Shown: positions 1 to 64,000 of the stretch, one piece after another
How positions within the stretch are numbered: the first letter of the stretch is position 1
Layout: each line of letters starts with the position of its first letter
Source of the DNA: an uncultured delta proteobacterium
Lineage (GTDB): Bacteria > Desulfobacterota > Syntrophia > Syntrophales > UBA2185
Direction of reading: 5' to 3'
Length of the DNA: 64,000 nt
Assembly (NCBI GenBank): GCA_963695875.1
Contig: CAVOID010000003.1
Span: 398,892-462,891 of the forward strand
Notes under the pieces: generated by a model
Told to the model about the DNA's origin: nothing
Seen by the model: only the letters and a program-made list of their open reading frames with translations
Databases searched by the model: none
Translations under genes and position numbers: made by a program

Positions 1-125
1 TAAATTCTAATCAGGAAGTCCGAAATCCTAAACAATGTCAAAATCGCAAGTTACCAAAACATTCAGAAATTCGATATTCGAATTTAATATTTGTTTAGAA
101 TTTAGATATTAATATTTAGGATTTA
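1..125. repeat. AT-rich 7-mer periodic inverted-repeat intergenic element
   Basis: Left arm aagtccg/aaatcct/aaacaat; right arm gaaattc/gatattc/gaattta...gaattta/gatatta/atattta/ggattta; arms roughly reverse-complementary. Confidence 0.55.
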
Positions 126-130
126 CTTGC

Positions 131-2554
131 ATGTTAGTCAGTCTCAGATGGCTTAAAGATTATGTAGATATCAGAATTTCACCCGCAGAGCTGGTAGATC
201 AATTGACAATGGCCGGTCTTGAGGTAGAAGCCGTCAAGGAAATAGGTCCTTTATTTACGAATGTTGTAGTTGCAATGATCCTTTCCGTCAGACCTCATCC
301 CGCAGCAGACAATTGTTTCCTTTGTGAAGTGACTACAGGTGAAAGTACCTTTCCAGTGGTATGTGGTGCCGGTAACATCCGCACTGGTGATGTGGTTCCC
401 CTTGCGAAAATCGGGGCAACTATACCCGGTGGTTATACCATCAGGAGCTCAAAAATCAGAGGTGAGATATCAGAGGGTATGCTCTGTTCCGAACAGGAAC
501 TCGGGATAGGCAGTGATGCTGCGGGTATCATGATTCTCCCGGGCAATCTTTCTATCGGCGAAGATCTATCAAAAGCACTTGATCTGGAGGATACCGTTCT
601 TGATATTGCGATTACACCGAACCGTTCCGACTGTTTGAGCATCATTGGTATTGCACGTGAAGTTGCGGCAATTACAGGATTGAAGCTTAAGTATCCTGAT
701 ATTACCGTACGGGAAAGTGAAGAGGATATAAACCGTATCACGTCAGTGGATATTCTCGATCCCGATCTCTGCCCCCGATACAGCGCCAGAATTATAAAAA
801 ATGTTACGATAAAACCTTCACCATTTTGGATGCGCCAGAGACTGGAAGCAATTGGCCTTCGCGCCATCAACAATATTGTTGATATTACCAATTATGTGAT
901 GATGGAATTGGGCCAGCCGCTTCATGCATTTGATTTCAGGTTTCTTGAAGAGGGCCGTATTGTAGTTAGAAGATCCCGCAAAGGAGAAATATTCACATCC
1001 CTAGATGAGAAGGAGCGTATCTTGGAGGCGGATACGCTGATGATTTGTGATGGCGTCAAACCAGTGGCTATTGCCGGTATCATGGGTGGAGTTAATTCTG
1101 AAGTTAAGGAGGACACAAAGACAATTCTGTTGGAAAGTGCTTATTTTGCACCATCCTCTATTCGTAAGTCGGCAAAGTTACTGGGCATGGTTACGGATGC
1201 TGCATTCAGATTCGGTCGTGGTGTAGATCCTGAAGGTGTGATCGGGGCGCTTAACAGGGCGGCACGGTTTATGGCAGAAATTTCCGGTGGGGCAGTTTGC
1301 AAAGGTTACATCGATCAATATCCTAAGAAAGTTGAAACAGCAAGTGACATTCCGCTTCAGAATAAGAAGAGTCAATGATATCCTGGGGACAGATATTAAT
1401 GCAGATGAAAGTACCAGAATTCTGAAATGTCTGGATATGTCGGTCTCATAGGGAAAGTGACGAAATTTACCGTGTGACCCCACCAACATACAGGGTAGAT
1501 ATCACGAGGGAAATAGATCTTATCGAAGAGGTAGCAAGACTTTATGGTTATGACCGTATCCCTGTAACTTTGCCCCCGGTTTCGGTTGTAACTGTAATGA
1601 AGGATCGTAAAAAAATTCTCTCGGACAGCATTACGGAAAATTCTGGGAGGATCCGGATACTCGGAGGTAATCACATACAGCTTTATCTCCCCTGGCCTTG
1701 TAGATCAGCTGGGATTCGCTTCGGAGGATGAGCGGCGAAAGATTGTTAAGATAAGAAATCCCCTGACGGAGGATCAGTCGGTAATGCGGTCGACGCTCAT
1801 TCGCGGCCTCTTGGAAACAATGAAGAAAAATGCCAATAATGGCTGCTTCGATCTCAAGGTGTTTGAGATTGGCAGGGTTTTTTTTCACCATAAAGAGGGT
1901 GAGCTTCCAATTGAGAAGAACATGATCGGTTGCTTGATCACAGGCCTGCGTTATGATGATCTCTGGTCTTCAAAGTTGTATGCAGATTTTTATGATATAA
2001 AAGGATGTATAGAGAACATCCTTGATGGTCTCAGGATTTCAGGTTTAAAATTCAGGTCCTGATTACGGGGAGACCTTGCTCCATTCAGGGAAGTCCTGCG
2101 AAGTATATGTTGGCGACCAATTGATCGGGTTCGTAGGGGAGGTGCATCCTGATGTTCTTAGGCGCATGGATTTAAAGAATCTTGCTTATGTATTTGAAAT
2201 TGATTTAGATATTCTAACAAACCTTTTTTCCGGCGAGGTGCTGATATAAAGACCTGCCTAGGTTTCCATCGGTCGTGAGAGATGTAGCTTTTGTAGTTGG
2301 CCAAGAGATGGAAGCGGATAAAATACTTAATCTAGCCATGGATATGGGTAAAGAATTGCTTGAAAAAGTAAGTATTTTTGATGTATATTCCGGCAAAAGT
2401 ATCACCTCATGGTAAAAAAAGTTTGGGATTAAGGTTTACATATCGGGTTGCTGACAGAACATTGACAGATGATGAAGTGAATCAGGTGCACGGGGGGATC
2501 GTAAAAAGTATCATTGATGTAACTGGGGCAAAAATCAGGGGCGAAGAAAATTAG
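131..2554 (+). CDS. pheT: Phenylalanine-tRNA ligase beta subunit, split by several frameshifts (probable sequencing indels)
   Basis: [76 protein letters not shown]-like C-terminus ends at TAG 2554. Confidence 0.95.
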
Positions 2555-2582
2555 ATATCTGAAAGATTGTGGGAGGTTAGAA

Positions 2583-2858
2583 ATGACAAAGATTGATATT
2601 ATTCAGGATGTGTATGAGAAGCTGGGATTTTCGAAGAAGGATGCAGCGAAGATTGTTGAGTCGGTTTTTGAGATCATGAAGGATAGTCTTGCTAACGGTG
2701 AAAAGATAAAGATTTCCGGTTTCGGTAACTTTTCAGTCAAGGAGAAGAAATCTCGCAGAGGCAGAAATCCCCAGACCGGCAGCGAGATAGAGATATCGGC
2801 GAGAAAAGTGCTTACCTTTAAATCGAGTCAAGTGTTACGCAAGGCGCTGAACAGTTAA
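2583..2858 (+). CDS. ihfA: Integration host factor subunit alpha
   Basis: IKISGFGNF..RRGRNPQTG..ISARKVLTFK; canonical position after pheT. Confidence 0.93.
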   Translation: MTKIDIIQDVYEKLGFSKKDAAKIVESVFEIMKDSLANGEKIKISGFGNFSVKEKKSRRGRNPQTGSEIEISARKVLTFKSSQVLRKALNS

Positions 2859-2889
2859 GCTTCGAAGGTTAAAGAAGCTCTAAGCACGA

Positions 2890-3126
2890 AATCCTGATGA
2901 CCCGGTAAAAACATGTCCACGCAAGTTATAGTCGGGTGTCAGTAACTGTACTAAAAGTGGTAGACTTCTTAAACAACACCGGAAGCAAGGTATATCCTTA
3001 GACAGGAAGAGGATGATCTTGCCTACTGAAAGAGGCGTAGACCAATATTCGATCCATAACATATGCCTCGGCCTTGGCAGGAGGCAAACTCCAGCTGGGG
3101 AACATTTTACAAGCCTCTAATCCTGA
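2890..3126. mobile_element. Putative ~220-bp MITE-like insert flanked by 8-bp direct repeat AATCCTGA
   Basis: AATCCTGA at 2890-2897 and 3119-3126; degenerate terminal inverted repeats; no credible ORF inside. Confidence 0.5.
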
Positions 3127-3248
3127 ATGCTAAGCGAATTCAAAACCCAAGTGATGCAAATCTAACCCTTAAGTGGGAAATACATATGTGGAGCTTCAAG
3201 ATTTAAACTTGGTCTTTTTGGGATATTAGGATTTAGGCTCTTATTTAA

Positions 3249-3587
3249 ATGAATATTTCGATTCCGGACAAAGAGTATTTCCGTATCGGAGAGGTTAGTA
3301 AGATTCTTGGTGTAGATCCTTACGTCGTCAGGTATTGGGAATCTGAGTTCAAATCGATAAAGCCAATTCGTACGAAATCCGACCAGCGTCTATTCAGGAG
3401 AAAAGATTTAGAGGAGCTGTTGATTATTAAAAACCTCCTCTATGCCGATAAGTTTACCATCAGCGGTGCTAAAAAACAATTGTTGAAGATGAGGGAAGGG
3501 ACGGTGCAATCCGATAAGGACTGTAATCGTGAGCGGCTTGGTGAGATTAAAAAGGGATTACTGCAGATAAGAAAAATAGTCAGTTGA
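3249..3587 (+). CDS. MerR family transcriptional regulator
   Basis: IPDKEYFRIGEVSKILGV..YVVRYWESEF; conserved pheT-ihfA-merR context. Confidence 0.9.
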   Translation: MNISIPDKEYFRIGEVSKILGVDPYVVRYWESEFKSIKPIRTKSDQRLFRRKDLEELLIIKNLLYADKFTISGAKKQLLKMREGTVQSDKDCNRERLGEIKKGLLQIRKIVS

Positions 3588-3642
3588 AGAGAAAGAGGGA
3601 CAGGCATTTCTTCACAAAGGAAAAAACCTGCCCCTCCTGTCC

Positions 3643-3924
3643 TTAATGCTTGATTGATCTTTTGGATGCCTTGAGCGGATTGATTTTTTGTGTGGCTTCT
3701 TTGATTTCTTTCTTTATGTGCGATGCGGTTGGACAGTTTCCAGAAAGCCATTTGCTGATGGGTTCAGGATAGACCTTGCAGTACTGACCGGTCGGGCAAT
3801 CTATGATTTTATTGCAACCTTCACACTTCTCAATAATTATATGACAACTACCTCCATTAAATCCACAGCCTTTCTTCGTCATGAAGGTACACTCTGAACC
3901 AGTCTTGATGGTTTGACAGACCAT
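3643..3924 (-). CDS. PxxKW family cysteine-rich protein
   Basis: CQT..C.FM...GC.F.GG.C..I.EKCEGC..YC..YPEPISKW..GNCP.ASH..INPLKASKR. Confidence 0.85.
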   Translation of the reverse strand: MVCQTIKTGSECTFMTKKGCGFNGGSCHIIIEKCEGCNKIIDCPTGQYCKVYPEPISKWLSGNCPTASHIKKEIKEATQKINPLKASKRSIKH

Positions 3925-3993
3925 TGGAATCACCCCCTTTCATGTTTTTTTTGTAATTTTTTATTGGTAATGACATCTATCAAAAATTTTCTA

Positions 3994-4022
3994 ATTATAG
4001 CAAAATAATTAATTGATGTCAA
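3994..4022 (-). promoter_or_regulatory. Consensus sigma70 promoter for the PxxKW gene
   Basis: Minus strand TTGACA-17 nt-TATAAT with extended TG. Confidence 0.8.
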
Positions 4023-4194
4023 GTAAATAAATACATAAAAATTAATGATTAAATTATGCAATAATAACGTCATGAATAGCCTATCGAATGAATTGACTTC
4101 AAAACACAATCATGTTAGGCAAACACCTCTGTTAGAGGAGAATCTATGAAGAGTGAAAAACATCAATGAACATCGCATCATGTTTGAGTCTGCC

Positions 4195-4464
4195 ATGGTA
4201 GAAATAAAAACATTTGAGATAAAAAATAAACTGGGTCTTCATGCGAGGGTTGCGGCGAAGCTGGTCAATGTGTCAACACGATTTAAATCAAAAATATTTT
4301 TTGAAAGAGATGGCAGAGTTGTGAATGGAAAAAGTCTTCTCAGTATCTTGACATTAGCCTGTCCTTTGGGAAGCCGAATAACAATAAGAGCAGAAGGGAT
4401 AGATGCACGGGAGGCTATTGAAGATCTTGAGAAGCTGATAGAAGATAAATTTGGAGAAGATTGA
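4195..4464 (+). CDS. ptsH: HPr phosphocarrier protein
   Basis: NKLGLHARVAAKLV (His15) and GKSLLSI (Ser46 region). Confidence 0.92.
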   Translation: MVEIKTFEIKNKLGLHARVAAKLVNVSTRFKSKIFFERDGRVVNGKSLLSILTLACPLGSRITIRAEGIDAREAIEDLEKLIEDKFGED

Positions 4465-6245
4465 TGGATACTGATGTGGAAAAAAAATCTTTTGTTCTAA
4501 AAGGGATAGGAGTCTCACCAGGTATCGTGATCGGAAAGGCATACCTGTATGATCGCTTCAATGCTCAGGTTTCCTTTTATAAGTTGAAGGATAAAAGCCT
4601 TGTATCTGAGGAAATTAGACGGTTCAAAACAGCCCTAAAGGAATCGGAAAAACAGCTTCTGGAAGTAAAAAATAAACTCTGGGAATTGGCCGGCCGGGAG
4701 CCGCTATATATCATCGATGTTCATATCATGATTCTAAAGGACAAGATGTTTATCAACCATACAATTCAATATATTAAGGACGTGTTAATCAATGCAGAGT
4801 GGGCCATTAAGATGACCATCGATAGATATAGAGAAATCTTTGAAAAGGTGGAAGACGAATATCTCAAAGGCCGGATCAGTGATATTCGATATGTGGGGCA
4901 GATGATTCTAAGGAATCTTGCCGGAGAAAAGAAAGAGACCATTACGGATGTTAGCGGAAAGGGTATCGTCATAGCCATAGACCTTTCGCCTGCAGATACT
5001 GCGCAGATGATGATTAACAAAGTCCAGGGATTTGCGACAGATATGGGAGGGAAAACATCCCATACAGCAATTGTGGCCAGAGCGGTTGAAATTCCCGCAG
5101 TTGTTGGTTTGGAATCCATTACAAAAATGGTTCGAACAAATGACGACATTATTGTTGACGGCTCCGCGGGGCTTGTTGTGGTGAATCCTGATCCAGAAAT
5201 GATTAAGGTATATGAAGATAAACAGAAGCACTTTGAGACAGCCCAGGAAAACTTTCTGAAATATGCCCATCTTCCTGCGATAACGAAGGATAATTATAAA
5301 GTGGAAATAGGTGGAAACATAGAGTTTATCGAGGAGATCCCTTCTGCCATATCTCATGGCGCCGAAGGCATCGGTCTGTATAGAACGGAATTCATCTACA
5401 TAAATAAAGAACAGCTTCCAACGGAGGAAGAGCACTTTTCACATTACAGAAGTGTTGTTGGGTCAAAGGGCTTAAAATGGGCAACTATCCGGACCCTTGA
5501 TTTAGGTGGTGATAAGTTTTACTCTGATCCTAAGTTAGCCAAGGAGATGAACCCTCAAATGGGCCTGAGAGCCATACGATTTTGTCTGAAGGAAGTGGAG
5601 TTGTTTAAGGTACAGTTGCGGGCAATTGCCCGAGCCAGTGCTTTTGGCAAGACTAGAATCATGTTTCCTATGATTTCAGGAGTTGAGGAAATACGAGAAG
5701 CCAAAAAAATCTTTTTTGAGGTTAAAGATGATCTTATTGTCCAGGGTATACCGGTTGGCAACGACATTGAGATCGGAGTCATGATAGAAGTTCCGTCTGC
5801 TGTAATTATTGCCGATGAATTGGCAAAGGAAGTGGATTTTTTTAGCATAGGCACAAACGACCTGATCCAATATGCCTTAGCTATTGATAGGATAAACGAA
5901 AGGGTAACCTACCTATATGAACCTCTCCACCCAGCTGTGTTAAGACTAATAAAGCAAGTGATCGACGTTGGTCATAGAGCAGGCATTCGGGTTGCAATGT
6001 GCGGGGAAATGGCTGGTGAACCAGCTTATATCATGATTCTTTTAGGGCTCGAAATTGATGAGTTAAGCATGAATCCTCTGGCAATACCCAGGGTAAAAAA
6101 GGTAATCCGCGGTTCTACTCTAAAGGAATCCAAAGCCTTGTTAGAAAAAGTCATGACATTTTCATCGGCTTCTGAGATACGGGAATTTGTAAATAATTAT
6201 ATGAGTGAGCGGTTTCCTGAAGAGTTTCAGCTAAACGGGACTTAA
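4464..6245 (+). CDS. ptsI: PEP-protein phosphotransferase, PTS enzyme I
   Basis: GGKTSHTAIVAR, GIGLYRTEF, FFSIGTNDLIQY, MCGEMAG. Confidence 0.96.
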   Translation: MDTDVEKKSFVLKGIGVSPGIVIGKAYLYDRFNAQVSFYKLKDKSLVSEEIRRFKTALKESEKQLLEVKNKLWELAGREPLYIIDVHIMILKDKMFINHTIQYIKDVLINAEWAIKMTIDRYREIFEKVEDEYLKGRISDIRYVGQMILRNLAGEKKETITDVSGKGIVIAIDLSPADTAQMMINKVQGFATDMGGKTSHTAIVARAVEIPAVVGLESITKMVRTNDDIIVDGSAGLVVVNPDPEMIKVYEDKQKHFETAQENFLKYAHLPAITKDNYKVEIGGNIEFIEEIPSAISHGAEGIGLYRTEFIYINKEQLPTEEEHFSHYRSVVGSKGLKWATIRTLDLGGDKFYSDPKLAKEMNPQMGLRAIRFCLKEVELFKVQLRAIARASAFGKTRIMFPMISGVEEIREAKKIFFEVKDDLIVQGIPVGNDIEIGVMIEVPSAVIIADELAKEVDFFSIGTNDLIQYALAIDRINERVTYLYEPLHPAVLRLIKQVIDVGHRAGIRVAMCGEMAGEPAYIMILLGLEIDELSMNPLAIPRVKKVIRGSTLKESKALLEKVMTFSSASEIREFVNNYMSERFPEEFQLNGT

Positions 6246-6271
6246 GAGATTAAATAGTAAAAGACACATCT

Positions 6272-6320
6272 GTGACGGTTTCGTAAAAGTCAAGTAAATT
6301 ACGTTTTTACGAGGCCACCG
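6272..6320. repeat. Short inverted-repeat (MITE-like) element
   Basis: gtgacggtttcgtaaaa ... ttttacgaggccac imperfect inverted repeat; related end at 29976-29998 (ttgatggcctcgttacaaagtc). Confidence 0.5.
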
Positions 6321-6348
6321 CCCGGTTTTAAGTATTTACGAGATCATT

Positions 6349-8982
6349 ATGTCCATCCTGTCAAAAATTAAAGCGTGGATGACAGACAGTAAAGAATTTT
6401 TCTCTGGATGCCTTTACAAGGAGGACAATTTTCCTCTATTCTGGCTTATTAAGGATGTATTGTCCAAGGTCGAACTTGCTGATGAGTATGTCGAATCATT
6501 AAAAAAACTTTCGGAAAAAGGGATAGTCATTTATGCAATTAAAGATAAAAGTCAGCTCAATAGTCTTATTATACGTGAGCTTTCGGCCAGAAAGGGTATA
6601 CCGAGGCCGGTTTATTGCCACGGAATAAATATGATTTTCTGGCAGCCTTTCTCTGCTGCTTTTAGGGTTGTTTTTTCCATTCTATTTCATTTTCTTTTCA
6701 AAAAGACCATTCTGGAAACCTACAAGACCAATTATCTGAAACGAATCATCATAGAAGGGAAAAGTGTAGTTATACATCTTGGAGGTTCAGAATTTTTTGA
6801 AAACCGTATGACACAGAAAGCGCTCATACAATTGATTGATACTCAAAAAAATTTAAATATGCCGATTTATATTATTCCGGTTATGATTACCTATGGACGA
6901 AGAAGGGATAAGGAGAAGGAGAGTTTAATAAATATTCTATTTGGCCAGGCGGAAGAAACGGGTGCACTTCGCCGGGTGATTACATTTCTCCGATACTCCA
7001 ATCAAGCAACGGTGATAGCTGCAGATCCGATTAAGCTTAAGGACTTCGTCAATGAAAACAAAGATATAACAACAGAGGCACTATACCATGATCTGAGAAG
7101 AGAACTGATAGACAGGATTGATGAAGAGAAGACAAGCATCGTGGGGCCTGTTTTGAAGTCAAGGGAAGAAATTATCAGCATGGTTCTTAATGAAGATAAT
7201 CTCAATCATTTTATAGAAGAGATGGCGGCCCATGGCACAAAAGAGCATGACACCCTTGTCAAGGAGGCGGAAAAATACATGCGGGAAATTGCTTCTGACT
7301 ATAATGACATGTTTATCGATCTCTGGGATAAATTTCTCACGTGGCTGTGGAATAATATCTATGATGGTGTGGTGGTTGACAAGTCTGGACTGGCAAAAAT
7401 TAGAAACATATCAAAAAAAATGCCTTTTGTCATCATACCCTGCCATCGGAGCCACATCGATTATCTCCTCCTTTCTTATGTTTTTTACAAACATAATATC
7501 CAGATGCCGTTTGTCGCTGCCGGTACCAATCTGTCATTCTGGCCTGTGGGATACATCTTTAGAAAATCGGGTGCCTTTTTCATTCGTCGTACCTTTAAGG
7601 GGAACATACTCTACAGCGAAGTATTCGCCAAATATCGTGGAAGTCCTTTTAAAAGAAGGTCTGCCGCTTGAGTTTTTCATAGAGGGGGGACGGAGTCGCA
7701 GCGGTAAGATGGTAATGCCAAAATTTGGCCTCCTTTCGATGCTTATCCAGGCTTATAAGAAGAAGGCCTGTGATGATCTGGCAGCAATTCCAGTCTTCAT
7801 TGGGTATGATCGTGTCATTGAAGGGGATTCCTACTTGAAGGAGCTTGGAGGAGTACCGAAAGAAAGAGAGAAGACTTCAGATGTAATAAAAAGTCATAAA
7901 ATTTTAAGGAGACGTTACGGACGAGTTTATGTGAACATCGGTGAACCGATTTTTTTAAAATCATATCTTGCATCGCAGGAGAAAGCTTTTGAAGATATGA
8001 CGACAGAAGAGAGACAGAGCCTGTACAGGAAAATCAGTTATGAAATTGCCCTTGAAATCAATAAGGTGTCTGTCAGTCACTCCTTTTTCTCTCGTTGCGT
8101 CCGGTTTGCTTTGCCACGACAGAAAAGGAATATCTCATGAGGAAATGATGGACGTGATAGATTTATTCTCTGATTATCTCAGCCATAGAGAAGTAAACTT
8201 TGCTGCTACCCTGGTTAATAGGGAAAAGGCTGTTATAGATGCCCTGAACCACTTTGACCAGTTGGACATAATATCCAAAATGGGGGCGGATGAAAAAGAA
8301 CATGATGAACTGGAAGAAGTCGTTTACTCCCTGGAAGATGACAATCGACTGAAATTAGAGTATTATAAAAATAATATCCTTCACTTCTTCATCCCGATCA
8401 GCTTCGTAGCCGCGTCATTGCTAGCAAGTCATGAAGATGTGGTATCCTTGAACCGGATCGTGAAGGATTACCAGTTTTTTAAGAGGCTCTTCTGGCATGA
8501 ATTCATCTTTGATGATCGGAGGGATGATTTGGATGAGGTGAATGATGTCCTCTCTTATTTAGATAACAGAGGTATGATAACCGGTTTGGAACGAAATGGA
8601 CACGCGCTGGTCGAGGTTAAGGGCAGGGGCAGGAGGGATCTAATGCCCTTTGCCGGCTTGGTACGCAACTATATAGAATCGTACTGGGTAGTGATCAGAG
8701 GTTGTCTGTATCTCAAAAACGGAGCAATGCAGGAAAAGGAATGGACGAGGAAGATCCAGCAGGCTGGCTGTTAAGATGTACAAAAAGGGAGAGATACGTA
8801 GGGCAGAAGCCCTGTCGCAGTCCAATTATCGAAGTGCTATGCAATTTCTCCAGGATGCCGAAATTGTGTATATTTCCGAATCTGGTGATAAAGGAGATAA
8901 GAAAGAATCTAATCTATGTACGCTTGCCGGCAGCAAGGTGGAAATGGATTCTCTCCGACACAGATTGTTCGAATTCTTGTAG
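6349..8982 (+). CDS. plsB: Glycerol-3-phosphate acyltransferase, PlsB-like; split into four ORFs by frameshifts
   Basis: PCHRSHIDYLLLSY, GAFFIRR, FFIEGGRSRSGK, LEYYKNNILHFF in consecutive frames. Confidence 0.8.
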
Positions 8983-9098
8983 TGACGGTATCGCACAGGA
9001 TACTCTGGGTTTTGCGATGTTATTTCCTGGAAACCCTTGTAAAAGTCTCAGTTTTTATTTGACTTCCCTAGCCGTTCATGCTAAGGAGCGCAACGCAG

Positions 9099-9383
9099 AT
9101 GGATAAGGACACTAAGAAATCAGCCATCCAGCTCGCATATGCCAGCAGTATTGGCATTGCCATGGTACTGTTGATTTTCGGAAGTCTTTATCTGGGTGTC
9201 TATCTCGACAGGAAGTTTGGAACTGGATATAAATTAACAATTTTTCTTTTAATAGTAGGTATTGTTGCCGGATTCAGGAATATATACGTTTTAATAAAGA
9301 AATTTTCCTGGGATGAAAAACCTGTAATTAAGTATCTGAAAAGTGAACCACACAGAAAAAGATCCCCTCCAAAGAAAGCTTGA
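9099..9383 (+). CDS. AtpZ/AtpI family protein
   Basis: YASSIGIAMV..G.YLDRKFGT, two TM helices, upstream of atpI/atpB. Confidence 0.85.
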   Translation: MDKDTKKSAIQLAYASSIGIAMVLLIFGSLYLGVYLDRKFGTGYKLTIFLLIVGIVAGFRNIYVLIKKFSWDEKPVIKYLKSEPHRKRSPPKKA

Positions 9384-9741
9384 GCTTACAAACTGGGTTA
9401 TCCTGGGGATACTTCTCATGCTCAGTTTTATCTTCATGCCTTATAGATTTGCTTTCGGAATGTTGTTGGGCGGTTTTATAAGTATTGTAAATTTTTATTG
9501 GCTTGGCAGGGATCTGAGAAAGGCGTTCAGCAGGCTTTCCGAACGGTCAAATTCATCTGTCATGTTTAAATATTACATCAGGTTTGCCGTTACGGCTGTT
9601 GCCCTGTATTTTATCATCTCCGGAGATTTTGTTGATATAGTAGGCTTATTGATTGGCCTTTCGATAGTAGTTATTGCCATAGTATTTACCACAATCGCAA
9701 CGGCATATTCAAAAAAAAATTGCATTGAGGAGGTTAAATAA
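9343..9741 (+). CDS. atpI: ATP synthase protein I
   Basis: Four TM helices, GG.ISIVNFYWL, YYIRF, GLLIGLS. Confidence 0.8.
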   Translation: MNHTEKDPLQRKLELTNWVILGILLMLSFIFMPYRFAFGMLLGGFISIVNFYWLGRDLRKAFSRLSERSNSSVMFKYYIRFAVTAVALYFIISGDFVDIVGLLIGLSIVVIAIVFTTIATAYSKKNCIEEVK

Positions 9742-9744
9742 GAG

Positions 9745-10398
9745 ATGCATTCTTTGTCATTCCTTGAAAACCACTATATTCCCGCACATGTAATGTATAC
9801 CTGGTTTGTCATGGCGCTACTGGCCGTTTCTTCTTTTCTTGCAACACGCCGGCTGGATATCTATCCGACCAGGTTTCAGAATGTTATGGAAGTTGTTATG
9901 AGTGGTTTCGATTCCTTGATTAACGATACCATGGGTCACGAAGGAAGAAAATTTTTCCCGCTGATTGCAACCATAGGACTCTTTATCCTTGTATCCAATC
10001 TTCTGGGGCTTGTCCCTGGTTTTGAAGCCCCCACGGCTAATCTCAACACAAATGCCTCGATGGCGATCGTGGTTTTTTGCATGACTCACGTTATGGGAGT
10101 TAAGGTTCATGGATTCAAGTACATTAAGCAATTTTTGGGACCGGTGTGGTGGTTAATGCCCCTTATGTTTCTCATTGAAATGGTGAGTCACTTAGTCCGT
10201 CCCTTATCACTTACCGTGCGATTATTCGGAAACATCGAGGGTGGGCACATCGTTGTAGCTGTGTTATTTTTGTTGGCTCCTTTCCTTATCCCGTTGCCGA
10301 TTCTCTTTCTGAAGATTTTCATATCAGTTATCCAGACCCTCGTCTTTATGTTACTGTCCATGATGTATATTGCCGGCGCTATGGAAGAGGCACACTAA
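9745..10398 (+). CDS. atpB: F0F1 ATP synthase subunit a
   Basis: [36 protein letters not shown]. Confidence 0.95.
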
Positions 10399-10541
10399 TA
10401 ACTGTCAGCGCTTGTAACTATACTGAGGAGGGGCCAAGACCCCCGCGGTTTCGTCTCCTCCTCCATATAAGAGGGTGGGGTCTGAAAAATATGATCCCTA
10501 TTCCCTGATCTCTATCCCATGGAAAAGGAGGGAATAGCCCT

Positions 10542-12098
10542 GTGAGTAATAAATCCCGCCAATTTAACCCCATCACGGCCAAAGACATCATCTATTTTGC
10601 AATGACCGATCGGTTCTGCGCAGCTGGTCCGGTTCATCCGGACGTGAACCAAGACAACCCTCAAGGGTATCATGGTGGAAACTTTGCCGGTCTCATCAGC
10701 AAGATTCCTTATCTGAAGAATCTTGGTGTAACTGCTTTGTGGATCACACCCGTGTATCTCAACCTGCACCCGGCACAACATAACCCGACAAGCAGCAGTT
10801 GGGCTTATCACGGATATTGGCCGTATGATTTTGCTCAGGTTGATCCGCACCTCTATTATCCCTCCACAATGTATCCGGCCGGCGATAAACGGTACCTCAA
10901 AGAAGTTGCTGATGCGCTACATAAAGAGGAGATTAAGCTTATCCTGGACATGGTAGTCAACCACACAGGTTATGATCACCCTGGCTATTACGAAAATGAT
11001 ATACCTAATCCGACACCGATTCGACGTGGCTGGTTTAATCCACCCCAGGAGGGGTGGGGTGAAGCGGACTGGATCTTCGGTTTGCCCGATCTTAATCACA
11101 ACGATCCCGACGTTGTGCGTTACTTTATCAAGGACATCCTGGATTGGGTAGAGCAGGCGGAAATTGATGCCATACGTATGGACACAGTACTTTATGTTGA
11201 GCGACACTTCTGGGATGAATTCAAGGTCACCGTCCACAGCAAATATCCGGACGTGTCCTTGATCGGTGAAGTTCTCGACTACGATGTGGACGATGTTGCA
11301 AAATACATGCGCTATCATGATTTCAGTTCCGTGTTCGATTTTCCACTTCAGGGTGCAACAGTAGCTGTATTCGCAGAAGCCGCAAGCTGCCGGAAACTGG
11401 CACGACCACAATGGACATGGGCGGAGCCCAACGGTGCGCTGGATTACAGCATAGATTATACCAATCCGGCCCGTCTGGTTACCCTGCTGGACAATCACGA
11501 TCTGAGTCGCCGGTTTATGACAGCCTGCCTGGATGGTTGTGGCGGCGACCGCAAGCGGGCTATCCGTCGTTTCAAGATGGGTCTGACATTTTTGGTTACG
11601 ACACGTGGGATTCCGCAAATCTACTATGGTACAGAGATCGGTATGGAAGGACGAAATGAACCATCGGATGCGAATATGCGGCAGGATATGACGTGGGAAG
11701 TGTTCGATGGTGGATTGGAGCCGACATCCGCCTACCCGGAGGCCCAGGGAGTCTTCCGTCATTTGCGTCTGTTGCTGCAACTCCGGCACGGCAACGAGGC
11801 GCTTCAATTCAGTACGCCGGAAACGCTGTTTGTTGATGACTACGTTTATGTTTGTATGCAGGAATTTCGTGGGAATACGATGATCATCGCATTCAACAAC
11901 GGCCGGGATCCGATGCCGTCGCCACTGACTGTACAAATTGACGCCAATCCACGCTTGCCTCAGGAAATTAAGACCTTGTTGCGCGATAAAACACTCATAG
12001 AACAGATTGAGAAGGAACTGGCACCCATTACAATAAAGGATGGCAATTTCCAATTGCAGCTGTCGGGTGAGACCAGCGCGGTATACAAACTGCCTTGA
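10542..12098 (+). CDS. GH13 alpha-amylase family glycoside hydrolase, no signal peptide
   Basis: IYF.MTDRF, YHGYW, DMVVNH, catalytic RMD / GEV / NHD, RGIPQIYYGTEIG. Confidence 0.9.
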   Translation: MSNKSRQFNPITAKDIIYFAMTDRFCAAGPVHPDVNQDNPQGYHGGNFAGLISKIPYLKNLGVTALWITPVYLNLHPAQHNPTSSSWAYHGYWPYDFAQVDPHLYYPSTMYPAGDKRYLKEVADALHKEEIKLILDMVVNHTGYDHPGYYENDIPNPTPIRRGWFNPPQEGWGEADWIFGLPDLNHNDPDVVRYFIKDILDWVEQAEIDAIRMDTVLYVERHFWDEFKVTVHSKYPDVSLIGEVLDYDVDDVAKYMRYHDFSSVFDFPLQGATVAVFAEAASCRKLARPQWTWAEPNGALDYSIDYTNPARLVTLLDNHDLSRRFMTACLDGCGGDRKRAIRRFKMGLTFLVTTRGIPQIYYGTEIGMEGRNEPSDANMRQDMTWEVFDGGLEPTSAYPEAQGVFRHLRLLLQLRHGNEALQFSTPETLFVDDYVYVCMQEFRGNTMIIAFNNGRDPMPSPLTVQIDANPRLPQEIKTLLRDKTLIEQIEKELAPITIKDGNFQLQLSGETSAVYKLP

Positions 12099-12157
12099 CA
12101 GCCAACGTCGTACCTCTGTTCCTAATTATTCTATAAACGCGAATCCTGGAGATGTCT

Positions 12158-13057
12158 ATGAAAAGAAGAACTGTAAGTCTTGGCCTGATTGTTTCCATCT
12201 TTTTTTTGGTCGTCACATTTATTCATGTCACTTATACTTCTTCTTACGCTCAGAAGAACTTTTTGTGGCGCGTTCAATCAAAAAGGAGCACTGTTTATTT
12301 GCTGGGCTCCGTCCATCTTCTGAAAAAAAATGTCTACCCCCTTAGCAGGGCGATAGAAAGTGCTTTTGAGAAATCTGATGCTTTAGCCGTCGAGGCAGAT
12401 ATCAATGATATAAGCCGATTGGATATCCAGAAATTGATGTCAAGTGCCTTCTATTCTGGTGATGATACCCTTGAAAAACATGTATCCAGAGATACTTTTG
12501 ACGCCGTTAAGGATCAAACAGAAAGACTTGGGCTGCCCCTTGAGTTTGTCTATAGCCAGAAACCGTGGTTTCTTGGATTAACGCTGGAATCATTAGAGCT
12601 TATGAAATCCGGGTATGACCCTGAATATGGGATAGACAAGTATTTTATTTCAAAAGCAACAGGCAAGAAAAAAATCTTAGAACTTGAGAGCCTTGATTAT
12701 CAGATTGATCTTCTTTCAGGCTTGGACGATACCGAACAGGAACTGTTTTTATTATATACACTGAAGGATTTAAAAATACTTGTGCAGGAAGTCGATAAAC
12801 TGGTTGAGGCATGGAAATCGGGAGCCGCGGAGAGCATGGAATCGGCAATAACAAAAAGTTTTACTGAAGATAGAAGCTTCTATCCCATTTATGAAAAGCT
12901 GATCTATAAGAGAAGCAGGAACATGACATTAAAAGTTGAAGGTTTCCTGAGAACAAGCGGGACTTACTTTGTTGTTGTCGGAGCGGCCCATCTCCTGGGA
13001 GATAGGGGGATTATTCAGTTATTGAAAGAAAAAGGCTTCACTGTAGAACAGTTGTAA
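12158..13057 (+). CDS. TraB/GumN family protein, exported
   Basis: Signal peptide, YLLGSVH, GID.YF, ELES...Q, FVVVGAAHL. Confidence 0.88.
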   Translation: MKRRTVSLGLIVSIFFLVVTFIHVTYTSSYAQKNFLWRVQSKRSTVYLLGSVHLLKKNVYPLSRAIESAFEKSDALAVEADINDISRLDIQKLMSSAFYSGDDTLEKHVSRDTFDAVKDQTERLGLPLEFVYSQKPWFLGLTLESLELMKSGYDPEYGIDKYFISKATGKKKILELESLDYQIDLLSGLDDTEQELFLLYTLKDLKILVQEVDKLVEAWKSGAAESMESAITKSFTEDRSFYPIYEKLIYKRSRNMTLKVEGFLRTSGTYFVVVGAAHLLGDRGIIQLLKEKGFTVEQL

Positions 13058-13060
13058 ATT

Positions 13061-13660
13061 TTACTTAGCTATCTTAAAACCATCAGCCAATAGGAGCATG
13101 ACCCCTTTTCTCACCATCATGACGGCTATGGCAGCCAGCAGGAGAGCGGCAAGTTTGGATACTGTTCTGGCTCCGGACTTCCCTAAAAGGCGCATGATCG
13201 GCACATACAGCCAGAATGTCAGGCCGGCGATCACGATGTTTACAATCAGGGCCGCGACGGTAGCTAAAGGTCCATACTCGCTGACGAGAATTAATATCGT
13301 AGTAAGCACAGCGGGACCGACGATCAGAGGTACCCCTAAAGGCACCGCTCCCAGACTCTCGGGATCAATCTGACTCCATCTTCTTTCCATATAGACCAGA
13401 TCATTCAAGGAAATGATAAAAAGAAGGGTCCCCCCGGCTATCATGAAATCAGAGACGGTGATACCTAAAAGATCAAGGATGATCTTCCCAACCGCTAAAA
13501 AAATCAAAGCTACAATCGTAGCGGTTACCACGGACTGCACGATAATCCGGTTGATCTTTGGACGATCCAGCCCCTCGGTAAAAGTCATGAACATAGGAAG
13601 GACGCCGATGACATTTACAGCCATAAATATGGGGAAAAAACAAAACCAGAACTTGTTCAT
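13061..13660 (-). CDS. MarC family membrane protein
   Basis: F.IAGG.LLF, AVPLGVPLIVGPA, LLLAAIAV. Confidence 0.9.
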   Translation of the reverse strand: MNKFWFCFFPIFMAVNVIGVLPMFMTFTEGLDRPKINRIIVQSVVTATIVALIFLAVGKIILDLLGITVSDFMIAGGTLLFIISLNDLVYMERRWSQIDPESLGAVPLGVPLIVGPAVLTTILILVSEYGPLATVAALIVNIVIAGLTFWLYVPIMRLLGKSGARTVSKLAALLLAAIAVMMVRKGVMLLLADGFKIAK

Positions 13661-13966
13661 GGAACCACCACCTTGCACTTGAAAGGATTCTATATTGGGT
13701 CATATTATAAGCAATAGTCGGAAATACGACAATAAAAATTATGGACGATATTTATAATTTTTGTGGGGATGCGACAAAGTAGCAAAAAATGTAAACACAA
13801 AATGCGATGCCGATAGATTTTTGCCACTCTTATGTATTTATTAGCCGTTGAGGTGGTCATTTAGTGCTGTTCTATTTCTGGGTGTACTATCTTGAAAATG
13901 GAGAAAGTCTGTTGCTGATTTCCGATGGCGTGATATATATTTCATAAAAATAGACGGAGGTTATGA

Positions 13967-14410
13967 ATGATCGATAAAGCATCTCGGCGAAGTGGAGAAC
14001 TTTTCAAATCAGGTTATCGATGAGCTGAAAGCGTTCTGCTTTCCGTGGCAGAAAGCAAAAATATTCAATCAGAATTAATCCCAAAAATCGCTACCGGCTT
14101 CTGTGGCGGAATTGCGAGGACAGGTGGAATCTGCGGTGCCGTGAGCGGCGCTGTCATGGCAATAAGCATATTTTATGGAAGAAACTTACCAGATGAGTCA
14201 GTCGATAAAAACTACATCCCTGTCCAAAAACTGATGGAGATGTTTGAAAACAAGTTTGGTTCAATAAATTGCAAAGAGTTGACAGGATGCGATCTGAGAA
14301 CTGAAAAAGGAAGGAAACAATTTTTTTCAACCAATATGATTGAGCATTGCAAAATTTACACTGAAGAAGCCACGAGAATGGCAATGTTACTTATTGAAGA
14401 AAAATCTTAA
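13967..14410 (+). CDS. C-GCAxxG-C-C family selenoprotein (Sec at UGA 14021-14023)
   Basis: SD GGAGG then ATG 13967; MIDKASRRSGELFKSGYR-U-AESVLL is in frame with GGICGAVSG, INCKELTG and EHC; hairpin just after the UGA. Confidence 0.85.
14031..14056 (+). promoter_or_regulatory. Putative bacterial SECIS hairpin
   Basis: GCGTTCTGCT-TTCCGT-GGCAGAAAGC: TTCTGC pairs with GCAGAA, starting about 8 nt after the in-frame UGA. Confidence 0.65.
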
Positions 14411-14510
14411 AAGAAGTAACAAAAAATATCTGATTCTAATGTCGATTCTTATTATGTCGTGGATAATATTATTATAGAGTGCAAACATCAGACGTGGAGA
14501 TGTCAAAGAT

Positions 14511-15218
14511 ATGCGAATCAACTATCTACAGCACGTGCCATTTGAGGGATTAGGAAGCATTGAACAGTGGATACATGCCCGCCAGTATCAGTTGACAGCC
14601 ACCCGGCTCTATCGGGATGACCCCATGCCAAAGGTGGACGGCATTGACTGGCTTATTGTTATGGGCGGCCCGATGGGAGTCCATGACGAAGATAAATTTC
14701 CCTGGCTGATGAGCGAAAAACGAATGATTGAAGGAGCTATCCGGCAGGGCAAGGTTGTGATCGGAATATGCTTGGGAGCACAACTGATTGCGGATGTTCT
14801 TGGGGCCAGGGTGTATCCCAATCGGTTCAAAGAAATCGGCTGGCATCCGATTGAGTTGACAGAAGCTGGGCAACACTCTCCGCTGTTTAGCTTTCTGCCC
14901 AGGCGGCTGAATGTGTTCCACTGGCATGGCGATACGTTTGCCTTACCGGTAGACGCGGTGCATATTGCCCGGAGTGAGGCATGCCAGCATCAGGCATTTG
15001 TGTATGACGAGCGGGTGGTAGGGCTGCAATTCCACATGGAGTCTACTTCGGGGGGTATAGATGCCCTTATTCGGAACTGTTCAGAAGAGTTAGTCGGTGG
15101 TCGATATATTCAGGCTCCCTCGCAACTGATAGCTACCCCAGAGGCTTTCAGTACTATTAACTGTTTCATGGATGGGTTGCTTACGCGTATTGCGCAAATG
15201 GTAAGGCAGACAGCTTGA
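14511..15218 (+). CDS. Type 1 glutamine amidotransferase-like protein
   Basis: LQHVPFEGLG, MGGPM, GICLGAQL, FHWHGD, LQFHME (Cys-His-Glu triad). Confidence 0.9.
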   Translation: MRINYLQHVPFEGLGSIEQWIHARQYQLTATRLYRDDPMPKVDGIDWLIVMGGPMGVHDEDKFPWLMSEKRMIEGAIRQGKVVIGICLGAQLIADVLGARVYPNRFKEIGWHPIELTEAGQHSPLFSFLPRRLNVFHWHGDTFALPVDAVHIARSEACQHQAFVYDERVVGLQFHMESTSGGIDALIRNCSEELVGGRYIQAPSQLIATPEAFSTINCFMDGLLTRIAQMVRQTA

Positions 15219-15241
15219 TGGAATTCTTTAACTCTCCACCA

Positions 15242-17677
15242 CTACATAAAATTTAGGGGATCCACATCAACTTTAACATCCAAACCGGTTACGGAAGCTC
15301 TTAAGAGGATGTCCTTAGCCAGATCATGAATTGCGCGTGCGTCTTTACCCTTCAAGAGCAGTTGCCAGCGGTACTTCCCTTTGATTTTAGCTATGGGGGA
15401 CTCCGCCGGGCCAATAATTTCCACCTTTCCCTTCAATTTATTGATTGTCAACAGATCTCTGATAATCTGTCTCAGTTTTTCAAGTCCTTCTATACCTTCA
15501 TTTCTCTTCAGGCGTGATAGATGAAGGTTCACGATGCGTGCGAATGGCGGATAGGCTAGGGCACTTCTCAGCGCAAGCTCATCTTCGTAAAATCCCAAAT
15601 AGTCATGCTCTCTGGCCCTGGTGATGGCATAGTGCCTGGGATTAAAGGTCTGGACAATAACCCTGCCAGGAGATGCGCCTCTGCCACCCCTGCCTGAGAC
15701 CTGGGTCAGAAGTTGAAAGGTCCTTTCCGCCGATCGAAAATCGGGTATGTTCAGGGACGTATCGGCTGAAATGACACCTACCAGCGTAACGTCTGGGATA
15801 GTCGTGTCCTTTGGTAATCATCTGCGTACCGACGAGGATATCAATGTCACGCCTATCGAAGGCCCGTAGAATCTTTTCATAGGCCCCCTTCCGGGCTGTT
15901 GTGTCACTGTCCATCCTCCCAATTCTGGCTTGTGGGAAGAACTTCCTGACTTCGTCTTCCAGTTTTTCCGTTCCTACCCCATAGCTCTGTATACGCTTTC
16001 CGCTGCATCCGGGGCATGACGCAGGTGATGCACTGGCAAAGTCACAGTAATGGCATTTAAGGCTGTCTTTCACTTGCGTGATATGTCATGGATACGGCGC
16101 AATTCGGGCATGTAAATGCATTGCCGCAGTCAAGACAGAACATGAAGGTGTGAAAACCGCGTCTGTTTAAGAAGAGAAGCGTCTGCTGTTTCCTCTCAAT
16201 GGTATCTTGAATCGCGTCTTTGAGAGACCGGGATAGAATCACGGGATGAAACCTGGCTATCATCTTCCACTTCCCTTTTCATATCGATGATCTCCACTTC
16301 CGGCAATGGTCTGTCTTCCACTCTCCTGGGCAGGACAAGGTACTTGTATTTTCCTTTCATCGTATTGAAATAGGTCTGTATAGCCGGTGTGGCTGAACCG
16401 ACGATAACCGTTGCTGAATGGAGTTTTGCTTTCATAATTGCCAGATCACGGGCGTTATATCTCATCCTGTCATCCTGTTTGTAGGAAGTGTCATGTTCCT
16501 CATCCACAATGATGAGCCGCAAATTTCTGACTGGTGCAAAGATGGCCGACCGGGCGCCGATGACGACCCTGATTTCACCGCGCTGAATGCGGCGCCACTG
16601 ATCGTACCTGGCAGATTTTGATATGCCGCTGTGAAGCACAGCTATTTCCTGGTTTGCAAACCTTTTATTGAAACGAGAAATTAGTTGCGCTGTCAGGGCG
16701 ATCTCCGGTACGAGATAAATTATCCCCCCATTCATCCGGAGAGTTTCTCTAATGGCATTGAGATACACTTCTGTCTTTCCGCTGCCTGTGACGCCATGGA
16801 GTAGATAAGGGGAAAAACTTGCAGATTCTATGCCTGTAGCAATTTCACGGAGGGCTTCTTCCTGATCCTCATTTGGAGTAATTAAAATGTCGCTACCGCC
16901 GATATCGGGGCTCTGGCCATGATGGCGGGAAACCTCTTCTTCGGTCATACAAACGAGATTCTGTTGTTCCAGGCTTCTGATCAAGGGGAGAACGTTCTTG
17001 AATTTTTCACGGAGGGCAGCGACAGGTGAGGAACCGTGCGAATTGAGAAAGTCAACCAGCAGGTTTTGTTTTTTAGTCAGTTTTGTACCGGCTACGTCCC
17101 GGTAATTGAGTGTAATGATCTTTTCCTTCTTCGGAGCGATTGCCGGTTTCTTAGTTACGTATGAAACAGCTATAAGGCCTGTATCCTGGAGGATATTGAT
17201 ATCTCTGTAGATATCCTTTTTCCCTGTTATCTGTTTAAGGTGTGTCAAAGGCAGACCGGCGGGAACTAGTTTGAGAGCATCAATTATGCTGCGTTGTGAC
17301 GCAGACATCTGAAAATCATTTGTCCCCTGGTTATCTTTCACGATGGAGATCCATCTATCGCTTTTCGGATCAATTCCTCCCGGCAATATCTCGGTCAAGG
17401 CCTTACCGAGAGGATAGATGTAGTATTGCGATACCCATCGATAAAATCCCAGGTCCTCTTCATTAAAAAGCTGTTCCGGATCTAGGATTTCTATGATCTC
17501 TTTTATGTCGTCACAAGTAGTTGAGTGTGCTACTTCGATTATGTAGCCGGTGAGTCTTCTCTTGCCGAATGGGATGAGAACTCGTTTTCCTACGGCGATT
17601 TCTTTATGAAGAGCGGGAGGCACGGCATATGAGAACGTCTTTTGCGAGGGGATATTGACGGCAACCGTTACAAACAT
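15242..17677 (-). CDS. priA: Primosomal protein N', frameshifted into several ORFs
   Basis: [39 protein letters not shown], Cys zinc motifs, LVGTQMITKGHD, YPPF, VDVDP. Confidence 0.93.
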
Positions 17678-17809
17678 TATGTTTGTTACCTGTTTGGGCA
17701 AGGTGGGATATTGTATTAAAGTTTGTTTTACAGGGTTGTTCTATCTTCTTGTTAAGTGATGAGGTGAGTGTGGACTGTATCTATATTTGAAGGATATCAA
17801 TCAGGATAG

Positions 17810-18202
17810 CTATTCCCCTTTTAGCCTTTCTATTTTTTCCTGTTTAGTTTTACAATCGATGCAGAGAGTTGTTACAGGTCTTGCCATCAGTCTTTTTTCA
17901 GATATGGGACCGCCGCATACATCACACATGCCAAAGAGGCCATCATCGATGCGTTTTATTGCTTCTTGAATTTTTACGAGTAACTTTCTTTCTCTGTCTC
18001 TTATGCGGAGCTCGAAGTTCCTGTCTGATTCGAGGGTTGCTCTGTCATTGGGATCAGGAAAATTTTCCTTCCCCGTTGTCATGTCGGAAACGGTCTTTTC
18101 TGCTTCATCGAGTAATTCATTTGCTTTTTGAGCTAGCAGGCGTCTGAAAAATTGCAGCTTCTCAGGTTTCATGGTTTGTATTTTTTCTGGTTTCGTGGTC
18201 AT
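17810..18202 (-). CDS. dksA: RNA polymerase-binding protein DksA
   Basis: FPDPNDRA.LE.DR, RDRERKL, C..CG...RL.ARP..TLCIDCK. Confidence 0.93.
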   Translation of the reverse strand: MTTKPEKIQTMKPEKLQFFRRLLAQKANELLDEAEKTVSDMTTGKENFPDPNDRATLESDRNFELRIRDRERKLLVKIQEAIKRIDDGLFGMCDVCGGPISEKRLMARPVTTLCIDCKTKQEKIERLKGE

Positions 18203-18332
18203 TTCGGATCACCCTACATAATGTCTATAATATGAAGAGTGCTTCATACATAAAGAAAACCTTTTTGTAAAGGAAAAAAATCGGTTGAACGATAAAAGAT
18301 ATTTGTTTTGAAATTATAAGTGTTTATGCCTT

Positions 18333-18816
18333 TCAATTCTTGCCATAGACTTCTATTATTTTTTCAATAACATTCGTTGTTGAGGATCCTTTGATTTCGG
18401 GAATGATGATTACCCTGCCACCCCATTTTTCTAGTGATTTTCGACCCACTACCTGTTCCTCTTTCCAGTCGCCTCCTTTCACAAGTCACATCAGGCTTCA
18501 GATATTCGATTAACTCAAGGGGGGTGAGTTCGGGGAAAATAGTTACATAATCAACCGATTCGAGGGCCGCAACAACATCTGCCCGCTCGTTTTCGGGGAT
18601 AACTGGCCGTTTTTGTCCTTTTATGGACCGGACTGAGTCATCGCTGTTGAGACCGAGAACCAGGACATCGCCCTGCTTTTTCGCTTCTTCAAGATACCGT
18701 GTATGCCCTACGTGGAGGATGTCGAAACAACCATTTGTGAAGATAATTTTTTTTCCTTCTTTCCGAAGACGGTCAATTATTTTCTTCAGTTCTTCCCGGG
18801 AGTAAATTTTTTCCAT
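18333..18816 (-). CDS. rfaE2: D-glycero-beta-D-manno-heptose 1-phosphate adenylyltransferase; one frameshift near 18485
   Basis: [26 protein letters not shown] and SSTT in the shifted frame ending at TGA 18333. Confidence 0.88.
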
Positions 18817-18838
18817 AATAATTTCTCTTGTCCTTCCG

Positions 18839-19567
18839 TCAGACTGCTCTGGCAAGTGTGATAACCGCTACTGCCGCAGCCTTGTTTTTCATCAATACCC
18901 GTGCACATTCTTTTACAGTGCTCCCTGATGTGTATACATCATCCACCAGAATAATTCTTTGTCCTTTTATCTTGTCCGGATCAGTAACGGAAAAAACGCC
19001 GTGCACATTCGATTCCCGTTCCTTTTTCCCAAGACTGATCTGTGGTTCTGTGTTGATATGCCGCCTGAGCGTCATGAAGTCTAACGATACGGTGAATTTT
19101 TTGGAAATTCCCTTGGCGAGGATTAACGACTGGTTAAATCCGCGTTCCCTCAGCTTTTTAGGATGAAGAGGGACCGGCACTATCAAAGAATTTTCTGAGA
19201 TATTGAATAAGGGGTATGCAAATTCTGCCATTAATCTTCCCAGGGTTTCTCCGATGTAGATTTTCCCCTTGTATTTGAATCGGTGGATCGCTTCCAAGAG
19301 TACGGTTTCATAAAATCCAACTGCTCGGGCTACAGAGAAGACTGATTTTGTGGTGATACAATCGCCGCATAGATGATTACATCTGTCGGCGCCTGCAAAT
19401 GGAGTACCGCAGCATGGGCATAGCGGTGATCGGATGAAATGTATCTTTGAAAAACATGCAGGGCAGAAAGGAGTATGTTTTTGATGGTCGACGATTGCTG
19501 CACATGTCAAACATCTGGGTGGGAATACAATATCGGCAAGAGCCGTCAGGGTACGTTTCAATTTCAA
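18839..19567 (-). CDS. ComF family protein (zinc ribbon plus PRTase)
   Basis: FPPRC..C, VPVPLH...[19 protein letters not shown]. Confidence 0.92.
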
Positions 19568-19965
19568 ATCCCCTTGTCGAGGGCGGTCAATTCGGTAACT
19601 TCATCATCGACCTTCATGCGTGGTGCATCTGACCATAGACGCTCAATATCGTAGAATTCCCTTATGGGTTCATAAAAAACATGAATGATTACATCTTCAT
19701 AGTCTATGAGAACCCATTTTCCGAGTCTTTCACCCTCGACGCCAAGGGGTAAAATACCATATTCTTTCAGCATTTCTTGAATTGATGCAGCTATGGCCTG
19801 GACCTGCCGGTCAGACGTTCCGCTGCAGATGATGAAATAGTCTGCGAAGGAAGACAACTCTTTGACATTTAAAATAATTAAATCTTTAGCCTTTTTATTT
19901 ATAGAAGCATTAACGCACAGGAGTACCTGCTCCTTTCCATCTATGCTTTCTTTAACCAATAACAC
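19564..19965 (-). CDS. rsfS: Ribosome silencing factor
   Basis: KKA.D, ADYFIICSG.S.RQV, WVLIDY.DV.IHVF..R.FY..E.LW. Confidence 0.93.
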   Translation of the reverse strand: MLLVKESIDGKEQVLLCVNASINKKAKDLIILNVKELSSFADYFIICSGTSDRQVQAIAASIQEMLKEYGILPLGVEGERLGKWVLIDYEDVIIHVFYEPIREFYDIERLWSDAPRMKVDDEVTELTALDKGI

Positions 19966-20160
19966 CTCCTTGACCAGTGTACGTTGAAAATCATTTAATT
20001 ATACTCGACAACTCTTTCATTTTACAATTATATTGTTCCGTTTAGCAACAAAATTTTGCTGTTCGTGATATTTACCTGCCTCCTAAATTGCGGTTGTTAA
20101 ATAGTGACCCCGTATGATAAAGGGAGCATCATTTTAAATTTAATGATGCCTGGCTTTTTT

Positions 20161-20249
20161 GAAGCTATCCGCCCGCAGGGCGGGGCTGCCCGAAAACGAA
20201 GATATGCTTGCATTGTCCCCCTTATCCCCGCCTGTAAGGCGGGGCTTGC
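20161..20249. repeat. Dispersed ~90-bp two-hairpin element, copy 1
   Basis: Reverse complement aligns with 37184-37270; hairpins ccgcccgcagggcgg and ccccgcctgtaaggcgggg. Confidence 0.8.
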
Positions 20250-20277
20250 ACTGAGGATTATGCGTTAATTCCTCATA

Positions 20278-21081
20278 ATGGAATCCAGTATGCATGATAT
20301 ATTAGAAGTAATTCAGGTTCATATGCCGTTTGATTTTCTCTATAATAAATATCTCCCGATGGTTATTAAAGAGAGGATAAATCCTGAAATCAGCTTCAAT
20401 CATTATACTCTCGATCATTTCAAGAAGGAGGATTACACCAGAGTTGCCGATCGGCTCTTGGAGGCAGGTTTGATGATTACCTTCCATGCGCCCTTTATGG
20501 ATTTGAGACCCGGGGCCATAGATCCTGAGATAAGGCAGGTTACCATAGAGCGCCTGAAGCAGGTATTTGATCTCGTCCCTTATTTTCGGCCTCTTTCCGT
20601 AGTCTGTCACGCGTCGTTCGATAAGAGATACTATGTGTCGAGTGAGCAGACGTGGCTGAAAAACAGTATTGAAACGTGGCAGCAGTTGTTAACACAAGCC
20701 ATGGAGATGAAGACCATCATTGCTCTGGAAAATGTTTATGAAGGCGACTGTCAGCAATTGAGTCTTCTTCTTGATGCATTTCCTTCCCCTCATGTCTGTT
20801 TTTGCTTTGATACCGGCCATTTTAATGTCTTCTCCGAGACTCCTCTGGAAGAATGGATGATTAGTTTAGGATCACGCATCGGACAGATTCATATCCATGA
20901 CAATAACGGGCTCCTTGATGAACATCTCCCTGTAGGTGATGGTAACTTTCCCTTCCGGGACTTTTTCGGAATAATCCGTAAAAAGGGGATTAATCCCATT
21001 ATTACCGTTGAGTCTCATACGGAGAAACATCTGTGGCGTATGTTAGAAAATATTAAGGCTATGAAACTGTTCGTGCAATAG
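20278..21081 (+). CDS. Sugar phosphate isomerase/epimerase family (AP endonuclease 2 TIM barrel)
   Basis: HAPF.DL, ALENV, CFDTGH, HIHDN.G..DEHL..G.G. Confidence 0.85.
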
Positions 21082-21115
21082 GGATCAGAGGGAAGAGACA
21101 GGCAGGGAGTATAAT

Positions 21116-22090
21116 TTGATCAGATACATCGTCAAAAGATTGATATTCATGGTTCCCCTTCTTATTGGCATTACCATTGTCTGTTTTGTCGTTATGCACC
21201 TTGCCCCCGGCTCTCCCACCGACATGGAAACACAGATGAACCCCAGGGCATCCGCAGATTACCGGGAGCGTTTAATGGCGATGTACGACCTTGATAAACC
21301 TCTCCACCAGCAGTATTTATCCTGGGTCGGAAAAGTTGCCGTGCTGGATCTGGGAAAATCATTTTCCCCGGACCGCAGGCCGGTCACTGGCAAGATCATC
21401 GAAAGGCTTCCCATTACCATCCTCATAAATGTACTATCCATGATCCTGATTCTGGTTATTGCGATACCCCTCGGCGTACTTTCCGCCGTCTATCAGAATT
21501 CCCTGTTCGATAAGGCGGCCGGTGTTTTCGTATTCATCGGATTTGCCGTACCCACTTTCTGGCTGGCGCTACTTTTAATGATTTTCTTCGGGATCGACCT
21601 TGCCTGGCTTCCCATATCGGGTATCAGGTCCTTGAATTATGAATACCTTCCACCGGGGGCGGTCTTTCTGGATTTGATAAAGCATCTGATACTCCCCGTA
21701 ACGCTTTCGGCATTTGGCGGACTCGCAGGCCTGTCTCGGTATATGAGGTCCAATATGCTGGAGGTGATCAGGCAGGATTATATCATGACGGCTAGGGCGA
21801 AGGGTTTACGTGAGCGAACGGTCATCTATAAGCACGCCCTCAGGAACGCCCTGCTTCCTGTTATCACCATCCTGGGTTTGTCCGTGCCCGGTCTTATCGG
21901 AGGAAGTGTCATCTTCGAGACCATTTTCGCCATACCCGGTATGGGACAACTTTTTTACATGTCTGTCATGGCCAGGGATTATCCTGTCGTAATGGGAATT
22001 CTTTTCATAGGGGCGGTATTGACCCTGCTGGGGAATCTGATTGCCGATGTCTCCTATGCCCTGGCTGATCCGAGGATCAGGGTATCATAA
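21116..22090 (+). CDS. Peptide/nickel ABC transporter permease, DppB/OppB type
   Basis: YIVKRL, HLILP, R..MLEV..QDYI.TARAKGL, HALRNAL, DPRIR. Confidence 0.92.
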
Positions 22091-22101
22091 TGGTGTAAAG
22101 T

Positions 22102-22932
22102 GTGAGAACCGAGTTCTGGAAGAGATTTTCAAAAAACAAGATCGCCTTGGCCGGGAGCTGCGTTGTTATTCTGTTGTTTATAATTTCCATCCTCGCGCCA
22201 TGGCTTTCTCCTTACGATCCCAATCAGATTAATCTTAAGCTTGTACTATCGCCGCCTTCCGGCAGTCACCTGTTTGGGACGGATCAGCTGGGCCGGGATG
22301 TCCTGTCAAGGATGATCTGGGGGGCCAGGATATCACTGAAGGTGGGGTTTGTGGCTACGGGTATCGCCATCCTGATCGGGGCCGTTCTGGGCGCTGTAGC
22401 GGGGTATTACGGAAGGTGGATAGATGCTGTGATTATGAGGTTCGTGGATATAATGCTCTGCTTCCCGACATTCTTCCTCATTTTGGCTGTAATTGCAATC
22501 CTTGAACCATCTATCTGGAACATCATGATCATCATCGGCCTGACCGGTTGGATGGGGATCACGCGCCTTGTCCGTGCAGATTTCACATCCCTGAAAGAGA
22601 GGGATTTCGTGCTTGCAGCCAGGGCGATCGGCGCCGGCGATTTCCGGATTATCTTTATACATATTCTTCCTAACGCCATGGCATCCGTACTTGTTGCCGC
22701 GACACTGGGTGTTGCCGGTGCTATTCTCACGGAGTCCGCCCTCAGTTTTCTGGGTATCGGCGTTCAGCCTCCCACACCAAGCTGGGGGAATATTCTCACG
22801 GCTGGTAAGGATAACATCGATATCGCCTGGTGGCTTTCCTTCTATCCCGGTTTAGCCATCCTGATTACCGTCCTCGGGTACAATCTCCTGGGTGAAGGAA
22901 TACGGGATTCTCTGGATCCGAGACTCAGATGA
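22102..22932 (+). CDS. Peptide/nickel ABC transporter permease, DppC/OppC type
   Basis: FGTDQLGRDVLSR, HILPN, LSFLGIGVQPPTPSWG, GEGIRD.LDPR. Confidence 0.92.
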   Translation: MRTEFWKRFSKNKIALAGSCVVILLFIISILAPWLSPYDPNQINLKLVLSPPSGSHLFGTDQLGRDVLSRMIWGARISLKVGFVATGIAILIGAVLGAVAGYYGRWIDAVIMRFVDIMLCFPTFFLILAVIAILEPSIWNIMIIIGLTGWMGITRLVRADFTSLKERDFVLAARAIGAGDFRIIFIHILPNAMASVLVAATLGVAGAILTESALSFLGIGVQPPTPSWGNILTAGKDNIDIAWWLSFYPGLAILITVLGYNLLGEGIRDSLDPRLR

Positions 22933-22992
22933 GGGAATTTTCCGCGATATTATTTTCCGTTCAGCAAAAGGTGTTATTCTTTTCTCAGTCCA

Positions 22993-23844
22993 TTAAACCG
23001 CTTCCCAGCGCGCAATTGCCTCCACAGCCATGCAGCGACCCTGCTCATAACCTTCCTGAAGGATGACGCGATTATGGCTTAGTCGCGACACACGAAAGTT
23101 CTCGGGCGGACAAACTTCAACGATGGATACGCCGTCCGGCGGCTTGCGGATGAGCGCCACCGATTCGTTATAGTGCCGGACACGCTTCGCCATCGCCTGT
23201 TGCAGCATGGGGTAACGCCCCACGCGCCAGCGCATGAAGAAATCAAACAGTCCCTGACGCTTAACGTAGTCTAGACGCCGTGACCGAAGGACCATAATGC
23301 GGCTGGCCCCACGATAAATTGCCTCACCCACCGGTATTGCATCCGCTACCCCGCCATCTGTCGTCTGTCGTCCGTCGACCATCGGGTAATCCCTGTAAAA
23401 AAGCGGCATGGCGCTGGAAGCTTTAAGAACATGCTCAAGATCCCGGGAACTGGTTATCTTGTAGATTGCCTCGCCTGTTTGCGTATCGGTCAAGACAACT
23501 ATAAAGGGTTTGTTTTTGGCATAAATCTTCTGCAAGTCAAGACGGATTTCCCGGATGGTGATATTCCAGAGCCAGTCAAGGTCTATCAGATGACTGCCGC
23601 GAAAAAACCTGGTAAAACTGATAAACTCCGGCCGTAACGAATAGTCTATGTAGATACTGCTGTTGCGGCCGATCATTTCGGCAAGGTATGCCGCGAGGTT
23701 GGATGCACCCGAAGAAACCCCTATATAAAAATCAAAGGGATTGAATTGCGCTTCGAGAAAGCCGTCCATAACCCCTGTGGAGAAGACTCCTCGCAGCGCG
23801 CCTCCCTCTACGACCAACGCCGTATCTAATGGTTGATTTGACAA
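22993..23844 (-). CDS. Patatin family protein, YjjU-like
   Basis: VVEGGALRGVFSTGV, GVSSGA (GxSxG), DGG. Confidence 0.88.
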   Translation of the reverse strand: MSNQPLDTALVVEGGALRGVFSTGVMDGFLEAQFNPFDFYIGVSSGASNLAAYLAEMIGRNSSIYIDYSLRPEFISFTRFFRGSHLIDLDWLWNITIREIRLDLQKIYAKNKPFIVVLTDTQTGEAIYKITSSRDLEHVLKASSAMPLFYRDYPMVDGRQTTDGGVADAIPVGEAIYRGASRIMVLRSRRLDYVKRQGLFDFFMRWRVGRYPMLQQAMAKRVRHYNESVALIRKPPDGVSIVEVCPPENFRVSRLSHNRVILQEGYEQGRCMAVEAIARWEAV

Positions 23845-24013
23845 CGTTTCAAACCGAGAATTTCTATGGCTACTTCGTGGCGGTATTTATAAACCTCCCG
23901 AACCGGTCCAGGCCGAGGGAGTTAAAACCACCGTAACTCTTGCAGCAGCATCCGATGAACCGCACCGCAGTCTGGTCACGGCTATTAGCATGCCCATGCA
24001 GCAGGATTGAACC

Positions 24014-24964
24014 CTACTGGGCCTGATTGATGGCGGATAGCTGCCATCTGTTGTTTCCTGCGGGCCTGGTAAAAGTCCAGTATTCCTCGAATTTCACAGG
24101 CTCTGTTTTGCTTCCCGACAATAATTCGCCATTTTCGCTTACTGTGTAATCCAGAAGGCTGGCCAGGAATCTAACGGTAATAAAGTCAATGCCTCCTTCC
24201 TGCCATGCTTCGGTGATGTCCACGGATCTGACTGCAATGTTATCAAGTTTGTTGATCTTCTTTTCTGCTTTCAGTTTATCAGCATCCCTCTGAAAAATCC
24301 CGAACATCTCCTCTGTAAGAATATCTTTCACACTGGCCATGTCACGGTTGATCCACGCGCCCTGAATCTTGAAGAAATTATCCATGCAGAGATCGGAGAA
24401 TCTGGCTTTGTCAAAAGAGGAGTCCAATTGTCGAATATGGCTGATTCCTGTTTGAACGTCACTTTCAGTAAACCCCTGAGATTGAGAAGAAGGTGAATAT
24501 GGTGTCTGCCGTTCCATGGAGGGAGCTGTGCCTGTCTGATAATAAGTCCCGGCTGCAGATTCCGCCTGTTTCTTTCTTCTGAAATATGAATACAGGAAAT
24601 AAAGAAGACCACCAATGAGGATAATCTCTAAAAGCCCGATGCCGCTTCCGCCAAAACCGCCCATGCCCATACCACCGAAAAGCAGACTGCCCAGAAAGCC
24701 GCCCGCTACGCCCATGGCGAGACCTCTCCAAATGCTCGGCTGCTGTATCTGAGGACTCGTCGGTTGTGATGGAGGTGTCGTTTGGCGGGACGGGGATGAA
24801 GATGAGTAAGGACTGCTTGGTGAGCTGTATGAACGGGAACCCCGGCTGCCTGAAGATGTTCCCCCTCCTACCCTGGCAAAAACATCCAGTTCTGTTATCC
24901 ATATGAAAAGAAACATAAATGTAAAAAGTGTTATTCCTATTTTTGACCATTTTCCTGAAAACAT
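24014..24964 (-). CDS. Tim44 domain-containing protein
   Basis: ARVGGG.S.GSRGSRSYS, Gly-rich TM, FFKIQ.AW, EYWTF.R...W.LSAI.Q. Confidence 0.88.
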   Translation of the reverse strand: MFSGKWSKIGITLFTFMFLFIWITELDVFARVGGGTSSGSRGSRSYSSPSSPYSSSSPSRQTTPPSQPTSPQIQQPSIWRGLAMGVAGGFLGSLLFGGMGMGGFGGSGIGLLEIILIGGLLYFLYSYFRRKKQAESAAGTYYQTGTAPSMERQTPYSPSSQSQGFTESDVQTGISHIRQLDSSFDKARFSDLCMDNFFKIQGAWINRDMASVKDILTEEMFGIFQRDADKLKAEKKINKLDNIAVRSVDITEAWQEGGIDFITVRFLASLLDYTVSENGELLSGSKTEPVKFEEYWTFTRPAGNNRWQLSAINQAQ

Positions 24965-25226
24965 ATTTATTTCCTCCTTGCGGCGACTTGTCCCGTTCAC
25001 GCGAATCGATGGACTGGAAGATAATAACGGGACGATAGCGATCGTTTCGAATGGCGATTCTAAAAGATATATACTAAGGTGTCAACATCTGCTTTTCGTT
25101 TTGTTTTTTTTAAACAGATGGTGTATTAGAATCATCTGTCTTAATTTGGTGTGGGGGTTACTCTCGAAGCATCCTAATAATAACCCCTTCAATGGAACAT
25201 TTTACAAAAAAAATCCAGGAGCATTC

Positions 25227-26006
25227 ATGGGTATTGAGCAATTAGACGGAAAAATCGTTGCGGCGGCAGATATGATCGTACGTGCCAGGAGCATCGTGGT
25301 TTTTACAGGTGCCGGAATCAGTACCGAGTCCGGCATCCCTGATTTTCGCAGCCCCGGTGGGATATGGACCAAATTCGATCCGGAAGATTTTACCATCCAG
25401 AAGTTCCTGTCGAGTCCGGAAACCAGGAAAAAACAGTGGAACATCCTACTTGAAGGGGGCCTTATAACAGATGCCAAACCGAACAGGGCTCATCATGCTG
25501 TTGCCGAATTGGAGCAAATGGGCAAGTTGACCTGTGTTGTTACACAGAATATCGATAACCTCCATCAAAAGGCCGGCAACTCTCCGGATAAGGTATATGA
25601 ACTGCACGGCAACATGAGGTACCTAAGATGCATAGACTGCGACGCGCGCTATCCGGTTGGTGAAATAGTGGAAAGATACCGTTTGAAGGATGATGTTCCT
25701 GATTGTGAACTCTGCCATGGGATTTTAAAGCCCGATGTGGTTTTCTTTGGAGAAATGCTCCCTCAAGCGACGCTGAAAAGTGCGACTTTTCACGCAACCA
25801 GGTGCGATCTTATCATTGTCGTCGGCTCGTCTCTGGTCGTCTACCCGGCGGCCTCGATCCCGTTGTATGCCAAAGAGTCAGGGGCCAAACTGGTGATTAT
25901 CAATAATACGCCTACACCCTGCGACGACATCGCCGATGTTATCATCAATCATTCGGCCGGTGAGGTCATGGAAAAGCTACTGGAAGAAGTCAAGAAGAGT
26001 CTGTAG
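25227..26006 (+). CDS. NAD-dependent protein deacylase, Sir2/CobB family
   Basis: FTGAGISTESGIPDFR, TQNIDNLH, ELHG, two CxxC, KPDVVFFGE, GSSLVVYPA; SD AGGAG before ATG 25227. Confidence 0.95.
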   Translation: MGIEQLDGKIVAAADMIVRARSIVVFTGAGISTESGIPDFRSPGGIWTKFDPEDFTIQKFLSSPETRKKQWNILLEGGLITDAKPNRAHHAVAELEQMGKLTCVVTQNIDNLHQKAGNSPDKVYELHGNMRYLRCIDCDARYPVGEIVERYRLKDDVPDCELCHGILKPDVVFFGEMLPQATLKSATFHATRCDLIIVVGSSLVVYPAASIPLYAKESGAKLVIINNTPTPCDDIADVIINHSAGEVMEKLLEEVKKSL

Positions 26007-26032
26007 ACTAAAAAGATGCCCTGGGAATTAGT

Positions 26033-26569
26033 ATGCCGAGCGTGCAAGTAACAGAGACGGAAAGGTTGAAATTGGTCCCTCTTGACTTTGAGAGCATGAA
26101 TCCTGACGACCATCCGAAAATTGAGCAGAGACTGGGCCTGCAACTGGCCAGTATGATCTTAGGTGAACAGATCGACAGGGAGATCAAAGCAGCCATGAGA
26201 GCCTCTCTGGAGAATGTCATAAGAGATAAAAAGCAGGACCAATGGTATGCTGACTGGCAGAGCGTTCTGATTATACTGAAGGAAGAGAATGCAATCATAG
26301 GAGGATTCTGTTTCCAGAGATATCCTGATAAACATGGCTCAGTTCAAATCGGTTATATGATCCGACCCGAGTATCAGAGAAACGGATACATGACGGAGGC
26401 GCTGAAGCAGGGAATTTCATGGATATTTGAACGTCCCGACATATTATCCCTGCTCGCGCAAACAACGAAGTCCAACCTACCGTCTCACAGGGTTCTGGAA
26501 AAGATAGGCATGACAGTGTATGAAGAAACGGCGAAAAGCCTCTGGTGGAAGATCGAGAAATGTGCCTGA
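26033..26569 (+). CDS. GNAT N-acetyltransferase, RimJ/RimL-like
   Basis: ETERLKL, IGY.I.PEYQRNGYMTEA, N.PS.RVLEK.G. Confidence 0.88.
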   Translation: MPSVQVTETERLKLVPLDFESMNPDDHPKIEQRLGLQLASMILGEQIDREIKAAMRASLENVIRDKKQDQWYADWQSVLIILKEENAIIGGFCFQRYPDKHGSVQIGYMIRPEYQRNGYMTEALKQGISWIFERPDILSLLAQTTKSNLPSHRVLEKIGMTVYEETAKSLWWKIEKCA

Positions 26570-27330
26570 TCCTTTTATCCTACAGGATGCATGACAGGTA
26601 TCCCTTTATCCTTGCAGCAAATCGGGATGAGTTTTACGCAAGGCCATCGGCAGCGGTATCTTTATGGAATGATGCGCCGGGTGTGATTGCGGGCAAGGAC
26701 CTGCAGAGAGGAGGCACATGGCTGGGAATTACGAAAACGGGGCGTCTCGCCATGCTTACCAACTACCGTGAACGGACCCCTTTTGGGCAAAATGCGCCTT
26801 CACGGGGATGGCTGGTGAGAAATTTCCTCTGCGGTCAGGAGGAGCCAAAAACTTATCTTGAAAAGATGGAAGTTGAAAAGGCTGAATATAACGGTTTCAG
26901 TCTGATTCTGGGAGATATGCATCATCTGCACTACATATCGAACCGGGGGGACACGTTGGAATTATCGCCGGGTCTATACGGTCTGAGCAACCGGCTTCTC
27001 GATACGCCCTGGCCTAAGATTAAGCGTGGGAAAGAAGCCTTCGGATCATTACTTTCCAAGTCAGACAATCCCCTTCCGGAAGATATCTTCCGCATTCTAT
27101 CAGATCGATCAAAGCCGAGCGATGAAGAACTTCCCGACACAGGAGTCGGACTGGAATGGGAGCGGATTCTTTCTTCCATATTTATAACGAGCCCCAGCTA
27201 TGGCACGCGCTCCTCTTCGGTTATTATGATTGACAGGAGAAACCACGTCATGTTTATAGAGAGAGTATTTGATAACCATCCTGATCCATGGATGGAGGCA
27301 AAATTTGAATTCAGGATTCATGAGAAATAG
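26560..27330 (+). CDS. NRDE family protein (TANGO2-like)
   Basis: MCLI..AANRDEFYARP, GGTWLG, SRG.LV, LSN..LDTPWPK, YGTRSS. Confidence 0.93.
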   Translation: MCLILLSYRMHDRYPFILAANRDEFYARPSAAVSLWNDAPGVIAGKDLQRGGTWLGITKTGRLAMLTNYRERTPFGQNAPSRGWLVRNFLCGQEEPKTYLEKMEVEKAEYNGFSLILGDMHHLHYISNRGDTLELSPGLYGLSNRLLDTPWPKIKRGKEAFGSLLSKSDNPLPEDIFRILSDRSKPSDEELPDTGVGLEWERILSSIFITSPSYGTRSSSVIMIDRRNHVMFIERVFDNHPDPWMEAKFEFRIHEK

Positions 27331-27344
27331 AGAGTGCAGACAGC

Positions 27345-27776
27345 ATGTCCAGGCGTGAATATCCCGACGGTCCGATTTGCGGCGTGGGGGCGGTGGTGAT
27401 CAACGAGGGAAAGGTACTTCTGGTAAAGCGGGGCGTCGATCCTAATAGAGGACTATGGGCCATTCCCGGCGGCTCTTTAAAATTGGGCGAAACCCTGCAA
27501 GAAGGAGCCGAACGGGAGATATTGGAAGAAACAGGCATAACCATCAAGGCAAAGGAGCCCGTTTACTCTTTCGATTTTTTTGAGGTAGATGGAAAGGGGC
27601 GGGTTCGTTTTCACTACGTGGTTATTGACTTGATGGCCGATTATATTTGTGGTGAGGTACAGGGCGCTGACGACGCCCTGGAGGCCAGATGGGTGTCTCC
27701 AGAGGAGCTCAAAGACATGCAAGTATCCAAGAATACCCTGAAGATTCTGGATTTCCTGAGGGTTTTTTCTGACTAA
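27345..27776 (+). CDS. Nudix hydrolase, ADP-ribose pyrophosphatase-like
   Basis: Nudix box GGSLKLGETLQEGAEREILEETGI; REYP..P..GVGAV. Confidence 0.9.
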   Translation: MSRREYPDGPICGVGAVVINEGKVLLVKRGVDPNRGLWAIPGGSLKLGETLQEGAEREILEETGITIKAKEPVYSFDFFEVDGKGRVRFHYVVIDLMADYICGEVQGADDALEARWVSPEELKDMQVSKNTLKILDFLRVFSD

Positions 27777-27813
27777 CCTGATAGGTACTGACTTAGATCG
27801 AGGAGGTATAACG

Positions 27814-28560
27814 ATGAAAGTTATTTATCACAAGGATTTCAACCAGTCGTACTGTTCCGATCCCGCTGCTGCGCCTGGACGGATAGAAGCCGTTTACAAA
27901 GCCATCCGTGACAAGGTGACCTTTATAGATGCGATACCTGCAAAGAAAGAAGATATAGCTGCCGTCCATACGCCGTATCACATAGAGAGGGTCAATAGCG
28001 ATGGTATTTACCAGATTGCCGCGCTGGCCGCCGGGGGTGCTGTGCAGGCTGCCGAGATTGGTTTGAAGGAGCCTTGTTTTGCCCTTATACGGCCGCCCGG
28101 ACACCATGCATCAGCCGGAAGCGCATGGGGTTTCTGCTATTTTAATAATATGGCCATAGCACTTGAAAAGTTAAAACGGGGAAACCGGATTAAAAAGGCT
28201 TTTGTTCTGGATTTCGATCTGCACTTCGGGGATGGGACGGTTAATCTTCTTGAAGGCAGCGGTTACGTGTCCATATATAATCCTTCAGCATCTTACCCTG
28301 AAGAATATTTGAAAAGTATAGAGAGCCGTCTCTTTTCAGAAAAGGTTGATATTATAGGTGTCTCTGCCGGCTTTGATAACCATGCGGAAGATTGGGGAGG
28401 GCTTCTCTCCACCGCGGATTACAAAGAGATGGGAAGAATGGTCAGGGAAGCCAGTAATAAGAACGGGGGAGGGTGTTTTGCCATCCTGGAAGGTGGTTAT
28501 AATCACAGTGTACTGGGACAGAACGTGATGGCCTTCATTGAAGGGATGGAGAAATCTTAA
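27814..28560 (+). CDS. Zn-dependent histone deacetylase family protein
   Basis: RPPGHHA, GFCYFNN, DFDLHFGDGT, SAGFD, LEGGY. Confidence 0.93.
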   Translation: MKVIYHKDFNQSYCSDPAAAPGRIEAVYKAIRDKVTFIDAIPAKKEDIAAVHTPYHIERVNSDGIYQIAALAAGGAVQAAEIGLKEPCFALIRPPGHHASAGSAWGFCYFNNMAIALEKLKRGNRIKKAFVLDFDLHFGDGTVNLLEGSGYVSIYNPSASYPEEYLKSIESRLFSEKVDIIGVSAGFDNHAEDWGGLLSTADYKEMGRMVREASNKNGGGCFAILEGGYNHSVLGQNVMAFIEGMEKS

Positions 28561-28594
28561 AAGTAAAAGCAAATCTGCATTGCAGAACAGTTTC

Positions 28595-29973
28595 CTACTT
28601 GCCGATGCAGAAGGTTGAGAATATCCTGTCCAGTACTTCTTCAGTAACTGTTTTTCCCGCGATTTCACCGAGACTCGCAAGAGCCTCCCGTACATCGAAG
28701 GCGGAAAATTCGGGTGAAAGACCGTTGATCATGCTTTCCCTCGCCTTTGAAAGCAGGTCTGCTGTTTTTTCGATGGCTATTTTATGGCGGATGTTGGAGA
28801 CGATATGTGTCGGGTGCCAATCGTCCGTTTGGTTTAAAACAAGCGCGTGGATAGCATCTCTCAATTCAGGTATGCCCTCACCGTATTTTGCGGAGATCCA
28901 TATTGGGGGGTTCACATCAGGTGCAAGTGAGGTCAATTCCCGCTCGTCAAGCGTGTGAGGGAGATCGGCCTTATTGATAACAAGGAGGAATTTATTTGCT
29001 TGACTCCTCGTGATGATTTCCTTATCTTCTTTTGTCAGTGCTTCACTGCCGTCGAGTACAATTATAACCACATCCGCCTGTGAAAGTTTTTCCCATACCA
29101 AATGTAATGCCTTCTTTTTCGATGATATTTTCCGGCTCTCTTATTCCGGCTGTATCGGTGAGTTTTACGGGCACTCCCCTGATGCTGATAATTTCCTCGA
29201 TAAAATCCCTCGTCGTTCCAGGTATGGCGGTTACAATGGCTCGTTTTTCACCAAGAAGCCTGTTTAACAGACTTGACTTACCCACATTTGGCCTTCCTGC
29301 TATTACGGTGCTAATGCCATCCCTGTATATTTTCCCTTCCCGGTATGTCGAGGCAAGTTCATACAGCTCGTCGACAATTGTCCCGGTAACGTCGGCAATT
29401 TCGGAGGGACTGGCCGGGCTCTACGTCTTCATCGGAAAAATCAATGGATGTCTCAAGGAGGGCAAGTATATCAATGATCGATGCGCGGATCGTCTCAATT
29501 TTCTCGGTTAAGTTACCTTTGAGGTGGGAAACAGCCAGTTCGAGCCCCCGGTCTGTTTTCGCCATGATCATGTCAGCGACCGCCTCTGCCTGAGAAAGGT
29601 CGATTCGGTTGTTAAGAAAGGCACGTCTGGTGAATTCTCCGGGTTCCGCAAGACGGGCGCCTGCTTTAATGACTTCGGCAAGCACGGACTGCAGAATGAC
29701 AGAACCGCCATGGCAGTTAATCTCAAGTACGTCTTCACCCGTATAGGTGTGAGGTTTCTCCATGAGAGAGATGAGAACTTCATCAATGATTGTACCTGTT
29801 TCAGGCGAAATGATGTCTCCATGATAGAGCTGATGGCTTTTGAAGCCGTCAGCCTTTTTTGATGATCTAAAGAGGAGGCGGGCGATATCCCTGGCCTTCG
29901 GGCCGCTAATCCGTATTATGCCGATTCCTCCCACGCCGGGAGGTGTGGCTATGGCCGCTATAGTGTCTTCCAA
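28595..29973 (-). CDS. mnmE: tRNA modification GTPase, frameshifted
   Basis: [58 protein letters not shown]. Confidence 0.95.
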
Positions 29974-30014
29974 ACTTGATGGCCTCGTTACAAAGTCAGA
30001 AATTGGGTGGAAAA

Positions 30015-30177
30015 AGACGGCGAAGTGAAACGCGTAAGTTTCAGTGGGTGTCCTTCGACAGGCTCAGGGTAAACTCATCTTGCAAATAAGGTATTCAGAG
30101 ATGTACACTACACGGACTGCCTGGACATACCATCGCAGGTGTAAATTCCGGCTAGGGGACTTTTGATAACGCTGTCA
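30015..30177. repeat. Degenerate inverted-repeat element containing the REP-like unit ccttcgacaggctcagggt
   Basis: Ends gacggcg... / ...cgctgtc; REP-like unit at 30052-30070 recurs inverted at 60281-60300. Confidence 0.5.
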
Positions 30178-30915
30178 AACCCGTCCCTTTTTGACCGGCA
30201 TGATAACAATTTTTCTGAATTCACCTTCGCCCCGGCTTTTTGTGGTCAGCGATTCGTCGTTTTGCAGGGCCAGATGGATGATGCGGCGGTCATGAGCGTT
30301 CATGTGTCCGACAGTTAATGCTTTCTTTGATTTTTTCACTTTTTCTGCCAGATTTGCTGCCAGCGCGATGAGCGATTCTTCCCTTCTTCTTCTATACCCT
30401 TCCGTATCTACAACGATCATTTTCCGGTTATCTGCATACTTACTTACGGCCTTGTTCACAATGTACTGAATAGCATCTAAGTTCTGTCCCCTCTTTCCGA
30501 TAAGTAAACCACTGCCGTCTCCCTTGATATTGAGGATGATCGTATCAGGCGTTTCTTCAATGGTCACGGGACAATCGAGGCTCATCCTGCCCAGGATACC
30601 CTCCAGTATTCTTTTCGCCCTCGTGGCTGGGGTCTCAGCTGATTCTTCCGTTACTACAGATTGATTGAAATCTGAACTGACGGGTGGCTTTTTTGGAGCA
30701 TCTTTTCGAGATTGCTCGTGTGGTGTATCTATCGTCATATCGATGGACATTATGCTTGCCCTAATTTTTGCTTTTTTTGACCCAAGGCCGAGGAATCCCG
30801 ATGCGCCGTCCGAAATGATTTCTATATTAAGCTTTTCCCTTGGAACGTCAAATTCGCTGCAGGCCTTCTCTATGGCCTCATCTATTGTTTTTCCTTCAAT
30901 TTCCAAAGACTCCAT
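30175..30915 (-). CDS. jag: RNA-binding protein Jag/EloR (KH plus R3H)
   Basis: GKTIDEAI, LIGKRGQNLDAIQY, RRIIH..L. Confidence 0.93.
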   Translation of the reverse strand: MESLEIEGKTIDEAIEKACSEFDVPREKLNIEIISDGASGFLGLGSKKAKIRASIMSIDMTIDTPHEQSRKDAPKKPPVSSDFNQSVVTEESAETPATRAKRILEGILGRMSLDCPVTIEETPDTIILNIKGDGSGLLIGKRGQNLDAIQYIVNKAVSKYADNRKMIVVDTEGYRRRREESLIALAANLAEKVKKSKKALTVGHMNAHDRRIIHLALQNDESLTTKSRGEGEFRKIVIMPVKKGRV

Positions 30916-30936
30916 AGCTCTTACCTCAACTTATTG

Positions 30937-32547
30937 TCATCGCTTGTTAATGTAGTACTGCTGCCCGATGCTCAGGATATTTTGAAAGAGCCAGTAAATA
31001 ACAAGACCTGACGGAAAATTTATAAAAAGAAACGTAAAAACAACAGGCATGAGCATCATTAACTTTGCCTGCATGGGATCACCCATAGGGGGACTCATCT
31101 TTTGCTGTATGACCATGGTTGCCCCCATGATAATTGGCGTAATGTAGTAAGGGTCTTTTGCTGACAGATCCTGTATCCACCAGTAAAATGGGGCATGGCG
31201 AAGTTCAATAGAATACATAAGAGCCTTGTATAGACCAAAGAAGACGGGAATCTGAATAACCATTGGCAGACATCCACCCAGGGGGTTTACCTTATGCGTT
31301 TTGTACAGTGCCATTGTTTCCTGGCTCAGCTTGGTCTTGTCGTTTTTGTACTTCTCCCGAAGCTCGGCTATCTTCGGCTGAAGCTTCTGCATCTCCTTCA
31401 TGGATTTGTAGCTCTTATTTCCCAGGGGCCAGAAGATAATCTTTATCAGGATGGTGAGGATGATAATGGCAATGCCGTAGTTGGAGACGTAGTTATTGAG
31501 GAATTTAATGGAGATCAAAAGGGGCATGGCCAGCCACTTCATCCATGAACCGAAATCAATGGCGTTCTCAAGACCGACTCCCTGGGCCTTGAGAAGGTCA
31601 TATTCTTTCGGTCCAAGGTACAATGAATAGCTGAATGACCCGACCTGACCGGGGGGAATAATGTTTTGCGGGCCCTTGAGATCAACGAAAACCATGTTTC
31701 GAGCGTCAACGGACAGGGAAAGGCTTGTCAGCGTCGGGTTCTGCGGTATCATGGAGGCGATAAAATATTTGCTTTCGAACCCGGCCCAGGCTACATCGGG
31801 ACCGAGCAATTTTACGGAATCAAGTTTCTTGACCTCGTAGCGGTCGACTTCATTTGCAATGAAAGAAACGGGTCCTTCATGGCCGTAACTGTCTGTTTCA
31901 GCCTTCGGATCAACGTACTGATCCCAGGAGAGAAGTGCATTCTGATTCAGGGTTACCTTTGATAGGTTGTGCACCTTCACTTCCAAATCAAAGGCATACT
32001 TTCCCGGATAGAAGGTAAAGATTTTTTCTACTTTTATCTCGTTAGGATATGTCTGTGTGAAGATAAGTCTGCGGCTGTCCGGGCCTTGTGTCAAATCAAG
32101 CAGGCTGCTATCTGCCGTGAATATGCTGTCAGGACGGATATCAATATTTGATTCGGGGAAGGTGCTGGTGAGAGGTCTTTGCATACCGTCCATAACATGG
32201 ACGAGTTCTATAGGTTCAGCGTTTGATGTCGAGAGCAGAACGGTAATATTTCAGTTTGTAAGATTTCAGGGTGCCGCCTTTTGTACTGAAGATTGCAGTA
32301 TAAAGGGGTGTTTCTACGGGAATGTCCTTCTCAGGTCGCCGCAACCTTTTGAGACAGGACGGTCCTGGATAGAGCCGGCTTTACCTGTTGCTGGGCTACT
32401 TCTTTTCCGGCCGGTTTTACTTCGGTCGCCGTCTCTTGTTGTACAGACTCTGGCTGTTTGGGGGGTGGTTTTTTTGCAAAAAATAGCCTGCCAGGTGAAA
32501 ATAACGATCAGTGACAGGACTATGGCAAGGACGGTCTTCTTGTCCAT
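30937..32547 (-). CDS. yidC: Membrane protein insertase YidC, frameshifted near the N-terminus
   Basis: MDKKTVLAIVLS, YLGPK, NYGIAII.LT, NPLGGCLP...QIPVF, PSGLVIYW. Confidence 0.95.
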
Positions 32548-32577
32548 TCAATACCTCCGCGCTTTTGCGCTTTAATT

Positions 32578-32802
32578 TTATTTAACTGGATCGTAACCGC
32601 CGGGATAAAAAGGGTGGCACCGAAACAGCCGCATCAGGCCGTAATACGAACCTCTAATCGGTCCGTATCGCCGGATTGCATTTATCGCATATTCGGAGCA
32701 AGATGGGAAAAAGCGGCAACATGGAGTAAAAAGAGGGGATATACATATCTGGTAGACACGAACAAAAATAACAAGAATTTTCCCCAGAATTTGCATAAAC
32801 AT
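32578..32802 (-). CDS. yidD: Membrane protein insertion efficiency factor
   Basis: YQ..ISP...CRF.PSCSEY, RCHPF.PGG.DPV. Confidence 0.93.
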   Translation of the reverse strand: MFMQILGKILVIFVRVYQICISPLFTPCCRFFPSCSEYAINAIRRYGPIRGSYYGLMRLFRCHPFYPGGYDPVK

Positions 32803-32805
32803 AAA

Positions 32806-33153
32806 TCAGGCATCTGGATTTTTGATTAAATGACTTTCCAACTCACTGCAAATATCTTGATATTTCAGTAACGATGCATCTTTTTTTGCAATGATCACGA
32901 TGTCTTGTGGAGTTGAAAGCCTTGATCTGTTTAATCTAAAATACTCTCTAATGAGACGTTTGATTCTGTTTCTTTGAACAGCGTTCCCCACCTTTTTACT
33001 GACCGTTATTCCCAGTCTGCTGATCCCCGTTTGATTCTTGCATGCGATAATGGTGAAATGTTCAGAATAACTTCGCACCCCCTGCTGATAGACGGTCAAA
33101 TAATCTCTTCTTTTACGAATTCTTACATGCTTGCCAAAGGATTGTTTTTCCAT
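32806..33153 (-). CDS. rnpA: Ribonuclease P protein component
   Basis: RLGITVSKKVGNAVQRNRIKR..RE. Confidence 0.95.
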   Translation of the reverse strand: MEKQSFGKHVRIRKRRDYLTVYQQGVRSYSEHFTIIACKNQTGISRLGITVSKKVGNAVQRNRIKRLIREYFRLNRSRLSTPQDIVIIAKKDASLLKYQDICSELESHLIKNPDA

Positions 33154-33169
33154 GGACCGCTTTTTCAGG

Positions 33170-33307
33170 TTAAACGGCCAACCTCTTTCTGCCCTTAGCA
33201 CGTCTGCGACTCAGGACCAGTCTACCCCCCCTGGTGGACATTCTCACAAGAAATCCGTGGGTTCGTTTCCTCTTCGTGTTGCTGAAATTTGTCAGGTTCT
33301 TTTTCAT
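33170..33307 (-). CDS. rpmH: 50S ribosomal protein L34 (absent from the ORF track)
   Basis: Manual translation [45 protein letters not shown]; atypical N-terminus may reflect compensating indels. Confidence 0.93.
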
Positions 33308-33666
33308 TAACTGTACCCCGTGAAAATAATAAGGTATTCCATTAACCATAACCGAATTTGTTTGTCAAGATTAAATTGGCAAAGTTGACGTGGCAAGGTA
33401 AGTATTGATATGGTTCTGATAAAGAGACTTATTTCAAGCTGAAATAAATAAAAGCCGCGGCTCATGAGGGTTTTGCCTAGGATGTTGCTTTAGAGCCTTG
33501 CAGGATCGAATCCCGCAACATCACTGTTCTGAAAGTTACGGGCAGCCTTCCACAAGAAGAAGAGGGGCGAGGATTTCTATTAATAACGGGCATTGCATAA
33601 AGTCCGACGTGGGAAACGAGCAAGGATGAGCCCCGGGAGAGTTCATGCAAGAGAAATTAACGGGTA

Positions 33667-34050
33667 TGTGAATAAAGCTGTTGATAACTATGTTGATGAT
33701 TATTGAAAACCTTCAATTATTGGTGATTTTAAGCTCTTTGCATAAATTCTAGGCAGGAAAATTAATCAATTATTCCAGTAATATGTAAAATTCGTGACTG
33801 ACACTAGTGTCTTGATATGGATTTTTTGAAAGTTATAAACTCCTATGCGAAAGATGTACCATTTATTATTTCCGTTACAAGTATATTTTCTGAAAATAAG
33901 AAAATTTTGTAAATGCAATTTGACAGTTATTTTTTGCAAACCCTGACAGGTCAAACTAAAAATAGGCTTCTTACTGTAACAAAGCATGCAGCAATTTTTG
34001 GAGGGCAGACTTCCATTCAAAACGCTAATCCTTATTGACTGTTATCCACA
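33667..34050. other. Putative oriC / DnaA-box region
   Basis: TGTGAATAA 33667, TGTTGATAA 33679, TGTTGATGA 33691 (12-bp period), perfect TTATCCACA 34042; AT-rich spacer; upstream of rpmH. Confidence 0.6.
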
Positions 34051-34270
34051 AATTTTCGATTTCGATTAACATGCAGGACTCTTAATGGTAATAATTAGAG
34101 GTAGCGCCTGGAATACATCTAGCATCACAGGTGTACCTGCATTGAGAAATAAAAAAATCGCAGAATTCTAACTTAGAATGTGGTACATGTTCCAGGGTGA
34201 GGTCCGTAAGCGCAACCGGACTGGGTCCTGCGATCGTCAGACATATTATAAACGCAAACGGAGGGCGTAT

Positions 34271-34825
34271 ATGGATAAAAAACAAAGCAGGCGATGGGAT
34301 CGTCTTTACTTTTTCTTTGCCTGCATCATAATAACACCAATTCCAATATGTGGGTGCGGTCACTTTTATGAGGGATTTCTGGCCAGGCCGGCCTTCACAG
34401 AAGCGAATGATTTTTTGAGTCAGGGCAACTACAAGGCCTCTCTGAGCAAATATGAGCAGATTATTGTACGATACCCCACGGCGGGCGACAGGGTTCTTTT
34501 CGAGATGGGTGTTATTTATGCGTATCCCAGGAATCAGCAGAAAGATTATCAGAAATCTCTGGAATGTTTCCAGAAACTGATAAAGGATTACCCGAGGAGC
34601 GAGTACAGGCAGGACAGCGAAGTGATGATATCTCTTATCAAAGAGGTCACCAGGAAGATATCTCTTACCAATGAGGTCACCAGCAAGGATAGGAGGATTA
34701 TTACACAGCAAAAACAGATTGAGTCGCTCGAACGGCAGGTGGGGGAACTCGAAAAGAAAATAGAACAGATGAAAGAAGTTGATATGAATTTGAAAGAAAA
34801 GAAGAAATCAGTTCCTGAGAGATAA
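34271..34825 (+). CDS. TPR-containing lipoprotein with coiled-coil C-terminus, QseG/YfhG-like
   Basis: Lipobox-like ICGC, LFEMGVIYAYP.N..KDYQKS..CF..L.KDYP.S.Y, EQMKEVD. Confidence 0.65.
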   Translation: MDKKQSRRWDRLYFFFACIIITPIPICGCGHFYEGFLARPAFTEANDFLSQGNYKASLSKYEQIIVRYPTAGDRVLFEMGVIYAYPRNQQKDYQKSLECFQKLIKDYPRSEYRQDSEVMISLIKEVTRKISLTNEVTSKDRRIITQQKQIESLERQVGELEKKIEQMKEVDMNLKEKKKSVPER

Positions 34826-35337
34826 TGAGGTCAGTGATGGAAAAGCTTTTAATCGTCGATGACGATTTGAGTATTTTAAGAGTGCTTAAGATGAGATTAG
34901 AATCCGAGGGCTATCAGGTTGAAGCTGCTTCGGAAATTGAAGCAGCAAAGGATCTGGCCGTAAGAAATGAGTATGGGCTCGCTATTTTTGATCTGAAGCT
35001 TCCCGGTGGAAATGGTATAGATCTGATGAAGAGTATCCATGAAACGGATCCTGATCTTCCTGTTATTATCCTGACGGCATACGGGACCATTGAAAGTGAG
35101 GTCGAAGCAATGAAAGAGGGCGCTTATATATATTTGAAGAAGCCCTTTAATTATCGTGAGCTTCTTTTTCAGATCAGGAATGGCATTGAGAAGGCAAACC
35201 TTAAAGGGAGGTCAAGAAACTAAAGAGTATTTCAAGGCAAAATATTACTCAGGATATCATTGGGCGGAGTAAAGTGATGAAGAGGGTCCTTGATTTGACG
35301 CTCCTTGCAGCGGAGACAGTGGAACACGGAAAGTGAG
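34825..35337 (+). pseudogene. Truncated sigma54-type (NtrC/GlrR-like) response regulator; receiver domain largely intact
   Basis: LIVDDD, DLKLP, LTAYG, KPF; after a frameshift IIGRSKVMKRVL..AAET, then a garbled Walker A remnant and stop. Confidence 0.7.
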
Positions 35338-35574
35338 CGTGATAATGTTCAGGTGCGAAGAATTGAAGTTCATTTTGCGTGGTAATCATCACTGTTTGCA
35401 TCGATGTGCGATACAGAGTGATAGGTGAAAACAATTAAAAAAAGCTCCGTATCTATCGTATACCTAATAAGACGGAAAAAGGGTTAACGCCCCGTTGATC
35501 TTAAGTTCTGTCTATCTAATTCTATAGGTCTATAGGCGTCATTTAAAATAACCTGTGCCTCCAAGAGGGATAGA

Positions 35575-36913
35575 ATGGTCCAAAAAACAAAGATTAGACG
35601 CAGAATCATTTCTTCAATATCTAATCGTGGTCTTCTGGCCATCCTCGTCTCGGTTTTATTCGTCGCACTCATATCGATTATAATCGCCTATCATTTCAAG
35701 GCTCCTGACAATTTAATTATGACCACCGGATTTGAAAGTGGGTCTTATGCAATTTTTGGTGAGCGCTACCGGCAGATCCTGGCGCGTGAGAATATTCATC
35801 TTAAGTTGCTTCCCTCCTCAGGTTCTGTAGAAAATCTCAAGCGTCTTAACGATAAATCCTACCAGGTCGATGCCGGTTTTGTCCAAGATGGAACGAGTTC
35901 GCCCTCAGAGGCGAATAATCTCGTTTCCCTCGGAGCCATAGGCTACTGCACCTCTTTGGGTTTTTTATCGAAGCCAAGAGACGTTTAACTACCTATCCGA
36001 ACTCAAAGGGAAGAGAATTGCGATCGGACCGGAGGGGAGCGGCGTGCGCAAATTTGCCATCGATTTGCTTAAACTAAATAATAGTGCAGCTCCACCAACC
36101 GTGCTGCTCGACCTTTCCAGTGCTGCTGCCAATAAAGCTTTATTGGAAGGGACGGTAGATGCGGTAATGATAATCGGTGCAGAGGATAATGCCCTCGTTA
36201 AGGAACTTTTGTATGCCCCCAAGGTGAAGTTGCTGAGTTTCAGGCAAGCTGAGGCTTATACCCGGCTTATCCCTGCTTTATCGCATGTTGTGTTACCCCA
36301 AGGCATACTGGATGTTTCAAAGAAAATGCCCTCCCAAGATGTTCATCTTTTGGCAGTGACAACAAGTCTCATTGTACGTAAAGACCTGCACCCTGCTTTA
36401 GTATATTTGCTTCTGGACGCTGCCGTTGAGATTCACAGCAACGCAGGCTGGGTGAATAAGAAGGGGGAATTCCCCTCGCCAAAGGAGCTGAGCTTCCCTT
36501 CCTCCAATTATGCGGAGAGATTTTATAAATCGGGACGGCCTTTTTTGCTTGACTATCTTCCATTTGGAATAGCTGCGTTTGTTGACCGCACGATTTTAAT
36601 TATGGTCCCGGTAGCCATAATCCTGATCCCTTTAATCCGAAGCATACCCTGGCTGTACTCTTGGCGGCACCGTCGGAAATTCTATCACTGGTACAGAGAA
36701 CTTAAGAATCTGGAATTAGAAGTGATGGAAAGTCCCGAACCAGAAAATATATCGGGTTATCATGAAAAGATTGACCGGATCGAGGCATCGATCAATAGAA
36801 TCCCCGTGCCTTTGGCTTTTTTTGACGAGGTCTATAAGCTTCAAGAGCATGTTGATTTGGTTCGGGGGAAACTTATTAGATTAAGCAATCAGTCTAAGGA
36901 GGTCAATCCGTAG
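35575..36913 (+). CDS. TAXI family TRAP solute-binding protein with C-terminal TM extension; one frameshift near 35950
   Basis: TG..SGSY, SSGSVENL, FVQDG, IAIGPEGSG, LHPALVYLL, YLPF, L.PL...P.LY.W. Confidence 0.82.
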
Positions 36914-36948
36914 AATTAATTGTGTGAGGTAAAGGGGAACGTTCATGC

Positions 36949-37038
36949 AAGGTCTTCCCTGCTTGCGAATGGCTCGCTGCCATGTGTTCACATATACCGG
37001 ACAGGGGTGAGCAGATGATGTGCAACCATGGATTCTGG
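36949..37038 (+). mobile_element. IS91-family (Y2) transposase remnant
   Basis: Manual translation KVFPACEWLAAMCSHIPDRGEQMMCNHGFW resembles the EWLAAMCSHIP..GEQMVRYYG.Y segment of IS91-like transposases. Confidence 0.65.
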
Positions 37039-37176
37039 AATACTATCAGAGCATACAGTTCAAATGGTAATCCTGACATCATCTGAAAATTGATAGTTGT
37101 GTAGTTGTAAGTGAAGTTGAGAGTCCAAAAGGTAATAATTTGATACTGTCCGTTATATTAAGTTCTGGCCTGGAAC

Positions 37177-37270
37177 ACATCCCGCAAGCCCCGCCTTGTA
37201 GGTGGGGATAATGGGTGCAATATAAGCATATCTTTCTTTCCGGGACCACGCCTTGCGGGCGGGTTGCTTC
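37177..37270. repeat. Dispersed ~90-bp two-hairpin element, copy 2 (inverted)
   Basis: gcaagccccgcctt.taggtggggataa...aagcatatctt...gcgggcgg.t.gcttc matches the reverse complement of 20161-20249. Confidence 0.8.
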
Positions 37271-37486
37271 ACTTTGGTGCTTAATGCCATTTCCAAAGGC
37301 TAGATCACAGCATCTCCCTCTCCATCCTATCCTTTTCTCTGTTTCACAAATTCAACGATGCGTTTACGATGGTATGATAGATAGCGATGGTGATAAGCAC
37401 TTACGTATGATCGAAAATTGCTTTCACTTATGGAATTGGAGATAGATCTGATATGGTGAATCTGCGAAAGTAAGATGTATTGAGCC

Positions 37487-38014
37487 ATGAAGAAAAACAT
37501 CCTGATTACCGGCGTTCCGGGAATAGGCAAGACAACCCTTACAATGAAGATTCTGGATGCGGTGAAACACACTGGTCCGGTTGGTTTTTATACAGAAGAG
37601 ATCAGGGAACAAGGCATCAGGACGGGATTTTCTTTGATCGGCACACGCGGCGATCGAAGTATATTAGCCCATGTAAATATTAAGAACAGATTCAACGTCG
37701 GCAGATACGGTGTTGACGTGGCGGGGTTTGAAGCCTTTATTGAAGAGCTTCCTTTCTTTGACGACAATGCCGGCACGATAGTGATTGATGAGATCGGAAA
37801 GATGGAATGTATGTCGACAAAATTCAGGAATCTCATAAGAACTATATTGGAGTCAGAGAAATTGCTTATAGCAACAGTAGCCCTCAAAGGTGAAGGGCTG
37901 ATCGCAGAGGTTAAAAAGCGATCGGATATTGAACTGTTTGAAATAACCAGGGGCAACAGAAACGATTTGCTCCAGAGAATTCTGAATCATGCATTATCAA
38001 AACCCTCCCGGTAA
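37487..38014 (+). CDS. NTPase, NTPase_1/THEP1 family
   Basis: ITGVPGIGKTT, GFYTEEIR..G.R.GF, VGRYGVD, IDEIGKME. Confidence 0.9.
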   Translation: MKKNILITGVPGIGKTTLTMKILDAVKHTGPVGFYTEEIREQGIRTGFSLIGTRGDRSILAHVNIKNRFNVGRYGVDVAGFEAFIEELPFFDDNAGTIVIDEIGKMECMSTKFRNLIRTILESEKLLIATVALKGEGLIAEVKKRSDIELFEITRGNRNDLLQRILNHALSKPSR

Positions 38015-38213
38015 TCATCGGTTGATAAGTGAATAACCATCGGGGTAAAATGGATTGTGCAGGTGACTGATACTTTCCCTTCTCGTTGTCAAGCATTTTC
38101 AAACAAAGGTGAGGTGTGGAAGATTTGTCTATTGCAGGAATATAAGTAATAGCCGTATTATTTATTTGCAGCACAAACTTATTTAAGCTTTAATATCAAG
38201 CCGAAGGCTTTAT

Positions 38214-40217
38214 ATGAACAAGTTCCAAATCGTTACTGAATTTGAACCGAAGGGTGACCAGACAAAGGCCATCGCGGAGCTTGTCGAAGGCGTTGAAAAA
38301 GGGGCGCCCCACCAGGTTCTTCTGGGGGTGACGGGTTCGGGAAAGACCTTTACCATCGCCAACGTCATTCATGCCGTGCAGAGGCCCGCTCTGGTTATTG
38401 CGCACAATAAGACCCTGGCGGCGCAGCTCTATGGTGAATTCAAGATGCTGTTTCCGGAGAATGCCGTCGAGTACTTTGTCAGTTACTATGACTACTATCA
38501 GCCTGAGGCCTATATTCCCAGTACTGATACATATATTGAGAAGGATTCCTCGATCAACGAGGAAATCGATAAGCTGCGCCATTCCGCGACCCATTCCCTG
38601 TTGGAGCGGAACGACGTCATCATTGTGGCAAGTGTGTCCTGCATTTATGGCCTCGGTTCTCCTGAGGCCTATTACGGTATGCTGCTCCGCCTGGAAGAGG
38701 GTATGGAGATTCCAAGGGATGAGATGCTGGGTCGGCTGGTGGAGATTCAGTATGAGCGTAATGACATTGATTTTCATCGGGGTACATTTCGAGTCCGGGG
38801 TGATGTCGTGGAAATCTTTCCGCCGTACGAAGAGGAAAAGGCAATCCGGGTGGAATTTTTCGGAGATACTATCGAGTCCATCTCCATGGTGGATCCCCTC
38901 CGGGGAAAAAAACTGAGTGCCGTCCAAAAAATGGCCGTCTATCCCGGCAGTCACTATGTGACGACGAGAGACAATTTGAAGCGTGCCATATCGGCGATCA
39001 GGGAAGAGCTTGGAGAGAGGCTCCGGGAGCTGCATAGGGAGAAAAAGCTGCTTGAGGCGCAGAGACTGGAGCAGAGAACAAACTTCGATATGGAAATGAT
39101 GGAAGAGATGGGCTACTGCCAGGGAATCGAAAATTATTCACGGCACCTCACAGGCAGGAAGTCGGGGGAACCCCCTCCTACCCTGATGGAATACCTCCCG
39201 GATAGTGCACTGGTCATCATTGATGAAAGCCACGCCACCATTCCTCAATTGGTCGGTATGTACCGAGGTGATAGATCACGAAAGGAGACACTGGTAAACC
39301 ATGGCTTCCGCCTACCATCCGCCTTGGATAACCGGCCCTTGATGTTTGCAGAATACGAAGGCTTCGGGAAACAGAGGATATACGTATCGGCTACGCCGGC
39401 GGTATATGAGCTGAAGAAAGCCCGGGGACGAGTTGCGGAGCAGATCATACGACCCACTGGCCTGATGGACCCAGAGATCATTGTGAAGCCTGTAAGCCAT
39501 CAGGTTGACGATCTCCTCGCAGAGATCCGTGACAGGGAAAAAAAAGGCGAGCGGGTTCTGATAACTACCCTGACCAAGAGGATGGCGGAGAATCTGAGTG
39601 CCTACTACCAGAATCTCGGTGTCAGGGTGAAGTATCTTCATTCCGATATCCATACCCTGGAGCGGGTCAGCATTATTCGGGACCTGCGTTTAGGGGAATT
39701 TGATGTCTTGGTCGGAGTTAACCTTTTGCGGGAGGGCCTCGATATTCCTGAGGTGTCTCTGGTTGCTATTTTAGACGCCGACAAAGAAGGTTTTCTGCGC
39801 TCTGAGAGATCACTGATTCAGACCAGCGGGAGGGCTGCCAGAAATGTTTCGGGGCAGGTGATCATGTATGCCGATAAGATAACCGACTCAATCAAGAGCT
39901 GTCTTAGTGAGACAAAAAGGCGAAGGGAAATCCAGAGGCGCTATAATGAAGAACACCATATCACCCCCGAGTCCATTAAAAAATCCATCCATGATATCCT
40001 TGCATCTGTCTATGAAGCCGATTATGTTACAGTGCCTGTTGTTTCAGAAGACAGGAAAATTTATGTTCCGGAAAATGAACTGCCGGTCATGATCAAGAGA
40101 TTGAAAGAGGAAATGAAGGAGGCAGCGAAAAATCTCGAGTTTGAGAAGGCGGCGGAGCTCCGGGATCAGATCAAGGAATATACCGGCATTTTGCTGGAAA
40201 TGGGAGGCGAGGTTTGA
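38214..40217 (+). CDS. uvrB: Excinuclease ABC subunit B
   Basis: [49 protein letters not shown]. Confidence 0.98.
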
Positions 40218-40534
40218 GAAAGCGTTTTCCAATTGCAGCAATATTTATAAGCGTCTTATTACTGGTTTTTGCTAAACTCGTACTTGCTGAAAATCTGACA
40301 GATCAAGTGAGCGGGAATATTCGGGCGAGAATAAATGCGGCGGAAGTATCCTCTCAGTCTGCATGTGTGGATGCAGTATTATGGAGGTCTGAGCTGCTGC
40401 CAAAATTTTATGCCGAGCGGGAATTTCGGCCCGCCTGGAGCGATGATTACGCTCCGATTCCCTATGTGGAGGATTTCTTCGAAGTGATCAGTGAAGACTG
40501 CTTCGTGAGGGGCAGAAGGGAGACTGCTTCATAA
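40214..40534 (+). pseudogene. N-terminal fragment of an exported L,D-transpeptidase (YcbB-like scaffold domain)
   Basis: Signal peptide and L.KFY.ER.FRPAW motif; ORF ends inside a repeat element. Confidence 0.55.
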
Positions 40535-40644
40535 TGTCATTACGAGTGAAACGGACGAAGCAACCTCAGAAGGCTGTGAATACAAAGATTGCCACGTTCT
40601 CTCCGGTCGCTCGCAATGACACATTGATATTGTGACACAGTCTC
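40520..40644. repeat. REP/MITE-like palindromic element
   Basis: Terminal IR GAGACTGCTTCATAAT / ATTGTGACACAGTCTC (13 of 16 match); inner IR TGTCATTACGAGTGA / TCGCTCGCAATGACA. Confidence 0.75.
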
Positions 40645-40696
40645 TCTGCGGGAAAGACATTTCAAAATCAATTGTAAGAGCAATAGCTGCATTCTA

Positions 40697-42514
40697 ATGA
40701 GCAACGAATTAACAGACAAGGTAAAAAATGCGCCCGCATCACCTGGCGTCTATCTCATGAAAGACAGGGATGGAAAAGTCATCTATGTCGGAAAGGCCAA
40801 CAATCTGAGAAACCGCGTCAAGGCCTATTTCAGCAGGACAGACTCACGATTCATGATTCCTTTTCTTGTTTCCAAAGTTCATGATCTGGACTTCATCGTT
40901 ACGAAAACGGAGAAGGAGGCCTTGATACTGGAGAACAACCTGATCAAGGAACACCGGCCCCGGTACAACGTTATTTTCAGGGATGATAAAACCTACTTCA
41001 ACATACGAATCAATTTAGATGATCCATTCCCGCGGTTCCAACTGGTCAGGCGTCCGAAAAAAGATGGATCCCAGTATTTTGGTCCGTATCCGTCGAGCGC
41101 TGCTGCAAAGGAAACACTCCGCTTTCTTCAGTCAATATTCCCTCTTCGTACATGCAGAGATCAGGAACTGAAAGGGAGAAAGAGGCATTGTCTTGAGTAT
41201 GAAATCGGAAGATGCCTCGCACCCTGTGTCGGCCGGATTGATGAGCCGGCGTACCAGCGGCTGGTGCATGATAGCGTGGCATTCATGGAAGGGCGCGAGA
41301 AGAAACTGATTGCAGATCTTCACGCACGGATGAATGCCGCATCAGATCAGTTGTACTTTGAAGAAGCAATCGCCTTGAGGGACAGAATTGCAGCTATTAA
41401 AGAGACGCTGGAGAAACAGAGGGTAGTATCCATGTCCTTCAAGGATCAGGATGTATTCGGTATTTATCGGGAGGGAAACCTGACTCAGATATGTATGCTG
41501 TATGTAAGAAAAGGCAAGATTATCGGGAAAAAGGTTTTCCCCCTTTTTAAGATAGGGAGCGTATCTTTTGAAATCCTGTCGTCTCTTATGAAACAATACT
41601 ATGACGACGAGGCTTATATTCCTGACGAGATAGTTATTCCTGAAAATGTCGAAGACCAGGCAGTTATGGAGGAATGGCTCTCGGAGAAGAAAGGGGAAAG
41701 GGTTTCGATAATCGTGCCCAAAAGAGGCGGGGGAATGGAGCTTCTCCACATTGCAGGAAGCAACGCTGAAAGCATGTTCGAGGTGGAAAAACATGCAACT
41801 GATACGGGGGAAACACTCAGCACACTTGCCGTAACGCTCAAATTAAAAAATATACCGGGCCAGATAGAGTGCTTTGATATTTCGAATATCGGCGGAAAAT
41901 GTGCAGTCGGCTCCATGGTGACCTTTGCCGATGGGAGACCATGGAAGGCAGGATACAGGCGCTTTAGAATCAGGACTGTTGAGGAGGCTGATGATTATGC
42001 CATGATGTATGAAGTCCTCAACCGCCGTTATATGAGAAAAGATAACCTCCCGGATCTGATCGTCGTGGACGGGGGAAAGGGACAGTTGGGGGTAGCGGCC
42101 GCTGTTCTGAAAGATCTGAATATAGAAGGAGTCGATATCATCGGTCTGGCGAAGAAGGGCAGGGGAAGGAAGACCAACAAGGGCGGGGATCGTGTTTATC
42201 TTATCGGAAAGAAGAATCCCGTTTACATTTCAAGATGGCCTGACGTCCTTTTTATGCTCCAGAGGGTGAGGGATGAAGCGCACAGGTTTGCTATTACATA
42301 CCATCGTAAATTGAAGAGCGAACGGGATTTCCAGTCTGTACTGGATACCATACCCGGCATTGGTGAATCGAAGAAAAAGGCATTGCTTAAATCCTTCGGC
42401 GATACCAGAAGGATCAGGGAAGCCTCGGTGGATGCACTGCAAAAGGCTGACGGCATCGGCAGAAAGATGGCTGAAAAAATCCATGCCTTTCTAATGGAAC
42501 AGGCGGGAGAATAA
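40697..42514 (+). CDS. uvrC: Excinuclease ABC subunit C
   Basis: PGVYLM..IYVGKA.NLR.RV..YF, IECFDISN, DGGKGQL, RDEAHRFA, HhH domain. Confidence 0.97.
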   Translation: MSNELTDKVKNAPASPGVYLMKDRDGKVIYVGKANNLRNRVKAYFSRTDSRFMIPFLVSKVHDLDFIVTKTEKEALILENNLIKEHRPRYNVIFRDDKTYFNIRINLDDPFPRFQLVRRPKKDGSQYFGPYPSSAAAKETLRFLQSIFPLRTCRDQELKGRKRHCLEYEIGRCLAPCVGRIDEPAYQRLVHDSVAFMEGREKKLIADLHARMNAASDQLYFEEAIALRDRIAAIKETLEKQRVVSMSFKDQDVFGIYREGNLTQICMLYVRKGKIIGKKVFPLFKIGSVSFEILSSLMKQYYDDEAYIPDEIVIPENVEDQAVMEEWLSEKKGERVSIIVPKRGGGMELLHIAGSNAESMFEVEKHATDTGETLSTLAVTLKLKNIPGQIECFDISNIGGKCAVGSMVTFADGRPWKAGYRRFRIRTVEEADDYAMMYEVLNRRYMRKDNLPDLIVVDGGKGQLGVAAAVLKDLNIEGVDIIGLAKKGRGRKTNKGGDRVYLIGKKNPVYISRWPDVLFMLQRVRDEAHRFAITYHRKLKSERDFQSVLDTIPGIGESKKKALLKSFGDTRRIREASVDALQKADGIGRKMAEKIHAFLMEQAGE

Positions 42515-42519
42515 AAAGA

Positions 42520-43077
42520 ATGAGTTTTCCGTCTATTTTGGTCATCGCTATCGGCCTGGGTATGGACGCCTTTTCGGTGGCCATCGGTGTGGGAGCCGCT
42601 GCACGAATAATATCATTTGGGCCGGTGTTTAGGCTTTCTTTTTTCTTTGGACTGTTCCAGGTTCTTATGCCCATGGCAGGGTGGTTTGCCGGGGTGTCGG
42701 TAGCAGATATCATTGCGGGGTATGATCACTGGATGGCTTTCGGACTGCTTGCCTTTGTGGGCGGGAAAATGATTGCGGAGTCATTTAATGACGAAGCAAA
42801 GGTTTACTCAACTGACCCAACGAAAGGGTTGACCCTCATTATATTGTCGGTTGCTACGAGTATTGATGCCCTGGCTGTTGGTCTCAGCTTTGCCTTCTTG
42901 AAGATACCTATTATCTATCCCAGTATTATCATCGGTATTGTCGCTTTTCTTATGACGGCTATCGGGATGTTCTTCGGTGAAAAGCTGGGGAAAATAGTCG
43001 GCAAGAGGGTGGGAATATTGGCTGGTCTTATCCTGATCGGTATAGGTGTGAAAATTCTGATCGAACATATGGTATAA
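42520..43077 (+). CDS. mntP: Manganese efflux pump MntP family
   Basis: GMDAFSVA, FGLFQ, ATSIDALAVG. Confidence 0.9.
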   Translation: MSFPSILVIAIGLGMDAFSVAIGVGAAARIISFGPVFRLSFFFGLFQVLMPMAGWFAGVSVADIIAGYDHWMAFGLLAFVGGKMIAESFNDEAKVYSTDPTKGLTLIILSVATSIDALAVGLSFAFLKIPIIYPSIIIGIVAFLMTAIGMFFGEKLGKIVGKRVGILAGLILIGIGVKILIEHMV

Positions 43078-43099
43078 AGGGAAGGAGGCTTTGAGAAAC

Positions 43100-43654
43100 A
43101 TGAAGTCAGTTTATTATTCTTTAGTGACTACTGTCTTGGGTGATGTCGGAGTTGTCTGGAGGCAGAAAAGCGATACGCCAACCATCGTGAGAATCTTTCT
43201 TCCCACTGAATGTGAAGGGATGGATAGCCTTATCCGACAGTCATTTCCCGGTGTCATCAGGCAGTCACATGGTTTGATGGATCAGGTGTGCGAGAACATC
43301 CGGGAATCGCTGGCAGGACAGGATGTGACATTTCCTCGAAAGATCATCGATATGAGCATATGCCGTGAATTTCAGAGAAAGGTGCTTAGCCAGGCCACGA
43401 GGATTCCGAAGGGAAGGGTCAGTACTTACGGCAGGCTTGCGACGAGGATCGGAATCCCCAAAGGTGCAAGAGCGGTGGGGCGTATCCTTGCGGGAAATCC
43501 TTATCCCCTAATTGTCCCCTGCCATCGGATTGTACAGGCTGACGGAAGCTTGTGTGGTTTCGGAGGTGGCTTGAAGATGAAAAAAGACCTCCTCAATATG
43601 GAGGGCGTAGCATTTGATTCAAAAGAAAGAGTATTGCCGCGATTTTTCTTGTGA
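43100..43654 (+). CDS. ogt: Methylated-DNA-protein-cysteine methyltransferase
   Basis: IP.G.V.TYG, ARAVG, NP..L.VPCHR, K..LL..EG. Confidence 0.9.
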   Translation: MKSVYYSLVTTVLGDVGVVWRQKSDTPTIVRIFLPTECEGMDSLIRQSFPGVIRQSHGLMDQVCENIRESLAGQDVTFPRKIIDMSICREFQRKVLSQATRIPKGRVSTYGRLATRIGIPKGARAVGRILAGNPYPLIVPCHRIVQADGSLCGFGGGLKMKKDLLNMEGVAFDSKERVLPRFFL

Positions 43655-43666
43655 GTGTATGTGGTA

Positions 43667-44818
43667 TCAGGCTTGTTTTCGTTGTTTTTGGACATCTTTT
43701 ATAACCGCCAGGTTATCCCGGTGGATGATTTCATCATAATCCTTGTACCCTAAGACCTGTTCAATCCTGGACGTCTTCAGTCCCATAATCTTTCTGATAT
43801 CCGAGGAGTTATAATTAACGAGCCCCTTGGCCAGTTGAGTTCCTTCCGTATCGACACAGGTTACCGGGTCACCGATACTGAAATCACCCTCTACGTTGGT
43901 TATACCTGACGGAAGCAGGCTCTTCCCTTCCTTAATGATAGCCGTTTTTGCCCCTTCATCAAGAAACAGTTTGCCGTGAGACTTCAAGGTAAAGGCTATC
44001 CAGTACTTTTTGCTGCTCAGGTGTTCGCTCGTGGGCAGAAAGAGGGTTCCTATTTCTTTGCCTGCGAAAATATCATGCAGAACACCCTTCTTTTTGCCGG
44101 GGGCTATAACGCATGGGATGCCCGATGCAGTCACCGCTTTGGCAGCAATGACCTTGCTTTTCATGCCGCCCAATCCGACCTCTGTCGTTTCATCTGTTGC
44201 CGCTGACTCTATCTCTTCCGTAAACTCTTTTACCAGGGTGATGAGTTTTGCCTTTTTTGATTTTGAGGGACTCCGGTCGTACAGCCCTTCCGTGCTGGTC
44301 AGATTGATCAGAAGTTGTCCGTCAATAATATTTGTGATCATTGCGGCAAGATGATCGTTATCACCGAATTTGATTTCATCAACGGCTACCGAGTCATTCT
44401 CGTTGATAATGGGGATAACCCCCCAGTCAATGATAGTGGATAGGGTATTGCGTACATTCAAAAATCGTTTTCTGTCTGTCAGGTCACTCATTGTCAGGAG
44501 GATCTGGGCAACGAAGATGCTGTATTTTCCGAAGGAATTGGAATAAACCCTCATGAGCCTGCTCTGTCCGATAGCAGCAGCAGCCTGTTTCTGGGGCATG
44601 CTTTTCAGTTTGCCCGTTATCCCCATTCTGTGTTTCCCGGAGGCAATGGCGCCTGAGGTAACAATCACAATCTGGTACCCCTCTTTCGTGAGTTGCGCAA
44701 TCTCATCAACGAGTTGTTCTATAATCTGAAGATCAAGACCATCCTCACCCGTTAAGACAGCACTGCCGATTTTAATGAGAACGCGCTTCACCTTTGCCAG
44801 GATTGTTTTCCGCGCCAT
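43667..44818 (-). CDS. proB: Glutamate 5-kinase
   Basis: KIGSAVL, VTSGAIA.G, PIINEND, FGDND.L, GGM.SK, PUA domain. Confidence 0.96.
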   Translation of the reverse strand: MARKTILAKVKRVLIKIGSAVLTGEDGLDLQIIEQLVDEIAQLTKEGYQIVIVTSGAIASGKHRMGITGKLKSMPQKQAAAAIGQSRLMRVYSNSFGKYSIFVAQILLTMSDLTDRKRFLNVRNTLSTIIDWGVIPIINENDSVAVDEIKFGDNDHLAAMITNIIDGQLLINLTSTEGLYDRSPSKSKKAKLITLVKEFTEEIESAATDETTEVGLGGMKSKVIAAKAVTASGIPCVIAPGKKKGVLHDIFAGKEIGTLFLPTSEHLSSKKYWIAFTLKSHGKLFLDEGAKTAIIKEGKSLLPSGITNVEGDFSIGDPVTCVDTEGTQLAKGLVNYNSSDIRKIMGLKTSRIEQVLGYKDYDEIIHRDNLAVIKDVQKQRKQA

Positions 44819-44821
44819 ATT

Positions 44822-45832
44822 TTAAATTACCTTTTCCATGTGCAGAGTTTTTGTGATTTCATTTATCACAGTGCCAATTCCTTCCCCGGTTACTGCGGAA
44901 AATGCCAATACCTTTATGCCTTTTTTTTCAAATATGTCAATTTCTTTTTTGATTCTTTCCCTGGTTGCCGGAAGATCGATTTTATTGATGGCAACAACCT
45001 GAGGCTTTTCCATCAAGGCAGGGCTGAAAAGTGCAAGTTCACGGTTGATAGTTTCAAAATCCTGCCAGGCATCACTACATGATTCATCGGAAATATCGAG
45101 TATATGGAGCAGAGCAGATGTTCTTTCAATATGACGCAGAAATCGTGTTCCCATTCCCATGCCTTCGTGGGCACCTTTGATCAAACCGGGAATATCGGCA
45201 ATGACAAAGGTTTCGTGGGTCCCGTACTTTACGACACCTAAATGCGGCACTAACGTTGTGAAAGGATAGTCGGCGATTTTGGGTCTTGCAGCTGAGACTT
45301 TAGATATGAAAGTCGATTTTCCGACATTGGGAAGACCGATAATGCCCACATCTGCTAAGAGCTTCAGTTCAAGGTTAATCCAGCGTTCCTCACCCTTTAT
45401 CCCCCCTTGTGCGTAACGGGGTGCCTGGTTGGTTGATGTTGCAAACCATGCGTTACCCTTGCCGCCGCCGCCTCCCTTCGCAACAATACAACTCTGTCCT
45501 TCAAGTGCAAGATCAGCCAGAAGCTCGCCGGTATCCGCATCCTTAACAAGTGTGCCTACGGGAACAATGATTTCAACATCCGGAGAATCCTTGCCGGTTC
45601 TGTCGCTCCCTTTTCCATGTCCTCCATGTTTTGCCACGTGGTGCTGTTTGTACTTAAGATCAAGCAGGGTTCTGTGACTGCTTTCGGCACGGATAATTAT
45701 ATCACCTCCTCGGCCGCCATTTCCGCCATCCGGCCCACCGCGGGGGACGAACTTCTCCCTTCTGAAACTTACACAACCTCGGCCGCCATCGCCCGCCTTC
45801 ACATAGATTTTTGCTTCGTCAATGAATTTCAT
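44822..45832 (-). CDS. obgE: GTPase ObgE/CgtA
   Basis: MKFIDEAKI..AGDGG.G..SFRREK, ELKLLADVG, PKIADYPFTTL. Confidence 0.97.
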   Translation of the reverse strand: MKFIDEAKIYVKAGDGGRGCVSFRREKFVPRGGPDGGNGGRGGDIIIRAESSHRTLLDLKYKQHHVAKHGGHGKGSDRTGKDSPDVEIIVPVGTLVKDADTGELLADLALEGQSCIVAKGGGGGKGNAWFATSTNQAPRYAQGGIKGEERWINLELKLLADVGIIGLPNVGKSTFISKVSAARPKIADYPFTTLVPHLGVVKYGTHETFVIADIPGLIKGAHEGMGMGTRFLRHIERTSALLHILDISDESCSDAWQDFETINRELALFSPALMEKPQVVAINKIDLPATRERIKKEIDIFEKKGIKVLAFSAVTGEGIGTVINEITKTLHMEKVI

Positions 45833-45845
45833 AAAAAAGATATTT

Positions 45846-45875
45846 AAAAAAAAGAGGCACTTAAATAAGTGCCTC
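45846..45875 (-). terminator. Rho-independent terminator downstream of csp
   Basis: 9-bp stem GAGGCACTT/AAGTGCCTC, 4-nt loop, followed by 8 U on the minus strand. Confidence 0.75.
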
Positions 45876-45944
45876 GAAGGAATTCACATGCATTGCATGA
45901 AATTTCCGGCCATTTTCACTAGATGGCCATAATAGTATAGCTTA

Positions 45945-46154
45945 TTATACTTTACGAACATTCACGGCTGCCTGTCCCTTATTATCCTGCTTTACCGTGA
46001 ACTCTACACGTTCCCCCTCTGCTAAACTGCGAAATCCCTCCCCGTCAATTGATGTGTAGTGAACAAAAACATCTTCTCCCGAGTCCCGGGAGATAAAACC
46101 ATAGCCTTTCTTGTCGTTAAACCATTTAACAACGCCGGTTTCACGCTCGTCCAT
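45945..46154 (-). CDS. Cold-shock protein
   Basis: GVVKWFN..KGYGFI, DVFVHY. Confidence 0.95.
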
Positions 46155-46188
46155 TTTCCTAAAAGCCTCCTCTTTATTTGAAAGCTGG

Positions 46189-46443
46189 CTATGAAGCGTA
46201 GACGCTTACTTTTTTTCTTTTTTTGTCCAGCCTTTCATACATTACGATGCCATCAATCTTGGAAAAAATTGTGTAGTCTTTCCCGAGGCCGACATTATTG
46301 CCCGGATGGATCTTAGTCCCGACCTGACGGACGATGATGGAACCAGCGTTGATCTTCTGGCCGCCAAACACCTTAATGCCCCGCCTCTGAGCATTGCTGT
46401 CCCTCCCGTTCCGGGAACTTCCCTGTCCCTTTTTATGTGCCAT
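46189..46443 (-). CDS. rpmA: 50S ribosomal protein L27
   Basis: [16 protein letters not shown]. Confidence 0.97.
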
Positions 46444-46455
46444 GCCATCCTCCGC

Positions 46456-46767
46456 TTAAATGGAAATTTCCTTTATCTTCATCCTTGTCAATTTCTGACG
46501 GTGTCCTGTTTTTTTCTTGAATCCTTTTCTTCTCTTCATCTTAAAGACATTAATTTTATTGGCCTTTATCTGTTCAATGATCTCACCGCTGACCCTTGCT
46601 CCCGTAAGATATGGGGTGCCAACTTTGATGTCTTCTCCTCGGGAGACCATCAGTACCTCATCAAAAAAAACAATGTCTCCCTTACCACCATCTATTTTCT
46701 CGACTGCAATTTTATCACCTTCCGAGACTCTATGCTGTTTTCCGCCTGTTTTTATGACCGCATACAT
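46456..46767 (-). CDS. rplU: 50S ribosomal protein L21
   Basis: [18 protein letters not shown]. Confidence 0.97.
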
Positions 46768-46800
46768 ACAATATAATCCTTAACAAAAAATTTGGGTTGC

Positions 46801-46830
46801 ACTTTATCGAAAAAAAACACCATTTGTCAA
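46801..46830 (-). promoter_or_regulatory. sigma70 promoter for rplU-rpmA
   Basis: TTGACA-18 nt-TAAAGT on the minus strand. Confidence 0.55.
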
Positions 46831-46896
46831 CATAATTTATTGGGTTTTCTTTTTAAAAAGAAATTAAGTGGCGCCCCAGCCTTTTTGAAATACCCT

Positions 46897-47331
46897 TCAG
46901 CAAGGTTTCCCCTCAAAATAGGAATGGTACTTATACCTGTTTTTCTGTATATCCCAATACTTGGACAGAGCGAAATTGCGGGGGAATATAGGTTTGGATA
47001 GGTATGGCAGAGAATCTTTCTTGAAAGCATCAAGCAGTTCTTGAAAGACCGCGTCTTTTTTCTTATTGTTTACGAAGGATCGTTTTTTATTGTATTCGAA
47101 AGAGATTTCCGGTCCGAGGACTTGCCTTACAAGTTCAAAATGTTCGGTTTTAGTAAAATAAGATGATCTTAGTTCAACTTCAATCCTGATCAAAAGTTCA
47201 ACCTTCGTCGTATCTGCCGCAATAGGTATGGATTTATCCCAGACTTCAAACTTAAGGCCATTGGCAAGTGGTATTTCTTCTACAAGTCTCATAATACCTA
47301 ATATGCTATCATCTTTATACTTGACCTGCAA
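46897..47331 (-). CDS. Hypothetical protein
   Basis: 144-aa ORF of plausible composition filling the gap. Confidence 0.65.
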   Translation of the reverse strand: MQVKYKDDSILGIMRLVEEIPLANGLKFEVWDKSIPIAADTTKVELLIRIEVELRSSYFTKTEHFELVRQVLGPEISFEYNKKRSFVNNKKKDAVFQELLDAFKKDSLPYLSKPIFPRNFALSKYWDIQKNRYKYHSYFEGKPC

Positions 47332-47469
47332 TGGTATTCCTCATATAAGGGGGCGTAAATACGGTTGCAGATATGAAGGTAAAGACAGAGATTACAGCCC
47401 CGCCCGGGCGGTGAGACTTCATCTGGAATACAAGTTTTTGATGCATACCTTCAAAACCATGATCTTCAA

Positions 47470-48354
47470 ATGAATGATGACCAATTCATCCATCTGTGCC
47501 AGCCGGATGCATACAAATCCTGCGGGGCATGTTGTGGACTCTATAATTACGCAAAAAGCACGAAGCAATGTCTTGCCGGACGTCTAAGAGAAAGAACGGA
47601 TCGTTTCCGCAAAACTGTCAAGTGCCCAGGAGACATATCAGGTTTTTCTGAGATGATAAAAATGTCAGAAGACCAGACAAAAATATATGATGTCATCTAC
47701 TGCTGCGAATATCTTGGTTTTCTCGATGAAGAGGAAAAGAAGGTAGGCTGTCTCCTACATCCACAGCAGAACAATGGTTCAGACCTGAGGGACGCCTCCT
47801 TCTACGGGAGAGGGCTCTGCGAAGGACATCTCTGCCCCAGCTATCATTATCTGACTAGAGAAGAAAAGCTGGCTCTGATGAATGTTACAGACGACTGGTA
47901 CCTTTATGGCCTGTGTGTGACAGATATCGATCTCGCAAAATCATATTTTCGCATGGTCTGCGAGAGGGTGTGTGAAATGCCGTCACCTGACAGATTTAAA
48001 GAGGGTGCTTTCAAAGACATCGTCCTTCGTTTTTTTTCCTTCAAGATTTCCTGGCCTTTTCGGTCTTATGCATCCAATCGCTTCGGCAAGTATTATTTTG
48101 ATGGTTCGGAATATATGATCAGCCGCATAGATTACAGGGCGCTTGGCTCTGAGGGATCACGATTCGACAGTATTTTCCTTAGCCTTTCTTCCGAGTTTAG
48201 AAATCTGCAGGAACTGAAGGAGGCAGAAGACCTGATACAGGCGAACATTGATGAATTTGCGAATACGTATTCATGTTTTTCAGTACCCGTTATTGGAGTG
48301 TCTGATGGGCGAAGTGAAAAAGGAGATTCTCATTTCCAAACCGGAAATCGATGA
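47470..48354 (+). CDS. Cys-rich hypothetical protein, possibly metal or Fe-S binding
   Basis: C......SCGACCG, CC.YLG, GCLLHP, C....C motifs. Confidence 0.7.
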   Translation: MNDDQFIHLCQPDAYKSCGACCGLYNYAKSTKQCLAGRLRERTDRFRKTVKCPGDISGFSEMIKMSEDQTKIYDVIYCCEYLGFLDEEEKKVGCLLHPQQNNGSDLRDASFYGRGLCEGHLCPSYHYLTREEKLALMNVTDDWYLYGLCVTDIDLAKSYFRMVCERVCEMPSPDRFKEGAFKDIVLRFFSFKISWPFRSYASNRFGKYYFDGSEYMISRIDYRALGSEGSRFDSIFLSLSSEFRNLQELKEAEDLIQANIDEFANTYSCFSVPVIGVSDGRSEKGDSHFQTGNR

Positions 48355-48832
48355 TAGGGTTCAGCGGTTGGCCGATGAAATTTCCCGGGATTATGAGGGG
48401 AAAGAGTTGGTCCTAATCGGTATTCTTAAAGGCGCGTTTGTATTTATGGCTGACCTGATCCGGTGCCTTCGTATTCCATGCGAGGTTGATTTTGTCAGGC
48501 TGGCAAGCTATGGTGCAGGAACTGTTAGCTCGGGAAATATCATGATCACCAAGGATATTGAGACACCAATACGCGGCAGAGATGTTATTATTGTGGAGGA
48601 CATTGTAGATACAGGCCTGACCCTGTCTTTTTTAGTTGATAAACTCAAGGAAAGAGAGCCAGAATCATTAAAGGTATGCGTCCTTCTAGATAAAAAAGAG
48701 AGGAGAAAGGTTCCGTTTGAAGCCGAGTATGTAGGCTTTGATATACCGGACCGTTTTGTTGTGGGATATGGTCTTGATTTCAATGAAATGTATCGATTCC
48801 TGCCGGATGTTTGTGCCATCGAGGAAAACTAA
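48305..48832 (+). CDS. hpt: Hypoxanthine phosphoribosyltransferase
   Basis: GILKGAFVFMADL, IVEDIVDTGLT, FVVGYGLD. Confidence 0.95.
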   Translation: MGEVKKEILISKPEIDDRVQRLADEISRDYEGKELVLIGILKGAFVFMADLIRCLRIPCEVDFVRLASYGAGTVSSGNIMITKDIETPIRGRDVIIVEDIVDTGLTLSFLVDKLKEREPESLKVCVLLDKKERRKVPFEAEYVGFDIPDRFVVGYGLDFNEMYRFLPDVCAIEEN

Positions 48833-48901
48833 TGAACAATTTAACCTTTACAAAAGAGAATATAAAAGTGAGGGTACTATTTTCCATTAAATGGAGGGTA
48901 C

Positions 48902-49816
48902 ATGATCGTTCAATGTAAAAAGTGCCAAACGAGATTCAGGTTTGACGAAACCTTAATTGAAGGGGAGGGCGTATGGGTCAGGTGTAACCAATGCAAAAAT
49001 GTATTCTTTTTGGACAATCAGAACAAAGTTGAAATTACATCCCGAACAGAGCAGACCCGGGATATAAAAGGAGTTGAAACTGATAGTATCGGTGCAGTAC
49101 AGGGACAGATATTTGAACACCAAATAGAGGAAGTCAAGCGACTGGACACCGTACCTGTCAAGGATATTGAAGAGGATTTTGAAGACAGCGACACGCATGG
49201 GCCAACTGGAGTCGTAAAGGTGGAAGTTGAAGGAATGTACGACGAGGATGAAGTTCCTGAAGAAAAAGGCGAGAGAAAACGAATACTGACACGGGGGATA
49301 CAGCTGCTCATTTTATCTATCGTCCTCTTAATCGGGGGTGTATATTTCGTATTTTTTACCGGCGTGGGGGGGCAAGCGTTATTTGAAAGAATTCTCGGTA
49401 CAAGTCAGAAAAGCGAGGAAGTTGGTCCCGCGCAGGTCGACCTGACAGATGTCAGGCAGCGTCTGGTCAATAACATATCCATCGATAGCATCAGGGTTAT
49501 TGAGGGAACAGCGATCAACCAGTCTTCATTTCCCATGACAAGAATAAAGGTGAGGGGAGAGATTACCGATGCATACACAGTGGTTCTTGGAGTGAGGGAA
49601 TCATATTGCGGTAATCTACTTACCGATGATGAACTTGCCACCATGACAGAGGATCAAATACAAAAGGAACTATCCAATCCCCTAGGGAGTGATGTGTCCA
49701 ATGACAGGATTGAACCCAAGGGTCAGATCCCTTTCATGATCGTGTTTACCCGGGAACCGGCTGGTTTGGTTAAAACGTTTGTTGTACCATCAGGCGCCGA
49801 GCGGCTATTACCGTGA
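48902..49816 (+). CDS. Zinc-ribbon (MJ0042-type) / DUF3426 membrane protein
   Basis: C..CQTRF...VRC..C..VF, acidic linker, one TM, GN.L...EL, IPFM.VF. Confidence 0.82.
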   Translation: MIVQCKKCQTRFRFDETLIEGEGVWVRCNQCKNVFFLDNQNKVEITSRTEQTRDIKGVETDSIGAVQGQIFEHQIEEVKRLDTVPVKDIEEDFEDSDTHGPTGVVKVEVEGMYDEDEVPEEKGERKRILTRGIQLLILSIVLLIGGVYFVFFTGVGGQALFERILGTSQKSEEVGPAQVDLTDVRQRLVNNISIDSIRVIEGTAINQSSFPMTRIKVRGEITDAYTVVLGVRESYCGNLLTDDELATMTEDQIQKELSNPLGSDVSNDRIEPKGQIPFMIVFTREPAGLVKTFVVPSGAERLLP

Positions 49817-49993
49817 GATCCGGTTTGATAAGGAGTGGCAGGGCGCATATCACGAAGCCCGTTCTTTTGACAGATAGCCTTTTTCTTTTCCGCCCTGCAA
49901 GAAGGGGGGGGCGTGCCCTGACGGCTCGAAAGTCACGAATAAAGATGACTGATCAGCACTAGAGATGGATAAATCGAACCAGGTCGAACTGTC

Positions 49994-50242
49994 TTAATTT
50001 CCGCTCTTAGCTTTCTCTTTCGTATAAGTAATCTTCTTTATCCCTCCATCACATGAGCCGACGACCCTTTGCTCTTTGACCTGGTCAGCAGGCACTATTT
50101 CTAGGGTATAATTTATCACACCGTTAGCCTGCAGCTTTGCGTCGATCTCACCTTTCAACTCGTCGCATGGCTTTATCTGAGCGAATGCCGATGTGCAGAT
50201 AAATGATGCAACAACGACCAGAACAAATGTGAAACGTTTCAT
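49994..50242 (-). CDS. DUF1161 (YnfD-like) exported small protein
   Basis: Signal peptide, CDELK.EI.AK..ANGV..YTLEIV, VVGSCDGG.KKI.Y. Confidence 0.85.
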   Translation of the reverse strand: MKRFTFVLVVVASFICTSAFAQIKPCDELKGEIDAKLQANGVINYTLEIVPADQVKEQRVVGSCDGGIKKITYTKEKAKSGN

Positions 50243-50315
50243 AAACTACCTCCTTTTGTTATTTATGACACCCGACATCTTTTCCTTCATTTAGAAGGAT
50301 CAAATGAGTAGCTAA

Positions 50316-50960
50316 TTATTTCTTGTTTTTAGTGAGGGCACGGAGAATCATCGCGCCGGATATGGATCCCTCCCGCAGAATCACCGGTGGATGGGTAGTC
50401 ACATCAATGATAGTTGATCCTTTCCCTCCGGGTGTCCGTCCCCCATCTATGACAGCATCGATTTTATCTCCTATGCACTTGATGACCTCATGGATTGAAG
50501 TGCATTCCCCGGCACCGGAAGGGTTGGCACTGGTCGCTGTAATAGGATGACGCAATTCTTTTGCCAGTGCAGTTGCGATAGGGTGGCTGGAGATGCGAAC
50601 GCCGATTTTACCGGTTCCTGCCGTGAGACGAGAAGAAACGTTCTGAGATGCCGTAAATACGAGTGTAAGTGCTCCCGGCCAAAATGTTTCCATAAGACGC
50701 AGAGCAATTTCAGGGATCCCCTCAACAAGGTCTCTTACATCACGACGGTCCCCAATAATAACAGAGAGGGGATTCTTTATATCTCTTCCTTTGATAAGGA
50801 AAATTCTTTCGATGGCATTTTCGTTGCGGCTGTCAGCACCGAGTCCATAGAATGTTTCCGTTGGATAAGCAATAACTCCTCCCTCTTTGATAATCTGTAT
50901 GGCTTTCGTAAGCAGGTATTTACCGGGATTATCGGGATCGATTTTCAGGACTTCCGGCAT
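50316..50960 (-). CDS. tsaC: L-threonylcarbamoyladenylate synthase (TsaC/Sua5)
   Basis: YPTETFYGL, KGR...PL, FWPG.LT, TSANPSG, STI, LREG. Confidence 0.92.
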   Translation of the reverse strand: MPEVLKIDPDNPGKYLLTKAIQIIKEGGVIAYPTETFYGLGADSRNENAIERIFLIKGRDIKNPLSVIIGDRRDVRDLVEGIPEIALRLMETFWPGALTLVFTASQNVSSRLTAGTGKIGVRISSHPIATALAKELRHPITATSANPSGAGECTSIHEVIKCIGDKIDAVIDGGRTPGGKGSTIIDVTTHPPVILREGSISGAMILRALTKNKK

Positions 50961-51460
50961 GATGTAAGGTTTTCCTGTTTCTTTTCAATCTCCCTGGCCA
51001 TATCCTGAATAAATGAAAGCAACTTTTTCTGGAGGTTGTCGTCTTCCACAGCCAGGATCCGGACAGCCAGCAGGGCGGCGTTTTTTGCTCCCGCCTTTCC
51101 CACGGCCATTGTGGCAACTGGAACGCCGCCGGGCATTTGTGCAATAGATAATAGCGCATCTATTCCGCCCAGTGCCGTTGCATCTATGGGGATTCCGATG
51201 ACCGGGAGGAGCGTCTGGGAGGCAACCACACCGGCCAGATGGGCAGCGGCCCCGGCGCCGACAATGATGACCTTGATGCCCCTTTGAGCTGCCTTCTTCG
51301 CAAAGGAGGACGTTCTTTCAGGTGAGCGATGGGCTGAGGTCAAAAAAACCTCGTGAGGAACTCCAAAATCTTCCAGAACCTTTATGGTTTCGTTCATGAC
51401 GGGAAGGTCGGAATCGCTCCCCATGACTACACTGACGACGGGACCTTTCGGTTCTTTCAT
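50945..51460 (-). CDS. purE: N5-carboxyaminoimidazole ribonucleotide mutase
   Basis: MGSDSDL, SAHRSP, GAG.AAHL.G, QMP.GVPVAT. Confidence 0.96.
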   Translation of the reverse strand: MKEPKGPVVSVVMGSDSDLPVMNETIKVLEDFGVPHEVFLTSAHRSPERTSSFAKKAAQRGIKVIIVGAGAAAHLAGVVASQTLLPVIGIPIDATALGGIDALLSIAQMPGGVPVATMAVGKAGAKNAALLAVRILAVEDDNLQKKLLSFIQDMAREIEKKQENLTSCRKS

Positions 51461-51489
51461 ATAGTTCTCCTCCTATTGAACTGCAAAAA

Positions 51490-51580
51490 GGATCAAAGCA
51501 TTCGAAGGTTCAAGTGTTCGAAGATTTCTTTCTATGCAATTCACCGGAATACTCGACTCCTTGACCCCTTGAATCCTGAA
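51490..51580. repeat. 8-mer periodic inverted-repeat element, copy 1
   Basis: gcattcga/aggttcaa/gtgttcga ... atactcga/ctccttga/ccccttga. Confidence 0.6.
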
Positions 51581-51604
51581 GATACTTCGGAGTCTATCCA
51601 TGGT

Positions 51605-53170
51605 TCAGTGTTTGAAGTGCCTTGTTTCCGTGAAGATCATGGCCAGGCCATGCTCATCTGCTGCCTTGATGACTTCCTCGTCTCTAACAGAGCCGCCGGG
51701 TTGGATAATGGCAGTAATGCCTGACTCTGCTGCCATATCAACACCATCCCTGAATGGGAAAAAGGCATCGGATGCCAAAACACAGCCTTTTATAGGCAGT
51801 TTGGCTTTCATCGTGGCGATTCTTACCGAATCAATCCGGCTCATCTGTCCCGCCCCTACGCCAACCAGCTGGTCTTTTGAGGCATACACTATAGCATTTG
51901 ATTTGACATGTTTCACTACACGCCATGCGAAGTCCAGCGCCTTGTATTCTTCCTCCGTAGGAGGCCTTTTCGTAACAATCCTTGCTTTCCTGATATCAAA
52001 ATCATCTATGTCCCTGTCCTGAACGAGAAGCCCTCCTACAACCCTCCGGAAGTCGTAACCGGCCGGGCGGGTACCCGTAGATGGAATTTCGAGGAGTCTC
52101 AGGTTCTTCTTGGCACTCAATACAGCTTTTGCCTCTTCGTCGAAGCCCGGGGCAATGATGACTTCCAGAAAAATTTTGGCCAGTTCTTCTGCTGCTTTTT
52201 TGTCGACTTGCCGGTTCATGGCGACGATTCCCCCGAAGGCAGAAACGGGGTCGGTTTCCATGGCCTTCCTATAAGCTGTAGCGATATCACTTCCGGAAGT
52301 TGCCGCACCGCATGGATTGGCATGCTTGACGATGACGGTTGCGGGTAATGCAAAATCGGATACCATCTGCCACGCAGCGTCGCTGTCCATGATGTTGTTG
52401 TAAGACAGTTCCTTTCCCTGAAGCTGACGTGCACCGGATATGGCAGAAACGTACTGATCGGTCTCCCTGTAAAAAGCCGCTTGCTGATGGGGGTTCTCCC
52501 CATAGCGGAGATCCTGTGATTTCACAAACTGAACAGTAAAAGTATCGGGGAACATCTTCTTAGTCCCGTCGGGGCCGATACTGCCAAGGTAATTTGAAAT
52601 AGCAGCGTCGTATCTGGCCGTAAGCTGGAAGGCTTTCGTGGCAAGGAGGAAATTTGTACCTTCTGAAATCTTTCCTCCCTTGGCTTTCATTTCCTGCAGA
52701 ATCTTGGGATAATCTTCCGGATTGGTCACAACACTTAAATAACGGTAATTCTTCGCTGCTGCCCGGAGCATGGCAGGGCCGCCGATATCGATATTTTCAA
52801 TAGCCTCATCAAACATACAATCTTTTTTTGCTACAGTATCTTCGAACCGGTAGAGGTTGATAACAACCATGTCGATCATGTTGATACCGTGTTCTGCCGC
52901 CGCTTTCATGTGTGCTTCATTGTCACGCAGTGCCAGAAGGCCGCCGTGGATCCTCGGATGAAGTGTCTTGAGCCTTCCGTCCATCATTTCAGGGAAACCG
53001 GTGTAATCGGAGACATCTTTAACGTTTATTCCACTGGCTCTCAGCTGGGCGGCAGTTCCACCTGTGGACAGAATCTCTACACCGAAATCCTTAAGCCCTC
53101 GTGCAAACTCGACAAGCCCTTTCTTATCGGTAACGCTGATCAGGACCCTTTTGATGTTATTCATATTCAC
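51605..53170 (-). CDS. purH: Bifunctional AICAR transformylase / IMP cyclohydrolase
   Basis: STGGTA, GRLKTLHP, IDIGGP, LRYGENPHQ, ASDAFFPF, IQPGGS, RHFKH. Confidence 0.97.
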   Translation of the reverse strand: MNMNNIKRVLISVTDKKGLVEFARGLKDFGVEILSTGGTAAQLRASGINVKDVSDYTGFPEMMDGRLKTLHPRIHGGLLALRDNEAHMKAAAEHGINMIDMVVINLYRFEDTVAKKDCMFDEAIENIDIGGPAMLRAAAKNYRYLSVVTNPEDYPKILQEMKAKGGKISEGTNFLLATKAFQLTARYDAAISNYLGSIGPDGTKKMFPDTFTVQFVKSQDLRYGENPHQQAAFYRETDQYVSAISGARQLQGKELSYNNIMDSDAAWQMVSDFALPATVIVKHANPCGAATSGSDIATAYRKAMETDPVSAFGGIVAMNRQVDKKAAEELAKIFLEVIIAPGFDEEAKAVLSAKKNLRLLEIPSTGTRPAGYDFRRVVGGLLVQDRDIDDFDIRKARIVTKRPPTEEEYKALDFAWRVVKHVKSNAIVYASKDQLVGVGAGQMSRIDSVRIATMKAKLPIKGCVLASDAFFPFRDGVDMAAESGITAIIQPGGSVRDEEVIKAADEHGLAMIFTETRHFKH

Positions 53171-53174
53171 AATG

Positions 53175-54500
53175 TCAACCTCTCACTTGTCGCATGTGGC
53201 TTATTCTCTTTTCTATGAGCGGTTGTGTACCAATATCAGGCCTGTGGTCAACTGGACCCTTGATTGCAGATACCGCTTTTTCCGCTATCTGTTCCGCTTC
53301 TCCGAGGCTTTCCGCGATGCCTACCACACCGATAGCCCGGGATGTGCTCATATACAATCCATCTTTTCTCTTGTCGACAGAGGCAAAGTAAAGGCGTGCC
53401 TTGCCCACATTTCCAACCTCGATTTTTGCCGAAGTCGATTGGGCATCGGGATGATCCTTGGGAAGACCATAGCCTTTTGGGACGGCGTATTTACACACGG
53501 TTGCCTTTTTTTCAAATTCGATGTTCATTCTGTCCAGTGTGCCATCGATAATGGCCCTGCATACATCAACGAAATCGGTTTTCAAAAGGGGCAGTGTGTT
53601 CATTGCCTCAGGGTCTCCGAAGCGGGCGTTATATTCCAGCAGCTTGAGGCCGGATTTCGTGATAATAAATCCGCCATACATGATACCTTTGTAATATTCA
53701 CCAGTCTCCTTATAAATTGCCTCTGCTACCTGTTGGGTGATAGCAAGGCCTTCTGTTACATCTTTCTGAGTCATGAATGGTAAGGTATGATCTTCACATG
53801 AATACGAACCCATCCCTCCCGTATTGGGGCCCTTGTCGCCGACGAATCGTCTCTTGTGGTCCTGAACTGGTGGTGTTGCGACCACAGTTTTGCCGTCGCT
53901 CAGGCACTGAAGAGAGAATTCCTCGCCTTCAAGTCTTTCGTCAATAATCACACTCGGATGCTCGGCTAAAACCTGTTTACAGTAGATAAGAGCCTCTTCC
54001 TTGGTGTGAAAGTGGTCTCCCTGTACCATGACTCCTTTGCCGCCTGTCAGGCCGTCCGGTTTTACAACTATGCCGTTTAGTTCCTCGAGGAATTGTTTGA
54101 TTCCTTCCATGGATGTAAAAATTTTAAATTTTGGGTTTCCCGGTATGTTATATTTTCTGAGTAAATTTCTCGTGAAAGATTTTGAGGTCTCAAGACGGGC
54201 CAGGCTTTTTGTGGGACCGACAGCAGGAATACCGGCTTTCTTCAGGGAATCAACTACTCCGTTATTCAAGGGGTCTTCCGGTCCGATGACAGCGAAATCT
54301 ATGCGGCATTCTTTTGCAAAGATATTGACCTGAGCAAGGTCGCTGAAGCTTCCAATAAAGACTTTTTCTGAGAGTGATGCAATACCCGGATTGTTAGCTT
54401 TCATAAAAGAAAAGAGCCTGGGACGGTGCTTTGATTGTACTACTGCCTCAGCGATGGCATGTTCACGGGCACCGTTTCCGATTAAAAGGACGTTAATCAT
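53175..54500 (-). CDS. purD: Phosphoribosylamine-glycine ligase, archaeal-type C-terminus
   Basis: G.GAREHA, GPE.PL, GGKGV, QDHKR, GPNTGGMG, EYNARFGDPE. Confidence 0.93.
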   Translation of the reverse strand: MINVLLIGNGAREHAIAEAVVQSKHRPRLFSFMKANNPGIASLSEKVFIGSFSDLAQVNIFAKECRIDFAVIGPEDPLNNGVVDSLKKAGIPAVGPTKSLARLETSKSFTRNLLRKYNIPGNPKFKIFTSMEGIKQFLEELNGIVVKPDGLTGGKGVMVQGDHFHTKEEALIYCKQVLAEHPSVIIDERLEGEEFSLQCLSDGKTVVATPPVQDHKRRFVGDKGPNTGGMGSYSCEDHTLPFMTQKDVTEGLAITQQVAEAIYKETGEYYKGIMYGGFIITKSGLKLLEYNARFGDPEAMNTLPLLKTDFVDVCRAIIDGTLDRMNIEFEKKATVCKYAVPKGYGLPKDHPDAQSTSAKIEVGNVGKARLYFASVDKRKDGLYMSTSRAIGVVGIAESLGEAEQIAEKAVSAIKGPVDHRPDIGTQPLIEKRISHMRQVRG

Positions 54501-54700
54501 GGCATTTCTCCTCATAGAAATTTTTCGGCAGTGCTTATGGCCTGCTCATATACCGCGTAACACTAATTTTGAAACTTCTGCCCTTTGGGCTCTTAAATAT
54601 CGGAAAAAATCATCCGAGTCAAACAAATCTGAATACATATTATTAATAGTTTGTCTTTCCAACATAAAATTTGATAAAGTATGACATATGCAATCTTCAT

Positions 54701-54812
54701 GATTCTAGGGGTCGAGGATTCAAGGACTTGAGTGAATGCAGTGGATGTTCAAGGCGCTTGCAAAATCACTGGAAATAAGCATTTGAACCCCGGAACCCTT
54801 GACTCTTCGAAC
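54701..54812. repeat. 8-mer periodic inverted-repeat element, copy 2
   Basis: gattctag/gggtcgag/gattcaag/gacttgag ... tttgaacc/ccggaacc/cttgactc/ttcgaac. Confidence 0.65.
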
Positions 54813-54851
54813 TTTTTTTCAACTTAATGGGAGAAGGGCTTTGGATTAAAA

Positions 54852-56120
54852 TTGGATTACCTGATTACATTCAAAATTGTATTACTTGTTTTTCTCCTTA
54901 TCCTTTCGGGATTTTTTGCCTGTTCGGAGGCCGCCCTTTTTTCGCTCACCCCTCTTCACCTTCATAAAATGAAGGAGGATAGATCTCCTTTCCTATCACA
55001 TGTAAACAGGCTTTTAGAACATCCGAGGAGACTCCTCATTACTATCCTGGTAAGTAATGAATCAGTTAACATTACCATATCCGTCATAATGGCTTCCCTT
55101 TGTATCTATTCATTCGGTGTAGACGGCAAGTGGCTGGCAGTTGTCATCACTACTCCTATGTTGCTTATTTTCGGGGAAGCTATTCCAAAAACCTTTGCCG
55201 TCATTCGTCCCATATCATTTTCTTCATTCGTCTCACCTTTATTGACCATCATCTCCAAGATTGAACGTCCTGTTGTATGGACTTTAGAAAAAATATCCGG
55301 ATTGTTTGTGTATATGTTCTCGGGCAGAACTTCAACAGAGAAGGGAGCTATTACGGAAGATGAATTTAAGACCCTCATAGATGTCTACCAAAAGGAAGGG
55401 GGACTGGAAGAAGCACAGCGGGATCTCATTCACAGAGTGTTCGGCCTGGCCGATAAGCCGGTTTCAGAAGTTATGATTCCCCGTGTCGAGATGTTCTGTC
55501 TTCCCCTATCTCTTAGTATGGCAGAGATGGAAAAAGAGATCATCAAGGCACGTCATACCAGGATACCTGTTTACGGGAATGATCGGGATGACATCCTGGG
55601 GATATTGTTTGCCCGGGATCTCATAAGTGGAATGTCCGGGGACAGTAGGGGTATCAATGTATACAATCTACTGAGAAAGCCGTACTTCATCCCTGAGGAG
55701 AAGAGCGCGGGAGGCTTGCTTCAAGATTTTCAGACGAGAAAAATTAAAATTGCCATTGTTGTGGATGAATATGGCGGTGTTTCAGGTATGGTTACCCTTG
55801 AGGACATACTTGAGAACCTGCTTGAGGATATCTATGATGATTATGGAATAAGGCAAACCCTTTGGCAGAGGATTGATGATAGAGTGTTGATGGTGTCCGG
55901 GAAGATGCCTACAGAAGACTTGAACAATCTTATAGATATTTCGATTCCTGAAGATGACTTTGATACAGTTGGTGGCTTTGTCTTCCATCTTTTCGGTAAA
56001 CTGCCGACAAAGGGAGAGGAAATTAGCTTTGGTGATTATATCTTCAGGGTAGAGAAGATGGGTAAGGCAAGGATATTAAATATACGGATTGAGAAGCGAG
56101 AGGAACAAGTTAATGGATAA
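54852..56120 (+). CDS. Hemolysin family / CNNM-CBS-CorC protein
   Basis: SGFFACSEAALFSL, GEAIPK, VDEYGG..G.VTLEDILE. Confidence 0.9.
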   Translation: MDYLITFKIVLLVFLLILSGFFACSEAALFSLTPLHLHKMKEDRSPFLSHVNRLLEHPRRLLITILVSNESVNITISVIMASLCIYSFGVDGKWLAVVITTPMLLIFGEAIPKTFAVIRPISFSSFVSPLLTIISKIERPVVWTLEKISGLFVYMFSGRTSTEKGAITEDEFKTLIDVYQKEGGLEEAQRDLIHRVFGLADKPVSEVMIPRVEMFCLPLSLSMAEMEKEIIKARHTRIPVYGNDRDDILGILFARDLISGMSGDSRGINVYNLLRKPYFIPEEKSAGGLLQDFQTRKIKIAIVVDEYGGVSGMVTLEDILENLLEDIYDDYGIRQTLWQRIDDRVLMVSGKMPTEDLNNLIDISIPEDDFDTVGGFVFHLFGKLPTKGEEISFGDYIFRVEKMGKARILNIRIEKREEQVNG

Positions 56121-57426
56121 CTTATTTTCTGTCCTGTTGATACTCTCGTTTATATGTCTTGAAGGTCTGTTTTCCGGTGGAGAACTTGCCCTCGTTTCAT
56201 CAGACGTTAATAAGATCAGACAGAAGGCAAGCAGCGGTTCCCGTTCCGCCGCAATGACTCTCAAGCTTTTGGCAAAACCGGAATGGTTCCTCGCTACAAC
56301 GTTAAGTGGGACCAGTTTATGTGTCGTTACAAGTACTACGATTGCGACTGCCTTGTTTATATCCATATTCGATGCAGCCAAAGGCACGGTGGTCACTGTA
56401 ATCGTCATGATCCCGACACTTCTAATCATCGGGGAGATTCTTCCTAAGACTTTGTTTCAGCAGCATGCAGAGTTTGTAGCTTTAAAACTTTCATGGTTTA
56501 TCTGGATTTCATCGGGGTTGCTGTTTCCAGTCGTCTTTGTCATCTCCATGATCTCCCGGGGAACAGTCCGCATATCAACAGGGGAAAAAGATATAGTCTC
56601 TTCACCCTATATCACCAAGGATGGTTTGAAATTTGTTCTCAGATACAGGGGAGCAGACAGTGATATATTGGGCATGGAAAAAGAAATGATCAGGAATGTT
56701 ATTGATTTCTTCGATGTGACTGTCGGTAAAATCATGATACCTCTATCGACAATGATTTCCCTACCGGTTACAGCTACACTTAAGGAGGCCGCGCAACTTA
56801 CAGCTGAGAAAAAATATCTGCGTATCCCTGTCTATAGCGAACAGATATTCAATATAATTGGTATTCTTCATTACCTTGATCTACTTGATGCATTGCATGG
56901 GCGCGCGTCAGGTATTCCTCCACGTTCCGAAGATGAGGCTATTGAGTTATATCTGAAACCAGTGGTCTTTTATGTTCCGGAGACAAAACTTGCCAAGGAA
57001 CTACTGGTAGAAATGTTGATCAGGGGGGAGCGGATGGCAGTCGTTGTTGATGAATACGGAGGTACTGTCGGTATAGTTACGATAGAAGATATTCTTGAGG
57101 AGGTTGTAGGTGAAATTGAAGATGAATATGATAGCGGAGAAAAGATGTATAAAAAAATCGGGGCGGGTAAATATCTTTTCAATGCAAAGATGAGTATAGA
57201 AAGGATTAAGCAAGTAATCCCTCTGGAGATTCCTGAAGGAAACTATGAAACTCTAGGGGGATTCTTACTTTATAAAATGGGGAGGATACCCAAAAGAAGG
57301 GATATCTTAAGATACGAGAACACCCTTTTTGTGATAGAGGATGCCGACGCCAAATCCATCAAAGAGGTCTTAATCGAGTTACCGGTTGATGTTAATCCGG
57401 ATGTCGAAAATCAAACCAACCCATAA
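56113..57426 (+). CDS. Hemolysin family / CNNM-CBS-CorC protein, second paralog
   Basis: [42 protein letters not shown]. Confidence 0.9.
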
Positions 57427-57456
57427 TCCCAAGAAATAAAGAGATCGGGTGAGTGA

Positions 57457-58212
57457 ATGAAACAGTATGAAGAACGGAATGTTGGTGCCATTATTTTGGC
57501 TGCAGGCAAAGGGAAGAGAATGAAATCGGGTCTGGCGAAGGTGCTGCACCCCCTTTGCGGGAAGCCTATACTGACATATTCCGTTGATGTAGCCAGAGCA
57601 GTCGCTGTGGGAAAAATTGTGGTTGTCATAGGGCATCAAGCAGATGTTATCAGGGATAAGTTCAGTAATCAGGGATTGATTTTCATAGAGCAGCGTGAAC
57701 AACTGGGAACCGGACATGCTGTTCTTCAGGCGAAGAATACATTCAGTAATTTTAATGGTACTATTTTAATTTTATGCGGTGATGTCCCTCTGCTGCTGCC
57801 TTCAACAGTCATATCTCTCATTGATAACCATATTTCGGGAAATGCGACTCTTACAGTTCTGACAACCCTTCTGGATGATCCTTCCGGTTATGGACGAGTG
57901 ATTAAAAGAGGAGTTGAAGGAGAAGTGTTGCGGATTATAGAAGAAAAAGACGCGTCACCTGATGAGAAGAAAATCAAAGAGATCAACACGGGTATATACT
58001 GCGTTGACAGCAAGTTCCTTTTCCGAGCGGTTGCGGAAATAGGGAATGAAAATGTCCAGAGAGAATATTACCTGACGGATATAGTCGGCATTGCCTGGAT
58101 GAAGGGCTTCAAGACCAGGTCATTTGTCACTGCCAATTCTGTGGAAGTAATGGGTGTTAATACGCTAGAAGATCTCGAAAGGGCATCAAAGCACATATTG
58201 ATATGCAAATAA
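57457..58212 (+). CDS. GlmU-like uridyltransferase domain only
   Basis: ILAAGKGKRMKS, QLGTGHAV, GDVPLL, GYGR, EIN.G.Y, EYYLTD; no hexapeptide acetyltransferase domain. Confidence 0.85.
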   Translation: MKQYEERNVGAIILAAGKGKRMKSGLAKVLHPLCGKPILTYSVDVARAVAVGKIVVVIGHQADVIRDKFSNQGLIFIEQREQLGTGHAVLQAKNTFSNFNGTILILCGDVPLLLPSTVISLIDNHISGNATLTVLTTLLDDPSGYGRVIKRGVEGEVLRIIEEKDASPDEKKIKEINTGIYCVDSKFLFRAVAEIGNENVQREYYLTDIVGIAWMKGFKTRSFVTANSVEVMGVNTLEDLERASKHILICK

Positions 58213-59192
58213 AAATAGGGAATTTGACCTTAAAAAATAGCGTTTTTTTAGCACCTATGGCAGGCATTACAAATCTGCCTTTCCGGTCTTTGGTGAGAGA
58301 ATTCGGGTGTTCCTTGGCATTTACCGAGATGATAAGTGCCAATGGTATTACCAGAAAGACTATGAAAAGTTTTCGATATCTTGCTTCTGCACAGAAGGAC
58401 AAACCTTTAGGCGTCCAGATATTCGGATCCGATCCAGTTGTCCTTTTCGAAGCGGCACAAATTGTAACAGATCAGGGTGCCGATCTGCTGGACATAAACA
58501 TGGGCTGTCCTGTCAGAAAGGTCGTTAAGACAGGCGCGGGAGCTGCCCTAATGAAAGATCCTGGAAGGGTGCGCCTCATCCTTCAATCCATCCGGAAGGC
58601 AACACCATTACCGTTGACCACAAAAATTCGCTCTGGCTGGCATCATAGTGAAATGAATGCCCTTGAAATTGCCGGCATTGCTGAAGATTGTGGAGTAAAT
58701 GCAGTCATACTCCATCCCCGTTCAGCGGATCAGGGATTCAGTGGGTCGGCGGATTGGAGTGTTATTGAAGCTCTTAAAAAGAAACTGCGTATTCCTGTTA
58801 TAGGAAGTGGTGATATAAGAAGTCCCGAGGACGCCTGCACAATGATAACCACAACCGGTTGCGACGGTGTGATGGTGGGGAGGGGTGCACTTGGGAATCC
58901 CTGGATTTTTAGAGACATCGTATCACTTATTGACGAACGGAAGCGCTCTTCGCTACCGCTTCTGGGAGAGCGGGAGATGGTTATAGGCCATCACATGGAT
59001 ATGGAAATCGATTACTTTGGGGAACGGCTCGGCATCAGAAATTTCCGGAAACACCTCCTCTGGTATACTAAGGGATTGAGAGGTGGCAGTCTGTTCAGAA
59101 ATACTGTGGGTAGCATACATGACAAGGCTGTGATGGTGGATGCAATTCACCGGTTTTTTAATTCTGTCATGGAAGATGATGAAGTGCCTTAA
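58203..59192 (+). CDS. dusB: tRNA-dihydrouridine synthase B
   Basis: LAPMAG.T, DINMGCP, KIR.GW, DGVMVGRG.LGNPW.F, RKH..WY. Confidence 0.93.
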   Translation: MQIKIGNLTLKNSVFLAPMAGITNLPFRSLVREFGCSLAFTEMISANGITRKTMKSFRYLASAQKDKPLGVQIFGSDPVVLFEAAQIVTDQGADLLDINMGCPVRKVVKTGAGAALMKDPGRVRLILQSIRKATPLPLTTKIRSGWHHSEMNALEIAGIAEDCGVNAVILHPRSADQGFSGSADWSVIEALKKKLRIPVIGSGDIRSPEDACTMITTTGCDGVMVGRGALGNPWIFRDIVSLIDERKRSSLPLLGEREMVIGHHMDMEIDYFGERLGIRNFRKHLLWYTKGLRGGSLFRNTVGSIHDKAVMVDAIHRFFNSVMEDDEVP

Positions 59193-59209
59193 AGCAATAA
59201 AATAAGCAC

Positions 59210-59238
59210 TTGACATTTATGGGCCGAATTGGCATAAT
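59210..59238 (+). promoter_or_regulatory. sigma70 promoter upstream of zapB-zapA-ssrS
   Basis: TTGACA-17 nt-CATAAT with extended TG. Confidence 0.7.
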
Positions 59239-59364
59239 TCGACCAAATTCCTTGTATAAAATTTACTTAAGAGTTCTTTTTGCAAAATTTGATTGCTCTT
59301 ACAATAAATAAAGTGTTTTGACGGGGAATTTAATGCGAGATGTGATCAAAAAAACGTAGAGGAG

Positions 59365-59604
59365 ATGTGGTGGGTTGTGGAGCTCGTTAAATTTGAGGAA
59401 TTGGAAAACAAAATTAAGAATCTTATCAGTGAACATGAATTGTTGAAAAAAAAGAATCATGAATTAGAGGTGCTTCTAAAAAGCAAAGGAGTGGAGTTAG
59501 AAGAGGCAAGTAATAAAATAAGGGGATTAGACGAGGAAAGGAATACGATACGCACTAAGGTGGACTCACTAATTGATTTGCTTCAGGATATCAATGTACA
59601 ATAA
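59365..59604 (+). CDS. zapB: Cell division protein ZapB-like coiled coil
   Basis: Short coiled coil (LENKIKNLI...LKKKN...ERN.IR.KVDSL) directly before zapA. Confidence 0.7.
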   Translation: MWWVVELVKFEELENKIKNLISEHELLKKKNHELEVLLKSKGVELEEASNKIRGLDEERNTIRTKVDSLIDLLQDINVQ

Positions 59605-59614
59605 TTAGAAGGTC

Positions 59615-59887
59615 GTGCATTTGGAAAAGTGTTTTAATATCAATATACTGGGGCAGGAGTTGTCAGTTTTAACCGATTCAGGGGACGAGCACGTAGAAAA
59701 TGTTGTCAGTTATGTCAATAACAAGATAGAAGAAGCAGGAAAAAAAGCCAGTAATATTAATAACTTAAATATTGCGATACTGGCCGCTTTAAACATTGCA
59801 GACGAGTATATTAAAGTTAAGGGAGCTTATAATCAGTTAGAGAGTAGATCTGAGAAGTTGATAAATCTTATTGATGAGATAAGGTAA
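59615..59887 (+). CDS. zapA: Cell division protein ZapA
   Basis: I.ILGQE, V.YVN.KI, AILAALNIADEY. Confidence 0.9.
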   Translation: MHLEKCFNINILGQELSVLTDSGDEHVENVVSYVNNKIEEAGKKASNINNLNIAILAALNIADEYIKVKGAYNQLESRSEKLINLIDEIR

Positions 59888-59901
59888 AATAGAAAGATAT
59901 T

Positions 59902-60092
59902 ATCCCCTGCGATGTGCGTGATTAACATTCGTTTTTTGAGCCAACACCTTGGAACCGGGGGCCTTTCCTTGTTAGCGGTGTGCATGTCTGCCAGCATCCC
60001 GTAAAAACGGGGGTGGAAAGCCTGAAGCAACAATAGGGTGCCCACCTTATCGGAAGGTTCAAAAAGGTGGTTAACACGGCATAGGCGGGGGT
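59902..60092 (+). ncRNA. ssrS: 6S RNA
   Basis: Ends pair (tcccctgcgatgtgcgtgattaac / gttaacacggcataggcggggg); ~190 nt in the canonical zapA-ssrS-rny position. Confidence 0.88.
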
Positions 60093-60203
60093 TTTTTTGA
60101 TGTATGTGGAGCTTACGCTCAGAATAATTCCTGTAACCGTGTAATCATTCAAATCCTTTCGTAGAATCCCCATTTATTCAATGACACGTGGATTTTTTGA
60201 TAC

Positions 60204-60300
60204 TCCCCACCCATAGGACGGGGCTTGCGGGATGTACTCCTGTCGAGGCAAAGCCGTGGCAAAAGACCATAATCGAACTGACCCTGAGTTAGTCGAATGG
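60204..60300. repeat. Partial copy 3 of the two-hairpin element plus a REP-like unit
   Basis: tccccacccataggacggggcttgcgggatgt (60204-60235) matches the reverse complement of 37177-37208; accctgagttagtcgaatgg (60281-60300) matches 30052-30070 inverted. Confidence 0.65.
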
Positions 60301-60393
60301 ACTTAGGTTTAGTTTTGTAACGTGCATGATGTCTTATTCATTACAAGCCTTAGTGCTCTATTTTATTATTATAGGTAAGGAGGTGAAAAGGCT

Positions 60394-61959
60394 TTGATAT
60401 ATGAAAGTTTGATTATTTTTGTTGTATTTGGAGCTATGGCCATAGGTGCCTTGCTGGGATATGCTTTGAAACAGAAACTTTCTAAGAAGAAACTGGAATC
60501 ATCAGAAAACCTTGCAGCAAGAATTGTCGATGAGGCAAAGAAAGAAGCAGAAAGCATTAAAAAGGAGGCTGTACTTCAGGCTAAGGAAAATCTCCTTAAA
60601 GCGAAAACCGAATTCGAAAAAGATACGAAAGAAAGGAAAATTGAACTCGATAATCTGGAAAGGAGGTTACGTTCCAAAGAAGAGAATATTGATCGAAGGA
60701 TAGACCTTTTGTCACAGAAAGAAGCGAATAATGAAAATAGAGAAAAAAACCTGACAAACAAGGAATTGCAGATAAACGAAAAACACGACAGGTTAAACCG
60801 TTTGCTTGCGGAGCAGAAGGAAAAGCTGGAGAAGATTGCAGGCATATCCTCAGAGGAAGCAAAAAATTGTCTCGTCCAGTCTATGGAAGCTGCAGCAAAA
60901 CAAGAAGCAGCTATGATTATAAGAAAAATAGAGGAAGAAGCCAAACGGACCGCTGATAAAAATGCCAGGGAAATCATTACGTATGCTGTTCAAAGGTACG
61001 CCAGTGAATTTGTTACCGAGAACACTGTATCAGTAGTCAATCTTCCCAATGATGAAATGAAGGGGAGAATCATAGGGAGAGAAGGCAGAAATATTAGAGC
61101 TATAGAAGCTGCTACAGGTATAGACTTGATTGTTGATGACACGCCAGAAGCAGTTGTCCTTTCGAGTTTTGATCCCATCAGGCGTGAAGTGGCAAGAATG
61201 TCTCTGGAAAGGTTGATTACAGATGGTAGAATCCACCCCGGAAGAATTGAGGATATTGTTAAGAAGGTAAAAACAGAAGTTGATACGATTATTCGTGAAA
61301 CGGGTGAACGGACATCCTTTGATGTCGGGGTTCATGATATTCATCCTGAAATCGTTTATCTCCTTGGAAGTCTCAAGTATAGGACAAGCTTCTCTCAAAA
61401 TGTTCTTCAGCATTCTGTTGAAGTTGCTCATCTGACTGGCATAATGGCCGCTGAACTGAAAATGAACATTAAAGAGGCCAAAAGGGCAGGGCTGCTTCAC
61501 GATATTGGAAAGGCGGTGGATCATAAGATAGAGGGGACTCACGCAGCAATCGGTGCCGATTATGCAAAGCGATTTGGTGAATCTTCCAAAATTGTTCAGG
61601 CCATTGCCACCCACCATGATGATGGTCGAACCAATACGCTCTTAGGGGTGCTTATCCAAGCGGCTGATAGCCTATCGGCAGCAAGGCCTGGTGCTCGAAG
61701 AGAAATGCTTGAAACATATGTCAAGCGATTGGAGGAACTTGAAAATATCGCCAATTCTTTTAGTGGCGTTGATAAATGTTATGCCATACAGGCAGGAAGA
61801 GAAATCCGAATACTTGTAGAAAATGAAAAGATCTCGGATGATGATGCAGCCATGCTCTGCCGGGATATTATTAAAAAGATTGAAACTGATTTAACGTATC
61901 CCGGTCAGATAAAGGTGACTGTAATCAGGGAAACACGGGTCTCGGATTATGCGAGATAG
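60394..61959 (+). CDS. rny: Ribonuclease Y
   Basis: N-terminal TM, coiled coil, [14 protein letters not shown] (KH), LLHDIGK (HD), [12 protein letters not shown]. Confidence 0.97.
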
Positions 61960-61971
61960 GAAACTCAAGAT

Positions 61972-62757
61972 ATGAAGATATTATTTGTGGGCGATATCGT
62001 CGGTAAACCGGGAAGACGGGCGATTCGCGAACTTTTGCCTGAAATCATTTCAGAGCGTCAGATTGATTTTGTAATTGCGAACTGTGAGAATGCGGCTGCA
62101 GGATTTGGTGTGACAAGAGATATTGTTGAAGAGCTTTACAGCAGCCAAATCAATGTTCTGACTTCAGGGAATCATATTTGGGATAAGAAGGAGATTAGAG
62201 AATTTGCCGAAGACTATGAAACACTTCTTCGGCCGGCTAATTATCCCAATGGTTCACCTGGCTGGGGAAGCGTAGTTATGCCTAATTTGTCAGGGATACA
62301 CATTGGCGTGATAAATTTAATGGGGAGGGTCTTTATGAAGCCCCTTGAATGCCCATTCAGAACAGCTGAAAGAGAAATTGAAAAGATTAAGAACAGAGCA
62401 AAGATTATTATTATAGATTTCCATGCTGAAGCAACATCAGAGAAAGAGGCTATAGGATGGTTTCTTGATGGCCGGGTTAGCGCTGTCCTGGGCACTCATA
62501 CACATGTGCAGACTGCCGATGAGACCATCTTGCCAGGTGGAACTGCTTATATAACGGACGTAGGGATGACAGGACCTTTTAACTCGATTATCGGAATTAG
62601 AAAAGATGATATTCTCGAGAGGTTTTTGACCCAGGTGCCGAACAGGTTTGACGTGGCCAAAGATGATGTTCGACTTCAGGGTGTCATCGTCGATATTGAT
62701 GGAAAAAGTGGTAGAGCCAGGGGGATTGAGAGGTTAACCATAAATTTAAGAAACTGA
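61972..62757 (+). CDS. YmdB-like metallophosphoesterase (TIGR00282)
   Basis: GDIVG.PGR, N.ENAA.G.G, GNH.WD, DFHAEATSEK, GTHTHV, DVGMTG. Confidence 0.93.
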   Translation: MKILFVGDIVGKPGRRAIRELLPEIISERQIDFVIANCENAAAGFGVTRDIVEELYSSQINVLTSGNHIWDKKEIREFAEDYETLLRPANYPNGSPGWGSVVMPNLSGIHIGVINLMGRVFMKPLECPFRTAEREIEKIKNRAKIIIIDFHAEATSEKEAIGWFLDGRVSAVLGTHTHVQTADETILPGGTAYITDVGMTGPFNSIIGIRKDDILERFLTQVPNRFDVAKDDVRLQGVIVDIDGKSGRARGIERLTINLRN

Positions 62758-62868
62758 AAAGTATTGGAACCAATAAGCGGCTGGTGGGTTACGTTATAGT
62801 AGAATGCGACACGCTCAAATTAAATAGCAGGTCAAGTCATACAAACCCTTCTCATGAACCTGTGGAGA

Positions 62869-64000
62869 ATGAAATTGAAGAGCGTTTATGATGTTTTTGC
62901 CGAAAGGGGATTTGTAGAACAGGTTACGGATGTGGAAGAACTCCGTGATCTCCTGCGGAATGAGAAAGTTACCTGTTATATTGGCTTTGATCCAACCGCC
63001 ACAAGTTTGCACATAGGGAGCCTTGTACCGATAATGGCTTTGATGCACATGCAGAAATATGGGCACAGGCCAATTGTCCTTATCGGGGGGGGGACGGGTC
63101 TGATTGGTGATCCGAGCGGGAAATCTGAAATGCGTCAGATTCTCACCCGTGACGAAATTGATTACAATACGTCGCGTTTGAAAAAACAGCTGTCGAAGTA
63201 CCTGTATTTTGGAAATGGGAAGGCTGTATTATTGAATAATGCAGAATGGCTGACGGAACTAAAATACGTTGAATTTTTGAGGGACATAGGAAAGCACTTT
63301 AGCGTAAACAAAATGCTGGCAGCGGAAAGCTACAGAATGCGTCTGGAAACAGGCCTTAACTTTATCGAGTTTAATTACATGCTCCTCCAGGCCTATGACT
63401 TTTTATATTTATTCAAGAATTATGGATGTATTCTTCAGATGGGAGGGAATGATCAGTGGGGTAATATGCTAGCCGGCAGTGATCTCATAAGAAGAATTGA
63501 AGGTAAAAATGCTTACAGCATGACATTCCCTCTCATTACAACTTCGCACGGACATAAGATGGGTAAGACAGAGAGAGGAACTGTATGGCTTGATCCGCAA
63601 CTGACGTCTCCCTATGAGTATTATCAATACTGGATAAATACTGATGATTCCGATGTGGAAAGATTTCTGGCACTCTTCACTTTTTTGCCAATGGAAGAGG
63701 TCAGGGAAGTCCTAAACCTGGTCGATTCACAGTTAAACATGGCTAAAGCCGTCCTGGCCTTTGAAGCGACTGTAATTACACATGGCCGTGAGTCCGCAAC
63801 GGCTGCATGGAGAGCTTCCGCAACAAAATTTAATACTAGGTCTGTGGAAAAAAGACTTTTTCCATCAAGCAGCATTCCAAGAGAAGATGCTGCGCGTGAT
63901 GTGTCAGCTATACCCTCAATTGAGAAATCCAGGTCTGAACTCGAAACGGGCATCCCTGCTTTTAAACTTGCCTGTGAAGCCGGTTTAGCCCGAACCAGTG
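62869..64000 (+). CDS. tyrS: Tyrosine-tRNA ligase, runs off the window end
   Basis: YIGFDPTATSLHIG, GDPSGK, LQAYDF, GGNDQWGN, KMGKT. Confidence 0.96.
   Translation, partial: MKLKSVYDVFAERGFVEQVTDVEELRDLLRNEKVTCYIGFDPTATSLHIGSLVPIMALMHMQKYGHRPIVLIGGGTGLIGDPSGKSEMRQILTRDEIDYNTSRLKKQLSKYLYFGNGKAVLLNNAEWLTELKYVEFLRDIGKHFSVNKMLAAESYRMRLETGLNFIEFNYMLLQAYDFLYLFKNYGCILQMGGNDQWGNMLAGSDLIRRIEGKNAYSMTFPLITTSHGHKMGKTERGTVWLDPQLTSPYEYYQYWINTDDSDVERFLALFTFLPMEEVREVLNLVDSQLNMAKAVLAFEATVITHGRESATAAWRASATKFNTRSVEKRLFPSSSIPREDAARDVSAIPSIEKSRSELETGIPAFKLACEAGLARTS

Follow-up and report, generated by a model that had tools for sequence, protein, structure and literature searches.

A conserved row of sirtuin, TANGO2-homolog, Nudix and short deacetylase genes in Syntrophales: a possible acyl-removal operon

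Introduction

Loss of TANGO2 causes severe metabolic disease, for which vitamin B5 may be of benefit, and the reaction of the protein is disputed: it has been viewed as a heme carrier, an acyl-CoA binder or an Ntn hydrolase. A 64,000-nucleotide stretch of DNA from an uncultured delta proteobacterium of the order Syntrophales (the window) carries a TANGO2 homolog (NRDE protein) in a row with genes for a sirtuin, a GNAT, a Nudix hydrolase and a short Zn-dependent deacetylase (HDAC). In Pat/CobB acylation control, an acetyltransferase and a sirtuin eraser act together. According to PMC11532494, the Bacillus acuABC-acsA operon encodes an acetyltransferase together with an HDAC-type eraser, as does the window. 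A first-pass annotation read the row as a candidate operon for the control of protein acylation, with a writer (the GNAT), two erasers and a clean-up enzyme, and took it to indicate an acyl- or CoA-related role for NRDE proteins. Do these genes belong together, and does their company indicate what the TANGO2 homolog does?

Results

Five co-oriented genes form a likely operon

The five plus-strand open reading frames are separated by 26, -10, 14 and 37 nt and lie between a divergent Tim44-like gene and a convergent mnmE, reproducing the layout first described. Each product scored above the cut-off of its Pfam family (Table 1). The sirtuin, Nudix and HDAC catalytic motifs, originally called intact, are so, and their residues are conserved among orthologs. 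A longer, 367-aa sirtuin starting from an ATG at 24903 was rejected because it would overlap the opposite-strand Tim44 start and because orthologs start at the position listed. In the window's assembly, mnmE is broken into three frames; true inactivation was rejected in favour of likely assembly indels, since 32/151 conserved genes of this assembly are split likewise.

Table 1 Features of the gene row in the window
Feature	Position	Strand	Remarks
Promoter-like element	25101..25129	+	TTG, 17 nt, then TG-preceded -10-like hexamer; head of row; function inferred
Sirtuin, 259 aa	25227..26006	+	Pfam SIR2; NF001753 above cut-off; closest solved relatives Sir2Af2, Sir2Tm
RimJ/RimL-type GNAT, 178 aa	26033..26569	+	Pfam Acetyltransf_3; accessory insertion in one family
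NRDE/TANGO2 protein, 256 aa	26560..27330	+	Pfam TANGO2 (PF05742); N-terminal Cys2; start overlaps upstream stop by 10 nt
Nudix hydrolase, 143 aa	27345..27776	+	Pfam NUDIX; best PDB matches are NadM-Nudix ADP-ribose pyrophosphatase domains
Minimal Zn-dependent deacetylase, 248 aa	27814..28560	+	Pfam Hist_deacetyl; RPPGHH, EGGY

The promoter-like pattern was present in 31/72 regions upstream of the sirtuin versus 32/3600 shuffles (0.9%), the pattern having been fitted to the same sequences; it was found in 18/21 upstream regions with the GNAT and in 13/51 without it. A consensus promoter scan did not pick up this plus-strand element, and no Rfam match was found in positions 20000-36000. Order-wide adjacency (see below), tight spacing and the upstream motif indicate that the row is likely one operon.

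The whole genome holds 4 sirtuin, 2 HDAC, 5 Nudix, 10 GNAT and 1 NRDE loci. With so few loci per family, a random meeting is very unlikely; random placement among about 2,700 genes gives a chance of ~1e-6, by a hand estimate for a row chosen after the fact. The row reflects one ancestral event.

Four of the genes are a conserved core in the order

The named records of the order are Syntrophales, as are the closest named records to the window. All 40 relatives examined carry the sirtuin, 37 the short HDAC and 35 each the Nudix and NRDE genes; the conserved core is sirtuin-NRDE/TANGO2-Nudix-short HDAC. All five genes occur in order in 18/21 genomes of the window's own family; contig ends truncate the row in one more, and the last two are without NRDE, with the remaining genes closed up. 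In the 19 genomes from other families, the four core genes stand in a row in 7, at least three are together in 13, at least two in 17 and none in 2. In these other families the sirtuin immediately precedes NRDE in 14/16 genomes, NRDE adjoins the Nudix gene in 11/11 and the Nudix gene adjoins the HDAC in 8/12.

A count over the class (150 genomes, 52 of them from one family) placed the sirtuin directly upstream of NRDE in 121/129 genomes holding both, and NRDE within 1 kb of the HDAC in 67/116 and within 3.5 kb in 83/116, among the matches listed and with some misses at contig ends. The window's own genome was excluded, as were five rows with weaker sirtuin paralogs, seven unlisted rows and two cases of a second NRDE fragment.

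Gaps in relatives are mostly below 60 nt and often overlaps; several families have the -10 overlap directly between sirtuin and NRDE. Where NRDE was lost (G006, G010, G026), the sirtuin, Nudix and HDAC genes have closed up; where the Nudix gene was lost (G028, G031, G032), NRDE is joined to the HDAC. Some genomes have unrelated genes inserted inside the row, and in two (G038, G040) all three remaining genes are scattered. The first-pass expectation of a cluster conserved in relatives is therefore borne out within the order, with operon-like spacing.

Conservation is that of an ordinary operon and confined to one order

Tight co-oriented gene pairs, taken from 400 kb in each of two distant members of the order, served as a background control. 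The window's genome keeps 11/17 and 25/31 of them next to each other (total 36/48), against 1/11 opposite-strand neighbours. The sirtuin-NRDE pair, at 14/16, compares with this background at p = 0.49. Pairs of the cluster are conserved at the ordinary operon-pair level, with sirtuin-NRDE at the top of that level.

Outside the order, a sirtuin lay upstream in 1/39 NRDE loci of the same phylum, and a Nudix or HDAC gene in none. The NRDE of the single sirtuin case nests with a family of Syntrophales (100/97), so this case is not independent. Pfam assignment of 57 of the 106 flanking ORFs gave no neighbour theme at the same-phylum loci. In Bacillota, 21/301 genomes encode NRDE; within 1.5 kb of it, a sirtuin or HDAC was found in 0/21, a Nudix gene in one and a GNAT in two (40 of 44 flanking ORFs scanned). 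Across the 39 same-phylum loci, the 21 Bacillota loci and three plasmid-collection records, there was no independent linkage of NRDE to a sirtuin or HDAC, and the link of the TANGO2 homolog to deacylases is confined to one order. The acyl role proposed for NRDE from its neighbours thus keeps the co-occurrence with Sir2, Nudix and HDAC genes inside the order and lacks consistent neighbours beyond it.

The short HDAC was present in 129/151 genomes of the class. A partner gene is present at 43 of its closest 80 loci; the other 37 are isolated copies whose neighbours, from 52 of 106 ORFs scanned, vary, and one of these (L179) adjoins a spermidine synthase. In the HDAC tree, all 44 linked copies share the same side of one branch (SH-aLRT 92, not starred), and Bacillota copies nest among Smithella records yet are without the row neighbours.

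These results could be explained by a loose housekeeping operon, in which four small hydrolases met once near the rpmH-yidC-mnmE block and are driven by a constitutive promoter with no common pathway. Conservation at background level, the heterogeneous neighbours of NRDE and the short HDAC elsewhere, the Bacillota copies, the tolerated insertions and the two scattered genomes are all in keeping with it. It does not account for the meeting of two unrelated deacylase families with an ADP-ribose-type Nudix enzyme; moreover, sirtuin-NRDE is steadier than NRDE-HDAC within 3.5 kb among the matches listed, and flanking genes such as tim44 vary between relatives. We consider this explanation somewhat unlikely.

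The GNAT is an addition in one family

The GNAT was found in all 21 genomes of the window's family, where it is strongly conserved and overlaps the NRDE start. With the window GNAT as query, it was found in 0/19 other-family genomes, which keep other genes of the row. In the PDB it is related to RimJ/RimL-type and small-substrate GNATs. Pat/PatZ lysine acetyltransferases are GNATs fused to an NDP-forming acyl-CoA synthetase-like domain; the window protein is a single GNAT domain.

In a write/erase switch, target enzymes would be acylated on lysines by the GNAT and deacylated again by the sirtuin and HDAC, which would fit the strong conservation of the GNAT within the family. The window's 83%-complete assembly has no GNAT match at a Pat-type ATP-grasp locus, so a single-domain writer is possible. 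The distribution of the GNAT and the nature of its relatives speak against such a switch, which we hold to be improbable. Compared with acuABC-acsA and Pat/CobB, the window row has no adjacent acyl-CoA synthetase as a target, its GNAT is RimJ/L-like and family-restricted, and it combines two eraser classes with NRDE and Nudix proteins. The "writer" of the first-pass annotation did not survive, the claim being weak because the GNAT is limited to one family; it would rather be a later passenger there than a core component.

The sirtuin has a counterpart in Syntrophus aciditrophicus

The sirtuin retains the GAGIS, DFR, QNID and HG motifs and two Zn-binding CxxC pairs; these NAD-binding and catalytic elements, with the HMM score, place it in the sirtuin class. 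Printed segments of S. aciditrophicus SYN_01020 closely match the window sirtuin and are nearly letter for letter those of the S. buswellii locus L170, both judged by eye, and the window sirtuin appears to be its ortholog. According to PMC8942843, seven acyl-lysine types are present in S. aciditrophicus, the paralog SYN_00042 removed glutaryl, butyryl and succinyl groups and did not remove acetyl, and SYN_01020 gave no reproducible activity on acyl-insulin.

NRDE is not adjacent in the Syntrophus loci examined, and at three of them an opposite-strand response regulator occupies the NRDE slot. The only NRDE of S. buswellii is a divergent copy elsewhere in the genome, and none was found in the other Syntrophus genome searched.

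The Nudix protein resembles ADP-ribose pyrophosphatases

The Nudix box is intact (G43...E49...R57 E58 E61 E62). The top PDB matches are NadM-Nudix domains (2qjo, 2qjt), classed as ADP-ribose pyrophosphatases in PMC5389931, with which the protein has in common the R...P..G.W..PGG, FD, H and DDA features. Unlike these domains it stands alone, and it scores far below NCBIfam cut-offs, which are those of the fused NadM protein. MutT-like and NudJ matches rank close behind. Its sequence is thus suggestive of the ADP-ribose type.

The NRDE protein retains a proposed Ntn active site

The NRDE protein matches human TANGO2 and Shewanella HtpA over its whole length (E 6e-45 to PDB 9bwa and 8sv7). It scores above the PF05742 cut-off and retains both Cys2 and the NRDE motif at residues 21-24; Cys2, N21, R22, D23, E24, N68, K153 and R217 are invariant in 67/67 orthologs. 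The active site of human TANGO2 is described in PMC13044924 as that of Cys Ntn amidases and acyltransferases, with an activity proposed, and its structural relatives as hydrolysing or transferring N-acyl groups. The window protein retains the residues proposed as this site. TANGO2 uses NRDE to bind the acyl portion of acyl-CoA (PMC11867700) and heme binding is reported for HtpA (PMC10470608), while the heme role of the family is contested (PMC12782551; PMC13044924). PMC10470608 also reports that a conserved neighbour 63 bp from the Shewanella TANGO2 homolog has a separate transcript.

The short HDAC is predicted to prefer acetyl groups

All HDAC motifs are intact (RPPGHH, GFC, D133/D135/H137, D188, EGGY). 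The predicted model is confident (pLDDT 89) and has the arginase-deacetylase fold; with the double His, Asp-His-Asp Zn ligands and catalytic Tyr, this places the protein among the classical Zn-dependent deacylases. Cluster 1 bacterial deacetylases (HdaH, Kdac1, PDB 5ji5) have the same fold (TM 0.86-0.89 over the query) and share RPPGHH and EGGY, but are 305-377 aa long. The window protein, 55-130 residues shorter than solved relatives, is missing ~30 residues of the L2 region and about as many again behind the Zn-binding strand. It differs from AcuC (cluster 2c), the enzyme of the acu operon, in having RPPGHH and EGGY in place of GGLHH and GGGY. RPP plus EGGY is given in PMC11532494 as the mark of acetyl-only deacylases, also found in polyamine deacetylases. 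On account of RPPGHH and EGGY, the window enzyme is predicted to be acetyl-preferring.

The occurrence of RPP and EGGY in polyamine deacetylases and the HDAC locus beside a spermidine synthase would also suit a turnover of small-molecule amides. Here the GNAT would acetylate polyamines or similar compounds, the Zn enzyme would deacetylate them, and NRDE would carry heme or lipid and have nothing to do with the sirtuin; the reported heme binding of HtpA would agree. However, the HDAC is without the extended L2 polyamine-specificity loop of acetylpolyamine amidohydrolases (cluster 4/HDAC10), has WGG at the position of their PEG or PIS motif, and the heme role is itself contested. We regard this turnover as very unlikely. 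So far as sequence hallmarks go, the possibility raised at the outset of a polyamine-only HDAC is not supported.

Discussion

Collectively, the data presented are compatible with an acyl-removal and clean-up operon of one origin, in which an acetyl-type HDAC and a sirtuin stand beside a Nudix enzyme, likely of the ADP-ribose kind, and NRDE, likely a third acyl hydrolase with a Cys nucleophile. We would give this reading an even chance. Lysines would become acylated by reactive acyl-CoA intermediates; acetyl groups would be taken off by the minimal Zn enzyme, as its RPP and EGGY motifs suggest, and other acyl groups by the sirtuin with NAD+, yielding O-acyl-ADP-ribose. The Nudix enzyme may then cleave O-acyl-ADP-ribose, or ADP-ribose itself, giving AMP and (acyl)ribose-5-phosphate. 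NRDE could act as a third, cofactor-free hydrolase, its Cys2 attacking a larger acyl amide or thioester; candidate substrates are free acyl-lysine, acyl-CoA and an S-acyl adduct.

Macrodomain proteins are the usual O-acetyl-ADP-ribose deacylases. NRDE as a substitute for a missing macrodomain was rejected: 37/41 genomes encode one elsewhere, so NRDE would be unnecessary for plain O-acetyl-ADP-ribose. Of the two erasers and clean-up enzyme originally proposed, the enzyme families are real, and the Nudix assignment has the NadM-type domains as best matches, with other Nudix types scoring close; the orthologous sirtuin SYN_01020 was negative in the published account. This result, the single origin, the near absence of the link outside the order, background-level conservation, the response regulator in the Syntrophus NRDE slot, the insertions in the row, the macrodomains encoded elsewhere and the separate Shewanella transcript count against acyl removal.

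A bolder proposal is that NRDE/TANGO2 proteins are a third deacylase class, Cys-nucleophile enzymes working downstream of or beside sirtuins on acyl-lysine, O-acyl-ADP-ribose or acyl-ribose-phosphate, or returning the acyl group to CoA. We think it unlikely; if true, the Syntrophales operon would reveal the reaction absent in human TANGO2 deficiency.

This arrangement of TANGO2/NRDE with sirtuin, Nudix and deacetylase genes was not found among the open-access papers listed, where a sirtuin/deacylase context was likewise not found for human TANGO2 or HtpA. The row is a real variant of known acylation-control operons, and the clue it gives to TANGO2 function is a lead, not proof, because it has one evolutionary origin. 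The position of the homolog among deacylases provides a short list of candidate TANGO2 substrates, and the small bacterial proteins lend themselves to assays of these. The row also points to an uncharacterised minimal 248-aa HDAC widespread in the class, and it may explain how acyl removal is shared out in syntrophs with heavily acylated proteins.

Surroundings of the five-gene row

The predicted promoter of the divergent Tim44-like gene, a strong sigma-70-like match (11/12), lies back to back with the conserved, promoter-like + strand element at the head of the row. Downstream, mnmE was found in three frames and yidC seems to be split as well. These splits are probably sequencing indels, since 32 of 151 conserved genes in this assembly have split frames.

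Genes unrelated to the row sit within it at three loci from other genomes (L109, L112 and L058). At two Bacillota loci, L244 and L261, NRDE lies between a 290-aa GNAT gene, just on its 5' side, and a RACo ASKHA gene on its 3' side. A divergent NRDE subgroup in the window genome's own phylum carries dnaJ directly upstream (L089, L092, L096 and L102).

Coordinates of the features discussed
Feature	Location	Strand	Basis
Sirtuin	window 25227-26006	+	
Minimal HDAC	window 27814-28560	+	
mnmE	window 28595-29973	-	
yidC	window 30937-32547	-	
Tim44-like gene promoter	window 25085-25057	-	predicted
Exported-looking protein, EF-hand-like repeats	L109:4213-4989		label by eye
Same	L112:4249-4989		label by eye
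TrpF-like protein	L058:5787-6514		label by eye
290-aa GNAT	L244:591-1460		
290-aa GNAT	L261:583-1455		

Sirtuin and HDAC

Arg67 and Trp71 of the window sirtuin are invariant, both on the substrate-side helix, and SYN_00042, the S. aciditrophicus sirtuin that is active, likewise shows an RxxxW pattern. Where YxxR is absent, this pattern is a candidate explanation for the acyl selectivity.

The minimal HDAC family (248 aa; the window gene and its closest relatives, L105-L184) was found in 129 of the 151 genomes of the class, and has no close solved structure. Three Bacillota copies are nested among Smithella records, which suggests that the HDAC gene was transferred by itself.
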